Below are positions 1-60,003 of a DNA stretch of 60,003 nt, in pieces; the stretch's first letter is position 1, and each line of letters opens with the position of its first letter. The position numbers and the translations under genes were made by a program. Location: NCBI GenBank assembly GCA_021846685.1, contig JAJZWL010000006.1:1-60003 (forward strand), in the 5' to 3' direction. The DNA is from a bacterium. GTDB lineage: Bacteria > Patescibacteriota > Dojkabacteria > JAKAPS01 > JAJZLI01. The notes beneath the pieces were generated by a model. The model was not told the origin of the DNA. It was given only the letters and a program-made list of their open reading frames with translations, and searched no databases.

Positions 1-8
1 ATATTAAT

Positions 9-290
9 ATGAATAAGGCAATATTACAAATACCAATGAACAAAAGTTTAAAAGATGATGCTGAGAGAGTAGCTTTATCTAAAGGATTTTCATCTCTTCA
101 AGAATTTATAAGAGTATTTTTAGTAAAAGTGTCAAACAATAGTATTGATATATCATTTCAAGAGAGTATAAATTTATCAGATAAATCAGAAAAACTTTAT
201 CTTAAAATAGACAAAGATTTCAAAAATAATAAGAATATATATACAGCAGATAATACAAAAGATTTGATAAAGCAATTAAATGAGAATTAA
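9..290 (+). CDS. Putative ribbon-helix-helix antitoxin (RelB/DinJ-like) of a type II TA pair
   Basis: 93-aa ORF. The N-terminal segment ILQIPMNKSLKDDAERVALSKGFSSLQEFIRVFL has the strand-helix-helix pattern of RHH antitoxins. It overlaps the downstream RelE-like ORF by 11 nt. Confidence 0.5.
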   Translation: MNKAILQIPMNKSLKDDAERVALSKGFSSLQEFIRVFLVKVSNNSIDISFQESINLSDKSEKLYLKIDKDFKNNKNIYTADNTKDLIKQLNEN

Positions 291-543
291 ATACCATAAA
301 AATTTTATAAAGAATTATAGAAAAAGAATCTCCTCAAATCCAAAATTAGTTAGTAAATTTCAGAAACAATTAGACATATTCCTTATTAATCCTCAAAATC
401 CTATTTTAAGAAATCATAAATTGATAGGAAAATTATCATCTTATAATTCTTTTTCCCTCACAGGAGATATCAGAGTAATATATCAAATAGAAGAAGATGC
501 AATATTATTATTTGATATAGGAACACATAATCAAGTATATTGA
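280..543 (+). CDS. RelE/YafQ-superfamily mRNA interferase toxin
   Basis: 87-aa ORF. KNFIKNYRK, NHKLIGKL, SLTGDIRVIY and the C-terminal IGTHNQVY match the RelE/YafQ toxin core. It is coupled to the upstream antitoxin ORF and ends in TGA. Confidence 0.75.
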   Translation: MRIKYHKNFIKNYRKRISSNPKLVSKFQKQLDIFLINPQNPILRNHKLIGKLSSYNSFSLTGDIRVIYQIEEDAILLFDIGTHNQVY

Positions 544-583
544 ATTTTAACCAACTGTCTCATTTATCTTAAGTTATAATGCT

Positions 584-612
584 ATTAAGGTTCGATACAA
601 CGATGCTCAGGA
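584..612. repeat. Divergent copy C of a repeated intergenic motif (ATTAAGGTTC...ACGAT.C.CAG)
   Basis: attaaggttcgatacaacgatgctcagga shares the first 10 nt and the ACGAT-N-C-N-CAG tail with the copies at 2513-2547 and 3414-3443. Confidence 0.3.
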
Positions 613-668
613 GTCATGTGCATGTAAATTTAATTGATTTTTATTTACCCAACAGGTATTCTTAATAT

Positions 669-1181
669 ATGAAAATATTTGTATTTATTGATAGTCAGAA
701 TTTAAACTTAGGAATTAAATCTTGTGGTTGGATACTAGATTTTAAAAAATTCAGATTATATTTAAAGAATAAGTATAAAGTGACTAAAGTATATCTATTC
801 ATAGGACAAGTCCCAGGAAATGAATCTATGTATAGAAGTTTGCAAGAGATGGGATACATCTTAGTTTTCAAACCTACTATGCAATATATGAAAGAAGGCA
901 AAAAAGAAATAAAAGGAAATGTGGATGCAGAATTAGTGTTATATACTAGTGCAATAACTTTTAATGATTATGATAAAGCAATTATTGTTAGTGGAGATGG
1001 AGATTTCTATTGTTTAATAGAATTTCTTGAAGATAAAAATAAACTATTTAAACTAATTGTTCCTAATAATCACTATTCAAGTTTATTAAGAAAATTCTCA
1101 AGTAAAATTATTAGAGCAGATCAATTAAAGAATTCTTTAGAACTAAAAAAGACTGGCATTAGTGTTCGGTCGAAACCTTAG
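669..1181 (+). CDS. NYN (LabA-like, PIN-related) domain protein
   Basis: The N-terminal IFVFIDSQNLNLG, KGNVDAELVL and the VSGDGDF motif are the acidic-residue signature of NYN/LabA nucleases. Confidence 0.75.
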   Translation: MKIFVFIDSQNLNLGIKSCGWILDFKKFRLYLKNKYKVTKVYLFIGQVPGNESMYRSLQEMGYILVFKPTMQYMKEGKKEIKGNVDAELVLYTSAITFNDYDKAIIVSGDGDFYCLIEFLEDKNKLFKLIVPNNHYSSLLRKFSSKIIRADQLKNSLELKKTGISVRSKP

Positions 1182-1356
1182 ACCTATCCAGTCATCATGA
1201 TATAGCTATAGTAACATTTTTTAATTGAAATTTCAAATAATGGTGTGTGGAAGGTGTAAATAGAAAGATATGAAAGTTCTATAATCGTCCCAGTAAGCCA
1301 AGTGGTTATGTAAAACTCGCAACTTATTTTTATTTTGAATATGTTATAATATTTAT

Positions 1357-1641
1357 ATGAATAAAATTAATTATACACTACCAGTTTTAATATTTAAGGA
1401 AGATAATCTTTTTGTTGCATATACCCCTGCTTTAGATTTATCTACTGTTGGGGATACTTATGATAAAGCATTAGAAAACTTTCATGAAGCTAGTAGTCTA
1501 TTTTTTGAAGAGGTCATAAAGAAAGGAACTTTGGAAGAAGTTTTGATGGAGTATGGCTGGAAGAAAACAGGAAAAACTTTTGAACCACCAATTCAGATAT
1601 CAAGTGAGCCTGTTAATATAACCGTCCCAGACAGAAGATGA
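1357..1641 (+). CDS. hicB: HicB-like antitoxin
   Basis: 94 aa. LPVLIFKEDNLFVAYTPALDLSTVGDTYDKALENFHEA fits the HicB/UPF0150 fold pattern. A 4-nt ATGA overlap couples it to the downstream HicA-like ORF. Confidence 0.6.
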   Translation: MNKINYTLPVLIFKEDNLFVAYTPALDLSTVGDTYDKALENFHEASSLFFEEVIKKGTLEEVLMEYGWKKTGKTFEPPIQISSEPVNITVPDRR

Positions 1642-1859
1642 AACCTATATCATGGAAAGAATTTGATAAGTTTCTACTTTATGTAGATTGTATTTATGAC
1701 AGACAAAAAGGAGATCATAGAATATATTGGAGAAGTGATTTAAAAAGACCTATTGTATTACCCATGTATAAAAATCTCCCCAAATTTGTTATTAAGAATA
1801 ATATAAGATTACTTGGACTTTCCACTAAAGAATATTTAGAAATATTAAGGAAGATTTAA
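1638..1859 (+). CDS. hicA: HicA-like mRNA interferase toxin
   Basis: 73 aa. SWKEFDKFL, RQKGDHRIY, the VLPMY..LPKFVIKNNIRLLGLS segment and the KEYLEIL tail match the HicA (YcfA-like) pattern. It is translationally coupled to hicB. Confidence 0.6.
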   Translation: MKPISWKEFDKFLLYVDCIYDRQKGDHRIYWRSDLKRPIVLPMYKNLPKFVIKNNIRLLGLSTKEYLEILRKI

Positions 1860-1901
1860 TTTAATAAGGGGCCTGGGTATATTGTATGGAACAGATATAT
1901 A

Positions 1902-2486
1902 ATGAAAAATAATATTGAAGTAGAAATAAGAGCTATTCTTAAAAAGGATCAAAAAGAAGAATTGATAAAGAAATTAGGCATTCCTAATTCTGAAGAAAGG
2001 ATCATAGATGTCTATTTTTGTAGAAAAGAAATAAAAAGTTTTAAGGACATAGAGATGAATGAAGTGGGGTCTTATAGTCTAAGATTAAGAAAAGCCGAAA
2101 AAAGTAATTCCAAAATAGAAATACAAATGAATACTAAAATTATAACTCACAAAGGAGATCACAATGCTTGGGAGGAACATGAAGTAGAAGTCAATTCTTT
2201 AGAGGAGTCTATAACGATTCTTGAATCGATAGGGTTTAAACCTTACTTTAAATTGGATAAGATAAGGAAATCATATTTAATAAAAGAACATAATATGACA
2301 ACAAATCTAGATATAATAAAAACTTTTGGAACTACAATTGAAGTTGAAATAATAACTAATAAAGAAAATTCAGATAATTCCAAAGTTCAGATAAAAAATT
2401 ATTTAAGAACATTAGGTATATTAGAAGATCAAATTGTCCCTAAAAGTATAACAAATATATTAATGCATAAAATGTCTAAATTCTAA
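1902..2486 (+). CDS. CYTH-domain protein (triphosphate tunnel metalloenzyme / class IV adenylate cyclase-like)
   Basis: N-terminal IEVEIRA (ExExK-type motif) plus repeated acidic beta-strand motifs LRLRK, EHEVEV and TIEVEI. The 194-aa size is typical of CyaB/ThTPase-like proteins. Confidence 0.6.
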   Translation: MKNNIEVEIRAILKKDQKEELIKKLGIPNSEERIIDVYFCRKEIKSFKDIEMNEVGSYSLRLRKAEKSNSKIEIQMNTKIITHKGDHNAWEEHEVEVNSLEESITILESIGFKPYFKLDKIRKSYLIKEHNMTTNLDIIKTFGTTIEVEIITNKENSDNSKVQIKNYLRTLGILEDQIVPKSITNILMHKMSKF

Positions 2487-2494
2487 TGTAAAGA

Positions 2495-2547
2495 CCTGGG
2501 TATAAATCTATAATTAAGGTTCTGACATTGTCTACGATACCCAGATA
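2495..2547. repeat. Repeated intergenic element copy A, with an internal 8-bp inverted repeat
   Basis: CTGGGTAT (2496-2503) pairs with ATACCCAG (2537-2544). The 3' half, ggttctgacattgtctacgatacccagata, recurs at 3414-3443 (about 26/30 identical) and is followed by a T-run. CCTGGGTATA also recurs at 1872-1881. Confidence 0.45.
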
Positions 2548-2599
2548 GCTGATTTTTTATATTTAAACTTTTACTAAGATAATATATAATATTACTTAT

Positions 2600-3238
2600 A
2601 TGATATATATACCAAGTATAGATAATTCTGATACAAGATCAATAAAAGATCTAAGAAGTGAACAATATAGACTACAAAAACAAGCAGATAAACTTTTATC
2701 CCAAATAGATCTAAAAGATATCTTCTCAAAGTATGGAAAAGTTTCTGAGATAGGAGGAAGCTATAGCTATGGATTGATGGTTTATCCCGATATTGATATT
2801 GAAATAATAAATAATATCGTAACTAAAGATAATGCATCAAAACTTTTAAAAGATATAGCTTCTAAATCATATGTAAGAAAAGTCTCCTTTGTTGATAATG
2901 TGAATCATGTCTCTACTGTAAAAGGAAGACCAAAAGGTTATTGGTTTGGAATTGAAATACCTTTTGAAAAAGATAAATGGGGTATTGATTGTTGGATACA
3001 ACAACCTGATTGGATTGATGAAAGTATAGGTAATCCTAATATAATAGATAGTACTTATATAAATAGATTAAAAACACTTCCTCAAGAATCTAAAGATATT
3101 ATATTGTTAATAAAATATGAACTGATTATAAGAAAATTATATGGTTCAAAATTTAATTCAATAAATGTATATGATGCAGTTCTAAAGGATAATGTAAAAA
3201 CCATAGATCAATTTTTAACCCTATATGAGAGAATTTAG
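2600..3238 (+). CDS. Pol-beta-superfamily nucleotidyltransferase-fold protein
   Basis: GGSYSYGLMVYPDIDIEI fits the hG[GS]-x(9-13)-D-h-D-h nucleotidyltransferase signature. The rest of the protein is not assignable by eye. Confidence 0.5.
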   Translation: MIYIPSIDNSDTRSIKDLRSEQYRLQKQADKLLSQIDLKDIFSKYGKVSEIGGSYSYGLMVYPDIDIEIINNIVTKDNASKLLKDIASKSYVRKVSFVDNVNHVSTVKGRPKGYWFGIEIPFEKDKWGIDCWIQQPDWIDESIGNPNIIDSTYINRLKTLPQESKDIILLIKYELIIRKLYGSKFNSINVYDAVLKDNVKTIDQFLTLYERI

Positions 3239-3413
3239 TGTAGGGTGAGGATGAAATAATAACTAATGTTTTGAAATTATCAAGTAAGCCAGATTTGATT
3301 TTCCTTAACCTAAGTATAAATGTATGTAACTCATATAATACACGTAGATAGTCTATTCCAATCCAATAATAACCCTGAAATCAAAATTTAAAAAAATAAT
3401 TGTAGGTATTTGG

Positions 3414-3443
3414 GGTTCTGATATCATCTACGATACCCAGATT
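3414..3443. repeat. Repeated intergenic element copy B
   Basis: ggttctgatatcatctacgatacccagatt is near-identical to 2518-2547 and is likewise followed by a T-run (tgttttttcc). Confidence 0.45.
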
Positions 3444-3579
3444 TGTTTTTTCCTATTTTCATTTTAAGAAATTAATTATCACATATAAATGCTATTCTGA
3501 ATTTATATCCAAATGTCATAGTGTATGAGATACATACAATTGCTAGATTTAAAATTCTATATAATATATAATTAGAAAA

Positions 3580-3693
3580 CAATCAAGAGTGATGGGGAGA
3601 GAATTGGCTCAATGATCCATCCAGCAACCGAAAAGATCTAGTTCTATAGAAATTTTGCGGTGCTACATCCAACCATGAGGAGAGATTTGATCT
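3580..3693 (+). promoter_or_regulatory. SAM-I (S-box) riboswitch aptamer upstream of metK
   Basis: The conserved S-box blocks appear in the correct order: AUCAAGAG, GGGGAG, UGGCUCAAUGA, CCAGCAACC, GGUGCUACAUCC and the closing GAGAGAUUUGAU (P1 partner of AUCAA). It lies about 90 nt upstream of the metK start. Confidence 0.8.
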
Positions 3694-3724
3694 AGTTTTT
3701 AGATAAATTAATTGTATAAGATAA

Positions 3725-3762
3725 AATCTCTCTTGGTATAGATCCACATGGGAGATTTTTTT
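3725..3762 (+). terminator. Riboswitch expression-platform terminator (intrinsic)
   Basis: An 8-bp stem (aatctctc 3725-3732 pairs with gggagatt 3750-3757, including one G-U pair) is followed by TTTTT(T). It ends 20 nt before the metK ATG. Confidence 0.7.
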
Positions 3763-3781
3763 ATTTTATACAATCTAAATT

Positions 3782-4900
3782 ATGAACAATTCTTCATTTA
3801 AATATAAATCCTTATTTACTTCAGAATCAGTATGTGCTGGACATCCAGATAAAATTTGTGATCAGATTTCTGATGCTATTCTAGACCAGGCATTATCAAA
3901 TAATCCTGAATCTCATGTTGCAGTTGAAACCATGGTAACAAAGAATAAAGTGATAATAGTAGGAGAGGTGAGTACAAATACGAATATTGATTATACGGAT
4001 ATTGCTCGACAAGAGATAAAAAGATTAGGATATATAGATAACCTTAATTTTTCAGATAAATCTGATATAGAGGTATATATATCTAAGCAATCTTTAGAAA
4101 TCAAGAAAGGAGTAAACAATAATGGAGCAGGAGATCAGGGTATGATGTTTGGTTATGCATGTAGAGAAACACCTGAATATATGCCACTTCCAATTATGAT
4201 TGCACATAGTCTTGCAGAAAGTATTGATCATATAAGAGAAAGTAAGAAACTCCCATATCTATATCCAGATGGAAAGACTCAGGTTAGTGTGGAGTATAAA
4301 GATGGAAAACCATATAAAATTAATAATGTTGTAATAGCAGTTCCTCACAGTAAATCTATAGATATATCTAAAGTAAAAGATGATATATATAACCTTATAA
4401 TAAAAGAAATTTTAGATAAGTACGGTTTTAGTGTTGATAAAAGTGATGTAATTCTAAATGGTACCGGAGTATGGCATCAGGGAGGTCCAATTGCAGATGC
4501 TGGGCTGACCGGTAGGAAAATTATAGTTGATACATATGGAGGATATGCAAGGGTCGGAGGAGGTTGTTTTAGTGGAAAAGATCCGACTAAAGTAGATAGA
4601 TCAGGAGCATATGCAGCACGTTTTATTGCAAAAAATATAGTAGCTAATAATTTAGCAGACAAGGCAGAAGTGAGACTTGCTTATGTAATAGGTAAACCTC
4701 AACCTTTAATGAAGGAGGTAGAAACATTTGGAACATCAAAAAAAAGTGATAAGGTAATTAGAGATTATATGGATTCTATATTAGATACTTCTGTTATTGG
4801 AATAATAAATGCTTTTAACTTAAAAAGACCTATATATCTTAAAACTGCGTCATATGGTCATTTTGGAAGAGATTGTTTTCCTTGGGAGGATGTTATATAA
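3782..4900 (+). CDS. metK: S-adenosylmethionine synthetase
   Basis: Full-length match to MetK hallmarks: FTSESV..GHPDKICDQISDA, GAGDQGMMFGYA, GGPIADAGLTGRKIIVDTYGG, GGGCFSGKDPTKVDRSGAY and ASYGHFGR. Confidence 0.97.
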   Translation: MNNSSFKYKSLFTSESVCAGHPDKICDQISDAILDQALSNNPESHVAVETMVTKNKVIIVGEVSTNTNIDYTDIARQEIKRLGYIDNLNFSDKSDIEVYISKQSLEIKKGVNNNGAGDQGMMFGYACRETPEYMPLPIMIAHSLAESIDHIRESKKLPYLYPDGKTQVSVEYKDGKPYKINNVVIAVPHSKSIDISKVKDDIYNLIIKEILDKYGFSVDKSDVILNGTGVWHQGGPIADAGLTGRKIIVDTYGGYARVGGGCFSGKDPTKVDRSGAYAARFIAKNIVANNLADKAEVRLAYVIGKPQPLMKEVETFGTSKKSDKVIRDYMDSILDTSVIGIINAFNLKRPIYLKTASYGHFGRDCFPWEDVI

Positions 4901-5101
4901 AAATGTTATTTTTCTATATAAAAAAGAATATATCATCATGCTAGATATATGATTTAGTTTTAAAGAAGAATGTGAAAAAAATATATTTAAAATTTTATTT
5001 CTGATAACATGAAACATATGATATCAAAAGTAATAATCTTCAAATACAGGATTTTTATAAAGAACTTTCAAAAAAACAAAAATATATATTAATCTGATTA
5101 T

Positions 5102-5920
5102 ATGAAAATAATAATACTTTCAGATCACACACAGGATAAAATTAAAGAGAGTGAAAATAATAGAGAAAGGGTATTTCAGGAATTACTTAGTAAACGACGT
5201 AATAAGATAGAGGATAAATTAAATCATAGGAAAGAATTAAAATTAAAAATATCTCAAGATTTTTCAAATAAAAAGTATATACATGGATTTTATAATATAT
5301 TGAGAATCGTAGTTAATTACCTAACCCCTAATCCTAAAAAACCAGTTAAATCACTCTATAGTGAGAATGAGATAATATGGAAAAGTGGGAATATAGGAGA
5401 AAATAATGTTATAGATACTTTAAATAAACAATTAAGTAATGAGTGGACAGCTATTAAAGGTTATCGTAATAATAAAGGAGAAGTAGATTTATTATTAATA
5501 TGTCCATATGGAATTATTTCTATGGAAATTAAATATATTAATGGGCATATTTCCTGTAATGGGGATACCTGGTGGAAAGATAAATTTGATAAATATGGAA
5601 ATCTTGTTGAATCTAATATTAAGATTGGTGATAAGAATGGAAGATCTCCTAGTCAACAGGTTAATGAAGTTACTAATGCATTAGAACAGTTTTTAAAAAC
5701 GAGATCTATAAATAGACATATTTATAGAATGGTTATCTTTTCGCATAAATCATCTTTAATGAACAAAATACACAATCAAACAGTTGATTATATTGCTACT
5801 ATTAAAAATATAAATATATATAAATTTCTTTCAAAGAAAAATAATATGTTAGATGAAAATGAAATAGAAAAGATTGTAACTCTTATAAAAAAAGATCATG
5901 AGTTTCATAATAATAATTAA
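5102..5920 (+). CDS. NERD (nuclease-related) domain protein
   Basis: GEVDLLLICPYGIISMEIKY matches the NERD core (D-hhhh...G-hhh-h-E-h-K). The N-terminal region is charged and looks like a coiled coil. Confidence 0.55.
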   Translation: MKIIILSDHTQDKIKESENNRERVFQELLSKRRNKIEDKLNHRKELKLKISQDFSNKKYIHGFYNILRIVVNYLTPNPKKPVKSLYSENEIIWKSGNIGENNVIDTLNKQLSNEWTAIKGYRNNKGEVDLLLICPYGIISMEIKYINGHISCNGDTWWKDKFDKYGNLVESNIKIGDKNGRSPSQQVNEVTNALEQFLKTRSINRHIYRMVIFSHKSSLMNKIHNQTVDYIATIKNINIYKFLSKKNNMLDENEIEKIVTLIKKDHEFHNNN

Positions 5921-6077
5921 TTAAAGGCATCTCGGAATATAGAATAATACTATTCTTATTACTGTGGTTATAACAGAAATATCCAAGACAGAAGGTAAAT
6001 ATTAATAATTTCTTAATCTAGCATTAATTATCTATTGATACTGTATACTTGTAGTTTAATTTATTAAGGACAATATT

Positions 6078-7058
6078 ATGGATAAAGTAAAATTAGGATC
6101 ACAAGGATTAATGGTTTCAAAATTAGGTTTAGGTTGTATGGGTATGAGTGATTTTTATAAAGGAGGATCTGAGGAAGAATCAATACAAACAATAGAAAAA
6201 GCTCTAGAGTTAGGAATAAATTTTTTTGATACTGCAGATATGTATGGTCCATTTAAAAATGAAATTTTAGTTGGAAAGGCGTTAAAAAAATATAGAGATA
6301 AAGTTGTTATTGCAACTAAGTTTGGAAATGAAAGATCAGCAGATGGTTCTTTTATAAGAATAAATGGTACTCCTGATTATGTTAAATCTGCATGTGAAGG
6401 ATCATTAAAGAGATTAGGTGTAGATTGTATAGATTTATATTATATTCACAGAGTAGATAATACTGTCAATATAGAAGATACAGTTTCTGCTATGGCAGAT
6501 TTAGTGAAAGAAGGAAAAATTAAATATATAGGTATATCAGAGGCATCTTCTGAAACTATAAGAAAGGCTAATTTAACACATCCTATTACAGCAGTACAGA
6601 GTGAATATTCTTTATGGAGTAGAGATCCAGAGGATAGTGTTCTATCAACTGTAGCAGAATTGGGCATAGGTTTTGTAGCTTATTCTCCATTGGGAAGAGG
6701 ATTTCTCACAGGAAAGATAAAATCAATTGAAGATTTAGAAGATGGAGATACAAGAAAGTATAGTCCTAGATTCCAAGGAGAAAATTTTAATAAAAATTTA
6801 GAATTGGTTCATAAAGTAGAAAATTTAGCATCTAGGTTAAATGTATTACCTTCTCAAGTAGCTCTTGCTTGGGTACTTTCACAAGGAGATAATATTATTC
6901 CTATACCAGGAACAAAACATGTAAAATATTTAGAAGAAAATGTAGAAGCATTAAAACTACAACTTTCTAGTGAAGATTTAAACTTTTTAAATGAAGTTTT
7001 TACTAAAGATAGTGTTAAAGGAGACAGATATTCAGATATGAGTACTGTTAATAGATAG
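6078..7058 (+). CDS. Aldo/keto reductase family oxidoreductase
   Basis: [39 protein letters not shown] and IPIPGTK are canonical AKR motifs. Confidence 0.9.
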
Positions 7059-7205
7059 TATTAAAAATATTTTAAACGCTAATACAGTACAAGACTATGA
7101 GAAATCTTTTTATAAGATAAAAAGGTACTAAAATATACTTGAAGTATATCCTAATCTATATCATAATATAGATTGTTACTAATTAAATAAGATTATAATC
7201 AAAAT

Positions 7206-7769
7206 ATGAATAGTAAATTAGAAAAAACATCATTACTAGTAATGGATCTACAATCAGGAATTATTGATAATCTAGATGATAAGGATAGTTTTTTAAAGAA
7301 AGTTAAAAGTGCAGTTGAGAATGCTCATAATAATAATATTCAGGTTATATATGTTGTAGTTGGATTTCGTAGAGGGACACCTGAAATTAGCTCTTCTAAT
7401 AAATCATTCAGTGCTATGAGAGAAAGAGCTTCAAGTATGATGATTAATTCTGTTCCTGTAATAGATATTAAAGATAGTGATATATTAGTTACTAAACACA
7501 GAATTAGTGCTTTTAGTGGAAGTGATCTAGATATGGTTTTAAGAGCAGGTGGATTTGAAAACATAGTACTTTCTGGAATATCTACTAGTGGGGTAGTTTT
7601 ATCAACTACAAGAGAAGCTGCAGATAAAGATTTTAATATCACTATATTATCAGATCTTTGTTTTGATTCTGATCCAGAGATACATTCAATACTTATAAAT
7701 AAAGTTTTTCCAAGGCAAGCAAATGTCATTGATAGTAAGCAATGGATAGAAGAGATTAATTCTAAGTAA
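7206..7769 (+). CDS. Isochorismatase-family cysteine hydrolase (paralog 1)
   Basis: LLVMDLQSGII, VTKHRISAFSGSDLD and LSGISTSGVVLSTTREAADKDF fit the family pattern of catalytic Asp, Lys and a Cys-position loop. It is roughly 60-65% identical by eye to the ORF at 10062-10610. Confidence 0.85.
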   Translation: MNSKLEKTSLLVMDLQSGIIDNLDDKDSFLKKVKSAVENAHNNNIQVIYVVVGFRRGTPEISSSNKSFSAMRERASSMMINSVPVIDIKDSDILVTKHRISAFSGSDLDMVLRAGGFENIVLSGISTSGVVLSTTREAADKDFNITILSDLCFDSDPEIHSILINKVFPRQANVIDSKQWIEEINSK

Positions 7770-8141
7770 TATCTAGATTATAAAAATAAATTCTTCTTAA
7801 TAACTATAAAAGACTCTAACGTCTTCGCAATAATTCTTATAATTATCACAACTTTATATAAAGAGATTATTTAAATAATAGTAGTAAAAAATTATATAAA
7901 AACACTTGTGTATTAAGATACTACAGAATACTCTCTTGTTTTTTATATAAAAATTAAAGGAATTCAGATACGAAATAAGAAAATCTATAAAATTCTAATA
8001 AACTTCCCACAATATTACGGCTGGAATTTTAAATACGCAGTCTATAAAAAGCATATAATAAACTCTAATTATTGCCAATAGAATATATATATACTTATAC
8101 AATACATTGCAAAACCATACTTTTGAGATATAATATAGAGT

Positions 8142-9272
8142 ATGACAGAAGAATTGCCTATTTCTGATACAAATACTAATAACTTATCTCCAGATAATAA
8201 CTCTATTGATTTACCTAAAATAGAATTTGATACATTAAAAAAAGCAGAGACACATAGAAGAGAGTTTTCCGATAGTTTTATTGATTTAGTTCTTGGGGAA
8301 GATATATTCTTTTTAAAAAATTATTTAGATAAAGTACCTCCTACTATTGATGATCAGCAAGTTATAAAATCCCCTATCGATATTGCAAAATTATATGCTG
8401 AAACAACGCAGATGCTTCTAAGAAATCTCCATATAAGTTTATTGAAACATACAGATCCAAAAGAGAATTTTCGATATAAAAGACTTCTAAGAGATGCACA
8501 ACAGGAATTTACAGAAAGAATAAATAGCCAAATTGACCCTGTTTCAAGAGAAATTGTAGATTGGTGTGAAGATAATAAATCAAGGGTTTTTCCTGTAGAA
8601 GCAATTGAGTATCATGGATTTATAATAGATGAAAAAGATATACTTGATTCTCAAGATAACGGGAATAATATTTTAAGGCCAAATATTAAAATTCAACGTC
8701 AGATTGCAGGAACTTTTATTATGGCATATACAGACAAAAGAGTACAAGAAAAATTAATACATAAATCTGAAAAACTAAATAGACGTATATATCTTAATCC
8801 GAAAGCTATATCTACTCCTGGAATATTTGAACAAATTTTACAAATAGCCAATAGAGATAATTTATCTATTCAACTTAAAATGTTTCAACGTACTTCAGAA
8901 TTTGCAAGTGTACATAAAGATTCAAGAGATCTAAGAGGAGATGGAATTGTTATTTATATAGGTGATACAGAAGCAGATAAATTAATTAGTATAATTTTGA
9001 ATATAGCAAAAAATAATCCGGAGGCTTTTATTGGAAGAAGAATATCTAGAGTTCCTCAACCTATTGCAGAAGGTATAGGGATAGGAGATGACCCAAAAGA
9101 ATCAAATCAATCACTGACATCTCATAGAGCAATTTTATTAGCACAAGTAATAGATTCTGTTCTAAGATCTGGAAAAACTGGTATGGAGGCAAGAGAATTA
9201 TTTAGAAATACGTATAGTACAATAGCTAAGAATAATGGAGTAAATCCAAATAATTTGGCTTTTAATATCTAA
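8142..9272 (+). CDS. Hypothetical protein (orphan, 376 aa)
   Basis: A long ORF with typical codon usage, flanked by 372-nt and 316-nt non-coding stretches. I could not assign a catalytic motif by eye. The C-terminal half contains RIYLNPKA, LKMFQR and RGDGIVIYIGD. Confidence 0.6.
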   Translation: MTEELPISDTNTNNLSPDNNSIDLPKIEFDTLKKAETHRREFSDSFIDLVLGEDIFFLKNYLDKVPPTIDDQQVIKSPIDIAKLYAETTQMLLRNLHISLLKHTDPKENFRYKRLLRDAQQEFTERINSQIDPVSREIVDWCEDNKSRVFPVEAIEYHGFIIDEKDILDSQDNGNNILRPNIKIQRQIAGTFIMAYTDKRVQEKLIHKSEKLNRRIYLNPKAISTPGIFEQILQIANRDNLSIQLKMFQRTSEFASVHKDSRDLRGDGIVIYIGDTEADKLISIILNIAKNNPEAFIGRRISRVPQPIAEGIGIGDDPKESNQSLTSHRAILLAQVIDSVLRSGKTGMEARELFRNTYSTIAKNNGVNPNNLAFNI

Positions 9273-9588
9273 TAACATCAAAATATTTTAAACTTATATG
9301 AAAGAGAAAATTTTATTAGTTACTACAAATAAATCAAAAATTCGACATTATTAAAATAAACAAGATAAAAACCTATGCTTAGAGTGCTAGTTATATTACT
9401 AGTGGACATAATATAACATGTTTTTCTACTGACTTGGTGTAAATCTTTAAATTGTATCTTCATTTAATTCAATTCTATTTGGTTCATAAACCAAATTCAT
9501 TGCTCCACTGAATATAATCTTGTATCAGCCAATATGATCTTCTTTGAGTATATATATCTTCACCACATCAGCCTAATATTCACTTGAT

Positions 9589-9921
9589 CTATTCAATAAG
9601 TCGACAAATATTATAAGGTATCATATAATCACTTGATATATTATTATCTATCCATGTTGGAATGTTATTCATATCATTGGTTTGATTTATTTTTTCTTGA
9701 TTAATCTGATCATTTGCAATTCCAAAAGATTCAAAAATAACATCCATTTTAACCTGTTTAGATAATAAAGCAGAAGTTATATCTTCATTACTCCTATTAT
9801 TTTTTATAGATAGCCTTATTGAATTAACAACGTCATTTATAGACTCTGGGTTAAATTTTTCTTTCTCACCTTCATTCATATTAGGGACACGAATAGGTAG
9901 CATTATTCTACTAGTATCCAA
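9589..9921 (-). CDS. Hypothetical protein (110 aa)
   Basis: This is the only long ORF in its region. It has no recognisable motif, so coding status is uncertain. Confidence 0.35.
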   Translation of the reverse strand: MDTSRIMLPIRVPNMNEGEKEKFNPESINDVVNSIRLSIKNNRSNEDITSALLSKQVKMDVIFESFGIANDQINQEKINQTNDMNNIPTWIDNNISSDYMIPYNICRLIE

Positions 9922-10061
9922 TAATTATATCTACTTTTGTCTTTAGAGATTTTACTCCTTAGAGACTATTAGAATTAATTATATAAAAGAAAATATTTTT
10001 GAACTATTTTAATCTTATAAATTGTTGAATAAATAGCTGAAATATTATAATATATTAATAT

Positions 10062-10610
10062 ATGAAAGATTTAAAAAACACAGCACTATTAGTTATGGAT
10101 CTTCAGCAGGGGATTATTGATAGGTTAGATAACAAAGATGAATATTTGGAAAAAGTTAAGAATACCATTTCTGTGGCACATGAAAATAACATACCAGTAA
10201 TATTTGTAGTTGTGGGATTCAGAGAAGGTTTCCCTGAAATTAGTACAAACAATAAAGCATTTAATACTATAAAGGAAAATTTATCAAACACTATGATAAA
10301 TCCTACACCTGTTATTGAATTGACTAATAAAGATTTGTTAGTAACCAAGCATAGATTTAGTGCTTTCAGTGGTAGTGATTTGGAAATTCTTTTACGATCT
10401 GGGAATATTACTCACCTTGTCTTAGCAGGGATATCTACTAGTGGTGTAGTACTATCAACCACTAGAGAGGCTGCAGATAAAGATTTTAAAATTACGATAC
10501 TCTCTGATCTTTGTTACGATTTTGATAAAGATGTACATACGATTTTGATAAATAAAGTTTTTCCAAGGCAAGCTAATGTTATCACTAGTGAAGAATGGAA
10601 ACTATCATAA
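10062..10610 (+). CDS. Isochorismatase-family cysteine hydrolase (paralog 2)
   Basis: LLVMDLQQGII, VTKHRFSAFSGSDLE and LAGISTSGVVLSTTREAADKDF. It is a paralog of 7206-7769. Confidence 0.85.
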   Translation: MKDLKNTALLVMDLQQGIIDRLDNKDEYLEKVKNTISVAHENNIPVIFVVVGFREGFPEISTNNKAFNTIKENLSNTMINPTPVIELTNKDLLVTKHRFSAFSGSDLEILLRSGNITHLVLAGISTSGVVLSTTREAADKDFKITILSDLCYDFDKDVHTILINKVFPRQANVITSEEWKLS

Positions 10611-10667
10611 TATAAATTATTCTCTATTTTATTAATTTATAAATATAATAATACTAGTCTTATTTAT

Positions 10668-11510
10668 ATGTTTGAAGGACGAAAACTAGCATTAGCAACA
10701 ATGCACCAAAAAGAAAAAGTAATTACTCCCATATTAGAAAATGAATTAAAAGTTAAAATTGTTGTCCCAGATAACTTTAATAGTGATCTCTTTGGGACGT
10801 TTACAAGAGATATAAAGCGTATAGGGACTCAACAGGAAGCAGCTAGGAAAAAAGCAATAGCTGCAATGGATATACTTGGGTATGACTTAGGAGTTGCAAG
10901 TGAAGGAAGTTTTGGAGAAGATCCTTCTATTCCATTTGTACAATCAAACTTAGAATTGGTTTTACTTATTGATAAAAAAAATAATTTAGAAATTAGCGGG
11001 TATGCACATTCTTCAAAATTAAAAATGGAGGGATTATATGTTAATAGTATTGATGACGTTATGACATATGCTAAAAAATGGGGATTTCCTCAATATGGAA
11101 TTATTCTTAGATCAAATAAAAATGGAAAAAACAGAATATATAAAGATTTATATACAGAGAATGACTTGATAATTACAGCAAAAAAATTATTTTCAAGACC
11201 CTTTACTAAAAAAATTTTTATTGAGATGGATATGCGAGCCCATAGAAATCCTACAAGAATGGAAGTTATAAAACAAGCTACAATTGATTTGATAAAAAAC
11301 ATTAAATCAACTTGTCCAAAATGTGCAACACCGGGTTTTGTTATAACATCTATAGAAAAGGGACTAATTTGTAAGCAATGCTCTTTACCAACAGATTTAC
11401 CAAAATATGAAATATATACTTGTGTAAAATGTAAATATTCACAAAAAAAATTAGTGACTCAATATGGGAAATTAGCTAATCCAAGATACTGTAGTCAGTG
11501 TAATCCATAG
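10668..11510 (+). CDS. Conserved hypothetical protein with two C-terminal CxxC...CxxC zinc-ribbon motifs
   Basis: 280 aa. The C-terminus carries CPKC-x16-CKQC and CVKC-x18-CSQC. The N-terminal domain (ATMHQKEKVI...GTFTRD...ASEGSFG) is not assignable by eye. Confidence 0.55.
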   Translation: MFEGRKLALATMHQKEKVITPILENELKVKIVVPDNFNSDLFGTFTRDIKRIGTQQEAARKKAIAAMDILGYDLGVASEGSFGEDPSIPFVQSNLELVLLIDKKNNLEISGYAHSSKLKMEGLYVNSIDDVMTYAKKWGFPQYGIILRSNKNGKNRIYKDLYTENDLIITAKKLFSRPFTKKIFIEMDMRAHRNPTRMEVIKQATIDLIKNIKSTCPKCATPGFVITSIEKGLICKQCSLPTDLPKYEIYTCVKCKYSQKKLVTQYGKLANPRYCSQCNP

Positions 11511-11584
11511 ATATATAATTAACTTTTCATATATTTAAATTATATTTTGAAACAAATTATAATTTTTAGGTGTATAATGTATAT

Positions 11585-12979
11585 ATGCGTATTAAAATTA
11601 AATATATTATTCTTTGTGTTCTATTATTTTTTGGAGGTATATTTTTTATATATTTTAATAATATATTTAATTTAAGATACTTTCCTAATAATAACGCACT
11701 TATAATATATCCCAATCATGTTATACAACAAGGAATGAATAGTGGGAAAAATAATGTTTTTGGAAATGGATATATAAATAAAAGTTTTAAATTTAATTCG
11801 AAGTCTTCAATTGTAAGTACTCCTACTATCATGAATGGTGTAGCTTATTTTGGGGCAAATAATGACTATGTTTATGCTATATCAGATTTAACTGGAAAAC
11901 TTATATGGAAATATAAAACAGATAATCAAGTAATGACACAACCAATAATTGCAAATGGTATGTTATATGTTGGTTCAGGTAATAATTTTTTTCAAAAAGG
12001 TAATGTAGTAAGAGGAACAGGACAAAATGCTATATATGCATTATCTCTGTCAACAGGAAAATTCATTTGGAAGTACAATACTTCAGGAGAAAATATGTCA
12101 TCATTTGTATATAAAAAGAATACTATTTATGAAGCTAATGGGAACAGTAAATTTTATGCTATTAATGCAAAAAATGGCCATATGAATTGGAAAACAAGTT
12201 TTAAAGGAATAGATTCTATGTCTTCTTTAAATCTATCTGGAAATTTTGTATATTTTGGATCTGGAAATATAGATACTACTCAGTACATTAATTCTATTAA
12301 TATAAAAATACATAAATTGCAATGGTCTAAACCTCTGCCTATGTCTTTTGGAGGTGTTACTGATAATTCTCCTTCTTCTAATTCAAAATATGTTGTTATA
12401 GAAGGTTTAGCTTTAACATCTACTGTAAATAAATTTAATCAAGTTGTGTATGTTCTAAATAAGAGAACTGGACAAATACAATGGACATATAAATTAGGAG
12501 TTGGAATTCGACCTAGAAATATGGAAACAGCAAATTCAATAATTGTAGGGAATAATTTATATACTGGAAATACTGTAGGTAATGGACGATTTTACTCTTT
12601 TAATATAAATACAGGAAAAATGAATTGGTATGTAAAATTATATGGAGATCAAAAAAGTGCGGCTGTACTACAAAATGGAATACTGTATTTAGCTGATTCT
12701 TATTCAAATTTTTATTCTATTAAAGCTTCAAATGGAATAGTATTAGGTATACATAAATTTATATCAACAGAAAAAATGAATGCTTTTACTGCTTCAAATC
12801 CTACATTAGTAGATAATGAAATATATATAGGAAATCTTAATGGTTATTTATATGCTTTTCCTATAAATTATCTTTATCAATATAATTTTCAACTATATAA
12901 ATACTATACATGGTATGCTATAGGAAATATATTTGGAGGAAGAATAGATTTTCAATCCTTTATTAAAAATATTATCTAG
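11585..12979 (+). CDS. Membrane-anchored PQQ-like (BamB-type) beta-propeller repeat protein
   Basis: An N-terminal TM helix is followed by recurrent blade motifs (YVYAISDLTGKLIWKYKT, IYALSLSTGKFIWKYNT, FYAINAKNGHMNWKT, FYSFNINTGKMNWYV). I moved the start to the ATG at 11585; the track ORF begins at a GTG at 11570. Confidence 0.75.
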   Translation: MRIKIKYIILCVLLFFGGIFFIYFNNIFNLRYFPNNNALIIYPNHVIQQGMNSGKNNVFGNGYINKSFKFNSKSSIVSTPTIMNGVAYFGANNDYVYAISDLTGKLIWKYKTDNQVMTQPIIANGMLYVGSGNNFFQKGNVVRGTGQNAIYALSLSTGKFIWKYNTSGENMSSFVYKKNTIYEANGNSKFYAINAKNGHMNWKTSFKGIDSMSSLNLSGNFVYFGSGNIDTTQYINSINIKIHKLQWSKPLPMSFGGVTDNSPSSNSKYVVIEGLALTSTVNKFNQVVYVLNKRTGQIQWTYKLGVGIRPRNMETANSIIVGNNLYTGNTVGNGRFYSFNINTGKMNWYVKLYGDQKSAAVLQNGILYLADSYSNFYSIKASNGIVLGIHKFISTEKMNAFTASNPTLVDNEIYIGNLNGYLYAFPINYLYQYNFQLYKYYTWYAIGNIFGGRIDFQSFIKNII

Positions 12980-12981
12980 AA

Positions 12982-14007
12982 CTATTTTACAAAAGCAGGA
13001 GATTCCATAGGTGTAGATAAAGCAACCCCTGATGGATCATTAAGCATGTTTGGGCCAATACCTGCTTGTCCAGTAATTCCGTATTGCCATACTATTTTTT
13101 TAGTTTTAGGATTCAAAACAAAAACTCTATCATTATGATCATCAACTATTAGATAATTTCCATTAGGTAGTAATTGTGCGGAAGAAGGATGATTTAGAGT
13201 ATTTGCACCCTGTGGTTGATATGTCCATATTGCTTTTCCTGCTTTTGTAATTACTTGTATTTTACCAGGATTTACCCAATCTGTTGATAAAATATTCCCA
13301 TTTGGAAGAGTTACTGCATCTGAAGGATAAAATTCTGGTATATTTACTATCCAATTTATAGCTTGAGTCTTTAAACTTACATCAATTGCTGAATGATTTG
13401 CAACATCTGTTATCAAGACACTTTGACCAGGAAGAGGCATTGCATCATCTGGAGCAGCTAAATATCCAGGTTTTGTACTTACAACTCCCGTGTGACCATA
13501 TTGCCATACTATTTGACCAGCTTTATTAACCTCAATTACTCGCATATTACCTGCATCTGTTATAAGTGTATTCCCATTTGGTAATTTAAAAGAATCATCT
13601 AAATATTTACCTAGATATCCTGCTGTATACCCATGAGTACCTAAATGACCATAACTCCATACTATTTGCTTTGTCTTAGTATTTATTTCAATAACCCTGC
13701 TATAATTTTCTTGATTAACAATTAATCTGTTTTTAGTATATACTTGAACATCATCAGGATCTTGTATCCCTGTCATTTGCCAAATAATCTTCTTTTGAGG
13801 ATTAACTTCTATAATTCTATTATTTTTAGAATCACAAATATATATATTTTGTCCCAAAGGACCGTTGTTTACTGCGACTTTTGCCTTTATTTTCTTTTTT
13901 ATTATCTTTGGAGAAACTTTTTTATTATGGATATTCTTAAAAAAAATACCTATAGCTAAAATTAGTAATAATATAATAATAATTATTATTGCTTTTTTAT
14001 TTTTCAT
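12982..14007 (-). CDS. Membrane-anchored beta-propeller protein (tandem paralog A)
   Basis: An N-terminal TM anchor is followed by about 6 repeats of the type NNRIIEVNPQKKIIWQ, RVIEVNKAGQIVWQYGH and DRVFVLNPKTKKIVWQYG. It is roughly 80-85% identical by eye to 14353-15396. I chose the ATG at 14007; the track ORF starts at a TTG at 14022. Confidence 0.7.
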   Translation of the reverse strand: MKNKKAIIIIIILLLILAIGIFFKNIHNKKVSPKIIKKKIKAKVAVNNGPLGQNIYICDSKNNRIIEVNPQKKIIWQMTGIQDPDDVQVYTKNRLIVNQENYSRVIEINTKTKQIVWSYGHLGTHGYTAGYLGKYLDDSFKLPNGNTLITDAGNMRVIEVNKAGQIVWQYGHTGVVSTKPGYLAAPDDAMPLPGQSVLITDVANHSAIDVSLKTQAINWIVNIPEFYPSDAVTLPNGNILSTDWVNPGKIQVITKAGKAIWTYQPQGANTLNHPSSAQLLPNGNYLIVDDHNDRVFVLNPKTKKIVWQYGITGQAGIGPNMLNDPSGVALSTPMESPAFVK

Positions 14008-14188
14008 TTTTTTATAATACAAAATATGGTCCTCATTATCACATACAAGACAATTAAAATCCAGTAAAATATAAATTTAATCAGTTCATAATCTATTATT
14101 TATTATTATATAGATTATTTTGTTCTGAATTATTTGAATTTTCAATAAAGATCTTGAAATAATATACTTAATTGTATTTCTAATGAGG

Positions 14189-14214
14189 AAAAACAATTAT
14201 TTCTTAAGAAATAA
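14189..14214 (-). terminator. Candidate intrinsic terminator between the tandem propeller paralogs
   Basis: An 18-nt perfect palindrome, ttatttcttaagaaataa (14197-14214), is followed on the minus strand by TTGTTTTT. It lies about 140 nt downstream of the stop of 14353-15396. Confidence 0.4.
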
Positions 14215-14352
14215 TAATCTTATCCTTATTTTCTAAATTCAACAATGCTTTGCTTTCTTATAATTACTCATATATTATACCCTTGCAGACTAAAAGTTTT
14301 AGATTAAAACAAGATGAATTTGTAATTATTTATGATATTAAATCAATAAAAT

Positions 14353-15396
14353 TTAATATGCAGGAGACTGCATTGGAGTAGATAAAGCAACTCCTGACGG
14401 ATCATTAAGCATATTTGGTCCAATACCTGCTTGTCCGGTAATTCCATATTGCCATACTATTTTTTTAGTTTTAGGATTTAATACAAAAACTCTATCATTG
14501 TGATCATCAACTATTAGATAATTGCCATTTGGTAAAAGTTGGGTTGAAGAAGGATGATTTAAAGTATTTACACCTTGTGGCTGATATGTCCAGACAACCT
14601 GACCTGCTTTAGTAATTTCTTGTATTTTCCCAGGATTTACCCAATCTGTTGATAAAATATTTCCATTAGGTAGAGGAACTGCATCAGAAGGGTATAATTG
14701 CGGAATATTTATTTGCCATAATATTTTATTATTAGAAGGATTTACATCTATAGCTGTATGATTTCCAATATTTGTTATTAGTATACTTCCTCCAGGAAGA
14801 GGCATTGCATCATTTGGAGCATTTAAATATCCAGGCTGATTACTTCTAACACCAGTATGACCATATTGCCATACTATTTGACCAGCTCTATTAACTTGGA
14901 TTACCCTCATGTTAACATCATCAGTTATAAGAGTATTTCCACTAGGTAATCTGAAAGAATCATCTACATATTTACCAAGATATCCTGCTGTGTACCCTGG
15001 AATGCCTAAATGACCATAACTCCATACTATTTGCTTTGTCTTAGTATTTATCTCAACAACCTTACTATAATCCTCTTGATTAACAATTAATCTATTTTTG
15101 GCGTATACTTGAACATCATCAGGATCTTTTATTCCTGTCATTTGCCAAATAATCTTCTTTTGAGGATTAACTTCTATAATTCTATTATTTTTAGAATCAC
15201 AAATATATATGTTTTGTCCTAAAGGTCCATTGTTTATTGCAACTTTTGCCTTTATTTTCTTTACTACCTTAACAACCTTTTTATTGCTTATTTTAGTAGG
15301 TATTTTTTTATAATGATTATATAGGTATATGGATATCAATAAAACAAATATTAAAATTACAATAATTAAAATTGATTTCTTTGTTTTCAATTTCAT
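14353..15396 (-). CDS. Membrane-anchored beta-propeller protein (tandem paralog B)
   Basis: Same architecture as 12982-14007. The last ~55 residues and the first propeller blade are nearly identical between the two copies. Confidence 0.7.
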   Translation of the reverse strand: MKLKTKKSILIIVILIFVLLISIYLYNHYKKIPTKISNKKVVKVVKKIKAKVAINNGPLGQNIYICDSKNNRIIEVNPQKKIIWQMTGIKDPDDVQVYAKNRLIVNQEDYSKVVEINTKTKQIVWSYGHLGIPGYTAGYLGKYVDDSFRLPSGNTLITDDVNMRVIQVNRAGQIVWQYGHTGVRSNQPGYLNAPNDAMPLPGGSILITNIGNHTAIDVNPSNNKILWQINIPQLYPSDAVPLPNGNILSTDWVNPGKIQEITKAGQVVWTYQPQGVNTLNHPSSTQLLPNGNYLIVDDHNDRVFVLNPKTKKIVWQYGITGQAGIGPNMLNDPSGVALSTPMQSPAY

Positions 15397-15477
15397 AAAA
15401 TTATGTTATAACAATTTATATATATATTTAGATATTACCACATATAGAACATCTATTAAATCTATTGCCAATTTATT

Positions 15478-16458
15478 ATGAAAAAAAAGATTACAATACT
15501 ATTGGTTATATTCGCTCTTATAATTGTTTTTTATAGTTATACTCAAATACATAGCACAAAAATTAATAAAACTAAAAATATTAGTATCAAAAAGTTAACA
15601 AAAACTAATCTAAATACTATAGCTTATTTCACAGGATTAAATTATTTATATAGTATCAATATAGAAAGTAAAATAAAAAATACAGTAAGTGGTTATTTAG
15701 GACCAGGAAAAGCTGCAGATTCAGTAATAAAAATTAAAAATAATGAATATGCTATCTCTAATGAAAGCAGCCAAATTAATATATGTAAAACAGGAAAGTG
15801 CTCTCAAGGAAATTTCGTATCTATCATTAAAGGATATACACAGAATGGAATTTTTTATAACTTTCAAGGAGTAGGGGATCTTGCTTTTTATAAAGGTTAT
15901 TTATATGCAACTGATGTAATAAGAGGAGTTATTGTAAAAATAAACATTCAAAATTTTTCTGCAAGTGCTATAGTAACAGGACTAACTAATCCTCATGGGA
16001 TATATTTTTATAACAATAATCTATATATCAATTTAGAGTATTACATTTATCAAAATAATAAATGTTCTTTAATTAAAGTAAACCCTATAAACTGGAATGT
16101 TTCAGGTTGTGTTACACAAATTGGTGGATATGCAGATGGAGTAGCTGGTTATCAAAATAAACTATATGTAGTAAGAGATTATTACCAATCTTCAGGAATG
16201 TACAATGCAAGTGTATACTTGGTAAATTTACAGACGCTTAAATATACAAATTTAATAAATGTTAATAATCAATATATAGATGGAATAGGGTACAACTCTA
16301 AATCAGTATTGGCAGTATTTAGAAGTGCAAATCCTGATAGTATAGGGACAAAACATTATAATCATATACCAGGGCTATATAATATATCAAATGGAATTCC
16401 TACTTTATTAGTTTCCGGAACGTTTGACGGTGTATATTTCCCAGCTCACATTAAATAA
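15478..16458 (+). CDS. Membrane-anchored putative beta-propeller/NHL-like surface protein
   Basis: An N-terminal TM anchor is followed by repeated Y/G-rich strand motifs (GYLYATDVIRGVIVKI, GLTNPHGIYFYNNNLYI, NKLYVVRDYY). The fold call is tentative. Confidence 0.5.
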   Translation: MKKKITILLVIFALIIVFYSYTQIHSTKINKTKNISIKKLTKTNLNTIAYFTGLNYLYSINIESKIKNTVSGYLGPGKAADSVIKIKNNEYAISNESSQINICKTGKCSQGNFVSIIKGYTQNGIFYNFQGVGDLAFYKGYLYATDVIRGVIVKINIQNFSASAIVTGLTNPHGIYFYNNNLYINLEYYIYQNNKCSLIKVNPINWNVSGCVTQIGGYADGVAGYQNKLYVVRDYYQSSGMYNASVYLVNLQTLKYTNLINVNNQYIDGIGYNSKSVLAVFRSANPDSIGTKHYNHIPGLYNISNGIPTLLVSGTFDGVYFPAHIK

Positions 16459-16479
16459 TAAATAATCTAATTGATTATT

Positions 16480-17430
16480 TTAAAAACTTTTACTGGATAA
16501 AAGATTTCTCACTTCTTCGATAGAGTTTGTATCCATTAATTCTATTCGTAATGCAGATGCTCCTTCCCAATTATTAACATATATTTTAAAAAATTTTTTA
16601 AGTATTTGAAAAGATTTATAGTCACCTTCTTTTTCATATCTATCTAAGTGGAAAAGAAGTATATTTATCATTTCTAAAGGAGAATGCTCTTTTACATTAG
16701 GATCAAAAATAAAAATATCCTTAAATATTCCTCTTCCTATCATTACTCCATCAACCCCAGTTTTCGAAGATAATTCAATACCTTCAGCATATGTAGATAC
16801 ATCTCCATTTCCAATAATTAAAGTTTTCGAAGATAATTTATTACGAAGTTGTACTACTTTTGAAATTTCTTCCCATCTGGCAGGAACTTTACTCATTTCT
16901 CTTACTGTACGAGCATGAATACTAATAGCTGATAATTCTTGCTTTAAAAGAAAACTAAACCAGTCTTCTGTTATAAGATGATCTATTCCTAATCTAGTTT
17001 TGACACTTACTGGAAGATTTCCAGCTCCTTTTTTAGTAGCATTTATAATATCTGCCACTTCTGAATATTGCCCAATTAATCCACCACAAAAACCACGTGC
17101 TACAATACCTTTTTCTGGACATCCCATATTAATATCAATTCCATCAAACCCCATCTGAGCTATATCTTTGGCAGCTTTATAATAAAAATCTAAATTTCTA
17201 CCCCATATTTGAGCTACTAATGGAATATTACTATTCTTATTACGATGAAGCCTTCTTATAACACGCTCTCTTCCTGGAGAAGATAACCCCTCTATTGAAA
17301 CAAATTCAGTAAAAAAAACATCAGGAGGAGATACTTTTTCAACTACATCACGGAAAACAATATCTGTTACGTCATCCATTGGAGCAAGAACAAAAAAAGG
17401 CTTTTTTAAATTAGTCCAAAAATTTAACAT
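16480..17430 (-). CDS. tRNA-dihydrouridine synthase
   Basis: LAPMDDVTDIVFR, the catalytic-Cys loop DINMGCP, VSVKTRLG, the IHARTV region and GNGD are Dus family motifs. Confidence 0.9.
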   Translation of the reverse strand: MLNFWTNLKKPFFVLAPMDDVTDIVFRDVVEKVSPPDVFFTEFVSIEGLSSPGRERVIRRLHRNKNSNIPLVAQIWGRNLDFYYKAAKDIAQMGFDGIDINMGCPEKGIVARGFCGGLIGQYSEVADIINATKKGAGNLPVSVKTRLGIDHLITEDWFSFLLKQELSAISIHARTVREMSKVPARWEEISKVVQLRNKLSSKTLIIGNGDVSTYAEGIELSSKTGVDGVMIGRGIFKDIFIFDPNVKEHSPLEMINILLFHLDRYEKEGDYKSFQILKKFFKIYVNNWEGASALRIELMDTNSIEEVRNLLSSKSF

Positions 17431-17515
17431 AATTTCATTATTATATTTTAGAATTTAATAATCTTGTATATATAGAATTAAATATAAAACTAATGATATA
17501 TAGCATTAGTTCGGC

Positions 17516-17767
17516 TTATTTTTTATTTCCAGAAATTGAATTTCCTATGATAATAAGTATTAAAGCACCTATAAAAGCTACTAATATACTATATAAATTA
17601 AATCCAGTAACACCTGGGAATCCTAAAAAATTCATGAGGAAGCCTCCTATTAAAGCTCCTATTATCCCTAATATTATATCCATGAATAATCCTACAGAAC
17701 TATGAGTAAATCCAGAAGCCAGAGCTCCTGCAATAAGACCTAAAATTAACCACAAAACTATTCCCAT
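17516..17767 (-). CDS. GlsB/YeaQ/YmgE-family small stress membrane protein
   Basis: 83 aa. MGIVLWLILGLIAGALA plus glycine-zipper TM segments typify this family. Confidence 0.8.
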   Translation of the reverse strand: MGIVLWLILGLIAGALASGFTHSSVGLFMDIILGIIGALIGGFLMNFLGFPGVTGFNLYSILVAFIGALILIIIGNSISGNKK

Positions 17768-17821
17768 AATTAAACCTCAATTAATATATCAATATTATAT
17801 CATATGGAATTAATAATAACT

Positions 17822-19051
17822 TTATTCATATCGAAGAGCTTCTATAGGAGAAAGCCTGGACGCTTTATATGCCGGGAAAATACCAAATATAAGTCCTATT
17901 GTAATAGATACAGTAATTGAAAGTATTATTGCAATAGAAGATATGATAAATGGAACCTTTATTATATAAGAGGCTACAATATAGTCAAGAAATATACCTA
18001 TAATTACTCCTATAAAACCTCCTATTATAGTAATAAGTATAGCTTCTACCAAAAATTGATATAATATATCACTATTTTTAGCCCCAATAGCTTTCCTTAA
18101 TCCTATTTCTCTAGTTCTTTCAGTAACTGATACAAGCATTATATTCATAATACCTATTCCACCTACAATAAGAGAAATTCCTGCAATTCCTCCTAAAAGT
18201 AGAGTAAATGTCCCAGTTATTGTATTTAATGTTGTAAGTATTTGAGTTTGATTAGTAATATTAAAATTTGCTTGATTTATATTAGTAATTCCTTGTACTC
18301 TCATTAGGGTATTTTCAACCTCAGAAGTAGCCTGATTCATAACATTAGCATTACTTGCCTGTAATACAATAGTACTATATCCAATATTCCCAAATAATTC
18401 ATTCTGTGCCGTACTAATAGGTACTGCTACTTGATTATCTTGATTAAATGACCCCCCTCCTGCAGACCCCTTCGATTGAGTCACTCCAATTACAGTAAAA
18501 GATGTATTTCCAATAGTAACATCCTTACCCATTGGGTTTGAATTTGGAAAAAGTTCACTTGCAACAGTTGGTCCTAATACAATTACAGGTAAACTGTCTT
18601 TTACATCAGGCTCTGTAATAAATGATCCTTTTGCCATTGTAATGTCATTTACACTCTGTGAGATTGGGGTTACTCCCTCTATTAATGTTACTGCATTTTG
18701 ACTTTTATAAATAAGCTGTCCTGATTTACTAATAACAGGAGATACTGCTATAACATCAGGAGTATTATTCCTACTTTGCAGTGCAATTATATCATTTTGA
18801 TTAAGAGCACCCGCAGTTCCTATTCCCTGTCTTACATTACCTACTTTAGCATTCCCAGGTGTGACTATAATAAGATTTGATCCTAAATTTTGAATATTCT
18901 GAGTGATTTTTGATTGAGCCCCTTGACCCACTGATATTAATGCAATTACTGAGGCTATTCCTATTATAATACCTAGAGCTGAAAGTATGGTTCTACCGAG
19001 ATTAATAGTAAGAGAATGTATAGATGTAAAAAATAAATTTTTTAAATTCAT
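17822..19051 (-). CDS. ABC transporter permease, MacB/FtsX type
   Basis: An N-terminal TM helix, a ~230-aa extracytoplasmic domain and a C-terminal FtsX-like three-TM bundle (TERTREIGLRKAIGA). A 4-nt overlap joins it to the upstream ATPase gene. Confidence 0.85.
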   Translation of the reverse strand: MNLKNLFFTSIHSLTINLGRTILSALGIIIGIASVIALISVGQGAQSKITQNIQNLGSNLIIVTPGNAKVGNVRQGIGTAGALNQNDIIALQSRNNTPDVIAVSPVISKSGQLIYKSQNAVTLIEGVTPISQSVNDITMAKGSFITEPDVKDSLPVIVLGPTVASELFPNSNPMGKDVTIGNTSFTVIGVTQSKGSAGGGSFNQDNQVAVPISTAQNELFGNIGYSTIVLQASNANVMNQATSEVENTLMRVQGITNINQANFNITNQTQILTTLNTITGTFTLLLGGIAGISLIVGGIGIMNIMLVSVTERTREIGLRKAIGAKNSDILYQFLVEAILITIIGGFIGVIIGIFLDYIVASYIIKVPFIISSIAIILSITVSITIGLIFGIFPAYKASRLSPIEALRYE

Positions 19052-19737
19052 ACTCTGCTTTGTTTTATAATTTTATCTTCAATTAATAATCCATCCTTTA
19101 GCGTAATCTTTCTTTTTGCTCTATCTCCTATATCTTCTTCATGTGTAACTATCACTATTGAATGACCTTCATCATTTAAATCCTGTAAAATTTTTATGAT
19201 TTCTAATGTTGATTTTGAATCGACATTTCCCGTAGGTTCATCTGCTAATATTAATGTTGGGTCTTGTGTAAGGGCTCTTGCTATTGCAACTCTTTGTTGC
19301 TGCCCTCCAGATATTTGATTGATTTTAAAATAAGCACGTTTATCTATACCCAGTTTTTTTAAAATTTCCATTGCCTTTTTTTCTGCAATCTCAGTATTTT
19401 CTCCTCTATATATAAGCGGTAAGATAACATTTTCCATTACAGTTGTACGAGGTAATAGATTAAATGCTTGAAATACAAACCCTATATATTTATTTCTCAC
19501 AGATGAGAGTTCTTTCTCATTGATATCTATAGTATTGACCCCATCTAATATATATTCTCCTTTAGTAGGCTTATCTAATAGTCCCATGATATGCATTAGA
19601 GATGATTTTCCTGAACCAGAAGCACCCATAATGCTAACATATTCTCCAGATTCTATGTTAAGATTAACATTATCTAGCGCTATAACCTCATTATCAGTAT
19701 CACCATAGATTTTGTATATACCTTTTAAAGTGATCAT
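19048..19737 (-). CDS. ABC transporter ATP-binding protein (MacB/LolD-like)
   Basis: Walker [10 protein letters not shown], signature [14 protein letters not shown] and Walker [10 protein letters not shown]. Confidence 0.95.
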
Positions 19738-21053
19738 AATCCCAATTGTTTACCAATACCTTTTGCCTTTCCTCCTAAAGCCCCTTTCGCACGTGAAGTT
19801 TTTATATGAAATGAACTATTTCCATTTACTACAATCTTTTCACCAGCAGAAAGACCACTTGTGATCTGAGTAAAGTATATATTACTAATACCTACTTTTA
19901 CTAAATTTTTTATGTCCTTACCATTATGATTAAGGATTACAAAAGGTTTCCCATTTGCCTCATAAATTAATGCAGAATTTGGTACTAACAAAGCATTATT
20001 AGCACTTTTAGTTATTATATTCACATCAGCACTCATTCCAAGCTTAATCCCAGAAGGTGCATTATTAATACTTATAGTAACTCCATAATTAACTACATTT
20101 TGAATTATTGTAGAAGAAGGTTCTATTGATTTTACAGTACCTTTAAATGTTTGATTAGGATAAGCAGTTAGTGTTATATTTACACTTTGCCCATTAGCTA
20201 CACTAGCAATTGAACTTTCATTAACATATGCAAATATTTGAGCAGAAGATGTGTTTGCAACAGTTATAAAAGAATTTCCAGCAACATTTGAAATTCCACT
20301 TTGTGCAGATGCTATTCCCTTAGATCCACCCTGAGAAGAAGCTCCTACTTGCTCGTTTGGAGCAATAGAAGAAAGAAATATAACGGTTCCAGAAATAGGA
20401 GATGTGAGAGTAGCCTCAGAAAGAGCACTTTGAGCCTGTTCTAAATTTATATATGCATTATTCTTAGCATCAAGAAGGGGAGCAATATTATAATAAGCGG
20501 GTTGTGCATTTGCAAGATTTTGTTGATCTGTTTGTACTTGTGCATTATCAGATTGTACCTTTGCTAATATTGTAGAATAATTAGAAGAACTTGAAGGAGT
20601 AGCATTGAGTGTTGCTTGATCTGCACTTAAAGTTGCTTTAGATTGGTTAAGTGTGTTTTGTGCACTTTGTACATTTTGAGCAGACTGTCCATAAAAAGCA
20701 TTTATTTTCTGTTGCGCTGTATCATAGTTATTTTGAGCTATTTGAACATTTTGAGAAAGAGTAGCTGTATTTAAAGATGCTAACTTCTCTCCAACCTGAA
20801 CACTTTCCCCATCCTTAACATATACCTGTTGTAATTTCCCAGATATTGGAAAATTTAATTCTGCCATATTCCCAAAAATAACATTTCCAACAGAAGAAAC
20901 ATTTTGAGTGATATTTCCTGTTTTAACAGTATATAATTTAGTAGTTTTTGTCTTTGTTTTTACAAAAGAAGAATATACAAAATATATTATACCTAATCCA
21001 ACAACTACAAGTACTATTTTTGCAATAAGACTTCCCTTTATTATTTTTTTCAT
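19734..21053 (-). CDS. HlyD/MacA-family membrane fusion (adaptor) protein
   Basis: An N-terminal TM helix, a biotinyl-lipoyl-like segment (GKLQQVYVKDGESVQVGEKLASL), a long Q/N/A-rich coiled coil and a beta-barrel tail. It overlaps the ATPase gene by 4 nt. Confidence 0.8.
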   Translation of the reverse strand: MKKIIKGSLIAKIVLVVVGLGIIYFVYSSFVKTKTKTTKLYTVKTGNITQNVSSVGNVIFGNMAELNFPISGKLQQVYVKDGESVQVGEKLASLNTATLSQNVQIAQNNYDTAQQKINAFYGQSAQNVQSAQNTLNQSKATLSADQATLNATPSSSSNYSTILAKVQSDNAQVQTDQQNLANAQPAYYNIAPLLDAKNNAYINLEQAQSALSEATLTSPISGTVIFLSSIAPNEQVGASSQGGSKGIASAQSGISNVAGNSFITVANTSSAQIFAYVNESSIASVANGQSVNITLTAYPNQTFKGTVKSIEPSSTIIQNVVNYGVTISINNAPSGIKLGMSADVNIITKSANNALLVPNSALIYEANGKPFVILNHNGKDIKNLVKVGISNIYFTQITSGLSAGEKIVVNGNSSFHIKTSRAKGALGGKAKGIGKQLGL

Positions 21054-21430
21054 TACATTACAATTATAAATCTAGCAACAATGCCTTTCTTAGTATGTGT
21101 CCCTACAACACTAATTGTTACTCCACTTTTCAAAGTACTGATATTTACTAAATTACTTCCACTATATATCTTCGTACCCTTTGCTACGATTATATTTGTA
21201 CCATTAACATTTAATGTATTTTTAGTAATACTACTTATACTTCCTTCTTCATGTACAAATACAGGCTTTTTTGCTTTCCCAGCAAGTTTTCTTGTGCTAT
21301 TAGTATTCCTGGATATATTCCTTTTCCCTTTATGATGTAATACATTGTGAGGAAGAAAGTAACCAATAGCTCCAAATGCAATTGCTACTACTACTAAAAT
21401 AATAATATTTCTGACTTTTTCGTTTTTCAT
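21053..21430 (-). CDS. Small membrane-anchored protein, first gene of the efflux operon
   Basis: 125 aa, with an N-terminal TM helix and a beta-rich C-terminal domain. Its stop overlaps the start of the HlyD-like gene by 1 nt. Confidence 0.5.
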   Translation of the reverse strand: MKNEKVRNIIILVVVAIAFGAIGYFLPHNVLHHKGKRNISRNTNSTRKLAGKAKKPVFVHEEGSISSITKNTLNVNGTNIIVAKGTKIYSGSNLVNISTLKSGVTISVVGTHTKKGIVARFIIVM

Positions 21431-21550
21431 AATAATAATTAATATAAAGTTATTAATACTTATACATTTTTTCTATGAAAAATGTTTCAAAAATAAAATT
21501 AATATTAAAAATATAATAATTTAGAGTATAATAATACAAACATATAAATA

Positions 21551-22051
21551 ATGAGAAAACATTTAAATATAAAACCATTCCAAGAAACTTTATACAAAGG
21601 TATGTGTGCACCTGCATCTTTAAAAATAGTATTATCTTTTTACGGAATAGAAAAATCAGAATCAGAATTAGCAAAGAATTGTAATACAAATAACCTGGGC
21701 ACAGATGATATAGGGTTAAAAAATACTGCTGAACTATTAGGGTTTAAAGTAAGTATAAAAAATAATAGTAGTTTTAATGATATAGAAAAATGGATAGATA
21801 AAAAAGTACCTGTAATCGTAAATTGGTTTACACGAGGAAGAACAGATTATACAGATTCAGCTGTTTCTGATGGTCACTACTCTGTAGTAGAAGGAATAGA
21901 TGATAAATATATTTATTTGCAAGATCCAGAAATAGGTAAAATTAGAAAAATTAAAAAAAATGATTTTATGACTATCTGGTTTGATTTTAAAGGAGAATAT
22001 ATTAAACCAAATGAATTAATAATTCGGCAAATAATTGCAATATACAAATAA
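21551..22051 (+). CDS. Stand-alone C39-like (papain-fold, bacteriocin-processing type) cysteine peptidase
   Basis: Q-x7-C (FQETLYKGMCAPASLKIVLSFYG), His in DGHYSVVEGID and Asp in YLQDPEIGK match the Q/C/H/D arrangement of C39 peptidase domains. Confidence 0.7.
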   Translation: MRKHLNIKPFQETLYKGMCAPASLKIVLSFYGIEKSESELAKNCNTNNLGTDDIGLKNTAELLGFKVSIKNNSSFNDIEKWIDKKVPVIVNWFTRGRTDYTDSAVSDGHYSVVEGIDDKYIYLQDPEIGKIRKIKKNDFMTIWFDFKGEYIKPNELIIRQIIAIYK

Positions 22052-22183
22052 GATTATCAACTCCAAATCTAAAACTTAAACCATGCAGATACAGCTTTCG
22101 TAAATTTATATATAAATTTGCTACAGATGGCAATAGAAAAATGCATAAAACGTGGTAATATATATAAAATATATTAATAATAA

Positions 22184-24004
22184 ATGAAAAAGGTAAAGAT
22201 TTTTTTAAAAAAAATAAAAACTATCTTTGATGTAGTTTCTAGAAATTACATTAGAGTAAATAAAATCTTATGGAATAATGATAAGAAGGTATTACTATTG
22301 TCATTATTTAAAAGTTTAATAAGTTCTATTACTCCCATCATAAATGCTTTTATTTATGGAGCAATAATTGATCTTGTGATATCTAGTGTTGAAAAGAAAA
22401 CTAATATAGAAATACCTTTAATAATATTAATAAGTCTTTGGTTTGTAATCTATTTTATATCTACATATTTAAATACACTCTCTTATATAATATGGCAAAA
22501 AGTACAATTATTATTAAATAAAATCTATACTAAAGAATTTTTAGAAAAAATAAATAATGTAGGAATTAAAACTTTATATGATAAAGACTTTTATGATTAC
22601 TTTAATAAAGCTCAAGAACAATATCAGATTGCTGCAGGAAATGTTGGGAATTATTCATCACGTATTAATACAGCTTTACTCTCGTTTGTCTTTTCAATAA
22701 TAGTATTTTTCTACTTTTCTCCAATAATAGGGATCCTTGTATTGTTATCAATGATTCCTACTGTAATCTATGAAATTAATTTCTCTAAAATGTCATGGGG
22801 AATATGGAGTGAATCAAAGGAATATAGAAATTCTTACTACTCTTTAATCAATATATTTAGAAGAAACAATTCAGAAGAATTAAAAATACATAATACAGGA
22901 GAATATCTTAAAGAAAAGGTAGTTACATTAAATAATCAAAGATATGAAAGAGAAATGTCATTAACTAGAAAAAGAACATCTTTTAATTTATTTGGATCTT
23001 TCTTGGATACAGTTATATATATATTCTCTTCTGTATATATAATTTATGAGGCATTAGCCAAAATAATCCCCATAGGATCAATCGTAACATTCTTTTCTAT
23101 TTTAGGGAATTATATAGCTAGTGTCCAATATCTTATAAGCAGTTTTATAGATATTTATGAGTCAAGTCTATATCTTGATGATATTCATCAATATCTAGAA
23201 TTTGAATTAAAAGATGATATTATAAATGGAGAGATAAAAATAAAAAATAATAAGCAACACAAAATTGAATTTAAGAATGTATCATTTAAATATCCACAAT
23301 CAAAAAAATATATTTTTAAAGATCTATCTTTAACTATAGAACCTGGAGAAAAAATTGCAATAATAGGGGAGAATGGAGCAGGAAAATCAACATTTATAAA
23401 TCTTTTATGTAGATTCTATGATGTAAATTCAGGTGAAATACTCATTGATGGTATAAATATTAAAGATATAGATATACTTTCTTGGTATAACAATATAGGA
23501 ATACTCTTTCAAGATTATATAAAATATAATTTTAGTGCTAAAGAAAATATATATTTAGGAGATATAAAAAAGAAAGATAATAATTTAAAAGATATAATTA
23601 AATCTTCAAAGAAAGGAGGCTCGCATAAATTTATTCAAAACTTAAATAATCAATATGATACAATTTTAAATAATATAGATACAAATCTGTCTGGAGGACA
23701 GTGGCAAAAATTGGCACTATCAAGAGAATTTTTCAGGGATCCAGAGATTCTTATACTGGATGAACCCACTTCTAATTTAGATGCTAAAGCTGAAAATGAA
23801 ATTTTCAAAATAATAGAAAATACTGCTAAAGGTAAAACAGTAATATTAATTTCCCATAGATTTTCAACTGTCAGAAATGCTAATAAAATATTTGTATTTG
23901 AAAAAGGAAAAATATTAGAAGAAGGAAATCACCAAGAATTAATGAAATTAGAAGGTAAATATGCAGAACTTTTTAATTTACAGGCAAAAGGCTACAGAGA
24001 ATAA
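22184..24004 (+). CDS. ABC exporter, fused six-TM permease and ATPase (type I exporter)
   Basis: An N-terminal ~300-aa TM domain, Walker A GENGAGKST, signature LSGGQWQKLALSR and Walker B ILILDEPTS. Confidence 0.9.
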   Translation: MKKVKIFLKKIKTIFDVVSRNYIRVNKILWNNDKKVLLLSLFKSLISSITPIINAFIYGAIIDLVISSVEKKTNIEIPLIILISLWFVIYFISTYLNTLSYIIWQKVQLLLNKIYTKEFLEKINNVGIKTLYDKDFYDYFNKAQEQYQIAAGNVGNYSSRINTALLSFVFSIIVFFYFSPIIGILVLLSMIPTVIYEINFSKMSWGIWSESKEYRNSYYSLINIFRRNNSEELKIHNTGEYLKEKVVTLNNQRYEREMSLTRKRTSFNLFGSFLDTVIYIFSSVYIIYEALAKIIPIGSIVTFFSILGNYIASVQYLISSFIDIYESSLYLDDIHQYLEFELKDDIINGEIKIKNNKQHKIEFKNVSFKYPQSKKYIFKDLSLTIEPGEKIAIIGENGAGKSTFINLLCRFYDVNSGEILIDGINIKDIDILSWYNNIGILFQDYIKYNFSAKENIYLGDIKKKDNNLKDIIKSSKKGGSHKFIQNLNNQYDTILNNIDTNLSGGQWQKLALSREFFRDPEILILDEPTSNLDAKAENEIFKIIENTAKGKTVILISHRFSTVRNANKIFVFEKGKILEEGNHQELMKLEGKYAELFNLQAKGYRE

Positions 24005-24005
24005 T

Positions 24006-24485
24006 ATGGATATAGATCCACAATATATTAAATATTCTAAAAAAATAATACTAATGGGGAAAAAGGATCAAGAAATTTTGAGAAAATATAATATAATTAA
24101 TAATGAGATTATAGAATTACAAAAGAAAAATACAGAAGAATTAAAAAAAATAATCAAACAAATCGGTTGGCCTAAAACTTCGATAGTAGGGAAAGAAGCT
24201 TCTCTATATGCATGGTTAATTATACAGCACTCTGATTTTGACTTATCTTTCCAAGAAGAAGTTTTAAATATACTTAAATTAATTTCAGAAACTGAAAACA
24301 CAAACATGCAAATAGCATATTTAGAAGATAGAGTATTAATTAATAAACATCTTCCTCAAATATATGGAACCCAATTTAAAATTAAGAATGGAATAAAAAT
24401 ACCTCATAAAATAACTGATATCAAAAATGTTAATAAAAGACGAAGTGAAATGGGATTAAACAAACTAGAAGACTATATTAAATAA
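24006..24485 (+). CDS. Conserved hypothetical protein
   Basis: I took the start at the ATG at 24006, 1 nt after the ABC exporter stop; the track ORF starts inside the exporter gene. Motifs are GWPKTSIVG, IIQHSD, LEDRV and QIYGTQF. Function is unknown. Confidence 0.55.
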   Translation: MDIDPQYIKYSKKIILMGKKDQEILRKYNIINNEIIELQKKNTEELKKIIKQIGWPKTSIVGKEASLYAWLIIQHSDFDLSFQEEVLNILKLISETENTNMQIAYLEDRVLINKHLPQIYGTQFKIKNGIKIPHKITDIKNVNKRRSEMGLNKLEDYIK

Positions 24486-24550
24486 AAATATTTTAAATGT
24501 AAGTATTTGCATAAAATACTTAGTTACTCTACAATATTCACATATTAAAA

Positions 24551-25138
24551 ATGACAAATTTTAAGTTTTACTATAATAAAAATAATATTTCATTAGATAT
24601 TATACTTCCAGGAGGAAATGGAGGAATAGATAGTGTTTTTATAACAAAAATATCTGAATTATCATTTAAAAAAGGACACTCTGCTATTGCAATTAACCAT
24701 CCTTTTTATGAAAGAGGAGAAAAACAAACATCTTCAAGAAATTTCAAAGAAGAAATCACTAATATGCTTGAAATATTAGAATATTGTCATTATAAAGATT
24801 ATAAAAATATAAGATTTATAGGAAAATCTTTAGGAGGAGTTATATCTGCATATTATTTATCATCACTTGAAAACAATGAAATGAATAAATACTCAATTAC
24901 TGTATTAGGATATGTATTGGGTTCTATAAATTTAAATAATTTTTTGGGAGATATAACTATAATTCAAGGTGAATTAGATAGATTTGGGAATATCAAACAA
25001 GTAAAAGAAGATATGCAAAATTCTAAATCAGATAATATTACATATTATGAAATTAAAGGTGCAGGCCACAGTTATGAAAATCTTAAAACTCAAGAATCAG
25101 AATTTCAAGATGAAGCGATATCAAAAATTAAATTTTAA
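24551..25138 (+). CDS. Alpha/beta hydrolase fold protein
   Basis: Nucleophile elbow GKSLGG and C-terminal GAGHSY (catalytic His region). Confidence 0.7.
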   Translation: MTNFKFYYNKNNISLDIILPGGNGGIDSVFITKISELSFKKGHSAIAINHPFYERGEKQTSSRNFKEEITNMLEILEYCHYKDYKNIRFIGKSLGGVISAYYLSSLENNEMNKYSITVLGYVLGSINLNNFLGDITIIQGELDRFGNIKQVKEDMQNSKSDNITYYEIKGAGHSYENLKTQESEFQDEAISKIKF

Positions 25139-25158
25139 CTTTAAATAAAACATTTAAT

Positions 25159-25686
25159 ATGAATATAAAAAATAAAGAAATTTTATTCTCAACAACTAAT
25201 AATAGAAAATTAAGAGAAGCTCAAGAAGGATGTAAAGAATTTGGAATAAAAATTAATCAAATTAAACTAGATATAGAAGAGATTCAATCAAAAGATACAT
25301 TATTAATAGCAAAATATAAGGCAAACGAAGCATTTAAATTAGTTAATCAACCCGTAGTAGTAACAGATACTTCATGGTCAATTCCTTCCCTAAATGGATT
25401 TCCAGGTGGATATATGAAAGATATAACAACATGGTTTGAACCAGAAGATTTTATTAATTTATTAAAAAATAAAAAAGATAAAAGTATTAGTTTTAGAGAG
25501 ACTATTGTATATAAAGATAAAAATAACACTAAAGTTTTTAATGATGATTATTTAGGGGTTATTATTGATACACCTAGAGGAGAAATAGGTAACAGTATAG
25601 AAAAGGTTGCTGAATTTAATGGAGTTACTATTGCTGAAAAACATGATCTCAATGAGATCTCCTATGATCCTAAAGATTATATTTGA
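25159..25686 (+). CDS. Non-canonical purine NTP pyrophosphatase (Ham1/RdgB/ITPase family)
   Basis: ILFSTTNNRKLREAQ and VVVTDTSWSIPSLNGFPGGYMKD correspond to the ATxNxxKxxE and TDDSGL...L.G.PG motifs of the family. Confidence 0.7.
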   Translation: MNIKNKEILFSTTNNRKLREAQEGCKEFGIKINQIKLDIEEIQSKDTLLIAKYKANEAFKLVNQPVVVTDTSWSIPSLNGFPGGYMKDITTWFEPEDFINLLKNKKDKSISFRETIVYKDKNNTKVFNDDYLGVIIDTPRGEIGNSIEKVAEFNGVTIAEKHDLNEISYDPKDYI

Positions 25687-25835
25687 TATAAATTTGCAAA
25701 ATGGTATTCTAATTACTAAGTTAAAAAATCATACATCGATAATCACGACCTATAGAATATTGACTTTCTCTTTTTTTTAATATAAAATATGTCCGTACAT
25801 TCACAAAACATGCTCAAAACTTGTAAAATACAGGT

Positions 25836-26067
25836 CGTAAGCTGTCAAAAGAAAGGATAAATAATGGCTAGATACCCAAAGATATTTCGGAGAAAAATGA
25901 TTAAGGTGATCGTCATAGCAGTAATACTGACAGTTAAAAGTTCTATTTCTTATAAACTTTTTGCGAAAAACAAACCGTCAGACGTCAAAAGAAAGGATAA
26001 ATAATGGCTAAATTACCAAAGAAATTCCAAATTAAGATGGTTGTCATAGCAGTAATTATGCTAGTTC
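25836..26067 (+). repeat. Tandem duplication (140-bp period) of the RBS and 5' end of the 26004 gene
   Basis: gtcaaaagaaaggataaataatggcta occurs identically at 25844-25870 and 25984-26010. The following ~60 nt are diverged copies of each other, including the shared tcatagcagtaat. Confidence 0.65.
25864..26004 (+). pseudogene. Truncated 5' paralog (46 codons) of the downstream membrane-protein gene
   Basis: It encodes MARYPKIFRRKMIKVIVIAVIL..., compared with MAKLPKKFQIKMVVIAVIML... in the full gene. Its TAA overlaps the ATG at 26004 (TAATG). Confidence 0.35.
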
Positions 26068-26387
26068 TAGGTAGTTTAACTCCCTGGCTGCTAATCAACT
26101 CGACAATACTTCCATCCTCTAGGACGACATCTCTGTTCATATTCGCAATTGTACTTGGGATCATAATGATTGTTCCAAAACAATTCAGAGTACCACTTGT
26201 TATGACTGCTGGGTTTTTCACCTTAGGGCTTCAAATCCCATTATGGTTAAATACCACAGAATTCATGAGCTTGGCAACTCTAGTTGTTCTACTAGTTATA
26301 CTAGTAACAATTCAGATCATACAAGACAAAACACGAAATATAGAAATCGTAAAATTCGGGGAATCAAGAAAGGATCAAGTCATTTAA
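26004..26387 (+). CDS. Small integral membrane protein (about 4 TM), unknown function
   Basis: 127 aa and hydrophobic. It lies in a patch of visibly higher G+C than its surroundings. Confidence 0.6.
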   Translation: MAKLPKKFQIKMVVIAVIMLVLGSLTPWLLINSTILPSSRTTSLFIFAIVLGIIMIVPKQFRVPLVMTAGFFTLGLQIPLWLNTTEFMSLATLVVLLVILVTIQIIQDKTRNIEIVKFGESRKDQVI

Positions 26388-26501
26388 TCATGTACAAAGA
26401 GAGAGCTCTGCTTAATTATTCACACCTAAACAGTGTAAAAAATAAGCAACTCTCTCTTTCCTATATCTATTATCCATAAAATATGTATATAATAAGTACA
26501 T

Positions 26502-26951
26502 ATGTATAGAAAAGGTGTTGTTGCAATTATTCTAAATAATCAAAATCAAATTTTATTAGTAAATTTAACTAATTTCGAAGAAAATTTTTATTCAATACCC
26601 GGAGGTGGTAGTGAAAAGGGAGAGAGTAGTACAGATACTCTTAAAAGAGAAATTTTTGAAGAACTAGGAATAGAACCTAATAAAATAAGTATTATTAAAA
26701 AATCAAATACAATTTATAAATTTAATTTCCAAGTACCAACTATAAAAGATGGAAAAGAATATATTGGTCAGGAAAAGGAATGTTTCTTAGTAAAATTTAA
26801 AGGAATAGAGAGTGATATAAAATTATCAAAAAATGAAGTAAGGAAATATTTATGGTCTGATTATAAAAATTTATATGAATATCTGTTATTTGAAGAACAA
26901 TTAGACTCAATTCAAACATTTATAAAAGAGCTTTGTCCTCAAATTTTATAA
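26502..26951 (+). CDS. NUDIX hydrolase
   Basis: The Nudix box GGGSEKGESSTDTLKREIFEELGI matches G-x5-E-x7-REUxEExGU. Confidence 0.85.
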   Translation: MYRKGVVAIILNNQNQILLVNLTNFEENFYSIPGGGSEKGESSTDTLKREIFEELGIEPNKISIIKKSNTIYKFNFQVPTIKDGKEYIGQEKECFLVKFKGIESDIKLSKNEVRKYLWSDYKNLYEYLLFEEQLDSIQTFIKELCPQIL

Positions 26952-26998
26952 TATAAAAAACTTATATATTTTTTAAATAAAAAATACAAGAGGTAAAT

Positions 26999-27748
26999 AT
27001 GCATAAACAAACATTTTTCATACAAAATAGAGAAGGATTAAAAATATCAGTTACAAGTAATATAAATAAGAATAATACTAAATTAGTATTTGTAATGCAT
27101 GGGTTATTAGGTTCTCAAAATCAAACCCTAATAAAAAAAATTTCCCAAACATTTAAAAATAAAGATTTTAATGTAATTTCTTTTGATACTACTAACTCTA
27201 ATGGAAAAAGTGATGGAGATATAAATAATGCTTGTGTTAAAAACTATTATAATGATTTAGAAGATGTAATTAATTGGGCATCAACTCAAGATTGGTATTC
27301 TGAACCATTTACCCTTATAGGACATAGTGTAGGAGGATTTTCAGTAGCCTTTTATGCAGAAAAATATCCAAAAAAAGTATGCGCATTAGAATTAATTTCT
27401 CCTTTTATATCTGGGCTTTTAAGTTTAGAAGCATATAATAAAATATATATGTATAATCCTCAAAAAATAGAAGATTTACCTTTTGCATATTTTGAAGGAC
27501 TAGGTTATACATTATTTTCATTAATAGAAAATCTTATAATGCCAGTCATTATAATAATTGGAGAAAAAGATAGAACTATTCTACCTAATCATGCTAGAAT
27601 ACTATATGAATCTTTACCAGGGAAAAAAGAATTTCATATTATAAAAAACGCACCTCATACATTTAGAAATACTGGGCATTTAAAAGAAATTAATAGAATT
27701 TCAGAAAACTGGATTAATAAAATTTTAATTAATAAAAAAAGTATATAA
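26999..27748 (+). CDS. Alpha/beta hydrolase
   Basis: HGLLGS oxyanion region, nucleophile elbow GHSVGG and C-terminal NAPHTF. Confidence 0.75.
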   Translation: MHKQTFFIQNREGLKISVTSNINKNNTKLVFVMHGLLGSQNQTLIKKISQTFKNKDFNVISFDTTNSNGKSDGDINNACVKNYYNDLEDVINWASTQDWYSEPFTLIGHSVGGFSVAFYAEKYPKKVCALELISPFISGLLSLEAYNKIYMYNPQKIEDLPFAYFEGLGYTLFSLIENLIMPVIIIIGEKDRTILPNHARILYESLPGKKEFHIIKNAPHTFRNTGHLKEINRISENWINKILINKKSI

Positions 27749-27803
27749 TAAACGTATTTAAAAAAATATCGTTATTAATACTCATTAATAATTAAGTATA
27801 ATT

Positions 27804-28646
27804 GTGAAAAATAAGTATAATATTGCATTAATAATTATAGTAGTTATCATCTTAATCTTAGGAATATATTTTTTTCTATCATATTCTAATTCTACATTAA
27901 AAGATTTATCTAAAAATATCCAATCTCGAGAATCTAAAATAAATAGTTTTAATTTTACACTTAGAAGTTTACAGAATAATAATTCTAATTCATATATTTT
28001 TTCTCAAAATCTTGAAATAACAGGGGCAGAAAAATATAGTAATTCAAATATAGCTGAAAGTGGAGTATATTTTGTACCAATAGGGAAAACTGCTTTAAGC
28101 AATGCATCTAATGTGAAATTAAATTTTACCAAAATTAATAAAGAATATTTTGCTAAAGTATTTAATTCTAATGTTTGGTACAAATATGAAAATAAATACC
28201 CAATAATCCATTTTTCTTATCTTAATAAATCTCCGTTCTTGAATATTAATCCCAATAATATAAAGTATTTAGGAAACACAGAACTTAATGGGAAAAATGT
28301 AAAAGAGTATAGTGCTAATATCTCAAACTCTAATATAAAGAATACAAATTTTTATAATTTATATGCAAAAGGAATAATTAATAAAGATGAAGCAATTATC
28401 AAACTTACTTCATCTGCTATTAATAAACCTACAATAAGTAACCTAACAGAGCATATATATTTATCAAATAATAATACAATATATAAAGAAGTTTATAACT
28501 ACAATATATTTATACAAACAAATACTCAAGTAACATTAACAATAGATTTTTCAAAAATTAATGAGAGTCTTAAAATTAATGCACCAAATACATATAAAAT
28601 TTTCACAGAAACACCTAAAACAGCTCCATTTGCATTTCCATTTTAA
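27804..28646 (+). CDS. Membrane-anchored or secreted N/S/K-rich protein, unknown function
   Basis: A GTG start is followed by a signal-anchor helix (IALIIIVVIILILGIYFF). No motif is recognisable. Confidence 0.45.
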   Translation: MKNKYNIALIIIVVIILILGIYFFLSYSNSTLKDLSKNIQSRESKINSFNFTLRSLQNNNSNSYIFSQNLEITGAEKYSNSNIAESGVYFVPIGKTALSNASNVKLNFTKINKEYFAKVFNSNVWYKYENKYPIIHFSYLNKSPFLNINPNNIKYLGNTELNGKNVKEYSANISNSNIKNTNFYNLYAKGIINKDEAIIKLTSSAINKPTISNLTEHIYLSNNNTIYKEVYNYNIFIQTNTQVTLTIDFSKINESLKINAPNTYKIFTETPKTAPFAFPF

Positions 28647-28885
28647 ATCATTAAATTTTGTCCTAACAACAAAAATACACTCCCTCCTATTATAGCTAAT
28701 AATAAACTAAAGGGGTTAAATAATTTGAATCCGAAACCACCTAAGAGACTTATTAAAGTTCCTCCTATAAAACTACCTATAACTGATAAAGTAATACTCT
28801 TTGTTCTATTAATTTTACTATGAAAAAAGTAAAAATTAGCTAGACCAATCAATATACCTGCTATTATCCATGAGATTACTGCCAT
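28643..28885 (-). CDS. GlsB/YeaQ/YmgE-family small membrane protein
   Basis: 80 aa. ISWIIAGILIGLAN plus glycine-rich TM helices. It is a paralog of 17516-17767 and 46211-46471. Confidence 0.75.
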   Translation of the reverse strand: MAVISWIIAGILIGLANFYFFHSKINRTKSITLSVIGSFIGGTLISLLGGFGFKLFNPFSLLLAIIGGSVFLLLGQNLMI

Positions 28886-28938
28886 GATTATTTAGATATA
28901 ATATATATAAAGCATATAGAAAATAAATTAAAACTATA

Positions 28939-29388
28939 TTAATTCTTTTTATTATAGATTGATAAATATCTACCTAATATTAAAAATCCTATAACAATAA
29001 TTTCATAAATAATAATATCAATTATAAATTCCTTTACCAAGATACTTATATATTGAGCTTTCGTTAATATGATATTTTGACTATTTTGTGAATAAAAATA
29101 AATCCAAGGTTTTGTAATATAAGTTTCTATATAAAAAGAAATAATAAAAACAATAATTTGAAGGACTAATAAAAAAGAAAAACAATATATAGATAATTTT
29201 TTTAATTTTTGCTTATTCCTATATCCTATAACAAAAAAAACAGATATAGAGTATAGCAATAGCAAATAAAAAACTATAATTGTTAAATATTGGAATCTAT
29301 ATAAAAACAGACTAACTATAGATAATACTATATATATTATTAAATATATATATAAAATTTTTGGATAAAAAAGATTTTTAATCTTCAT
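28939..29388 (-). CDS. Integral membrane protein, unknown function
   Basis: 149 aa with four hydrophobic helices and no recognisable motif. Confidence 0.45.
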   Translation of the reverse strand: MKIKNLFYPKILYIYLIIYIVLSIVSLFLYRFQYLTIIVFYLLLLYSISVFFVIGYRNKQKLKKLSIYCFSFLLVLQIIVFIISFYIETYITKPWIYFYSQNSQNIILTKAQYISILVKEFIIDIIIYEIIVIGFLILGRYLSIYNKKN

Positions 29389-29508
29389 TTCTCTAATTAT
29401 ATACTCTTGCGATTTTTACATCAATAAGAGATAGTACTTGTATAACAAATTAGATTATTTATTTTGTGTTTATCAATATATCTGATAATATCTTTTAAAT
29501 ATAAACAT

Positions 29509-30312
29509 ATGAGTACAAGATTAGATACAATAGAATACTTAGACAAAAATATAGGATTTTTCCCAATATTTAATAATACTATTACAAATGCATTTTCTTG
29601 GGGGGAAAATGTTGGGAATATGTCCTTTAACTATGGAGACAGAAAAGAAGTTAAATTGAGAATTATTAAATTTTTACAAAAAATATCTATTAATAATATA
29701 CAAAGTATTGTGAATATAGAACCAGAACATAGTGATAATATAGTTTCTATAACTCGAAATAAATATAATTCTTTAAGATCTACTCCTGTAGGCAAAAGCA
29801 TTAACTGCGATACATTATTTACAAACACTAAAAATATAGCTTTATCTATAAAACCTGCAGATTGCACAGTTTCAATAATAAAAGCAATTGATATAAATAA
29901 CAAAATAATAATAGGATTAATTCATGCAGGAAGAAAAGGATTAGATCTATCTTTACCATATAAATCAATAGAATATTTAATACAACATTATGAAGTTAAT
30001 ATATCTAATATACAAATTGGGATAATACCATCAATTGGATTTGATAATTATTTTATTCAGAATATAGAAGAATTAAAGAATCCTATAATCTGGGAAAATT
30101 ATAGTAAGAAAAAAAATAATTATATATATCTAGATCTAAAATCTCTACTATTAAAACAATATCAAGATATAGGAATAAAAAATACACAAATACAATATTA
30201 TGATCTAGATACATTCAATTATGCAAAAGAAAAAATAAGCTTTTCTCATAGATATTCTCAAATGCATAAAGAAACTGCTAATGGTAGAATGATAGTAGTA
30301 GTTAAAATTTAA
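29509..30312 (+). CDS. YfiH/PgeF (DUF152, laccase-domain) family protein
   Basis: KPADCTVSI, LIHAGRKG and the FSHRY region match the His/Cys/His site pattern of this family. I chose the ATG at 29509 rather than the upstream TTG at 29464. Confidence 0.65.
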   Translation: MSTRLDTIEYLDKNIGFFPIFNNTITNAFSWGENVGNMSFNYGDRKEVKLRIIKFLQKISINNIQSIVNIEPEHSDNIVSITRNKYNSLRSTPVGKSINCDTLFTNTKNIALSIKPADCTVSIIKAIDINNKIIIGLIHAGRKGLDLSLPYKSIEYLIQHYEVNISNIQIGIIPSIGFDNYFIQNIEELKNPIIWENYSKKKNNYIYLDLKSLLLKQYQDIGIKNTQIQYYDLDTFNYAKEKISFSHRYSQMHKETANGRMIVVVKI

Positions 30313-31601
30313 TTAAAAGAATAAATATTCCCATTTCCTGTAATAGCATAAAAAATACCATTATAAAAACTCAAACCTGAAGCGATTTCATTTCCACCAA
30401 GGGTTCTTTTTGCAATAAATGATCCATTATTAGATTTTAATACATAAATATTCCCTGCAGTAGTAACAGCATACACTAATTTATTATTTATTATAAATGG
30501 TGCGTTTATCATGCTATTTACATGATATCTCCATAATATCTTTTTAGTATTTATATTCACTGCGAATATATCTCTTACAGTATTAGATGATGTATATAGA
30601 GTATTTCTAATAATAGTAGATACACTTCCTTCCATAGGGTCAGATGGTAGATTTATCAATCCATTTCCTTCATTTATAGTCCATATAATTTGACCAGTAT
30701 TAGCATTAATCTTATAAAGATACTCATTCCCCACATCAGCTTTATTATTAGTAAGATGAGTAGCATTGGTATATATATATCCTGCAGAATAGGTTGGAGT
30801 TGTATCATCTAAAGCTCCAGTAATATTAGGGAAATTATCTTTCCACTGAATTTTCTTGGTTTTTATATTTATATCAAAAAAAGTATAAGGAGATGCACTT
30901 CCAAAATATATATTATTATGTACTAATACAGCCGATGACATAGACACTATTGAACCTAGATTAATTGACCATAATAATTTCCCAGAAGAAGCAGATAAGG
31001 CATAAAATTTCTTATTTCCATTAGCAAAATATATTATTCCATTTTTATATACAGGAGTAGGCATATCCTCTCCTGGTGTACTATATTTCCACATAATCTT
31101 TCCTGTTTCAAGATTTATTCCATACATGGCATTAGGACCTAATCCTCTATATAAAACTGCCTTATTCTTTAAATCATATTTTATACTATTACCTGTCCCT
31201 ACATAGACCATATCTTGAGTTGGTACTACTACAGGATTTGTCATTACCCAATTAGGTAGTTGATCATGCCATAAAACCTTAAAATTACTTCTTTTAATTG
31301 CATAAAGAGCTCCTGTAGTATTTGATTGGTTCATTACTCCAACATAGATGATATCTCCACTCACAATAGGAGTAGTATCAAATCCTACTCCATTAATATT
31401 TTTTGCTAATATTACATGTGATAATAATGTCATTTCAGCTCCAGTAACAATATTATTATCATTCCCATTATTAGAATATTGATTATAACTACTATAGTAA
31501 TACGTTGTATTAGGAACAATTTTTTGAAGATGTATAATTAAAATCAGAGTAACTACTATAAGGACAAGTACTGTTAAATATATATAATAAGTTTTTTTCA
31601 C
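30309..31601 (-). CDS. Membrane-anchored PQQ-like (BamB-type) beta-propeller repeat protein
   Basis: A TM anchor plus blade motifs (LYAIKRSNFKVLWHDQ, MYGINLETGKIMWKYST, FYALSASSGKLLWSI, IYVLKSNNGSF). It is a paralog of 11585-12979. Confidence 0.75.
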   Translation of the reverse strand: MKKTYYIYLTVLVLIVVTLILIIHLQKIVPNTTYYYSSYNQYSNNGNDNNIVTGAEMTLLSHVILAKNINGVGFDTTPIVSGDIIYVGVMNQSNTTGALYAIKRSNFKVLWHDQLPNWVMTNPVVVPTQDMVYVGTGNSIKYDLKNKAVLYRGLGPNAMYGINLETGKIMWKYSTPGEDMPTPVYKNGIIYFANGNKKFYALSASSGKLLWSINLGSIVSMSSAVLVHNNIYFGSASPYTFFDINIKTKKIQWKDNFPNITGALDDTTPTYSAGYIYTNATHLTNNKADVGNEYLYKINANTGQIIWTINEGNGLINLPSDPMEGSVSTIIRNTLYTSSNTVRDIFAVNINTKKILWRYHVNSMINAPFIINNKLVYAVTTAGNIYVLKSNNGSFIAKRTLGGNEIASGLSFYNGIFYAITGNGNIYSFN

Positions 31602-31676
31602 AAAATTTGTCCTTGAAATAAATTTATATACATAATATACACTTATATATAGAAAAATGTTTCACAACATAAAAAC

Positions 31677-32060
31677 TTAATCTTTAGCTATATTTACAAC
31701 ATTTCTTCTTTGAAATTCGACTACCTTTTCGAAAAATTCTTTTATAAGAATAGTATTTGATTTTGAAATTTGATCTATTATAATTTCAGAATTATCCATA
31801 TGAATAATTCTTACTCTACCAAAAAAAATCTTTTGATACACTAATACTCTATCTATGGTTTTTATACCAATATCTTCTATTGATTTAGTAATACCTCCTA
31901 AATGAAGAATAGTCTTTTCTATTGACCTTACCTGTATCTTATACTGAATTGGAGAAATAGGGTGTAAAAGTGTAACAGTTCTTACAGAAATAACCTCTGA
32001 TAATAATTCTTTGTCTTCAGGTGTCATATTTATATCGGGATTATTATTATAAGGATTCAT
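31677..32060 (-). CDS. Hypothetical cytoplasmic protein (127 aa)
   Basis: A clean ORF with no assignable motif. Confidence 0.45.
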   Translation of the reverse strand: MNPYNNNPDINMTPEDKELLSEVISVRTVTLLHPISPIQYKIQVRSIEKTILHLGGITKSIEDIGIKTIDRVLVYQKIFFGRVRIIHMDNSEIIIDQISKSNTILIKEFFEKVVEFQRRNVVNIAKD

Positions 32061-32154
32061 TACATATATGATAAAGCTTTTTTAAAAATAAGTCTAATAT
32101 TTGTAATATTAATCTTTTAGTAATAGAATTAAAAACATTTAGTAAATAATTACA

Positions 32155-32865
32155 ATGAATAATAAAGTTATATTAGCAATTTCTGCCCATGAAGATGATT
32201 TAGATTTCGGGTGTTCAGGAACAATATCTAAATGGATAAATGAAGGAGCAAAAGTATATTATTTTATTCTAACAGATGGATCGAAAGGTTCTGATGATAA
32301 AAGTATTAATGAACAAGAATTAATTAAAGAAAGACAGGTAGAACAAGAAAATGCTGCAAAAGTTTTAGGAGTAGAAAAAGTTTTTTTTGGAAATTTTGAA
32401 GATGGGGCTCTTGAGGATAATAATATCGTTAGAAAAGAGATAGTAAAAATGATTAGGAGTATTAAACCAGATATTGTTATAACTATGGATCCTGAATTTT
32501 TATATAATTCTGAATATGGATTTATTAATCATCCTGATCATATTGCTGCAGCAAGAGCTACAATGTTTTCTGTATATCCATTCTCTAGAAATAGACCTTC
32601 TTTTAAAGAACTTTTACAAGAAGGATTAGAACCTCATAAAGTTTCTGAATTATTATTGATATCAATGGGTTCTGCAAAAGCAAATATGTATATAGATATA
32701 TCTTCTACTATTGATAACAAAATAGAGGCATTAAAAATGCATACTAGCCAATATGATGATTTTGATAAATTGAAAGAGATGATATTGAAAATGAGTAATA
32801 TAGCTGGAACTAAAAAGGGGTATCAATACGCAGAATCTTTTATTAGGATAGAAATAAAACAATAA
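32155..32865 (+). CDS. PIG-L/LmbE-family N-acetylglucosaminyl deacetylase
   Basis: ISAHEDDLDFGCSGT (AHPDD-type motif) and HPDH zinc-binding motifs. Confidence 0.85.
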   Translation: MNNKVILAISAHEDDLDFGCSGTISKWINEGAKVYYFILTDGSKGSDDKSINEQELIKERQVEQENAAKVLGVEKVFFGNFEDGALEDNNIVRKEIVKMIRSIKPDIVITMDPEFLYNSEYGFINHPDHIAAARATMFSVYPFSRNRPSFKELLQEGLEPHKVSELLLISMGSAKANMYIDISSTIDNKIEALKMHTSQYDDFDKLKEMILKMSNIAGTKKGYQYAESFIRIEIKQ

Positions 32866-32918
32866 AATAAATAAATTACAAACTTTATGGGGTATGATTA
32901 TGATATAATATAGTTCCT

Positions 32919-34211
32919 ATGACAGAAATATTCGAAAATATTCCTCAAGATTTTATGTTTGGTGCATCTACTGCTGGTGGCCAAGTAGAGGGAAATCATA
33001 ATAGCGATTGGGAGGATTTTGAAAAAAGAAATTCCATATCTCTTGCTGCAGATTCTAAAGCTAACAATAAAGATTATGGCAATGGATCTTTACCTCCTAA
33101 AACATATGAACTACTAAAAGATGAGCTTTCAGATCCTTTAAATTATATATCAGGAAGTGCAGCAGGGTGGAGACAAGGTCATTACATTGAAGATCTAGAC
33201 TTAGCTCAAGATATGGGGTTAACAGCTATAAGGTTTTCCCCAGAAAGATCTTGGCTCCAACCATCTTCTTCCCCCATATTAGATGAAGAGGCTATAGTAC
33301 ATTATAGAAAATTTATTGATGAATGTATAAAAAGAGGGATAGAACCAATTCCTACACTTTTTCATTTCACTAATCCTTTATGGATTCAGAATAAAGGTGG
33401 TTGGGAAAATAAAGATATTAGAGAAAGTTATAATAGATATACAAAATCGTTGTTACAGTCACTTGATAGAGAATTTAGACATGTCTTAACTATTAATGAA
33501 CCTGAAGTATATACTTTTATGGGGTGGATAGCAGGAGAATGGCCTCAAGAGAGAAAAATTGCTTTAATAAAAGCGATGCATGTAAGAAAAAATTTAATTG
33601 AAGCACATAAAAAAATGTATTCTACTATAAAAGAATATGATGATACAATATTAATATCAGCATCTGTAAATTTACAAGACATAGAACCCTCCTCTTCAAG
33701 AAAATCAGACAAAATAGGCACATCTTTATCTGAAAAAATGTCAAATACACTATTCCTCCCAAAAATTAAAGATGAAATAGACTTTATTGCATTGAATCAT
33801 TATCTTCATAACGTACAAAGAGGAGTAATTCCTATAAAATATATAGATACAGGGGAACCAAAATCTGATATTGGATGGAATCTAAACCCAGATAGTTTAT
33901 ACAGAGTATTATTATCTTTACGAAAATATAAAAAACCTATTATTATTACAGAACATGGGGTAGCAGATAAAAAAGATACTAATAGATCTCAAGTTTTGAT
34001 TAATGCAATAAGCTCTATTAATAGAGCTATTGGAGAAGGGATAGATGTACGAGGATATTTGCACTGGTCATTAATTGATAATTTTGAATGGGATAAAGGA
34101 AAAGCAATGAGATTTGGACTAATTGAAGTAGATTATAAAACACAAAAAAGAACTCCTAGAAAAAGTGCCACTACTTATGCTGATATTATAAGGAAGACTA
34201 GATATAAATAA
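32919..34211 (+). CDS. Glycoside hydrolase family 1 (beta-glucosidase-like)
   Basis: FGASTAGGQVEG, acid/base motif TINEPEVY, nucleophile motif IITEHG and the WSLIDNFEW tail. Confidence 0.85.
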   Translation: MTEIFENIPQDFMFGASTAGGQVEGNHNSDWEDFEKRNSISLAADSKANNKDYGNGSLPPKTYELLKDELSDPLNYISGSAAGWRQGHYIEDLDLAQDMGLTAIRFSPERSWLQPSSSPILDEEAIVHYRKFIDECIKRGIEPIPTLFHFTNPLWIQNKGGWENKDIRESYNRYTKSLLQSLDREFRHVLTINEPEVYTFMGWIAGEWPQERKIALIKAMHVRKNLIEAHKKMYSTIKEYDDTILISASVNLQDIEPSSSRKSDKIGTSLSEKMSNTLFLPKIKDEIDFIALNHYLHNVQRGVIPIKYIDTGEPKSDIGWNLNPDSLYRVLLSLRKYKKPIIITEHGVADKKDTNRSQVLINAISSINRAIGEGIDVRGYLHWSLIDNFEWDKGKAMRFGLIEVDYKTQKRTPRKSATTYADIIRKTRYK

Positions 34212-34230
34212 ACTCTCTATTATGATTATG

Positions 34231-35844
34231 TTAGTCAAACATATCCTTTTCAAAATTAAATGCAAATGACCTATTATAAAGCCTCAAATCTCCAAAAAAT
34301 AAAAGAGACTCTCCTATATTAAATTTTAAAAGAGAATCTTTCTCTTCATTTGATAATATAAATGTTTTTGAAATATTATCTAAATTCACCTTCTCTTGTT
34401 TCATTAACACTTTTAAAGATGTATTTGCAATGATAGATCTACCTTCTTCAGAAGATATAAAATCTTCTATATCCTGAGTTATATATATTAATCCCAAATT
34501 ATATTTTCTTGCTCTTTTAGATATCATTTTCAAGTAAGTTAATAACTCTTTACTTTCAAATAACCTATGAGCCTCATCTATAAAAACTTCTCTTTTTGAT
34601 TTGCCATCATGAAATTTCCATACAAAATTAAGAACAATATACATCATTAAAGATATGTTATACGTATCAAGTTTAGAAATATCAAAAACAATTAAATTAT
34701 CTTTATTGGATATCTCTATATTTGTCTTTTCTGAATATAAGGTAGCATTTGATCCTGCAGAAATATTATATATTTCTAAAGCCATTTTACTTTTATTTTT
34801 TTCCAAATAATTATATAAATCTTTAAACGTAGGTTCTTTTATAGTCCTAAATACTTCTACTAATGCTTTGTCCAATTCATTACCATCAAAATATGTACAG
34901 GATCTTTGTAAAAAACTTTTAATAAATTGAATCTTATCTTCAATACTTTCACCTTGATATAAGTCAAAAGGATTAATCTTGTATTTACTGTTATGAGAAA
35001 ATTCAATTCTTTTACCTTTTAAATTTTTACATAAATTTTTATATTCTCCCTCTGGATCAATAATAACAACTTTTATTCCCTTTGCTATCAATCTTATAAT
35101 AGTAGTTTTTGCAAAAAAACTTTTTCCAGATCCAGATTTAGCAAAGATTACTCCATTGTAGTTTTCATAATTGAAAATATCAAAAAGAGTTAATGAATTA
35201 GTTATAGAATTAACACCATATATAATTCCTTTATAATCAGTAAACCCATTAATCACAAAAGGAGTAGCTGCTGATATTGATGAGGAGTTTAATACAAAAG
35301 TTTTATTTCCCTTATTTATATTAAAAGGTACAATACTTTTATAACCAATGGATTCTCTGAAATCTAAAGAATACATTGTAAATGATTTTGAAGATGCTAA
35401 TAACTCTAAATTTTTAGCATTTATTTTTAAATTATAAAGATTAGTAGAATACAACGTAATATAAAAGCTCAAAAGAGAGGAACCTTCTTTCCCTGAAACT
35501 AAAATCCTTCTGAAATCTTCTAGTGCTGTTACCTCTAAATCTAAAGAAATATCATTTAATCTACCTTTTGAAAGACGTGAATGTCTTTGAGACTCTAAGG
35601 AAGATAATCGAATCTTTATAGAATTTAGAACTTCATCTTTTTTTAAAGGAGATATATATTGAGTTAATATTAAATTTCCACCTAATGAAAATAATTCAGA
35701 AACAAAAAACTTATTTATTTTCACAGGGAAATCTGATATATAATAAGTTTTATAAAATTTATTATTAACTTTTATATTATTCTTTTCCTCTTTTATATTT
35801 TTAGGAAGTAATCTATCCTCTTTGGTTTTATAATAAATTTTCAT
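34231..35844 (-). CDS. VirB4/TrsE/PrgJ-like type IV secretion ATPase (central and ATPase domains)
   Basis: Walker A with the downstream IFAKSGSGKSFFAKTTIIRLIAKGIKVVIIDPEGEY (typical VirB4 block), Walker B VFIDEAHRL, and the N-terminal FYKTYYISDFPVKI block. Confidence 0.75.
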   Translation of the reverse strand: MKIYYKTKEDRLLPKNIKEEKNNIKVNNKFYKTYYISDFPVKINKFFVSELFSLGGNLILTQYISPLKKDEVLNSIKIRLSSLESQRHSRLSKGRLNDISLDLEVTALEDFRRILVSGKEGSSLLSFYITLYSTNLYNLKINAKNLELLASSKSFTMYSLDFRESIGYKSIVPFNINKGNKTFVLNSSSISAATPFVINGFTDYKGIIYGVNSITNSLTLFDIFNYENYNGVIFAKSGSGKSFFAKTTIIRLIAKGIKVVIIDPEGEYKNLCKNLKGKRIEFSHNSKYKINPFDLYQGESIEDKIQFIKSFLQRSCTYFDGNELDKALVEVFRTIKEPTFKDLYNYLEKNKSKMALEIYNISAGSNATLYSEKTNIEISNKDNLIVFDISKLDTYNISLMMYIVLNFVWKFHDGKSKREVFIDEAHRLFESKELLTYLKMISKRARKYNLGLIYITQDIEDFISSEEGRSIIANTSLKVLMKQEKVNLDNISKTFILSNEEKDSLLKFNIGESLLFFGDLRLYNRSFAFNFEKDMFD

Positions 35845-35847
35845 AAT

Positions 35848-36369
35848 TTATAAGAAAAAATAATTTAAAATAGTCTTAATTTGCTTGTCTTTTAATTTTT
35901 TAAAAGATAAGGGAATAGAAGAAAGCATATATTTCAATTGCTTTTCTTGAGAAATAAAAAGATCTTCCACTTCTTTAAGATCTTTTTTATAATCTATGTG
36001 TTTTCTTTTTTTTATAACAGAATATATTAAAAAAAATCTTTGATTATAAATATTTTTAAATATTTCATCCTTATCTGTTAACAGGGCATTCCTATACAAC
36101 TCTTTTAATTTTTTATTAGAAATATTATTTATATATTTTAAATTCTCTTTCTTTTTAAGTTTGAAATTTATGGATGTTATTTGAATATTAAACTTTATTG
36201 ATAAAAGAAATTCTTCATATTTTTTTAAAAATCTTTCTCTCTCTTCTATATCTGATAATATAAAATTATCAGGGAATATCTCCAATATCTTAGCATAAGA
36301 AGAATTTTTTAAGATTAATATGTCATTTTCTATAGATAATAAATCAAAGAATTTTTTTGTACTATTCAT
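35848..36369 (-). CDS. Probable detached N-terminal domain of the VirB4-like ATPase
   Basis: SYAKILEIFPDNFILSDIEERE...FLLSIKFNIQI and RFFLIYSV resemble the N-terminal region of Gram-positive VirB4 homologues. The ORF is in the same frame as 34231-35844, separated only by TAA-ATT. Confidence 0.45.
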   Translation of the reverse strand: MNSTKKFFDLLSIENDILILKNSSYAKILEIFPDNFILSDIEERERFLKKYEEFLLSIKFNIQITSINFKLKKKENLKYINNISNKKLKELYRNALLTDKDEIFKNIYNQRFFLIYSVIKKRKHIDYKKDLKEVEDLFISQEKQLKYMLSSIPLSFKKLKDKQIKTILNYFFL

Positions 36370-36659
36370 TCTATATAAGATTCCTCTAAAAAATAAGTTT
36401 TTTTTCTAAAAGAAAAAATAAGAAAGTAATAAATATATTCATATAAAAATAATCCTCTAAAAGACTGTTTAATAATCATATAAAAGAAAATAATAAATGA
36501 AGCAGAAATAAAAATTTTAACTTGTAATATCAAATTAGCAAATATAATAAAAGATATAGGAATTAAAGAAAGCATTACTATTAATATATCTTTTGTTATA
36601 TTAATATAATTAAATTTTAATCTTTTTATTTTATATACTTTTACTTCGTTATTATTCAT
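36366..36659 (-). CDS. VirB3/PrgI-like small two-TM protein
   Basis: 97 aa with two TM helices and a basic/aromatic tail. It sits between the VirB6-like and VirB4-like genes and has 4-nt overlaps on both sides. Confidence 0.4.
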   Translation of the reverse strand: MNNNEVKVYKIKRLKFNYINITKDILIVMLSLIPISFIIFANLILQVKIFISASFIIFFYMIIKQSFRGLFLYEYIYYFLIFSFRKKTYFLEESYIE

Positions 36660-37633
36660 GAATATTTAATTTTGTTAATACTTCTTCTTACCTTTGTATA
36701 TTCAGAGGAGAGTGAAAAATTGAGATATCTAGCTAATAGAGTAGGGATTAGGGATAAAGCAAATAAGGTTATTATAGCTAGTATGAATTTTTCAATTGGA
36801 TTAATAGCAAAATCCCTTACAATTATAATAAATACGGACACACCTATTAAAAATGCAGGTTGTACAAATAATAACTCAGCTATTTTTGAAAAAATTACTT
36901 TCAAAACTCCATTAAAAGGTGGGTAAATAGAAACTATTACTGCAAATGGAAAAAGAAGTATAAAGATCCATAAGAGTATAAATCTCAAAATAAATTGAAA
37001 AGAAAATATAAATAAAGCAATAATCAAAAATATATATAATATAAAAATAGTAATACCTGAAAATATACCTCCACTAAATCTATCTAAAGAAATTGAATTC
37101 ACTATTGTTTGAAATAAACTAGGATTCGAAGATAATATTATATGCTGTACTATAAATTTATCCATAACATTTATAAATGTTATAAAAAATGAAATTATGT
37201 ATACAGATAAAAATAAAATTATAACAGCAATGATTACGTTATATAAAAGATCAATAGGGGAGAACCGAGTTCCACCTATTGAGGCTTCTCCTATAAGATG
37301 CATTACATATATATATATTATTAAAGGTATAATAGCTAAAGACAAAGCTTCTGTTCCATTTACATATTGGTTATATGCAATCCCTGCTAAGTTACCTCCA
37401 AATCCGGAGGAAGACAATATATTAGGTGTGAATTCTGTAAATTGATCTATGATATAACCTAATGAGCATATTATTCCATTTATGGAGAATGAGTATGAAT
37501 AATTACAATTTAATGGGGTATTAGAAGATACTGTTGTAGCTGATTTAGCAAAAACAGGACTAAAAAGCATGAAAAATATTATAAAACTAACCAGCAACAA
37601 TCGCATGAATAAAAGTTGTAAAATTTTGAGCAC
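36656..37633 (-). CDS. VirB6/TrbL/PrgH-like polytopic membrane protein
   Basis: 325 aa with a signal peptide (SPVFA-KS) and at least 6 TM helices. It sits immediately upstream of the VirB3/VirB4-like genes, as in Gram-positive T4SS operons. Confidence 0.45.
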   Translation of the reverse strand: MLKILQLLFMRLLLVSFIIFFMLFSPVFAKSATTVSSNTPLNCNYSYSFSINGIICSLGYIIDQFTEFTPNILSSSGFGGNLAGIAYNQYVNGTEALSLAIIPLIIYIYVMHLIGEASIGGTRFSPIDLLYNVIIAVIILFLSVYIISFFITFINVMDKFIVQHIILSSNPSLFQTIVNSISLDRFSGGIFSGITIFILYIFLIIALFIFSFQFILRFILLWIFILLFPFAVIVSIYPPFNGVLKVIFSKIAELLFVQPAFLIGVSVFIIIVRDFAINPIEKFILAIITLFALSLIPTLLARYLNFSLSSEYTKVRRSINKIKYS

Positions 37634-37859
37634 CTATAACTATAAATAAACCTACTAAAACCCAAATTATTCTTCTAATTAATCTTGATCTCTCTTGAGG
37701 ATTATCAGAATATAATATAAATTGAATTCCAAATGTTATAACTATTAATATCAAAACAGCCTCTACTGTAGTAATCATAACTCCGGCTATATTATTAACA
37801 AATTGTGTAATTCCTGGTATCTGTTGCATAATTTTTTTTTGATTATAATATATAACCAA
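37587..37859 (-). CDS. VirB2/TrbC-like pilin-type small membrane protein
   Basis: 90 aa with two hydrophobic helices separated by the charged loop YSDNPQERSRLIRR. It is the first gene of the cluster. Confidence 0.35.
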   Translation of the reverse strand: MVIYYNQKKIMQQIPGITQFVNNIAGVMITTVEAVLILIVITFGIQFILYSDNPQERSRLIRRIIWVLVGLFIVIGAQNFTTFIHAIVAG

Positions 37860-37931
37860 AAATTACGCATTGCCATGCATGGCAAATTTTATAAAAAACA
37901 CCTTAATACAGGGGATTAATATAGGTAATTT

Positions 37932-38549
37932 TTATAAAGAATTTAGGTGATTTATGAAATTTATAGTAATGATTTTAAATTTTTTTTCATTATTATCATA
38001 CTCAATTTTGTTAATACAACAATTTGATTGATCAATATTATAATATTGATTAATTGGAGCATTATTTATATATGAAATAAGAATTTTATTAGTTCCAGAA
38101 TGCGCTACTATTGCTATATTCCCACCTTTTTTAATATCTAGTAATTCATTTAAAAAATTCATTACTCTTTTTATATGATCATATGTATTTTCTCCTCCAG
38201 GAGGTTTTATATCTTCTCTTTTAAATCCGGCTAATGCTAACTCTGCTCTCTTCTTTTGAATCTCTTCAATTGTAAAATCTTTCCATAATCCTAAATTATT
38301 TTCTCTCAATCTTTCATCTTTTATGGGTTTTTTATTGAGTCTTTCTCCTATAATTAATGCAGTATTATATGCTCTATTAAGATCACTTGAATAAATTGAA
38401 GTAATATTATATTCTTTTAAATATTGTCCTGTTAATTCTGCTTGTTTTATTCCTAAAGGAGTGAGATCAGAATCTTCCTGTCCAGTTATTCTTCTTTCTA
38501 AATTTCTTTCAGTTTGCCCATGTCTTATTAAAAATATATTCGTTTTCAT
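37932..38549 (-). CDS. Histidine phosphatase (phosphoglycerate mutase-like) family protein
   Basis: LIRHGQTERN (RHG motif) and the second histidine in VAHSGT. Confidence 0.85.
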   Translation of the reverse strand: MKTNIFLIRHGQTERNLERRITGQEDSDLTPLGIKQAELTGQYLKEYNITSIYSSDLNRAYNTALIIGERLNKKPIKDERLRENNLGLWKDFTIEEIQKKRAELALAGFKREDIKPPGGENTYDHIKRVMNFLNELLDIKKGGNIAIVAHSGTNKILISYINNAPINQYYNIDQSNCCINKIEYDNNEKKFKIITINFINHLNSL

Positions 38550-38590
38550 TTTTTATAATTATTATGTAACAGAAAATTTATAAATATTTT

Positions 38591-38983
38591 TTAATGAGTA
38601 AATACAGTAAATACTATAAGGGACACAATTCCAGTTAAAATCGATCCCCAAAATATATCTATAATGGTCATATAACATCTCCAATCTTTTAAAGTAGCTA
38701 AATTAGTTAAATCATAAGTTGAATAAGTAATAAATCCAAATAAAAATCCGCCAATAAGAGCAAAATCAAGAGAATTTGTGGTTATAGAAGGATTTAATAC
38801 AAAAAATACTAAACCAATTATATATATAATATGAAGTATTGTTAGAGGAATGAAATCAGGTTTACTTTTTAATAACTTTATTTGTTCTTTTTTATAAATT
38901 TTTTTAGATAGAAAAGAAGTCCAGAAAAGATTAGCTATTATAAATATAATTATCGCTAATAAAAATTCATATACAACATTCAT
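38591..38983 (-). CDS. Small integral membrane protein (4 TM)
   Basis: 130 aa and hydrophobic, with no catalytic motif. Confidence 0.5.
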   Translation of the reverse strand: MNVVYEFLLAIIIFIIANLFWTSFLSKKIYKKEQIKLLKSKPDFIPLTILHIIYIIGLVFFVLNPSITTNSLDFALIGGFLFGFITYSTYDLTNLATLKDWRCYMTIIDIFWGSILTGIVSLIVFTVFTH

Positions 38984-39027
38984 CTTGTTTTAATTTTACC
39001 ATATTATAAATAAAATAAGAATGTAAT

Positions 39028-39327
39028 TTATTCTTTTAAATTTTCACCCCACACTCGAAGATCATTTAATATATTTTCTAATGATTTTCCTTTTTCCGTA
39101 ATGGAATATTCAACATGGAGAGGTATCTCTTTATAGATTTTTTTAGTTATAATTCCATTTTTTTCTAAATCTTTTAATCTTAAAGATAAAGTTTTAGGTG
39201 AAATACATGATAAAGAAGTTTCTAATTCTCCAAATCTTTTTTTATCCTCAAGAAGATCTCTAATAATAAGAACTGTCCATTTATCTCCAATTATTTTTAA
39301 TGTCTTTTCTATTCCGCAATTAGTCAT
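39028..39327 (-). CDS. HxlR-family winged-helix transcriptional regulator
   Basis: CGIEKTLKIIGDKWTVLIIRDLL..KRFGEL...ISPKTLSLRLKDLEKNGII is the canonical HxlR/DUF24 pattern, including the N-terminal redox Cys. Confidence 0.85.
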   Translation of the reverse strand: MTNCGIEKTLKIIGDKWTVLIIRDLLEDKKRFGELETSLSCISPKTLSLRLKDLEKNGIITKKIYKEIPLHVEYSITEKGKSLENILNDLRVWGENLKE

Positions 39328-39379
39328 ATAACATATTATATCATATTAAAAGCATTATATATACTATACTTTTAATAAT

Positions 39380-39398
39380 TACTTTACAAAAGAAAGTA
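39380..39398. promoter_or_regulatory. Candidate operator palindrome in the HxlR / FMN-reductase divergent intergenic region
   Basis: TACTTT-N7-AAAGTA (tactttacaaaagaaagta) lies between the divergent genes. HxlR-type regulators such as YodB bind TACT...AGTA-type inverted repeats, but the spacing here differs. Confidence 0.25.
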
Positions 39399-39442
39399 TG
39401 TGTTTTATACTAATAAAAGTTTAATTTAGTAAAAAGAAAAAT

Positions 39443-40024
39443 ATGATAAATATAAAAATAATTTTAGGATCTACTAGAGACTCCAGATTTGGAAATAAGA
39501 TAGCTGATTGGGTTTTAACTGAATCAGATAAAAATAATAATATAAAATCTGAATTAATTGATCTTAAAGATTATGATATTCCTTTTTTCAATCTTGCCTC
39601 AAGTCCTGGTTATATGGAAGACCCAGGTTATTCTGACAACTTAAAAAAACTATCAGAGAAACTTAGTGAATCAGATGGGTTTATATTTGTAATGCCTGAA
39701 TATAATCATGGATATACTGGGGTTTTAAAAAATATGATAGATACGTTTTATAATGAATGGAAACTAAAACCTGCTACATTTGTTTCCTACGGAGGAATAT
39801 CTGGTGGAATTAGAGCAGTAGAGCAATTAAGACTAGTATTAATTGAATTACAAATGGTGCCTATAAGATCATCTGTTCATATACCTTTTATATTCAATCA
39901 ATTTAGTGAAGAAGGTTTATTAAAAGAAGAAACAAAAGAAGCTTCTAATATTGAACTGATGATAAACGATTTAGAGTGGTGGGCAAATACATTAAAATTA
40001 CCTAGAGAACAAAAATTGAAATAA
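39443..40024 (+). CDS. NAD(P)H-dependent FMN reductase-family oxidoreductase
   Basis: ILGSTRDSRFG and PEYNHGYTGVLKN match the flavodoxin-like NADPH-dependent FMN reductase pattern. It is divergent from the HxlR regulator. Confidence 0.8.
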   Translation: MINIKIILGSTRDSRFGNKIADWVLTESDKNNNIKSELIDLKDYDIPFFNLASSPGYMEDPGYSDNLKKLSEKLSESDGFIFVMPEYNHGYTGVLKNMIDTFYNEWKLKPATFVSYGGISGGIRAVEQLRLVLIELQMVPIRSSVHIPFIFNQFSEEGLLKEETKEASNIELMINDLEWWANTLKLPREQKLK

Positions 40025-40050
40025 TTCAAAATTAATAGTAATATAAAAAT

Positions 40051-40503
40051 ATGTATAAAAAAATAAAAAATCTAATAACAATTGATGAAGTTTATGCTCA
40101 CTGTGATGTGCCATGTGGATTATATGATCCTCAAGCTGCACTCATGGCTGCTAATACAGTAAGAGTTATGGTAAAACAAATAAGAGATATAGAAAAATCT
40201 GACCAATACCTAGCAACTCCTGCTAGTATTCAAATACAAAATGACTTGACCAGAAGAATTTTGACAAAAGAACAACATGCTGAATTATGTAAAAAAGAAG
40301 TATTAATACTTTGGACTGATTATTTTAAAGAAGAAGATTTATCAACAGTACCTAATTTACATGAAGAAATATGGAAAACTGTTAAATTATGCTCCTACAA
40401 CAAACAAAATGTGGATGCTGAAAAAGCAGAAGAGTTATACTCTCAAGTAGAACTTATTGCTGATATGTTTAATAAAGTTGTTGAACAAAGAAAATCAAAA
40501 TAA
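40051..40503 (+). CDS. sodN: Nickel superoxide dismutase precursor
   Basis: A 16-aa leader is followed by HCDVPCGLYDP, which is the Ni-hook motif (canonical HCDLPCGVYDP). The ~150-aa size fits a four-helix-bundle protein. Confidence 0.9.
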   Translation: MYKKIKNLITIDEVYAHCDVPCGLYDPQAALMAANTVRVMVKQIRDIEKSDQYLATPASIQIQNDLTRRILTKEQHAELCKKEVLILWTDYFKEEDLSTVPNLHEEIWKTVKLCSYNKQNVDAEKAEELYSQVELIADMFNKVVEQRKSK

Positions 40504-40795
40504 GAAAATTTTATTCAAAATACTAAAAGTTAAAGGAGATAGTATGTCTCCTTTAATTAATAATAATGAATTTATAGTTGTCAGTATAATTCCATATCTA
40601 TTACAGAAACCTACAATAAATGATATTGTTGTACTCATACACCCTTCTAAAAATATAAAAATTATAAAAAGAATTTCTCAAATAAATAAAAAGAAATATT
40701 TTGTAATTGGAGATAATAGCGAAAATAGCACAGATAGTAGAAATTTTGGATTTATAAGTCATGATCTAATACTTGCAAAAGTATTATTTAGATAA
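40457..40795 (+). CDS. sodX: S26-type peptidase, NiSOD maturation protease
   Basis: GDSMSPLI (Ser nucleophile), IKRISQI (general-base Lys) and GDNSENSTDSRNFG are signal-peptidase-family boxes. It lies immediately downstream of sodN. The start is uncertain; the ATG at 40457 overlaps sodN by 47 nt. Confidence 0.75.
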   Translation: MLICLIKLLNKENQNKKILFKILKVKGDSMSPLINNNEFIVVSIIPYLLQKPTINDIVVLIHPSKNIKIIKRISQINKKKYFVIGDNSENSTDSRNFGFISHDLILAKVLFR

Positions 40796-41023
40796 TAACT
40801 GATATTCTATATTATGTAAGTATATAAGTATAATCGATTTTAAATCTATTTTTTCGTGTAACATATACATTAATGAGTTAGGAACTTGTTAATGTAGAGA
40901 ATCTCTTGTATGTACTAATAATTGGATGATTTATTTAAATTTTTTATCATATTTACTCATTTGTATTTTTTGATACTTTAGAATAATATATTATATTAAG
41001 TTTCTAATTCATATAATATATTA

Positions 41024-41983
41024 ATGACAAAAATACTCTATTATTGTGGTCATGAACAATTTCAACCAGAAGAATTAGTAAAACATGCAGTTTTAGCAGA
41101 AAAGTATGGATTTGATGGAATACTAATATCAGAACATTTTCATCCCTGGGTAGCAGATAAAGGATCTGCTGGTTTTACATTTTCTACTCTTGGAGCTATT
41201 GCAGTATCTACTAAAACAATTGAACTTGTCACTGGAGTAGTAACACCTTTATTTAGATATCATCCAGCAATCATAGCTCAGGCTTCAGCTACTATTGATA
41301 GATTATCTAAAGGGAGATTCACCCTGGGAGTAGGCAATGGAGAGTCTATAAATGAAACTCCGCTGGGTATAAATTTTCCACCATACAAAGAAAGATCAGA
41401 AAGAATGATTGAAGCTTTAGAAATAATGAAAAGATTATTTTCAGGAGAAAAATTAACATATGAAGGTAAATACTATACATTAAAAAATGCAAAACTATAT
41501 TCTCCTCCCGTATCAGATATATCAATACTACTTGCAGCTTCAGGAGAAAAATCAATCTCTATTGCTAATCAATATGCAGATGGATTGATTACAAGTGTAA
41601 AAGATATTAATGAAATAAAATATAAGATAGAAAATACAAAAAAACTAAATAAAATTGTTCTTTCAACTATGTGGACAATTTATGCAAAGAATCAAATCGA
41701 AGCTTGGGATGCTTTACTTCCTTGGAGAGGACTACGAGTCCCTTCACGAGATATTGCTACTGACCCAGAAGAATTACAGAAAGAGGCAGATTTAATGAAT
41801 AAAGACGATATAATTAGTAAATATAAAATTGTATCATCTCCTCAAGAATATATAAATGCCTATTCACCTTTGATAACTGAACTACATTCTGATTATATAG
41901 GAATTCAAACTACTGGGAAAAATCAAGAAAATATTATAAGAATGCTAGGAGAAGAGGTTTTGCCTTATCTTAAATCTCTTTAG
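41024..41983 (+). CDS. LLM-class (luciferase-like) flavin/F420-dependent oxidoreductase, FGD-like subgroup
   Basis: GHEQFQPEELVKHAVLAEKYGFDGILISEHFHPW, RYHPAIIAQASATIDRLSKGRFTLGVGNGESINE and the FPPYKERSERMIEALEI region. Confidence 0.8.
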   Translation: MTKILYYCGHEQFQPEELVKHAVLAEKYGFDGILISEHFHPWVADKGSAGFTFSTLGAIAVSTKTIELVTGVVTPLFRYHPAIIAQASATIDRLSKGRFTLGVGNGESINETPLGINFPPYKERSERMIEALEIMKRLFSGEKLTYEGKYYTLKNAKLYSPPVSDISILLAASGEKSISIANQYADGLITSVKDINEIKYKIENTKKLNKIVLSTMWTIYAKNQIEAWDALLPWRGLRVPSRDIATDPEELQKEADLMNKDDIISKYKIVSSPQEYINAYSPLITELHSDYIGIQTTGKNQENIIRMLGEEVLPYLKSL

Positions 41984-42047
41984 GCCATTTAACTATTTTT
42001 TAATAATTATTGGTATAATATATATATTAATCTTATACAAATTTATT

Positions 42048-42914
42048 ATGAAAGCAGCTCTACACATTCCAAGATTTAATTATGGAACTTCTGATTCAGA
42101 TATATCAGAGAATTTAAAAAATATAGTACAAAAAGCCGAAGAGGTTGGATTTGAGAGATTATCTGTAATGGATCATTATTTTCAAATACAAGGAGTAGGA
42201 GAATATAAAGATCCTATGATGGAGGCATATACCACTCTTGGGTTTATTGCAGCAAATACAAAAAAAATTAAAATAGGAACATTGGTAACTGGAGTTACAT
42301 ATAGAAATCCGGCTTTTCTAGTAAAACAAGTTACAGCTCTTGACGTATTATCACAAGGAAGGGCATTTTTAGGAATAGGTGCTGCCTGGAATGAACAGGA
42401 ATCTTTGGCATTAGGATTTAATTTCCCTCCAATTAAAGAAAGATTTGAAAGATTGGAAGAAACTTTACAAATCGTAAAGAAAATGTGGAGTGGAGATAGT
42501 ACTCCATATAAAGGAGAATATTATTCTCTTCAAGAACCATTTAATAGTCCTCAAGTATTAACAAAGCCTCATCCTGAGATTTTAATCGGAGGAAGTGGAG
42601 AACAAAAAACATTAAAATTAGTTGCTAAATATGCAGATTCATGTAATCTTTTTGCAGCAGAACAAGATATCATCAAACATAAATTAGAAGTTTTAAAAAA
42701 TCATTGTGATGATTTAGGAAGAGACTATTCTTCTATACATAAAACTGCATTAGCAAGAATAGATTTATCCAATTTAAATAAATTTGTAGAAGATGCAAAA
42801 ATACTATCAGAATTAGGAATAGATGAAATGTTTTTTATGGTTCCTGAAGCTGAAAAACTAAATAATTTAGAAAAGATTGGGGAAAAAGTAATAGTAAAAA
42901 TATCAGAACAATAA
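42048..42914 (+). CDS. LLM-class (luciferase-like) flavin/F420-dependent oxidoreductase
   Basis: VMDHYFQ, TYRNPAFLVKQVTALDVLSQGRAFLGIGAAWNEQE, FPPIKERFERLEETLQIV and ILIGGSGEQKTLKLVAKYADSCN. Confidence 0.8.
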   Translation: MKAALHIPRFNYGTSDSDISENLKNIVQKAEEVGFERLSVMDHYFQIQGVGEYKDPMMEAYTTLGFIAANTKKIKIGTLVTGVTYRNPAFLVKQVTALDVLSQGRAFLGIGAAWNEQESLALGFNFPPIKERFERLEETLQIVKKMWSGDSTPYKGEYYSLQEPFNSPQVLTKPHPEILIGGSGEQKTLKLVAKYADSCNLFAAEQDIIKHKLEVLKNHCDDLGRDYSSIHKTALARIDLSNLNKFVEDAKILSELGIDEMFFMVPEAEKLNNLEKIGEKVIVKISEQ

Positions 42915-43342
42915 TTTTTATATCAATTTTTGTTAGATAAACATCTATAAATTCTCACCATACTAATTAATGACAACATATCTTATTTTTTAATTTCTAC
43001 TAAAGAATACTGTTATTTATAGATGCATCAGAAAAATGGCCCTGTCTATAAATTAAATGATGAGTTTTCTACACTATGCTATATCTATTTACTTAAAGAT
43101 AAAACAATTATCATTAATTTATTAATAAAAAAGTTAAAACTGGAATAAGAATATTCTTCCAGTTATACTGTCTTTAATTACAATAACCTCTATCATCCAA
43201 TCTCTTTATATCAACTTTATTATCGTATGATAGCATTTCTTTGTGCTTTTTGATGAATGAGTTACATACATACAAGGAGACTTTGGATATAAACTCATTC
43301 AATAATTTGATATTTTCTTAAAATTAAATTAAAATAACAAAA

Positions 43343-44914
43343 ATGCAAATATACTCTTTTTTTAAAACTCATAAATATAAATTTCTATTTTATTTAATAT
43401 CTATAATAATTATAATAGTTTTAGGATTAATATATTGGCATATATCTTCATCATATGTTTTTGACTCTGACAATGCTGCGCCAATACTAGAAGCACACTC
43501 AATATTAAAAGGAAATATAAAATTAAAAGGATGGAATCTTTCTAGTGATAATTTTTATACAATAGATTTACCTTTTTATGTGATAGCAGAATCCATTACA
43601 GGAATAAAAAGTTATCTTCCTGCACTTGTACCGACAATTATCTATATATTAACTATAATATCCGGATTATATTTATCTACTATTAATCTTTTAAAAAAAG
43701 AAAAAATATATTCTTTATTAATAACATTTGGATTAATAGCTACCGCTCCTATTTTTTTTCTCACACAGACCCTAACAGGACCAGACCATGTAGGAACTAT
43801 ATTATTTATATTAATATCCTTTATTTTAATATTTCAAATACTAAAAAAAGGGAAATATTATTATTATGTGATTCCATTTTTCATACTTTCCTTCATGTAT
43901 TTATTTGGAGATCCTTTATCAAGATATATAGGCATAATTCCAATAATAATCTTTTCAATTTTCTTTTATTTTTATGAAGAAACAGAGAATAAAATCTCAT
44001 ATATATTAATAGGAACCAGTTCAATATTGGCGTTAATATTATCTTTCATCATAAGAAATAATGTAATCAAATTAGGTTTTTTCAATTTAGTTAAAATTCC
44101 TAATACATTTGTAAATTTTCCTCAATTAACGACTCATATATATTATTTATTTTACTCACTATTAAAACTACAAGGTGCTTATTTTTTTGGAGAAAGTATA
44201 ACTGCAAAAAGTACATTACTAGATTTATTTAGATTTATAATCTTAATACTAATATTATTTACAATTTATCTTTTTTTTAAAAAAAGTTTTAAAAATCATA
44301 TTGAAATAAAAAATATAGATAAATTAAATTTTTTACTAGTAACTGCTTTTATATTTAATATATTAGCTTTTATACTTGCAGGAATAACTGTAAATGCCTA
44401 TACATCCAGATACTTAATATTTTTACCTATATTAGGAGGATTAATTCTAGCCAGATACCTATCTCCATATATAGTAAAACATAAAATATATACTATTCTT
44501 ACTATTTTAATAGTATTATCTTTGTTTTTTGTACTAATTAAGAAAAGTTATTATATTCATAAACCTTACAATATACCTCAGCAACAAGTAGGGATATTTC
44601 TAGAACAACATAATTTGAAATATGGATATGGATCATATTGGAATTCAGCTACTACAACCTTATATTCTGAAAATAAAGTTAAGGTAAGGCAAGTACTATC
44701 ATATAATAATAAACTGTATCCTTATTTATGGTTATCTAATTATCTATGGTATAAGAAAAACGCAAACTTTGTAATATTTGATAATCAAAAAACAAAGATA
44801 ATTACAAAAAAAATAGCTATTAATTTTTTTGGGAAACCAAATAAAGAATATAAAGTAGATGGATATACAATTCTTACTTGGAATTATAACATCTCTAAAA
44901 AATTTAATTTATAG
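43343..44914 (+). CDS. Polytopic membrane protein, probable GT-C fold glycosyltransferase (ArnT/PMT-like)
   Basis: At least 11 TM helices, an acidic first-loop motif (FDSDNAAP) and a soluble C-terminal ~110-aa domain. The assignment rests on architecture only. Confidence 0.45.
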   Translation: MQIYSFFKTHKYKFLFYLISIIIIIVLGLIYWHISSSYVFDSDNAAPILEAHSILKGNIKLKGWNLSSDNFYTIDLPFYVIAESITGIKSYLPALVPTIIYILTIISGLYLSTINLLKKEKIYSLLITFGLIATAPIFFLTQTLTGPDHVGTILFILISFILIFQILKKGKYYYYVIPFFILSFMYLFGDPLSRYIGIIPIIIFSIFFYFYEETENKISYILIGTSSILALILSFIIRNNVIKLGFFNLVKIPNTFVNFPQLTTHIYYLFYSLLKLQGAYFFGESITAKSTLLDLFRFIILILILFTIYLFFKKSFKNHIEIKNIDKLNFLLVTAFIFNILAFILAGITVNAYTSRYLIFLPILGGLILARYLSPYIVKHKIYTILTILIVLSLFFVLIKKSYYIHKPYNIPQQQVGIFLEQHNLKYGYGSYWNSATTTLYSENKVKVRQVLSYNNKLYPYLWLSNYLWYKKNANFVIFDNQKTKIITKKIAINFFGKPNKEYKVDGYTILTWNYNISKKFNL

Positions 44915-46049
44915 GTTGAGCTTTTCCTTTATTAGCATTAAACCCATAATTATCAGGAGCATAAGAGAAAAAAGTCTCTCTGTTTTGAGTTACAGCTTGA
45001 GGAATAATATTTTCACTAAATGTCACAGCTTTTGGATCTTTTTTTACAGCCGTTCCTATTGCCAAAAATTCTATTAAAGTTCCTCCAATAGAGTTCACAT
45101 ATGTCTTTATATTAATCACTTCATCTGCTCCAATTTCAATTGCCTCATCTTTTATTTTTTGAATAGAACTTTGTCTAGCTTCATAAATAAGTTGAGTTAA
45201 TTGAGAAATTTCACCTTTCACAAAAGATCGTAAAATTGAAGCAAAGTTACCAACAACACCTAAAGAATAAATAGAAGTTCCTATAACCAATTTTTGAGGA
45301 ATATATCCTAATTTAGTAATGTTCCAAATTTCTTCAGCAGAAAGATTAGTTGTAACCGGATTAGAATTACATTCTATTGGCAAATTACTATTGTAAGAGG
45401 CTGTTCCTGTCATTAACATTTCTTCTACTTCAATTTCATAATTCATAGATAGAATCATTGTTTTTATACCAACAATTGCATTTGCACCTGAATCTTTTGA
45501 TTCATTAATTATCCTCTCTAATGCCAAATTTCGTGTTTTAACAAATATATCTGTAAATTGCTTAACCTCACCTTTTACAAAGGACTTAAACCCTCCTGTA
45601 AAATTTTTCATAGCACCAATTGAATATGCTACATTTCCAAAAACAAACTTAGTAGGAATATAATTAGCATCTATCTGAGAATATAATTCTTGTCCTGAAG
45701 ATGAAGATGAGAAAAATTTAATACTATTAGAAGAATTTACCCCGGAACCAATTGATAAAAACTCAATATTCTCTGGATGAAAAATAAGACTACTATCAAC
45801 ACCGGTTATCCCTTGAGCTCCTATTTTTTCTCCTTCTGAAATCATTCTCTCTGTTGCAAGTTTTCTCCCTTCTGCAAAAAGTTCAGTATAACTTACCATT
45901 TCTCCTCCGAAAAATGACTTCATTCCAGATTTTAATCCACCTAATATACCTAATGCATACACACTATTTCCTATAACTATATCATTAGGTGTCAAACCTT
46001 TAAGATTTAAACAATATATTTCATTTGATGATAAACCTGATGCAACCAT
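44904..46049 (-). CDS. Triple tandem YbjQ (DUF74/UPF0145) domain protein
   Basis: Three modules of ~115-125 aa. Each carries G-x-S/V-x-Y-x-x-G...F-x-G-E...ar..A..r...e....GA.....v......GT/SA/GV (for example GNSVYALG..FFGGEMVSY..GAQGITGV..SIGSGV). Confidence 0.75.
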   Translation of the reverse strand: MVASGLSSNEIYCLNLKGLTPNDIVIGNSVYALGILGGLKSGMKSFFGGEMVSYTELFAEGRKLATERMISEGEKIGAQGITGVDSSLIFHPENIEFLSIGSGVNSSNSIKFFSSSSSGQELYSQIDANYIPTKFVFGNVAYSIGAMKNFTGGFKSFVKGEVKQFTDIFVKTRNLALERIINESKDSGANAIVGIKTMILSMNYEIEVEEMLMTGTASYNSNLPIECNSNPVTTNLSAEEIWNITKLGYIPQKLVIGTSIYSLGVVGNFASILRSFVKGEISQLTQLIYEARQSSIQKIKDEAIEIGADEVINIKTYVNSIGGTLIEFLAIGTAVKKDPKAVTFSENIIPQAVTQNRETFFSYAPDNYGFNANKGKAQPIN

Positions 46050-46210
46050 GAGACTATAATAACATACTTTTAATAAGAATTTAATGCAAGAAATTATATA
46101 TCAAATTTATAACCTTCAGTTATTATTGATATATATGCTTTTTTAAACATCCAGTGAAAAAAAATATAATTATGATATAATAAAAATAAGTAAAAAGGGG
46201 GTGAATGAAT

Positions 46211-46471
46211 ATGGGATTAGTAATATATTTAATTGTAGGGTTGATATTAGGAGCTCTTACTACGGTGTTAGTTAAAGAAGCTAAACCGAACTATACAAAA
46301 GATATAGTCTTAGGTTTAGTGGGTGCTATCATCGGAGATTTATTGTCTAAACTTATTTTTAATACATCAGCATTAAGTGCAGTTACAACAAAAGCATTTA
46401 TTACAGTAGTAGTGTTATCAGTAATTGTAATAGCAGTAGGAAGAGCTTTTAAAGGTTCTGAATCTAAATAA
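46211..46471 (+). CDS. GlsB/YeaQ/YmgE-family small membrane protein
   Basis: MGLVIYLIVGLILGAL. I preferred the ATG at 46211, which lies 9 nt after a strong AAGGGGG Shine-Dalgarno, over the ATG at 46205. Confidence 0.75.
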   Translation: MGLVIYLIVGLILGALTTVLVKEAKPNYTKDIVLGLVGAIIGDLLSKLIFNTSALSAVTTKAFITVVVLSVIVIAVGRAFKGSESK

Positions 46472-46494
46472 ATATCTTTATATATTTATTAAAG

Positions 46495-46518
46495 TAGGGA
46501 GATATATTTATCTCCCTA
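46495..46518 (+). terminator. Stem-loop downstream of the GlsB-like gene (possible terminator)
   Basis: A perfect 10-bp stem (tagggagata / tatctcccta) with a 4-nt loop lies 24 nt after the stop. No clear T-tract follows. Confidence 0.35.
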
Positions 46519-46560
46519 TAAATATGAATACGTGTATGTAATACATAATTAAGATAATCC

Positions 46561-47334
46561 ATGGAAAATAAAAAAATAATCTCTTGGAATGTAAATGGAA
46601 TAAGAGCAATATTTAAGAAAAATATAGACTCATTTTTAACTGAATATAACCCCGACGTCCTCTGTTTTCAAGAAATAAAAGCAAATGAAGATCAAATAAA
46701 AGATATTCCCCAAAAATTACAAAACTATTGGGCATACTATCATTCTGCTGAAAAAAAAGGATATAGTGGTGTTGTTACTTATTCAAAGATTAAACCCGAA
46801 AAAGTTGAATTTGGATTATCTGAGAATATACCTGATACTGAAGGACGGGTATTAAAAACTACATATGAAAAATTCATCCTATATAATATATATTTCCCAA
46901 ATGGAAAAAGAGATAACCAAAGACTAGAATATAAGCTTAATTTTTATAAATCTCTCCTTACTGTATTGAAAGAACATAAAAAAAATAATGATAATGTAAT
47001 AATAGTAGGGGATTATAATACAGCACATACAGAAATAGATCTTGCAAGACCAAAAGAAAATAGTAAAGTATCTGGTTTTTTAGATATAGAAAGAGAACTT
47101 CTAGATGAATTAATAAATATAGGATATACAGATACTCTTAGAACGTTTAAAAAAGACAAAGAACTATATACCTGGTGGGATCCTATAACAAGAGCAAGAG
47201 AACGTAATGTGGGATGGAGGATAGATTATATATTTGTAACAAACTCAATTGTTAAAAACATTAAAAATGCAGATATTCTATCTAATATTTATGGATCTGA
47301 TCATTGTCCTGTATCTATAGATATAAATATTTAA
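46561..47334 (+). CDS. xth: Exodeoxyribonuclease III (AP endonuclease)
   Basis: SWNVNGIRA, LCFQEIK, VGDYNTAH, WRIDYIF and GSDHCPV. Confidence 0.9.
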   Translation: MENKKIISWNVNGIRAIFKKNIDSFLTEYNPDVLCFQEIKANEDQIKDIPQKLQNYWAYYHSAEKKGYSGVVTYSKIKPEKVEFGLSENIPDTEGRVLKTTYEKFILYNIYFPNGKRDNQRLEYKLNFYKSLLTVLKEHKKNNDNVIIVGDYNTAHTEIDLARPKENSKVSGFLDIERELLDELINIGYTDTLRTFKKDKELYTWWDPITRARERNVGWRIDYIFVTNSIVKNIKNADILSNIYGSDHCPVSIDINI

Positions 47335-47425
47335 AAATATTTTCTATTACAATTAATTCCATAGTTTTAATAGAAGTTTCATTAAACTTGATCATAATGA
47401 CATTATATATTAGAATATAATTATC

Positions 47426-47755
47426 ATGAAACATATAACACCAGACGAAATAAAAAACAAGAAAGAGCAATATATACTTCTAGATATAAGAGAAGATCAC
47501 GAAAGAGCTCGTGATGGAGCTATACCTGGTTCTGAGAGTATCAATGGCTCAAAATTAGATATCTATAAATTAACTGAATTCTTTAAAGAGCATAATGGAG
47601 AACATATTGTCGTCTATTGTAATTCAGGAGCTAGATCAGAATCATTAATTGAAGTAGTAAATAAGAACAATATATATCATAAAGATAAAATCTCAAATCT
47701 TAAAGGAGGTTTTCAAATATGGAAAGCATCTCTATATGAAATTGAATACCCCTAA
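47426..47755 (+). CDS. Rhodanese-like single-domain sulfurtransferase
   Basis: LLDIREDHE and the active-site loop VVYCNSGARS. Confidence 0.8.
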   Translation: MKHITPDEIKNKKEQYILLDIREDHERARDGAIPGSESINGSKLDIYKLTEFFKEHNGEHIVVYCNSGARSESLIEVVNKNNIYHKDKISNLKGGFQIWKASLYEIEYP

Positions 47756-48590
47756 TTTTGCAGTAGTTATAACTACCGCAGGAGAAGAAAATTTATTACA
47801 AGCACTCTCTCATATTTCTGATATTAAAATACCCATATATGTAGTAACACCTGAAAATTATGGACTCACTGGAAATATAAAAATTATTAAAGATAATAAA
47901 AAAGGAAAACCTGCAGCCTTAAATCTTGCAATAGAAACTATAAAAGAAGACATACTAATACTCACAGATGGAGATGTATATACGACAACAAAATCAATAC
48001 AAAATATCATAGATAATTTTGATAGTGAGACAGGCCTTATAACCGGCAAAGTAATCTCTCTTAATACTAAAAACAACATGCTTGGGTTTTGGTCTCATTT
48101 CCTTACATATGCTGCCAATACTATGAGAAATGAAAAATATAAAAAAGGAGAATTTTTTGAAGCATCTGGATATCTACTTGCAGTAAGAAAAAATCTTTTA
48201 GGAAAAATTCCTTCAAATTCTTTATCAGAAGATGCTGTGATTTCTAAAATGATCAAAGATAAAGAATTCAAAATTAAATATATACCTACAGCAAAAGTAT
48301 ATGTAAAATATCCCACAAATTTTAAAGATTGGATAATTCAAAAAAAACGTAGTACAGGAGGTTATACCAGAAAAAATATAGAAAAAACTCAAGGAAATAG
48401 ATCTTTTTTAAAGGAAGCAATTAGAGGTGCAAAATTATTCTTCATTTATCCTGAAAATTTAAAAGAATATTTCTACCTAACTATGCTCTTTATTGCAAGA
48501 ATATATCTATGGATAATAATCCTTATAGATATAAAAATAAAAAGGAAAAAATTTAAAGATATATGGACAAGAGTTGAGAGTACTAAGTAA
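47736..48590 (+). CDS. Glycosyltransferase family 2 (with C-terminal TM segment)
   Basis: FAVVITTAGEE, KGKPAALN and LTDGDV (DxD) are GT-A motifs. It overlaps the rhodanese gene by 20 nt. Confidence 0.7.
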   Translation: MKLNTPNFAVVITTAGEENLLQALSHISDIKIPIYVVTPENYGLTGNIKIIKDNKKGKPAALNLAIETIKEDILILTDGDVYTTTKSIQNIIDNFDSETGLITGKVISLNTKNNMLGFWSHFLTYAANTMRNEKYKKGEFFEASGYLLAVRKNLLGKIPSNSLSEDAVISKMIKDKEFKIKYIPTAKVYVKYPTNFKDWIIQKKRSTGGYTRKNIEKTQGNRSFLKEAIRGAKLFFIYPENLKEYFYLTMLFIARIYLWIIILIDIKIKRKKFKDIWTRVESTK

Positions 48591-48613
48591 ATAAGATATA
48601 ATACCCTCTATCT

Positions 48614-49633
48614 ATGCCTATGCAAAACAAAGAAATACAAAATGCTCTCAAAAGAATAGAGTCTGCAGAAAAAATATTAATACTTATATCCTCCCCAGAT
48701 GGAGATAGTATAGGTACATCTATTGTACTTAAACACTTATTAGAAAGTAAGCAAAAATATGTTTCTCTATATTCAAATAAACCTATAAATAATAGTTTAA
48801 AAAGATTACCATTAATAGAGGAAATTGAAATCACTAATGTAGTAAAACTAGATTTTTATAATTATGATCTTTTAATAACAATAGATACTGCAAACTTAGA
48901 ACAACTATATAATTATAATATATATAAAAATTTTAAATTTCCAGATAATTTAGATATTTTATATATAGATCATCATTTTTCAAATACTAATTTCGGAAAA
49001 TATAAGTTATATGAACAAGTCTCGTCTACTGCAGAAGTTTTATTTAAATACCTCATTGAAAATAAATACGATCTATCGTTAGATGAAGCAGAACTATTAT
49101 ACTATGCCATAGCATATGATACAGGGTTTTTTAGATGGCAATTAAACCCATATACTTTTCACGCAGCATCTGAACTTTTAAAAAAGGAACTAGACTACGA
49201 TAAACTTTCAAATATATATTTTGAAAATATTGATGATAAATTTGCAAATATACTAGATATACTCGTTAAAAGAACAAAATTCCATAAAAAATTAAAATAT
49301 ACATCTCTATATATAGATGAGAAATTAATAAAAAAAATGAATATAGATAGAGAAAATTTAAAAAATTACCTAGATACATATAGGGCTAATTTTTTAATGA
49401 ATCTTACAAATTATGATATATCTGTGATAATAAGAGAGGCAAAGGGATTTAATATTATATCATTTAGAGGAAAATCTTATACGAATAAGATTAACTTAAC
49501 AGAAATTAATAAATATTCAGACTTTAAAGGAGGAGGTCATAAAAATGCATGCAGTTTCTCTTCTGAAAAAAACTATAAAGAAATACTACAAGAAATAAAT
49601 ACAGCTCTGAAAGATTTAAAATCAAAAGTTTAA
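48614..49633 (+). CDS. DHH/DHHA1 phosphoesterase (NrnA-like oligoribonuclease/pAp phosphatase)
   Basis: SSPDGDSIGTS, TIDTAN, IDHHFSN and C-terminal GGGHKNA. Confidence 0.8.
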   Translation: MPMQNKEIQNALKRIESAEKILILISSPDGDSIGTSIVLKHLLESKQKYVSLYSNKPINNSLKRLPLIEEIEITNVVKLDFYNYDLLITIDTANLEQLYNYNIYKNFKFPDNLDILYIDHHFSNTNFGKYKLYEQVSSTAEVLFKYLIENKYDLSLDEAELLYYAIAYDTGFFRWQLNPYTFHAASELLKKELDYDKLSNIYFENIDDKFANILDILVKRTKFHKKLKYTSLYIDEKLIKKMNIDRENLKNYLDTYRANFLMNLTNYDISVIIREAKGFNIISFRGKSYTNKINLTEINKYSDFKGGGHKNACSFSSEKNYKEILQEINTALKDLKSKV

Positions 49634-50514
49634 ACCTTTTTTATAAAAGACTCTAATATATAACTTTTTACTAGATCAATATCTCTTTCGGTACTAAATA
49701 TAACCACCTTTATAATATAAGTTGCAAAACTAGTCTCATCTATATATAGCTGAAAATTAATAACTTCAAAAGGAGACTCAGCTATTATGCTATCTAGTAT
49801 TTCTTTTATATCTTCAAATTTCCTTTTTTTATCTATTTCATATTTTACCTGACATCTAAATTTATGAACTTTATCAAATTTCTGTATTGCAGCTTGAATC
49901 AGAATACTATTTGGTATCTTTAAAGGAAAACCATCATCACCCATAATATCTGTATAAAAGATTCCTACATTATCTATAACACCAGTATATCCAGGTAATA
50001 GAAGATCTGATGAAAAAAACTTATTCGGATAACTAGGGAGAAGAAAACTATATTGCCAAGTAGTAACTTTAATTCTTTCTCCTATTTCAAACTGATTAAA
50101 CATTAATACTACAATTCCTGCAAATAAATTTGAAAGTATACTTTGAGAAGCCAATCCTGCTATTACTCCTATAAATGCACCACCTAGTAATATACCCGTT
50201 ATATTAATATTTAAGACTCTTAATACTATAAGGATTAATATAAAATATGAAAACAACAAAAAGACAAAATTTAAAATATTCTGTTCTCTTCTTTTCTTCA
50301 TTTTTGCAAATTTAAAAAACTTTTTAAAAATACTATTTTCTATAAAATTTATAACAAAAGATCCTATAATTATAACCAATATACCTATTAATAAGGAATA
50401 TATAGAATGAGAAATACGGAAATAATTAGTTACTTTTTGAAGAAAAACAATAAGTACTATCACAAATATAATAAATAAAGATATTAAGAATATAATTTTA
50501 TGTTTACCTTTCAT
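49630..50514 (-). CDS. Small-conductance mechanosensitive channel (MscS family)
   Basis: Three N-terminal TM helices, a pore-helix-like GLASQSILSNLFAGIVVL, then the beta-domain motif FEIGERIKV...GVIDNVG. Confidence 0.75.
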   Translation of the reverse strand: MKGKHKIIFLISLFIIFVIVLIVFLQKVTNYFRISHSIYSLLIGILVIIIGSFVINFIENSIFKKFFKFAKMKKRREQNILNFVFLLFSYFILILIVLRVLNINITGILLGGAFIGVIAGLASQSILSNLFAGIVVLMFNQFEIGERIKVTTWQYSFLLPSYPNKFFSSDLLLPGYTGVIDNVGIFYTDIMGDDGFPLKIPNSILIQAAIQKFDKVHKFRCQVKYEIDKKRKFEDIKEILDSIIAESPFEVINFQLYIDETSFATYIIKVVIFSTERDIDLVKSYILESFIKKV

Positions 50515-50535
50515 ACTATAATGTATATCACAAAT

Positions 50536-51162
50536 TCAACTTAATATAAAATAAGTATTTTTTTCTAAAATAAAACTGTCTTTTAATTTAAATTTAGAGT
50601 CATGTATCAACTGACTTATCTCTTGTTCTTCAAATCTATGTACATATCTCAAATCTATATTTTTATCCCAAGATAATAGATAATCAGAAGGTGAAATCCT
50701 AGTTGAAATACTTTTAATATTAAAATCCCAAATAGAGAATATAAATAATCCATTTTTGTCTAATATTTTTTTTATATCTTTAAATAATTTTAATCTGATT
50801 TTATAATCAGGAATATGATGTAATACTGCTATTAAAAATATTTTATTAAACTTTCCTAAATTCAAATTCCAATCAACTTCAGTAATATCTAAATTTAAAA
50901 AAGTATGCTCTGGATATTTTTCTTTTGCCAAGGAAGTAAGTGTTGAAGAAAAATCTATACCAGTATATTGAGAACTTGCAACAAATTCAGCAAATCTTCC
51001 ATTTCCAGCCCCTATATCCAATACACTATCACATTCTTTAATATATTCTTTTAATTTATAAAAACTCTCCCAGGGAAAGGATCTTTTTGAAGAAAAAGAT
51101 CCTCCGAAATCTTCATAAAATTTTTTGTTTATTTCTAATAATTCCTTTTTATTGAGTTTCAT
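50536..51162 (-). CDS. Trm9/ALKBH8-like class I SAM-dependent methyltransferase
   Basis: FSSKRSFPW (compare HFSSTRHTPW in ALKBH8 and HFSQTRYKPW in Trm9), SAM motif LDIGAGNG, IAVLHH (compare IAVIHH/IAVVHH), LLSW and RYVHRFEEQEI (compare RYYHVFREGEL). Confidence 0.7.
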   Translation of the reverse strand: MKLNKKELLEINKKFYEDFGGSFSSKRSFPWESFYKLKEYIKECDSVLDIGAGNGRFAEFVASSQYTGIDFSSTLTSLAKEKYPEHTFLNLDITEVDWNLNLGKFNKIFLIAVLHHIPDYKIRLKLFKDIKKILDKNGLFIFSIWDFNIKSISTRISPSDYLLSWDKNIDLRYVHRFEEQEISQLIHDSKFKLKDSFILEKNTYFILS

Positions 51163-51179
51163 AATATAATTATACTATT

Positions 51180-52760
51180 ATGTTCCCACAAAAAGATAAA
51201 AACAATATAAAACTGAGTGAAATAACTAATGGAAATAATACGCCCAGATCAGAAATAATAAGTAATTATCGCACAATCTGTAAAGAAAGAAATTTAAAAG
51301 AGGATAATCTATTTATAGAGAAACTAAAAATTAAACCTACCAGAACCCTTTCAGGAGTAGTCCCAATAACAGTATTAACTAAGCCCTTTCCTTGTCCAGG
51401 GAAGTGTATATTCTGTCCTGATGACATTATGATGCCTAAAAGCTACTTAACTCTTGAACCTGGAGCACAAAGAGCACTAATGAATAAATTTGATCCATAT
51501 TTACAAGTAAAAAATAGAATTCAAGCATTACAAAATATTGGACACAAAACAGAAAAAATAGAACTATTAGTATTAGGAGGAACTTGGAGTGTATATACAA
51601 GAGTATATCAGGAATGGTTTATTAAAAGATGCCTCGATGCTATGAATGAATTTCAATTTAAAGAATATAAATATACTAAAAATGTAAAAAATTTTGATAA
51701 TAAAATTATAGATAATGAACCTTTAATAAAAGAATGGGATATAGAGGAACTTAAAAAAGCTCAAATAATTAATGAAACTGCAAAATACAGATGCATTGGA
51801 ATAACCCTTGAAACTAGACCTGATAGAATCTCTGAAAAAGAGGTTATACATCTAAGAGAATTGGGAGCAACAAAAATACAATTAGGAATACAAACCACTA
51901 ATGATGAAATATTAAAAGAAAATAAGAGAGGAGAAGGATCAGAAGAACAGAAAAATTCTATTAATCTTCTAAGAAAAGCAGGATTTAAAATACAAATACA
52001 CTGGATGCCAAATCTATATAAATCTACTCCTGAAATGGATAAAAAAGATATTGAAATAATCTACAATAATAAATCCTATATGCCCGATGAAATTAAAATA
52101 TATCCTTGTTCTGTCATTGAAAGTGCTGAATTATACACTTATTGGAAAGAAAAAAAATTTAAACCTTACTCTGAAGAAGATCTAATGGATGTATTGATTC
52201 ATGCAAAAACAGTAGTTCCTATGTACTCTAGAATAAATAGATTAATCAGAGATATACCATCTACATATATAGAAGCTGGTAATAAAAAAACAAATTTCAG
52301 ACAAATAGTTCAATTAGAAATGGCTAAAAAAGGACTGTATTGTAAATGCATACGATGTAGAGAAATTAAAAATGAAGAAATCAAAGATATTACTTTTGAC
52401 TTATATGAATATGAAACAGAAGTATCTTTTGAAAAATTCCTATCCTTTAATTCTGAAAAGAAAATATTAGGATTTTTACGACTTTCTCTTCCAAAAGATA
52501 AAAATCACTTTATAGAAGAATTAAACAACTCTGCAATAATAAGAGAGGTTCATATATATGGACCGGCTTTAGCTATAAAAGAAATATCTTTATCTGCTCA
52601 ACATCTTGGATTAGGTACAAAACTTATTAAAAAAGCCGAAGAAATATCTAAAAAAAATAATTTTGAAAAAATATCTGTAATATCAGGAATTGGAACTAGA
52701 GAATATTATAGAAAAAGAGGTTATACTTTAAATAAATTATACCAATCAAAAAACATATAA
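51180..52760 (+). CDS. elp3: Elp3-family radical SAM / GNAT enzyme (tRNA U34 cm5-type modification)
   Basis: Radical SAM cluster CPGKCIFCP, a TIM-barrel region (IGITLETRPD, KIQLGIQT) and the C-terminal GNAT block IREVHIYG...QHLGLGTKLIKKAEEI...ISVISGIGTREYYRKRGY. Confidence 0.9.
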   Translation: MFPQKDKNNIKLSEITNGNNTPRSEIISNYRTICKERNLKEDNLFIEKLKIKPTRTLSGVVPITVLTKPFPCPGKCIFCPDDIMMPKSYLTLEPGAQRALMNKFDPYLQVKNRIQALQNIGHKTEKIELLVLGGTWSVYTRVYQEWFIKRCLDAMNEFQFKEYKYTKNVKNFDNKIIDNEPLIKEWDIEELKKAQIINETAKYRCIGITLETRPDRISEKEVIHLRELGATKIQLGIQTTNDEILKENKRGEGSEEQKNSINLLRKAGFKIQIHWMPNLYKSTPEMDKKDIEIIYNNKSYMPDEIKIYPCSVIESAELYTYWKEKKFKPYSEEDLMDVLIHAKTVVPMYSRINRLIRDIPSTYIEAGNKKTNFRQIVQLEMAKKGLYCKCIRCREIKNEEIKDITFDLYEYETEVSFEKFLSFNSEKKILGFLRLSLPKDKNHFIEELNNSAIIREVHIYGPALAIKEISLSAQHLGLGTKLIKKAEEISKKNNFEKISVISGIGTREYYRKRGYTLNKLYQSKNI

Positions 52761-52762
52761 TA

Positions 52763-54028
52763 ATGGATAATGAAGAAATATATACAGTTAAACAAATAAA
52801 CAAACTCTCTTCTCAGATACTCAGAGAATCTTTCTCTAATATATATATAAAGGGAGAAATTTCAGGGTTACAATTTAGATCTGAAAAATGGACTTTTTTT
52901 GAGCTCAAAGATGAGACTGCTATTATAAAATGCGTTAATTTCTCAGGGTCAATATATAAATATAAAGATTTAATAAAAGATGGAAATGAAATAATAGTAT
53001 CAGGTTATATAAATATATATGAAAAAACAGGGAGCTATCAGTGTAATATCGAAGATGTAATTATATTAAAAGATGATGGGGCATTATTTTTAAAAATAGA
53101 AGAGATAAAAAAAAGACTTTACGAAGAAGGTTTATTTGATGAAGAAAAAAAGAAAAAAATAACAGAAATTCCAAGAAGCATAGGAGTCATAACTTCTCTT
53201 GAGAAAGCATCAATGGCTTATAAGGATTTTGTAAAAACAATAAAAACTCGATTTCCTTTAATAGATATATATCTTTATGATGCCAAAGTACAAGGAATTG
53301 ATGCTGAAAAAGACATTATAAACGGTATAAAATATTTTAATGACAAAAAATATATAGATATTATAGTTTTAACAAGAGGTGGAGGATCTATTGAGGATTT
53401 AATGACTTTTAATTCTGAACTCCTAGCGAGAGAAATATACGCATCAGAAAAAATTATTGTCTCAGCAGTAGGACATGAAGGAAATATTTCTATATCTGAT
53501 CTTGTTTCAGACATACACGCATTTACTCCAACTCATGCAGCTACATTAGTTTCCCCTGATTCAAAAGAACTTAAAAAAAATCTTCATTTTCATTTAATAA
53601 ATATGAATAATAATGTAAAAAAGGAAGTAGATAGTATGGAATATAAAATTAATTATTCTTTCTCTTCTATCAAACAAAGCTCTTTATATAAAATAAATGA
53701 AGAGATACAGTTTTTAAATGAATCTTTTTTTAAAATAAAAGAAAAATTAAATATACTTTCAAATACTAGAAGTATACTTAATTTTAAAATGAAGAACATG
53801 CTGAGTACATTTGATAACAATAAAAAAGTATTAAGTGAAGATATCAAAAATAGAAAAAAAATAATAGATTCTTACAATCCTTTGAATTTGTTGTCTAAAG
53901 GCTATTCTTTGATATATAAAGATAATAAAATTATAAAAAGTATAGACACATTAAATATAAATGATATAATAAAATTGAGTTTAATTGATGGCTCATTTTT
54001 AAGTAAAATTATAAAAAAGGATGACTAA
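52763..54028 (+). CDS. xseA: Exodeoxyribonuclease VII large subunit
   Basis: An N-terminal OB fold (YIKGEISGL...WTFFELKD), IGVITS, RGGGSIEDL, SAVGHE and FTPTHAA, then a coiled-coil tail. It overlaps xseB by 8 nt. Confidence 0.9.
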   Translation: MDNEEIYTVKQINKLSSQILRESFSNIYIKGEISGLQFRSEKWTFFELKDETAIIKCVNFSGSIYKYKDLIKDGNEIIVSGYINIYEKTGSYQCNIEDVIILKDDGALFLKIEEIKKRLYEEGLFDEEKKKKITEIPRSIGVITSLEKASMAYKDFVKTIKTRFPLIDIYLYDAKVQGIDAEKDIINGIKYFNDKKYIDIIVLTRGGGSIEDLMTFNSELLAREIYASEKIIVSAVGHEGNISISDLVSDIHAFTPTHAATLVSPDSKELKKNLHFHLINMNNNVKKEVDSMEYKINYSFSSIKQSSLYKINEEIQFLNESFFKIKEKLNILSNTRSILNFKMKNMLSTFDNNKKVLSEDIKNRKKIIDSYNPLNLLSKGYSLIYKDNKIIKSIDTLNINDIIKLSLIDGSFLSKIIKKDD

Positions 54029-54236
54029 GGAAAAGAAGATTTCATTTACACAGGCATATAAAAATTTTGAGAAATTATCAGAGGAGATAGAAAATAATCA
54101 AGATCTTTCAATAGAAGATCAATTAGAAAAAATAGAAGAAGCAACTAAATTATATAAGATCTGTATTAAGTATTTAGAAGAGACTAAAAATAAGATAGTG
54201 ACAATTAATAAAAATATTGAAGATGTAGAACTATAA
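54021..54236 (+). CDS. xseB: Exodeoxyribonuclease VII small subunit
   Basis: A 71-aa helical hairpin protein with FEKLSEEIENNQDLSIEDQLEKIEEATKLYKIC. It is coupled to xseA. Confidence 0.8.
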   Translation: MTKEKKISFTQAYKNFEKLSEEIENNQDLSIEDQLEKIEEATKLYKICIKYLEETKNKIVTINKNIEDVEL

Positions 54237-54238
54237 AT

Positions 54239-55789
54239 ATGAATACAAATAGGAATACTAATCAAACAAAAAAGTATATACTTATAGCATTAATAGCATT
54301 AATGTTTGTTATTTCCATCCTTTTTCCATTTGTAAATAACAGCACATTAGCAACTACTAGTTATAATGAAAAGAATCCTTCTGTTAGTCTAAATATGGCA
54401 CCTCCTTCTGCAGCTACTGTGATCTATGCAAAAGATGGAGAAGTTATTGGGAAAATATATAACTCTCAAGAATCTGCCTATCAATATATGCAAAATCCTA
54501 CTGAGCAAGGACAATCAATACTTTATCACCTTATAAATGTACCTCCTTATTCATCAAATCCTACGATTCTATCAATAGCTACAAAATTAAAAACTTATCT
54601 ACTTAAACTTTTTAAAAATAATAATGTTATTTCAAGTACAGACTATAATCAAGCAATAAACAATGTCGGACAACCATATTTTCAAGTCTTACATACCCCA
54701 TATTTTACTGAATATGTAATAAGAAAATTATATCAAAAATATCAAAAATATTTATTAACAGGAGGATTAAAGGTCTATACAACTGTTTCTCCATATTGGA
54801 ATACAGTAGCACAAAATATAGTGACTCAAGATGTTGCAAAATATACGTTACCTTATGGAGCTAGTGATGCAGCATTAGTTGCTGATAATCCTACCAATGG
54901 ACAGATTATTGCCATGGTAGGAGGTCCAAATTATCAACAAAATCAAATTAATATGGCAGATGTTCCTAGGCATCAAGGATCATCTATGAAACCTTTAATA
55001 TATATTAAAGCATTTGAAATGGGATACTCTCCTAAAACTATGATTGATGATGCTCCAGTATGCTTTGGATCAGGATCAAATGCATATTGCCCTACTGATT
55101 ACGGAGGCCAAACAAAAGGTTGGATGTCAATAACACAAGCTATTAACCAATCTATTAATATTCCTGCTATAAAGATGTTTAATAGAATTGGATATCAAAA
55201 TGGATTAAATACTTTGCTCTCAGAAGGTATTAAATTAAATACAAAAAGATATTATGGATTACCTTTAATATTAGGAGATACAGGTGTTCCAGTTGTTAGA
55301 ATGGTCGGTGCATATAATGCATTAAATAATGGTGGATATTATGCTCAATCTACTCCATTCTTAAAAATAGTATATAATGGCAAGACTCTATATAATAGTG
55401 CAAATGTTCAAAGAAAAAGAATTTTGCAAGCTAATCCTGTTGCTGAAATGGATACATTACTCGGAGATACTGCGATGAAACAACCAATGTATGGTCCAGA
55501 AACATATTATTTCTCAATACAAGGTAGACCTTATGGATCAAAAGATGGAACTACTAATGGACCTAAGGGGATCACAGTATATGAATTTATACCTCAAGTA
55601 ACAGTAGGAGTCTGGGCAGGAAATGCTAATGATTCATTGATAAGTCCTAATGCAGTTGGAGCATTTGAAACAGGGCCATTTGCACACTCATTCATTATGG
55701 ATTATATAAAAGAGAAGAATTTGCCAGTAGTAAATTATCCTACTCCTGTATACCCCCAATTAACATCTACAACAGCAACTATTCCTTAA
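54239..55789 (+). CDS. Penicillin-binding protein, class-A-derived transpeptidase lacking the GT51 glycosyltransferase core (paralog 1)
   Basis: A TM anchor with transpeptidase boxes SSMK (SxxK), SIN (SxN) and KDG in the position of KTG (GSKDGTTNG). EDxxFxxHxG and GGSTITQQ are absent. Confidence 0.8.
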   Translation: MNTNRNTNQTKKYILIALIALMFVISILFPFVNNSTLATTSYNEKNPSVSLNMAPPSAATVIYAKDGEVIGKIYNSQESAYQYMQNPTEQGQSILYHLINVPPYSSNPTILSIATKLKTYLLKLFKNNNVISSTDYNQAINNVGQPYFQVLHTPYFTEYVIRKLYQKYQKYLLTGGLKVYTTVSPYWNTVAQNIVTQDVAKYTLPYGASDAALVADNPTNGQIIAMVGGPNYQQNQINMADVPRHQGSSMKPLIYIKAFEMGYSPKTMIDDAPVCFGSGSNAYCPTDYGGQTKGWMSITQAINQSINIPAIKMFNRIGYQNGLNTLLSEGIKLNTKRYYGLPLILGDTGVPVVRMVGAYNALNNGGYYAQSTPFLKIVYNGKTLYNSANVQRKRILQANPVAEMDTLLGDTAMKQPMYGPETYYFSIQGRPYGSKDGTTNGPKGITVYEFIPQVTVGVWAGNANDSLISPNAVGAFETGPFAHSFIMDYIKEKNLPVVNYPTPVYPQLTSTTATIP

Positions 55790-56044
55790 ACTATACTGCA
55801 ATAAATTTAATAAATCTATTTTCTATAATTCTAATTAAATATAATATTATATTAACAGTAATAATTAGAGTAATATGGCATCTTTATATATAAATGTTAT
55901 AATCATACAGATTGTACTGTGATATATTTTGACTTGAATTTTGATAGAAAGTGAAATTTAAATTTTTAATAAAATGAATAAAAGATTGATATTTATTAAA
56001 AATATTCAGCTGTAATCTAGTTATAATTATACAAAAAAAAGAAT

Positions 56045-57592
56045 ATGAAAATTATACTTAAAATAACCTTGTTTTTTGTCTTAGGGCTTATTGTATTAAT
56101 GCTTCTATTTTCAGTGATATACCCTTTTTTTAACCCGACATCTAGCCTTCAGATAATAAATTTTGCAGGAAATAACCCAAATGAATATCTAAATTTAAAA
56201 AAACCAGCTGCATCAACTACAATTTATGCATCCAATAATGAAGTTATAGGAAAAATATACAATTCTGAAGAAGCCGCTTATCAATACTTAAAAAATCCTG
56301 CTCAATATAAAGGAAAATCTATTCTTTATCACCTGATAAATATACCTCCTTATTCTTCTAATACTAATGTTTTATATTTGGCTACACAAGTTAAATCTTA
56401 TTTCCTTAAATTACTCAAAAATAATAATGTAATATCAAAGTCAAATTATACTCAAGCAATAAACAATTTTGATACTCCATATTTCCAAGTTCTTCATACT
56501 CCATATTTTACTGAATATACTATGAATAAACTTATAGCAAATTATGACAAATATGTTATATCCGGTGGATTAAAAGTATATACTACTGTATCTCCTCAAT
56601 GGAATACAATTGCACAAAATATAGTAACTCAAGATATATCTCAATATATAGTTCCCGTTGGAGGATCTTCAGCTGCTTTTGTTGCAGATAACCCTCAAAC
56701 AGGAGCTATTATAGCAATGATTGGTGGAGGAAGTTACTCACAACAACAAATTAATATGGCAGATGTTCCTGAACAACAAGGTTCCGCTATGAAACCTTTA
56801 ATATATATTAAAGCATTTGAAATGGGATACTCTCCTAAAACGCTAATAGATGATGCTCCTGTGTGTTATGGATCAGGACCAAGTGCATATTGCCCTACTG
56901 ATTATGAAGGATATACTGTAGGTTGGGTTAGCATTGACAGAGCAATTAACCAATCTATTAATATTCCTGCTATAAAGATGCTTGCAAGAATAGGTTATCA
57001 AAATGGATTAAATACACTTGAATCAGAAGGAATTAAACTTAATCCTAAAATATTCTATGGATTACCGTTAGTACTAGGTGCAGCTGGAATTCCTGTAGTT
57101 AGAATGGTTGGCGCATATAATGCATTAAACAATGGTGGATACTATGCTCAATCAACACCTTTCCAAAAAATTACATATAACGGAAAAACGATATTTGATC
57201 TTAGTAAAGTGACACATGCAAGAATACTCAATGCAAATGATGTTGCTGAAATGGATCATGTACTTGGTAATACCGCTCTAAAAGCTCCTTTATATGGGCC
57301 TTATACATATTATTACTCAATACAAGGTAGACCTTATGGATCAAAAGATGGAACTACTAATGGACCAAGAGGCATTACTGATTATGAATTCATTCCACAA
57401 ATAACTGTTGGAGTATGGGCAGGAAATGTTAATAATTCTTTAATGGGACAGAATGCAGTTGGTGCATTTCAAACAGGACCTATAGCTCACTCATTTATCA
57501 TGGATTATATTAAACAAAATAATCTACCTGTAGTGAATTATCCATCATATACATATCCTACATTAAATTCTCAAACTTCAACTATACCTTAA
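56045..57592 (+). CDS. Penicillin-binding protein, class-A-derived transpeptidase lacking the GT51 core (paralog 2)
   Basis: Same architecture, with SAMK, SIN and KDG boxes. It is roughly 70-75% identical by eye to 54239-55789. Confidence 0.8.
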   Translation: MKIILKITLFFVLGLIVLMLLFSVIYPFFNPTSSLQIINFAGNNPNEYLNLKKPAASTTIYASNNEVIGKIYNSEEAAYQYLKNPAQYKGKSILYHLINIPPYSSNTNVLYLATQVKSYFLKLLKNNNVISKSNYTQAINNFDTPYFQVLHTPYFTEYTMNKLIANYDKYVISGGLKVYTTVSPQWNTIAQNIVTQDISQYIVPVGGSSAAFVADNPQTGAIIAMIGGGSYSQQQINMADVPEQQGSAMKPLIYIKAFEMGYSPKTLIDDAPVCYGSGPSAYCPTDYEGYTVGWVSIDRAINQSINIPAIKMLARIGYQNGLNTLESEGIKLNPKIFYGLPLVLGAAGIPVVRMVGAYNALNNGGYYAQSTPFQKITYNGKTIFDLSKVTHARILNANDVAEMDHVLGNTALKAPLYGPYTYYYSIQGRPYGSKDGTTNGPRGITDYEFIPQITVGVWAGNVNNSLMGQNAVGAFQTGPIAHSFIMDYIKQNNLPVVNYPSYTYPTLNSQTSTIP

Positions 57593-57596
57593 AATT

Positions 57597-58199
57597 ATGG
57601 ACAATATAACACCAAGAACTTTCGTTTTTATTGACGGAGAAAATATTAGAAATTCTGTAGAAAGTTATGGATATAAAGATCTAGATTATGCAAAATTATA
57701 CTCTTGGTTCAAAGAGAAAAAAAATGCAAATAGAATCTATATCTACGTTGGAATAGAGAATGGGGATACTAAAAAAGAAGAACAATTTGCAGAACTAAAG
57801 GCACTAGGATATACAGTATCTGCAAAAAAAGTAATGCTCTACAAACAAAAACCTCTTACATATAAAATAGAATGTACAAATTGCCATACAATAAATCAAA
57901 AAATAATTACAAGAAATAGTAAATTAAAAGCTAATTGCGACACAGAATTAACCTTAGACATAATAAATGGGGGAGTTAGGAAAAAATATGATAAAATTAT
58001 TGTTTTTTCAGGAGATGGAGATTTTTCTATTGTATATGAATATGTAGTAAATGAACTGAAAAAAGAAGTTACGGTATATACACCACTTGGATATCCACAG
58101 AGTACAAGAACATCTTCTAAAATAAAGGAAATGCATAAAGATAAAATTATAGAACTTGAAGATCTAGGCTCATTACTACTTCATTATGGAATAAAATAG
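57597..58199 (+). CDS. NYN (LabA-like) domain protein with a CxxC-containing insertion
   Basis: FVFIDGENIRNS, KANCDTELTLD and FSGDGDF. An extra segment, YKIECTNCHTINQKIITRNS, is present relative to 669-1181. Confidence 0.75.
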   Translation: MDNITPRTFVFIDGENIRNSVESYGYKDLDYAKLYSWFKEKKNANRIYIYVGIENGDTKKEEQFAELKALGYTVSAKKVMLYKQKPLTYKIECTNCHTINQKIITRNSKLKANCDTELTLDIINGGVRKKYDKIIVFSGDGDFSIVYEYVVNELKKEVTVYTPLGYPQSTRTSSKIKEMHKDKIIELEDLGSLLLHYGIK

Positions 58200-58202
58200 A
58201 TC

Positions 58203-58234
58203 AAAAAAAAGAGACCCCCCAAAGGCGATCTCTT
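58203..58234 (-). terminator. Candidate intrinsic terminator of the GH13 gene
   Basis: A hairpin (aagaga...tctctt, 58209-58234) with a G+C-rich interior is followed on the minus strand by T8 (58203-58210). It lies between convergent genes. Confidence 0.5.
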
Positions 58235-58306
58235 AGAATGATTTATATTATTGTACTATATTATAAATTAAAAAGTCAATCAATATAGTATATTCAAAAT
58301 ACTACA

Positions 58307-59782
58307 TTAAACTAACTCTTCAAAAAAAAGTATTCCAAACTCTTTAATAATTATTTTATGTGCCATTATAGTAATATTTCGCTTATAAATTATCCTTCCT
58401 TTATTCTCAATTTCTACATCTACTTTTTGAAGATTAAATAAAAAAACTAGATTATTTTTTTTAAATGAAAGCAAAGGTGTTTTTTCATTTATTTTAATAT
58501 CTGAATATACAATATCTACTATATATTCTTTACGCATTGATATAATAACACTCATTTCTTCAAATATCTCTGCTATATTTTCATTCCATAAAATTTTACC
58601 TCTTACTATCATCCTTCCATCAGTGTAATTTCTCTGATTTATTTCCTTTTGCCCTCTTTCATCTCCCATATATATAATAGGGGTTCCACTCAAGACCAGA
58701 AGTATAGCATATGCCAATATAACCTTATCAATATTATCATCAAACACACTTATTAATCGTTCTACTATCTCTCCTGAAAATATAACTTTACTATTATTGG
58801 AATTTAATTTTTTAAAATAAAGTATTCTTTCTTTTTTACTTAATGAATTCAATGATATTGAATCATGATTTCTTAAAAAATTTCCGAATTGATTTTCATT
58901 TATTATTCTTTCATATAAAGGAAGTTTCTTTTCTAGGTATTTTTTATCTTCTTCTTTTATACTTAAAAGTAATCTTGGCATAAGGTCAAAATTAAAACTC
59001 ATCTGATTGGATTTGAAAAAATTAAGTACAGTTTTAAGAGAATCTGGAACCTCTGTTATAAATATAACATCCTTATTTAATAAAGTTACTTTATCTTTAA
59101 GTTTCTTAATAATCTTAATACTCTCTTTGTAATTAGTATTATATTTACTATCTTTTATAAGAAAAGGTGCTGCATCTATTCTAAATCCAGAAACTCCAAT
59201 GTTTATATAAAACGATATTATCTCTAAAAATTCATTAAAGACTAAAGGATTTTTCCAATTTAAATCGGCTTGATATTTATAAAACTTATGAAAATAATAT
59301 TCATGTCTTTTCTTGCTATATTCCCAATTACTTGATTCTTCAGAATTAAAAAGTATATCATTATCATTAAATTTATCTATATTTTTTTCCCAAAGATAAT
59401 AATCTTTATATTTTCCTATATTTCTTTCTGACTGTTTAAACCAAGGATGTTCAAAAGATGTATGATTCATAACTAAATCTATTACAACTCTTATGTCATT
59501 ATCTTGTAAAGTTTTAACAAGGGTTTTAAATTGTTCTATATCACCTAATTCTTCTCTTATATTGTAATAATCTGTTATATCATATCCATAATCTTTCATA
59601 GTACTAGGGAAGAAAGGTAATATAAGAAGAGTATCTACTCCTAGTTTTTTTAAATAAGGAATCTTAGCTATTATTCCAGGTATATCTCCTATACCATCAT
59701 TATTACTATCATAAAATAGATTTATATAGAGCTCATACCAAATACCCTCTTTATACCAATATCTTTTTTTTGTACTATTCAA
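58307..59782 (-). CDS. GH13 alpha-amylase-family enzyme, trehalose synthase (TreS)-like
   Basis: DSNNDGIGDIPGII, VIDLVMNHTS, GFRIDAAPFL (nucleophile Asp), FITEVPD (acid/base Glu), FNFDLMPRLL and FLRNHDS. Confidence 0.85.
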   Translation of the reverse strand: MNSTKKRYWYKEGIWYELYINLFYDSNNDGIGDIPGIIAKIPYLKKLGVDTLLILPFFPSTMKDYGYDITDYYNIREELGDIEQFKTLVKTLQDNDIRVVIDLVMNHTSFEHPWFKQSERNIGKYKDYYLWEKNIDKFNDNDILFNSEESSNWEYSKKRHEYYFHKFYKYQADLNWKNPLVFNEFLEIISFYINIGVSGFRIDAAPFLIKDSKYNTNYKESIKIIKKLKDKVTLLNKDVIFITEVPDSLKTVLNFFKSNQMSFNFDLMPRLLLSIKEEDKKYLEKKLPLYERIINENQFGNFLRNHDSISLNSLSKKERILYFKKLNSNNSKVIFSGEIVERLISVFDDNIDKVILAYAILLVLSGTPIIYMGDERGQKEINQRNYTDGRMIVRGKILWNENIAEIFEEMSVIISMRKEYIVDIVYSDIKINEKTPLLSFKKNNLVFLFNLQKVDVEIENKGRIIYKRNITIMAHKIIIKEFGILFFEELV

Positions 59783-59806
59783 AATATTCCTTTAATAATA
59801 CAAAAT

Positions 59807-60003
59807 TTATTTTAATTTATATAATTGTCCTCCATCCTCACTTTTATATAAATAATAATGTTTATTTAAAAAAGTAAAAAACCCTGGAAAACTGAATCCA
59901 TCATTATAATACAATATAGCATAAGGATGATGTTTTTTTAAGGCATTTAGAGTTCTTGTTTTTATCTTATCTGAATAACCATAAAGAAAATCAGTAGTAT
60001 AGT
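59807..60003 (-). CDS. 3' end of an unidentified CDS running off the window
   Basis: The minus-strand frame is open from the window edge to a TAA at 59807-59809. It encodes ...YTTDFLYGYSDKIKTRTLNALKKHHPYAILYYNDGFSFPGFFTFLNKHYYLYKSEDGGQLYKLK and lies upstream of, and co-oriented with, the TreS-like gene. Confidence 0.35.
   Translation of the reverse strand, partial: YTTDFLYGYSDKIKTRTLNALKKHHPYAILYYNDGFSFPGFFTFLNKHYYLYKSEDGGQLYKLK

Follow-up and report, generated by a model that had tools for sequence, protein, structure and literature searches.

A divergent gene pair for Elp3 and a Trm9-like methyltransferase as a candidate Elongator-type tRNA wobble-uridine module in bacteria

The window, a stretch of 60,003 nucleotides from a tiny patescibacterial genome, contains two divergent genes that encode an Elp3 protein and a Trm9-like methyltransferase (Table 1). 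The methyltransferase retains most of the residues on which yeast Trm9 depends, and the two genes lie side by side in other bacterial genomes. Judged by these comparisons, the two enzymes may constitute a tRNA U34 module in which Elp3 would form cm5U34, which the methyltransferase would then convert into the methyl ester mcm5U34, a reading to which a probability of about two in three is assigned. Elp3 alone, without the other Elongator subunits, would carboxymethylate U34 at C5 by means of its radical SAM domain and acetyl-CoA held in its GNAT domain, and the methyltransferase would use SAM to methyl-esterify the carboxyl group of cm5U. In a cell that thiolates position 2 as well, mcm5s2U would result. 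In the textbook account, mcm5U-type wobble modifications belong to eukaryotes and some archaea, and cmnm5U and mnm5U to bacteria.

Re-examination of the locus reproduced exactly the gene positions and the spacer given in the initial annotation, and all the motifs quoted there are present: FSSKRSFPW, LDIGAGNG, IAVLHH and RYVHRFEEQEI in the methyltransferase and CPGKCIFCP in Elp3. The neighbouring genes in the window (XseA/XseB and a penicillin-binding protein) are bacterial.

Table 1. Features of the divergent Elp3 and methyltransferase locus, in positions of the window
Feature	Position	Strand	Residues or length	Remarks
Methyltransferase gene	50536..51162	minus	208 aa	Trm9-like class I SAM-dependent methyltransferase; proposed cm5U34 carboxyl O-methyltransferase
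RYVH	50638..50649	minus	R172, Y173, V174, H175	Equivalent to Trm9 R241-Y242-Y243-H244; within RYVHRFEEQEI (172-182)
H115-H116	50815..50820	minus	115-116	Equivalent to Trm9 H115/H116; within IAVLHH (residues 111-116)
D70	50953-50955	minus	70	Equivalent to Trm9 D72; downstream of LDIGAGNG
LDIGAGNG	50998..51021	minus	48-55	SAM-binding motif I
FSSKRSFPW	51070..51096	minus	23-31	Contains R27, equivalent to yeast Trm9 R29
Divergent spacer	51163-51179		17 nt	AATATAATTATACTATT; overlapping face-to-face TATAAT boxes
TATAAT box	51165-51170	plus		9 nt ahead of Elp3 ATG
TATAAT box	complement of 51169-51174	minus		6 nt ahead of methyltransferase ATG
Elp3 gene	51180..52760	plus	526 aa	Radical SAM and GNAT/KAT; tRNA U34 carboxymethyl synthase by family
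Radical SAM domain	51393..52007	plus	72-276	Pfam PF04055, 49.6 bits
Fe-S cluster motif CPGKCIFCP	51393-51419	plus	72-80	C72-x3-C76-x2-C79
Radical_SAM_C domain	52083..52325	plus	302-382	Pfam PF16199, 67 bits
Cys triad CKCIRC			388-393	After Radical_SAM_C; bacterial/archaeal type; aligns with CRCIRC of MinElp3 and DmcElp3
GNAT/KAT domain	52425..52724	plus	416-515	Pfam PF00583 Acetyltransf_1, 24.5 bits (cutoff 20.7)

Elp3 passes the curated NCBIfam model TIGR01211 with 506.8 bits (cutoff 350; E = 6e-152), and the match spans residues 30-526 of the protein and positions 36-522 of the 522 in the model. Its alignments with MinElp3 (6iaz, E = 1.4e-117) and DmcElp3 (5l7j, E = 1e-94) in the PDB are nearly full length, the closest structure being the archaeal MinElp3 with 397 bits. 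The alignments place CPGKCIFCP on the cluster motif of both proteins and pair the acetyl-CoA motif QHLGLG with QHMGYG in MinElp3 and QHRGLG in DmcElp3. Together with a Pfam Acetyltransf_1 match above cutoff, QHLGLG confirms the C-terminal GNAT block that had been noticed initially; as in eukaryotic Elp3, this domain follows the radical SAM domain. The N-terminus is long and of archaeal type: the alignment with MinElp3 begins at residue 33, and DmcElp3 starts at window residue 52. In archaeal Elp3 the N-terminal region is reported to be important for tRNA binding (PMC6367351), and the extension of the window protein appears from its alignment to match that region.

A related pairing exists in Bacillota, where the genes for MnmL (YtqA/YhcC) and MnmM (YtqB) are adjacent or fused (PMC13228596). 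There too an Elp3-group radical SAM enzyme is combined with a SAM methyltransferase, both of which modify U34 at its C5 side chain; however, MnmL and MnmM belong to other families with other chemistry, and the substrate of MnmL is cmnm5U made by MnmEG (PMC13228596). Since both loci follow one gene logic, in which a radical SAM enzyme related to Elp3 neighbours a U34 SAM methyltransferase (PMC13228596), the window pair might be imagined to act after MnmEG, the radical SAM enzyme converting cmnm5U to nm5U and the methyltransferase carrying it on to mnm5U. The MnmL model TIGR01212 does match the window protein weakly, but its 49.8 bits compare with a cutoff of 180, while the Elp3 model was passed, and the MnmL/MnmM assignment was rejected on these curated cutoffs. 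The window Elp3 moreover has a GNAT domain with an acetyl-CoA motif. MnmL is not known to have a GNAT domain. The partner, for its part, is Trm9-like and not MnmM-like: it gives no MnmM-type Pfam match, and no MnmM-named chain occurs among its top PDB matches. Such a module downstream of MnmEG is therefore very improbable.

The methyltransferase is recognised by the curated libraries as a generic class I enzyme (Pfam gives Methyltransf_11/23/25/31 only), and no curated model names its family. Public labels for the family are inconsistent and include 'class I SAM-dependent methyltransferase', 'UbiE', 'TRM9' and 'ALKBH8'. Trm9 of Y. lipolytica (5cm2_Z) is the best PDB match of the single sequence by phmmer (E = 3.9e-7) and comes first again when the family profile is run against the PDB (E = 5.5e-32, 114 bits; runner-up 83.6 bits). 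A Foldseek search with an AlphaFold model (pLDDT 94.7) also places 5cm2_Z first (E = 1.1e-13, target-normalised TM-score 0.78), with a small lead over other class I methyltransferases. On the profile of the bacterial family, Y. lipolytica Trm9 reaches 113 bits, whereas a class I methyltransferase taken as control (locus L009) gets 36.6 bits. Identity to Trm9 is about 23-24%, and the Trm9-specific C-terminal half is conserved. Four other families were rejected on NCBIfam cutoffs, namely UbiG (36.9 bits, cutoff 103), UbiE (19.4 bits, cutoff 216), BioC (30.6 bits, cutoff 185) and CFA synthase (30.6 bits, cutoff 400). With all of these far under their cutoffs and Trm9 at the top by sequence, profile and fold, the Trm9/ALKBH8-like assignment that was first made from short motifs is upheld.

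Of the eight essential residues of yeast Trm9, the window methyltransferase clearly retains six: R27, D70, H116, W145, W165 and R172, which correspond to R29, D72, H116, W145, W168 and R241. In two alignments (A1 and A2) each of them shows no variation or is conserved at 90% or more, with the exception of W165, which is W or F in A1; R27 is invariant in both, and the pair H115-H116, also shared with Trm9, does not vary in A2 and reaches at least 90% conservation in A1. In the yeast enzyme these six residues are needed for activity, a set that does not include H115; R29 has been proposed to position the cm5U carboxylate, and R29, H115/H116, R241 and W145 to hold the carboxylate and the uracil ring (PMC4678810). 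Next to R172, Y173 (Trm9 Y242) is kept as well. The next residue of the window protein is V174, where Trm9 has Y243; this position is variable across the family, with Y in the Dehalococcoidia-type proteins; a yeast Y243 mutant has about 10% of its activity left (PMC4678810). The putative counterpart of N271, a residue proposed to take part in uracil recognition (PMC4678810), is N202, which lies one alignment column off; it is Asn in most relatives and absent from two of them (P0007 and P0023).

The unconserved Y243, the shifted or, in some members, missing N271 counterpart and an identity to Trm9 of only 23-24% or so would all suit an enzyme that acts on U34 together with Elp3 but whose product is not the mcm5 ester. 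It might instead methylate another Elp3-derived side chain, another atom or a neighbouring nucleotide, giving an xm5U derivative specific to bacteria. The same reading draws on the failure to find Trm112 in the window or the related loci, and on the argument that even archaeal U34 modifications resemble mcm5s2U without being identical to it (PMC2584109). It is nevertheless unlikely, since the proposed carboxylate- and uracil-binding residues are invariant or nearly so and Trm9 is the top match by three independent methods.

Eukaryotic and archaeal Trm9 require Trm112. Neither the 60-kb window nor 89 related loci yielded a Trm112/YcaR-like ORF in a phmmer search with an approximate E. coli YcaR query combined with a zinc-knuckle pattern, CxxC...CxxC. 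If the pair does produce mcm5U34, the methyltransferase may do so independently of Trm112, and the pairing bears on the question of whether Trm9 works without this partner. No 2-thiolation enzyme was found in the 60-kb window. MnmE, MnmG and MnmA are not among the large ORFs of the 60-kb window, a result that applies to these 60 kb and not to the genome. The initial annotation had suggested a complete wobble-uridine pathway; the Elp3 and Trm9-like pair at its core is supported, but completeness is not, as neither Trm112 nor a thiolation enzyme was found.

Conservation of the pair was assessed in 80 species-representative genomes of Chloroflexota and Patescibacteria that have a relative of the methyltransferase, with 77 evaluable loci. 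Elp3 adjoins the methyltransferase in 70 of these (69 divergent, 1 tandem), and the methyltransferase has no neighbouring Elp3 in the remaining 7. The pair persists in unrelated contexts at 32-36% methyltransferase identity, and Elp3 lies alongside in all six metagenomic relatives sampled, again with unrelated flanks; a metagenome search with a single Elp3 protein gave two short loci only. Clustering of all ORFs from 89 loci revealed no further protein family common to more than 12 loci. A conserved third neighbour was rejected, the apparent extra 'families' being alternative-frame ORFs within Elp3. Also rejected was a tRNA thiolase role for a gene that lies between the pair in some Anaerolineae, whose CC...CxxC and ECGLH motifs indicate a CysH-type APS/PAPS reductase.

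The adjacency is thus not peculiar to the source genome, being found in species genomes, in metagenomic relatives and in Dehalococcoides mccartyi and its relatives, and together with the family E values its frequency shows that the Elp3 and Trm9-like pair is not a chance finding. It could still be argued that the methyltransferase has a non-tRNA substrate (a small molecule, a lipid or a protein) and neighbours Elp3 only by way of a compact bidirectional promoter: its Pfam and NCBIfam matches are generic (UbiG, BioC and CFA-synthase-like), and seven genomes have it without an adjacent Elp3. However, every non-tRNA family model falls far under cutoff, the conserved C-terminal half is specific to Trm9, and the adjacency outlasts full turnover of the flanks in two phyla, down to methyltransferase identities of about 17-20%, all of which makes a non-tRNA substrate highly unlikely. 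Because the pair recurs across Patescibacteria and Chloroflexota, the members of these phyla that carry it probably use an "Elongator-type" pathway.

DmcElp3 of D. mccartyi is the bacterial Elp3 for which structures have been solved, having been purified and crystallised. Upstream of its gene (locus L090), at a distance of 43 nt, lies a divergent gene for a 224-aa Trm9-like methyltransferase (5283..5957 of L090), and a methyltransferase partner of this kind is present in all four evaluable Dehalococcoidia-type Elp3 loci (D. mccartyi and three more), a count that leaves out locus L094, where the upstream DNA is too short. The Dehalococcoidia-type methyltransferases score 106-123 bits on the bacterial-family profile and are about 17-20% identical to the window protein. 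DmcElp3 therefore shares with the window Elp3 both its enzyme family and its divergent methyltransferase partner, but it is shorter (459 aa) and has no N-terminal extension, whereas the window protein is extended by about 50 residues at the N-terminus and carries an insertion of about 27 residues at 162-188. According to a 2020 review, bacterial Elp3 was confined to Dehalococcoides and evidence for its product was lacking, and neither cm5U nor mcm5U had been shown for any bacterium (PMC7663514). A bacterial Elp3-Trm9 pairing is not described in the literature searched, although an earlier mention for D. mccartyi may exist elsewhere, and the same searches found nothing relevant that ties Elp3 or Trm9 to Patescibacteria, CPR, Chloroflexota or MnmE/MnmG.

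The proposed module employs the same two catalytic families, in the same proposed order, as eukaryotic Elongator with Trm9-Trm112 or ALKBH8-TRMT112. It differs from the eukaryotic system in that Elp1, 2, 4, 5 and 6 are not expected here, as the literature on other prokaryotes indicates, in that no Trm112 gene was found near the pair, and in that its methyltransferase is minimal beside eukaryotic Trm9, with 208 aa, some 23-24% identity and V in place of Y243. The physical, divergent pairing of the genes likewise has no eukaryotic counterpart. With archaea the window pair shares a stand-alone Elp3, which is nearest to MinElp3 and has the same long N-terminus. In Sulfolobus solfataricus the genes for Elp3 and the Trm9 family form a cluster (PMC2584109, PMC6144793), and Haloferax volcanii Trm9 has been validated as a partner of Trm112 (PMC6144793). 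The host here, in contrast, is bacterial and no Trm112 was found in the window or the related loci, a comparison that for archaeal Trm9 draws on published descriptions.

What the pairing adds is a Trm9 homologue physically coupled to Elp3 in two very large, mostly uncultured phyla and in D. mccartyi. It predicts mcm5U as the end product and points to a candidate second gene for the pathway; if this is true, a function is gained for a methyltransferase family whose labels now disagree. A broader proposal, possible but doubtful at present, is that in Patescibacteria and Chloroflexota overall a stand-alone Elp3 and a Trm112-independent Trm9 form the main or only xm5U34 route, replacing MnmE/MnmG, and that the pair was inherited as a unit from a common ancestor. 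Were this replacement to hold, mcm5(s2)U would be a major bacterial modification instead of a hallmark of eukaryotes and archaea, and the pair would count as a trait that unites Patescibacteria and Chloroflexota.

The spacer between the two genes is proposed, from its sequence, to be a bidirectional promoter giving rise to two leaderless mRNAs. As claimed initially, it contains TATAAT-like hexamers in both orientations, one per strand, which jointly form the palindrome TATAATTATA. At the 26% G+C of the host genome such hexamers alone are not significant, and a scan for full -35/-10 consensus sites showed no enrichment (10 sites against 18.9 in shuffled sequence). TAWAAT is, however, enriched close to start codons throughout the window, a pattern with which the leaderless mRNAs suggested at first are consistent; the -10 boxes and this pattern form the basis of the promoter proposal. 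Since the two genes have this 17-nt region with its overlapping -10 boxes in common, their mRNAs would probably be leaderless and co-regulated. The spacer of one related locus (L001) consists of the same 17 nt, letter for letter, and that of another (L004) contains the palindromic ATCATTATAATGAT.

The methyltransferase and Elp3 genes of the window are divergent neighbours, with 17 nt between the two start codons (AATATAATTATACTATT); the ORFs and their spacing match the coordinates of the initial annotation exactly and contain every peptide motif it quoted. The genes neighbouring the pair in this window (26.4% G+C) are bacterial: the exonuclease VII large subunit gene lies directly downstream of Elp3, followed, according to the annotation of the syntenic locus L001 from a relative, by the exonuclease VII small subunit and a transpeptidase/penicillin-binding protein, while genes for an MscS-type channel and a DHH phosphoesterase lie upstream. 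The nearest named relatives of the methyltransferase are from Patescibacteria. No tRNA genes or Rfam families were found in the window.

Positions of features in the window and in loci of relatives
Feature	Sequence	Position	Strand
Methyltransferase ORF, 208 aa	window	50536-51162	-
Elp3 ORF, 526 aa	window	51180-52760	+
Elp3 insertion, residues 162-188	window	51663..51743	
MetK (SAM synthetase)	window	3782..4900	
Dus (dihydrouridine synthase)	window	16480..17430	
PQQ-like beta-propeller paralogues	window	11570..15396 and 30309..31601	
TraG/VirD4-like P-loop coupling protein (PF19044)	window	34231..35844	-
D. mccartyi methyltransferase	L090	5283..5957	-
D. mccartyi Elp3	L090	6001..7380	+
CysH-type reductase between the pair	L015	3219..3947	
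Co-directional pair	L072	276..2697	
Split Elp3	L008	4239..5855	
Downstream trio	L007	6679..8844	
Downstream trio	L009	4267..7753	

The Elp3 protein covers nearly the full NCBIfam model TIGR01211 and scores 506.8 bits (cutoff 350), whereas its score as MnmL/YtqA is only 49.8 bits against a model cutoff of 180. Pfam identifies Radical_SAM, Radical_SAM_C and GNAT domains, each above threshold, and the top solved relatives are the Elp3 proteins of Methanocaldococcus infernus (MinElp3; E = 1.4e-117), Dehalococcoides mccartyi (DmcElp3; E = 1e-94) and eukaryotes. Residue-level alignment to solved Elp3 shows that the acetyl-CoA motif QHxGxG is retained, together with the C72-x3-C76-x2-C79 cluster motif and the CxCxxC triad seen typically in Elp3 of bacteria and archaea. 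Because the alignments of DmcElp3 and MinElp3 start at residues 52 and 33 of the window protein, respectively, the latter has an extended N-terminus, a region reported to be important for tRNA binding and missing from DmcElp3 (PMC6367351). An insertion of ~27 residues, absent from the MinElp3 and DmcElp3 structures, is lysine/asparagine-rich and cuts the PDB alignments into two segments. The NCBI product name from the TIGR01211 description, '5-carboxymethylaminomethyl modification', is that of the MnmEG product; as Elp3 reportedly makes carboxymethyl (cm5), the name is mismatched, and it spreads to bacterial annotations.

Curated libraries (Pfam, NCBIfam) describe the methyltransferase only as a generic class I SAM methyltransferase, with UbiG, BioC, UbiE, CFA synthase and other named NCBIfam families all far under their cutoffs. 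Among all solved structures, three methods concordantly place Trm9 of Yarrowia lipolytica in the Trm9-Trm112 complex (5cm2 chain Z) first, in line with the Trm9/ALKBH8-like assignment proposed initially: a single-sequence search (E = 3.9e-7, residues 26-203 aligned), a 35-sequence family profile (E = 5.5e-32, 114 bits; runner-up 83.6 bits) and a Foldseek comparison of its AlphaFold model (pLDDT 94.7; E = 1.1e-13, by a small margin). The bacterial-family profile gives Y. lipolytica Trm9 113 bits versus 36.6 bits for the control, a class I methyltransferase encoded in locus L009. Mutation of any of eight yeast Trm9 residues abolishes function (Létoquart et al., PMC4678810). Six of these, R29, D72, H116, W145, W168 and R241, are conserved as window R27, D70, H116, W145, W165 (W or F in the family) and R172, and are invariant or nearly so in the bacterial family, Dehalococcoidia-type proteins and Y. 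lipolytica Trm9; Y243 is replaced by V174, and N271 is one alignment column off from N202. Because Trm9 is the top match and these six residues are conserved, the protein is concluded to be a bacterial Trm9 homologue whose predicted carboxylate- and uracil-binding site appears intact.

In the best-supported reading, a stand-alone Elp3 would make cm5U34, which the Trm9-like enzyme would methyl-esterify to mcm5U34. Eukaryotic Elongator and Trm9-Trm112 follow the same two-enzyme logic, and in the archaeon S. solfataricus the Elp3 and Trm9 genes are likewise clustered (PMC2584109; PMC6144793); the window pair differs from these systems in its bacterial host, very small methyltransferase and lack of a visible Trm112. 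Searches of the window and of the related loci turned up no Trm112/YcaR-like ORF, and the pair has no linked thiolation enzyme. MnmE, MnmG and MnmA are not among the large ORFs of the window, which is uninformative for 60 kb of genome. MnmL/MnmM of Bacillota provide an analogous coupling of a radical SAM enzyme and a methyltransferase on U34, but belong to different families, and this identity is excluded for the window pair on curated cutoffs.

The adjacency reported for the window is strongly conserved in related genomes. Elp3 lies divergently upstream in all six metagenomic relatives (60%, 46%, 36%, 32%, 32% and 37% identity), four of which have an entirely different gene context. A scan for methyltransferase relatives with one genome per GTDB species yielded 80 loci, comprising, by record title, ~45 from Chloroflexota (mostly Anaerolineae), ~25 from Patescibacteria (Saccharibacteria, Dojkabacteria, Gracilibacteria, Paceibacterota and Portnoybacteria) and 10 from other or unclassified MAGs. 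Elp3 adjoins the methyltransferase in 70 of them (69 divergent, one tandem), at a median spacing of ~20 nt from longest-ORF starts; in three the upstream DNA is too short for a decision, and in seven the flank contains no Elp3. Clustering of all ORFs from 89 loci revealed no other real protein family common to more than 12 loci; thus, this is a two-gene module and not general synteny. Six Anaerolineae loci (L015, L025, L030, L035, L047 and L077) carry between the pair a CysH-type APS/PAPS reductase, recognized by CC...CxxC and ECGLH motifs.

The arrangement extends to D. mccartyi. Part of the DmcElp3 sequence, rebuilt from the PDB alignment, recovered P0125, the protein of D. mccartyi, at 98% identity and, in the same search, over 2,400 Elp3 proteins of the Dmc type (E ≤ 1e-120). 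Upstream of Elp3 on chromosome CP019867.1 (L090), at a distance of 43 nt, is a divergent gene for a class I methyltransferase of 224 aa, and the same arrangement occurs in 4/4 evaluable Dehalococcoidia-type loci (L090, L091, L095 and L096). On the family profile their methyltransferases reach 106-123 bits, and R, D, HH, W, W and RYY are retained. Trm9 ranks only seventh when the D. mccartyi methyltransferase alone is searched against PDB; the D. mccartyi protein is therefore a more divergent family member. Three of the four loci also encode, a few genes farther upstream, a GNAT acetyltransferase and the tRNA-modification enzyme QueH.

A 2020 review confines bacterial Elp3 to Dehalococcoides, with no evidence there for xcm5U derivatives (PMC7663514), and a 2026 paper says only that 'numerous bacteria' have Elp3. 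The literature searched, exclusive of the primary DmcElp3 paper, nowhere links Trm9 to these bacteria; some family members are already labelled 'TRM9' or 'ALKBH8' in JGI automated annotation. The pairing amounts to a testable prediction that is well supported, and not to a new mechanism.

The two genes probably share a minimal bidirectional promoter that co-regulates them. TATAAT, noted initially as hexamers in both orientations, occurs on both strands of the spacer, overlapping as TATAATTATA, with one copy 9 nt ahead of the ATG of Elp3 and the other 6 nt ahead of that of the methyltransferase; the spacer has no Shine-Dalgarno sequence and no room for one. It is identical in L001 (the 60%-identity relative), and that of L004 (46% identity) contains the palindromic ATCATTATAATGAT. 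Across the window, TAWAAT ends 4-13 nt ahead of the start codon in 19 of 57 genes (long ORFs; expected ~4-7%), with peaks at 6-9 nt, and only 7/57 have a Shine-Dalgarno-like motif; a -35/-10 consensus scan gave no enrichment. With TAWAAT enriched and Shine-Dalgarno motifs few, leaderless transcription appears common in this genome, which makes the nearly leaderless mRNAs suggested by the initial annotation a reasonable proposal.

Several loci show further peculiarities. In one Gracilibacteria genome (L072) the pair is co-directional, Elp3 preceding the methyltransferase by ~10 nt. In L008, Elp3 is broken into three ORFs beside an intact methyltransferase, reflecting either a pseudogene or assembly frameshift errors; this contig also encodes GAF/PAS sensors and a protein with faint multihaem-cytochrome Pfam matches. 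A trio recurs downstream of the methyltransferase in ~9-12 loci, encoding an LDcluster4 (LOG-like) protein, an ~87-aa protein and an MJ0043_C-domain protein, the last with faint to weak intein/LAGLIDADG Pfam matches in L009. MetK and Dus, encoded elsewhere in the window, have functions that bear on SAM supply or tRNA modification, and neither is linked to the pair. The window also encodes four PQQ-like beta-propeller paralogues, three of them clustered, and a coupling protein that could be a marker of a locus for conjugation or type IV secretion.
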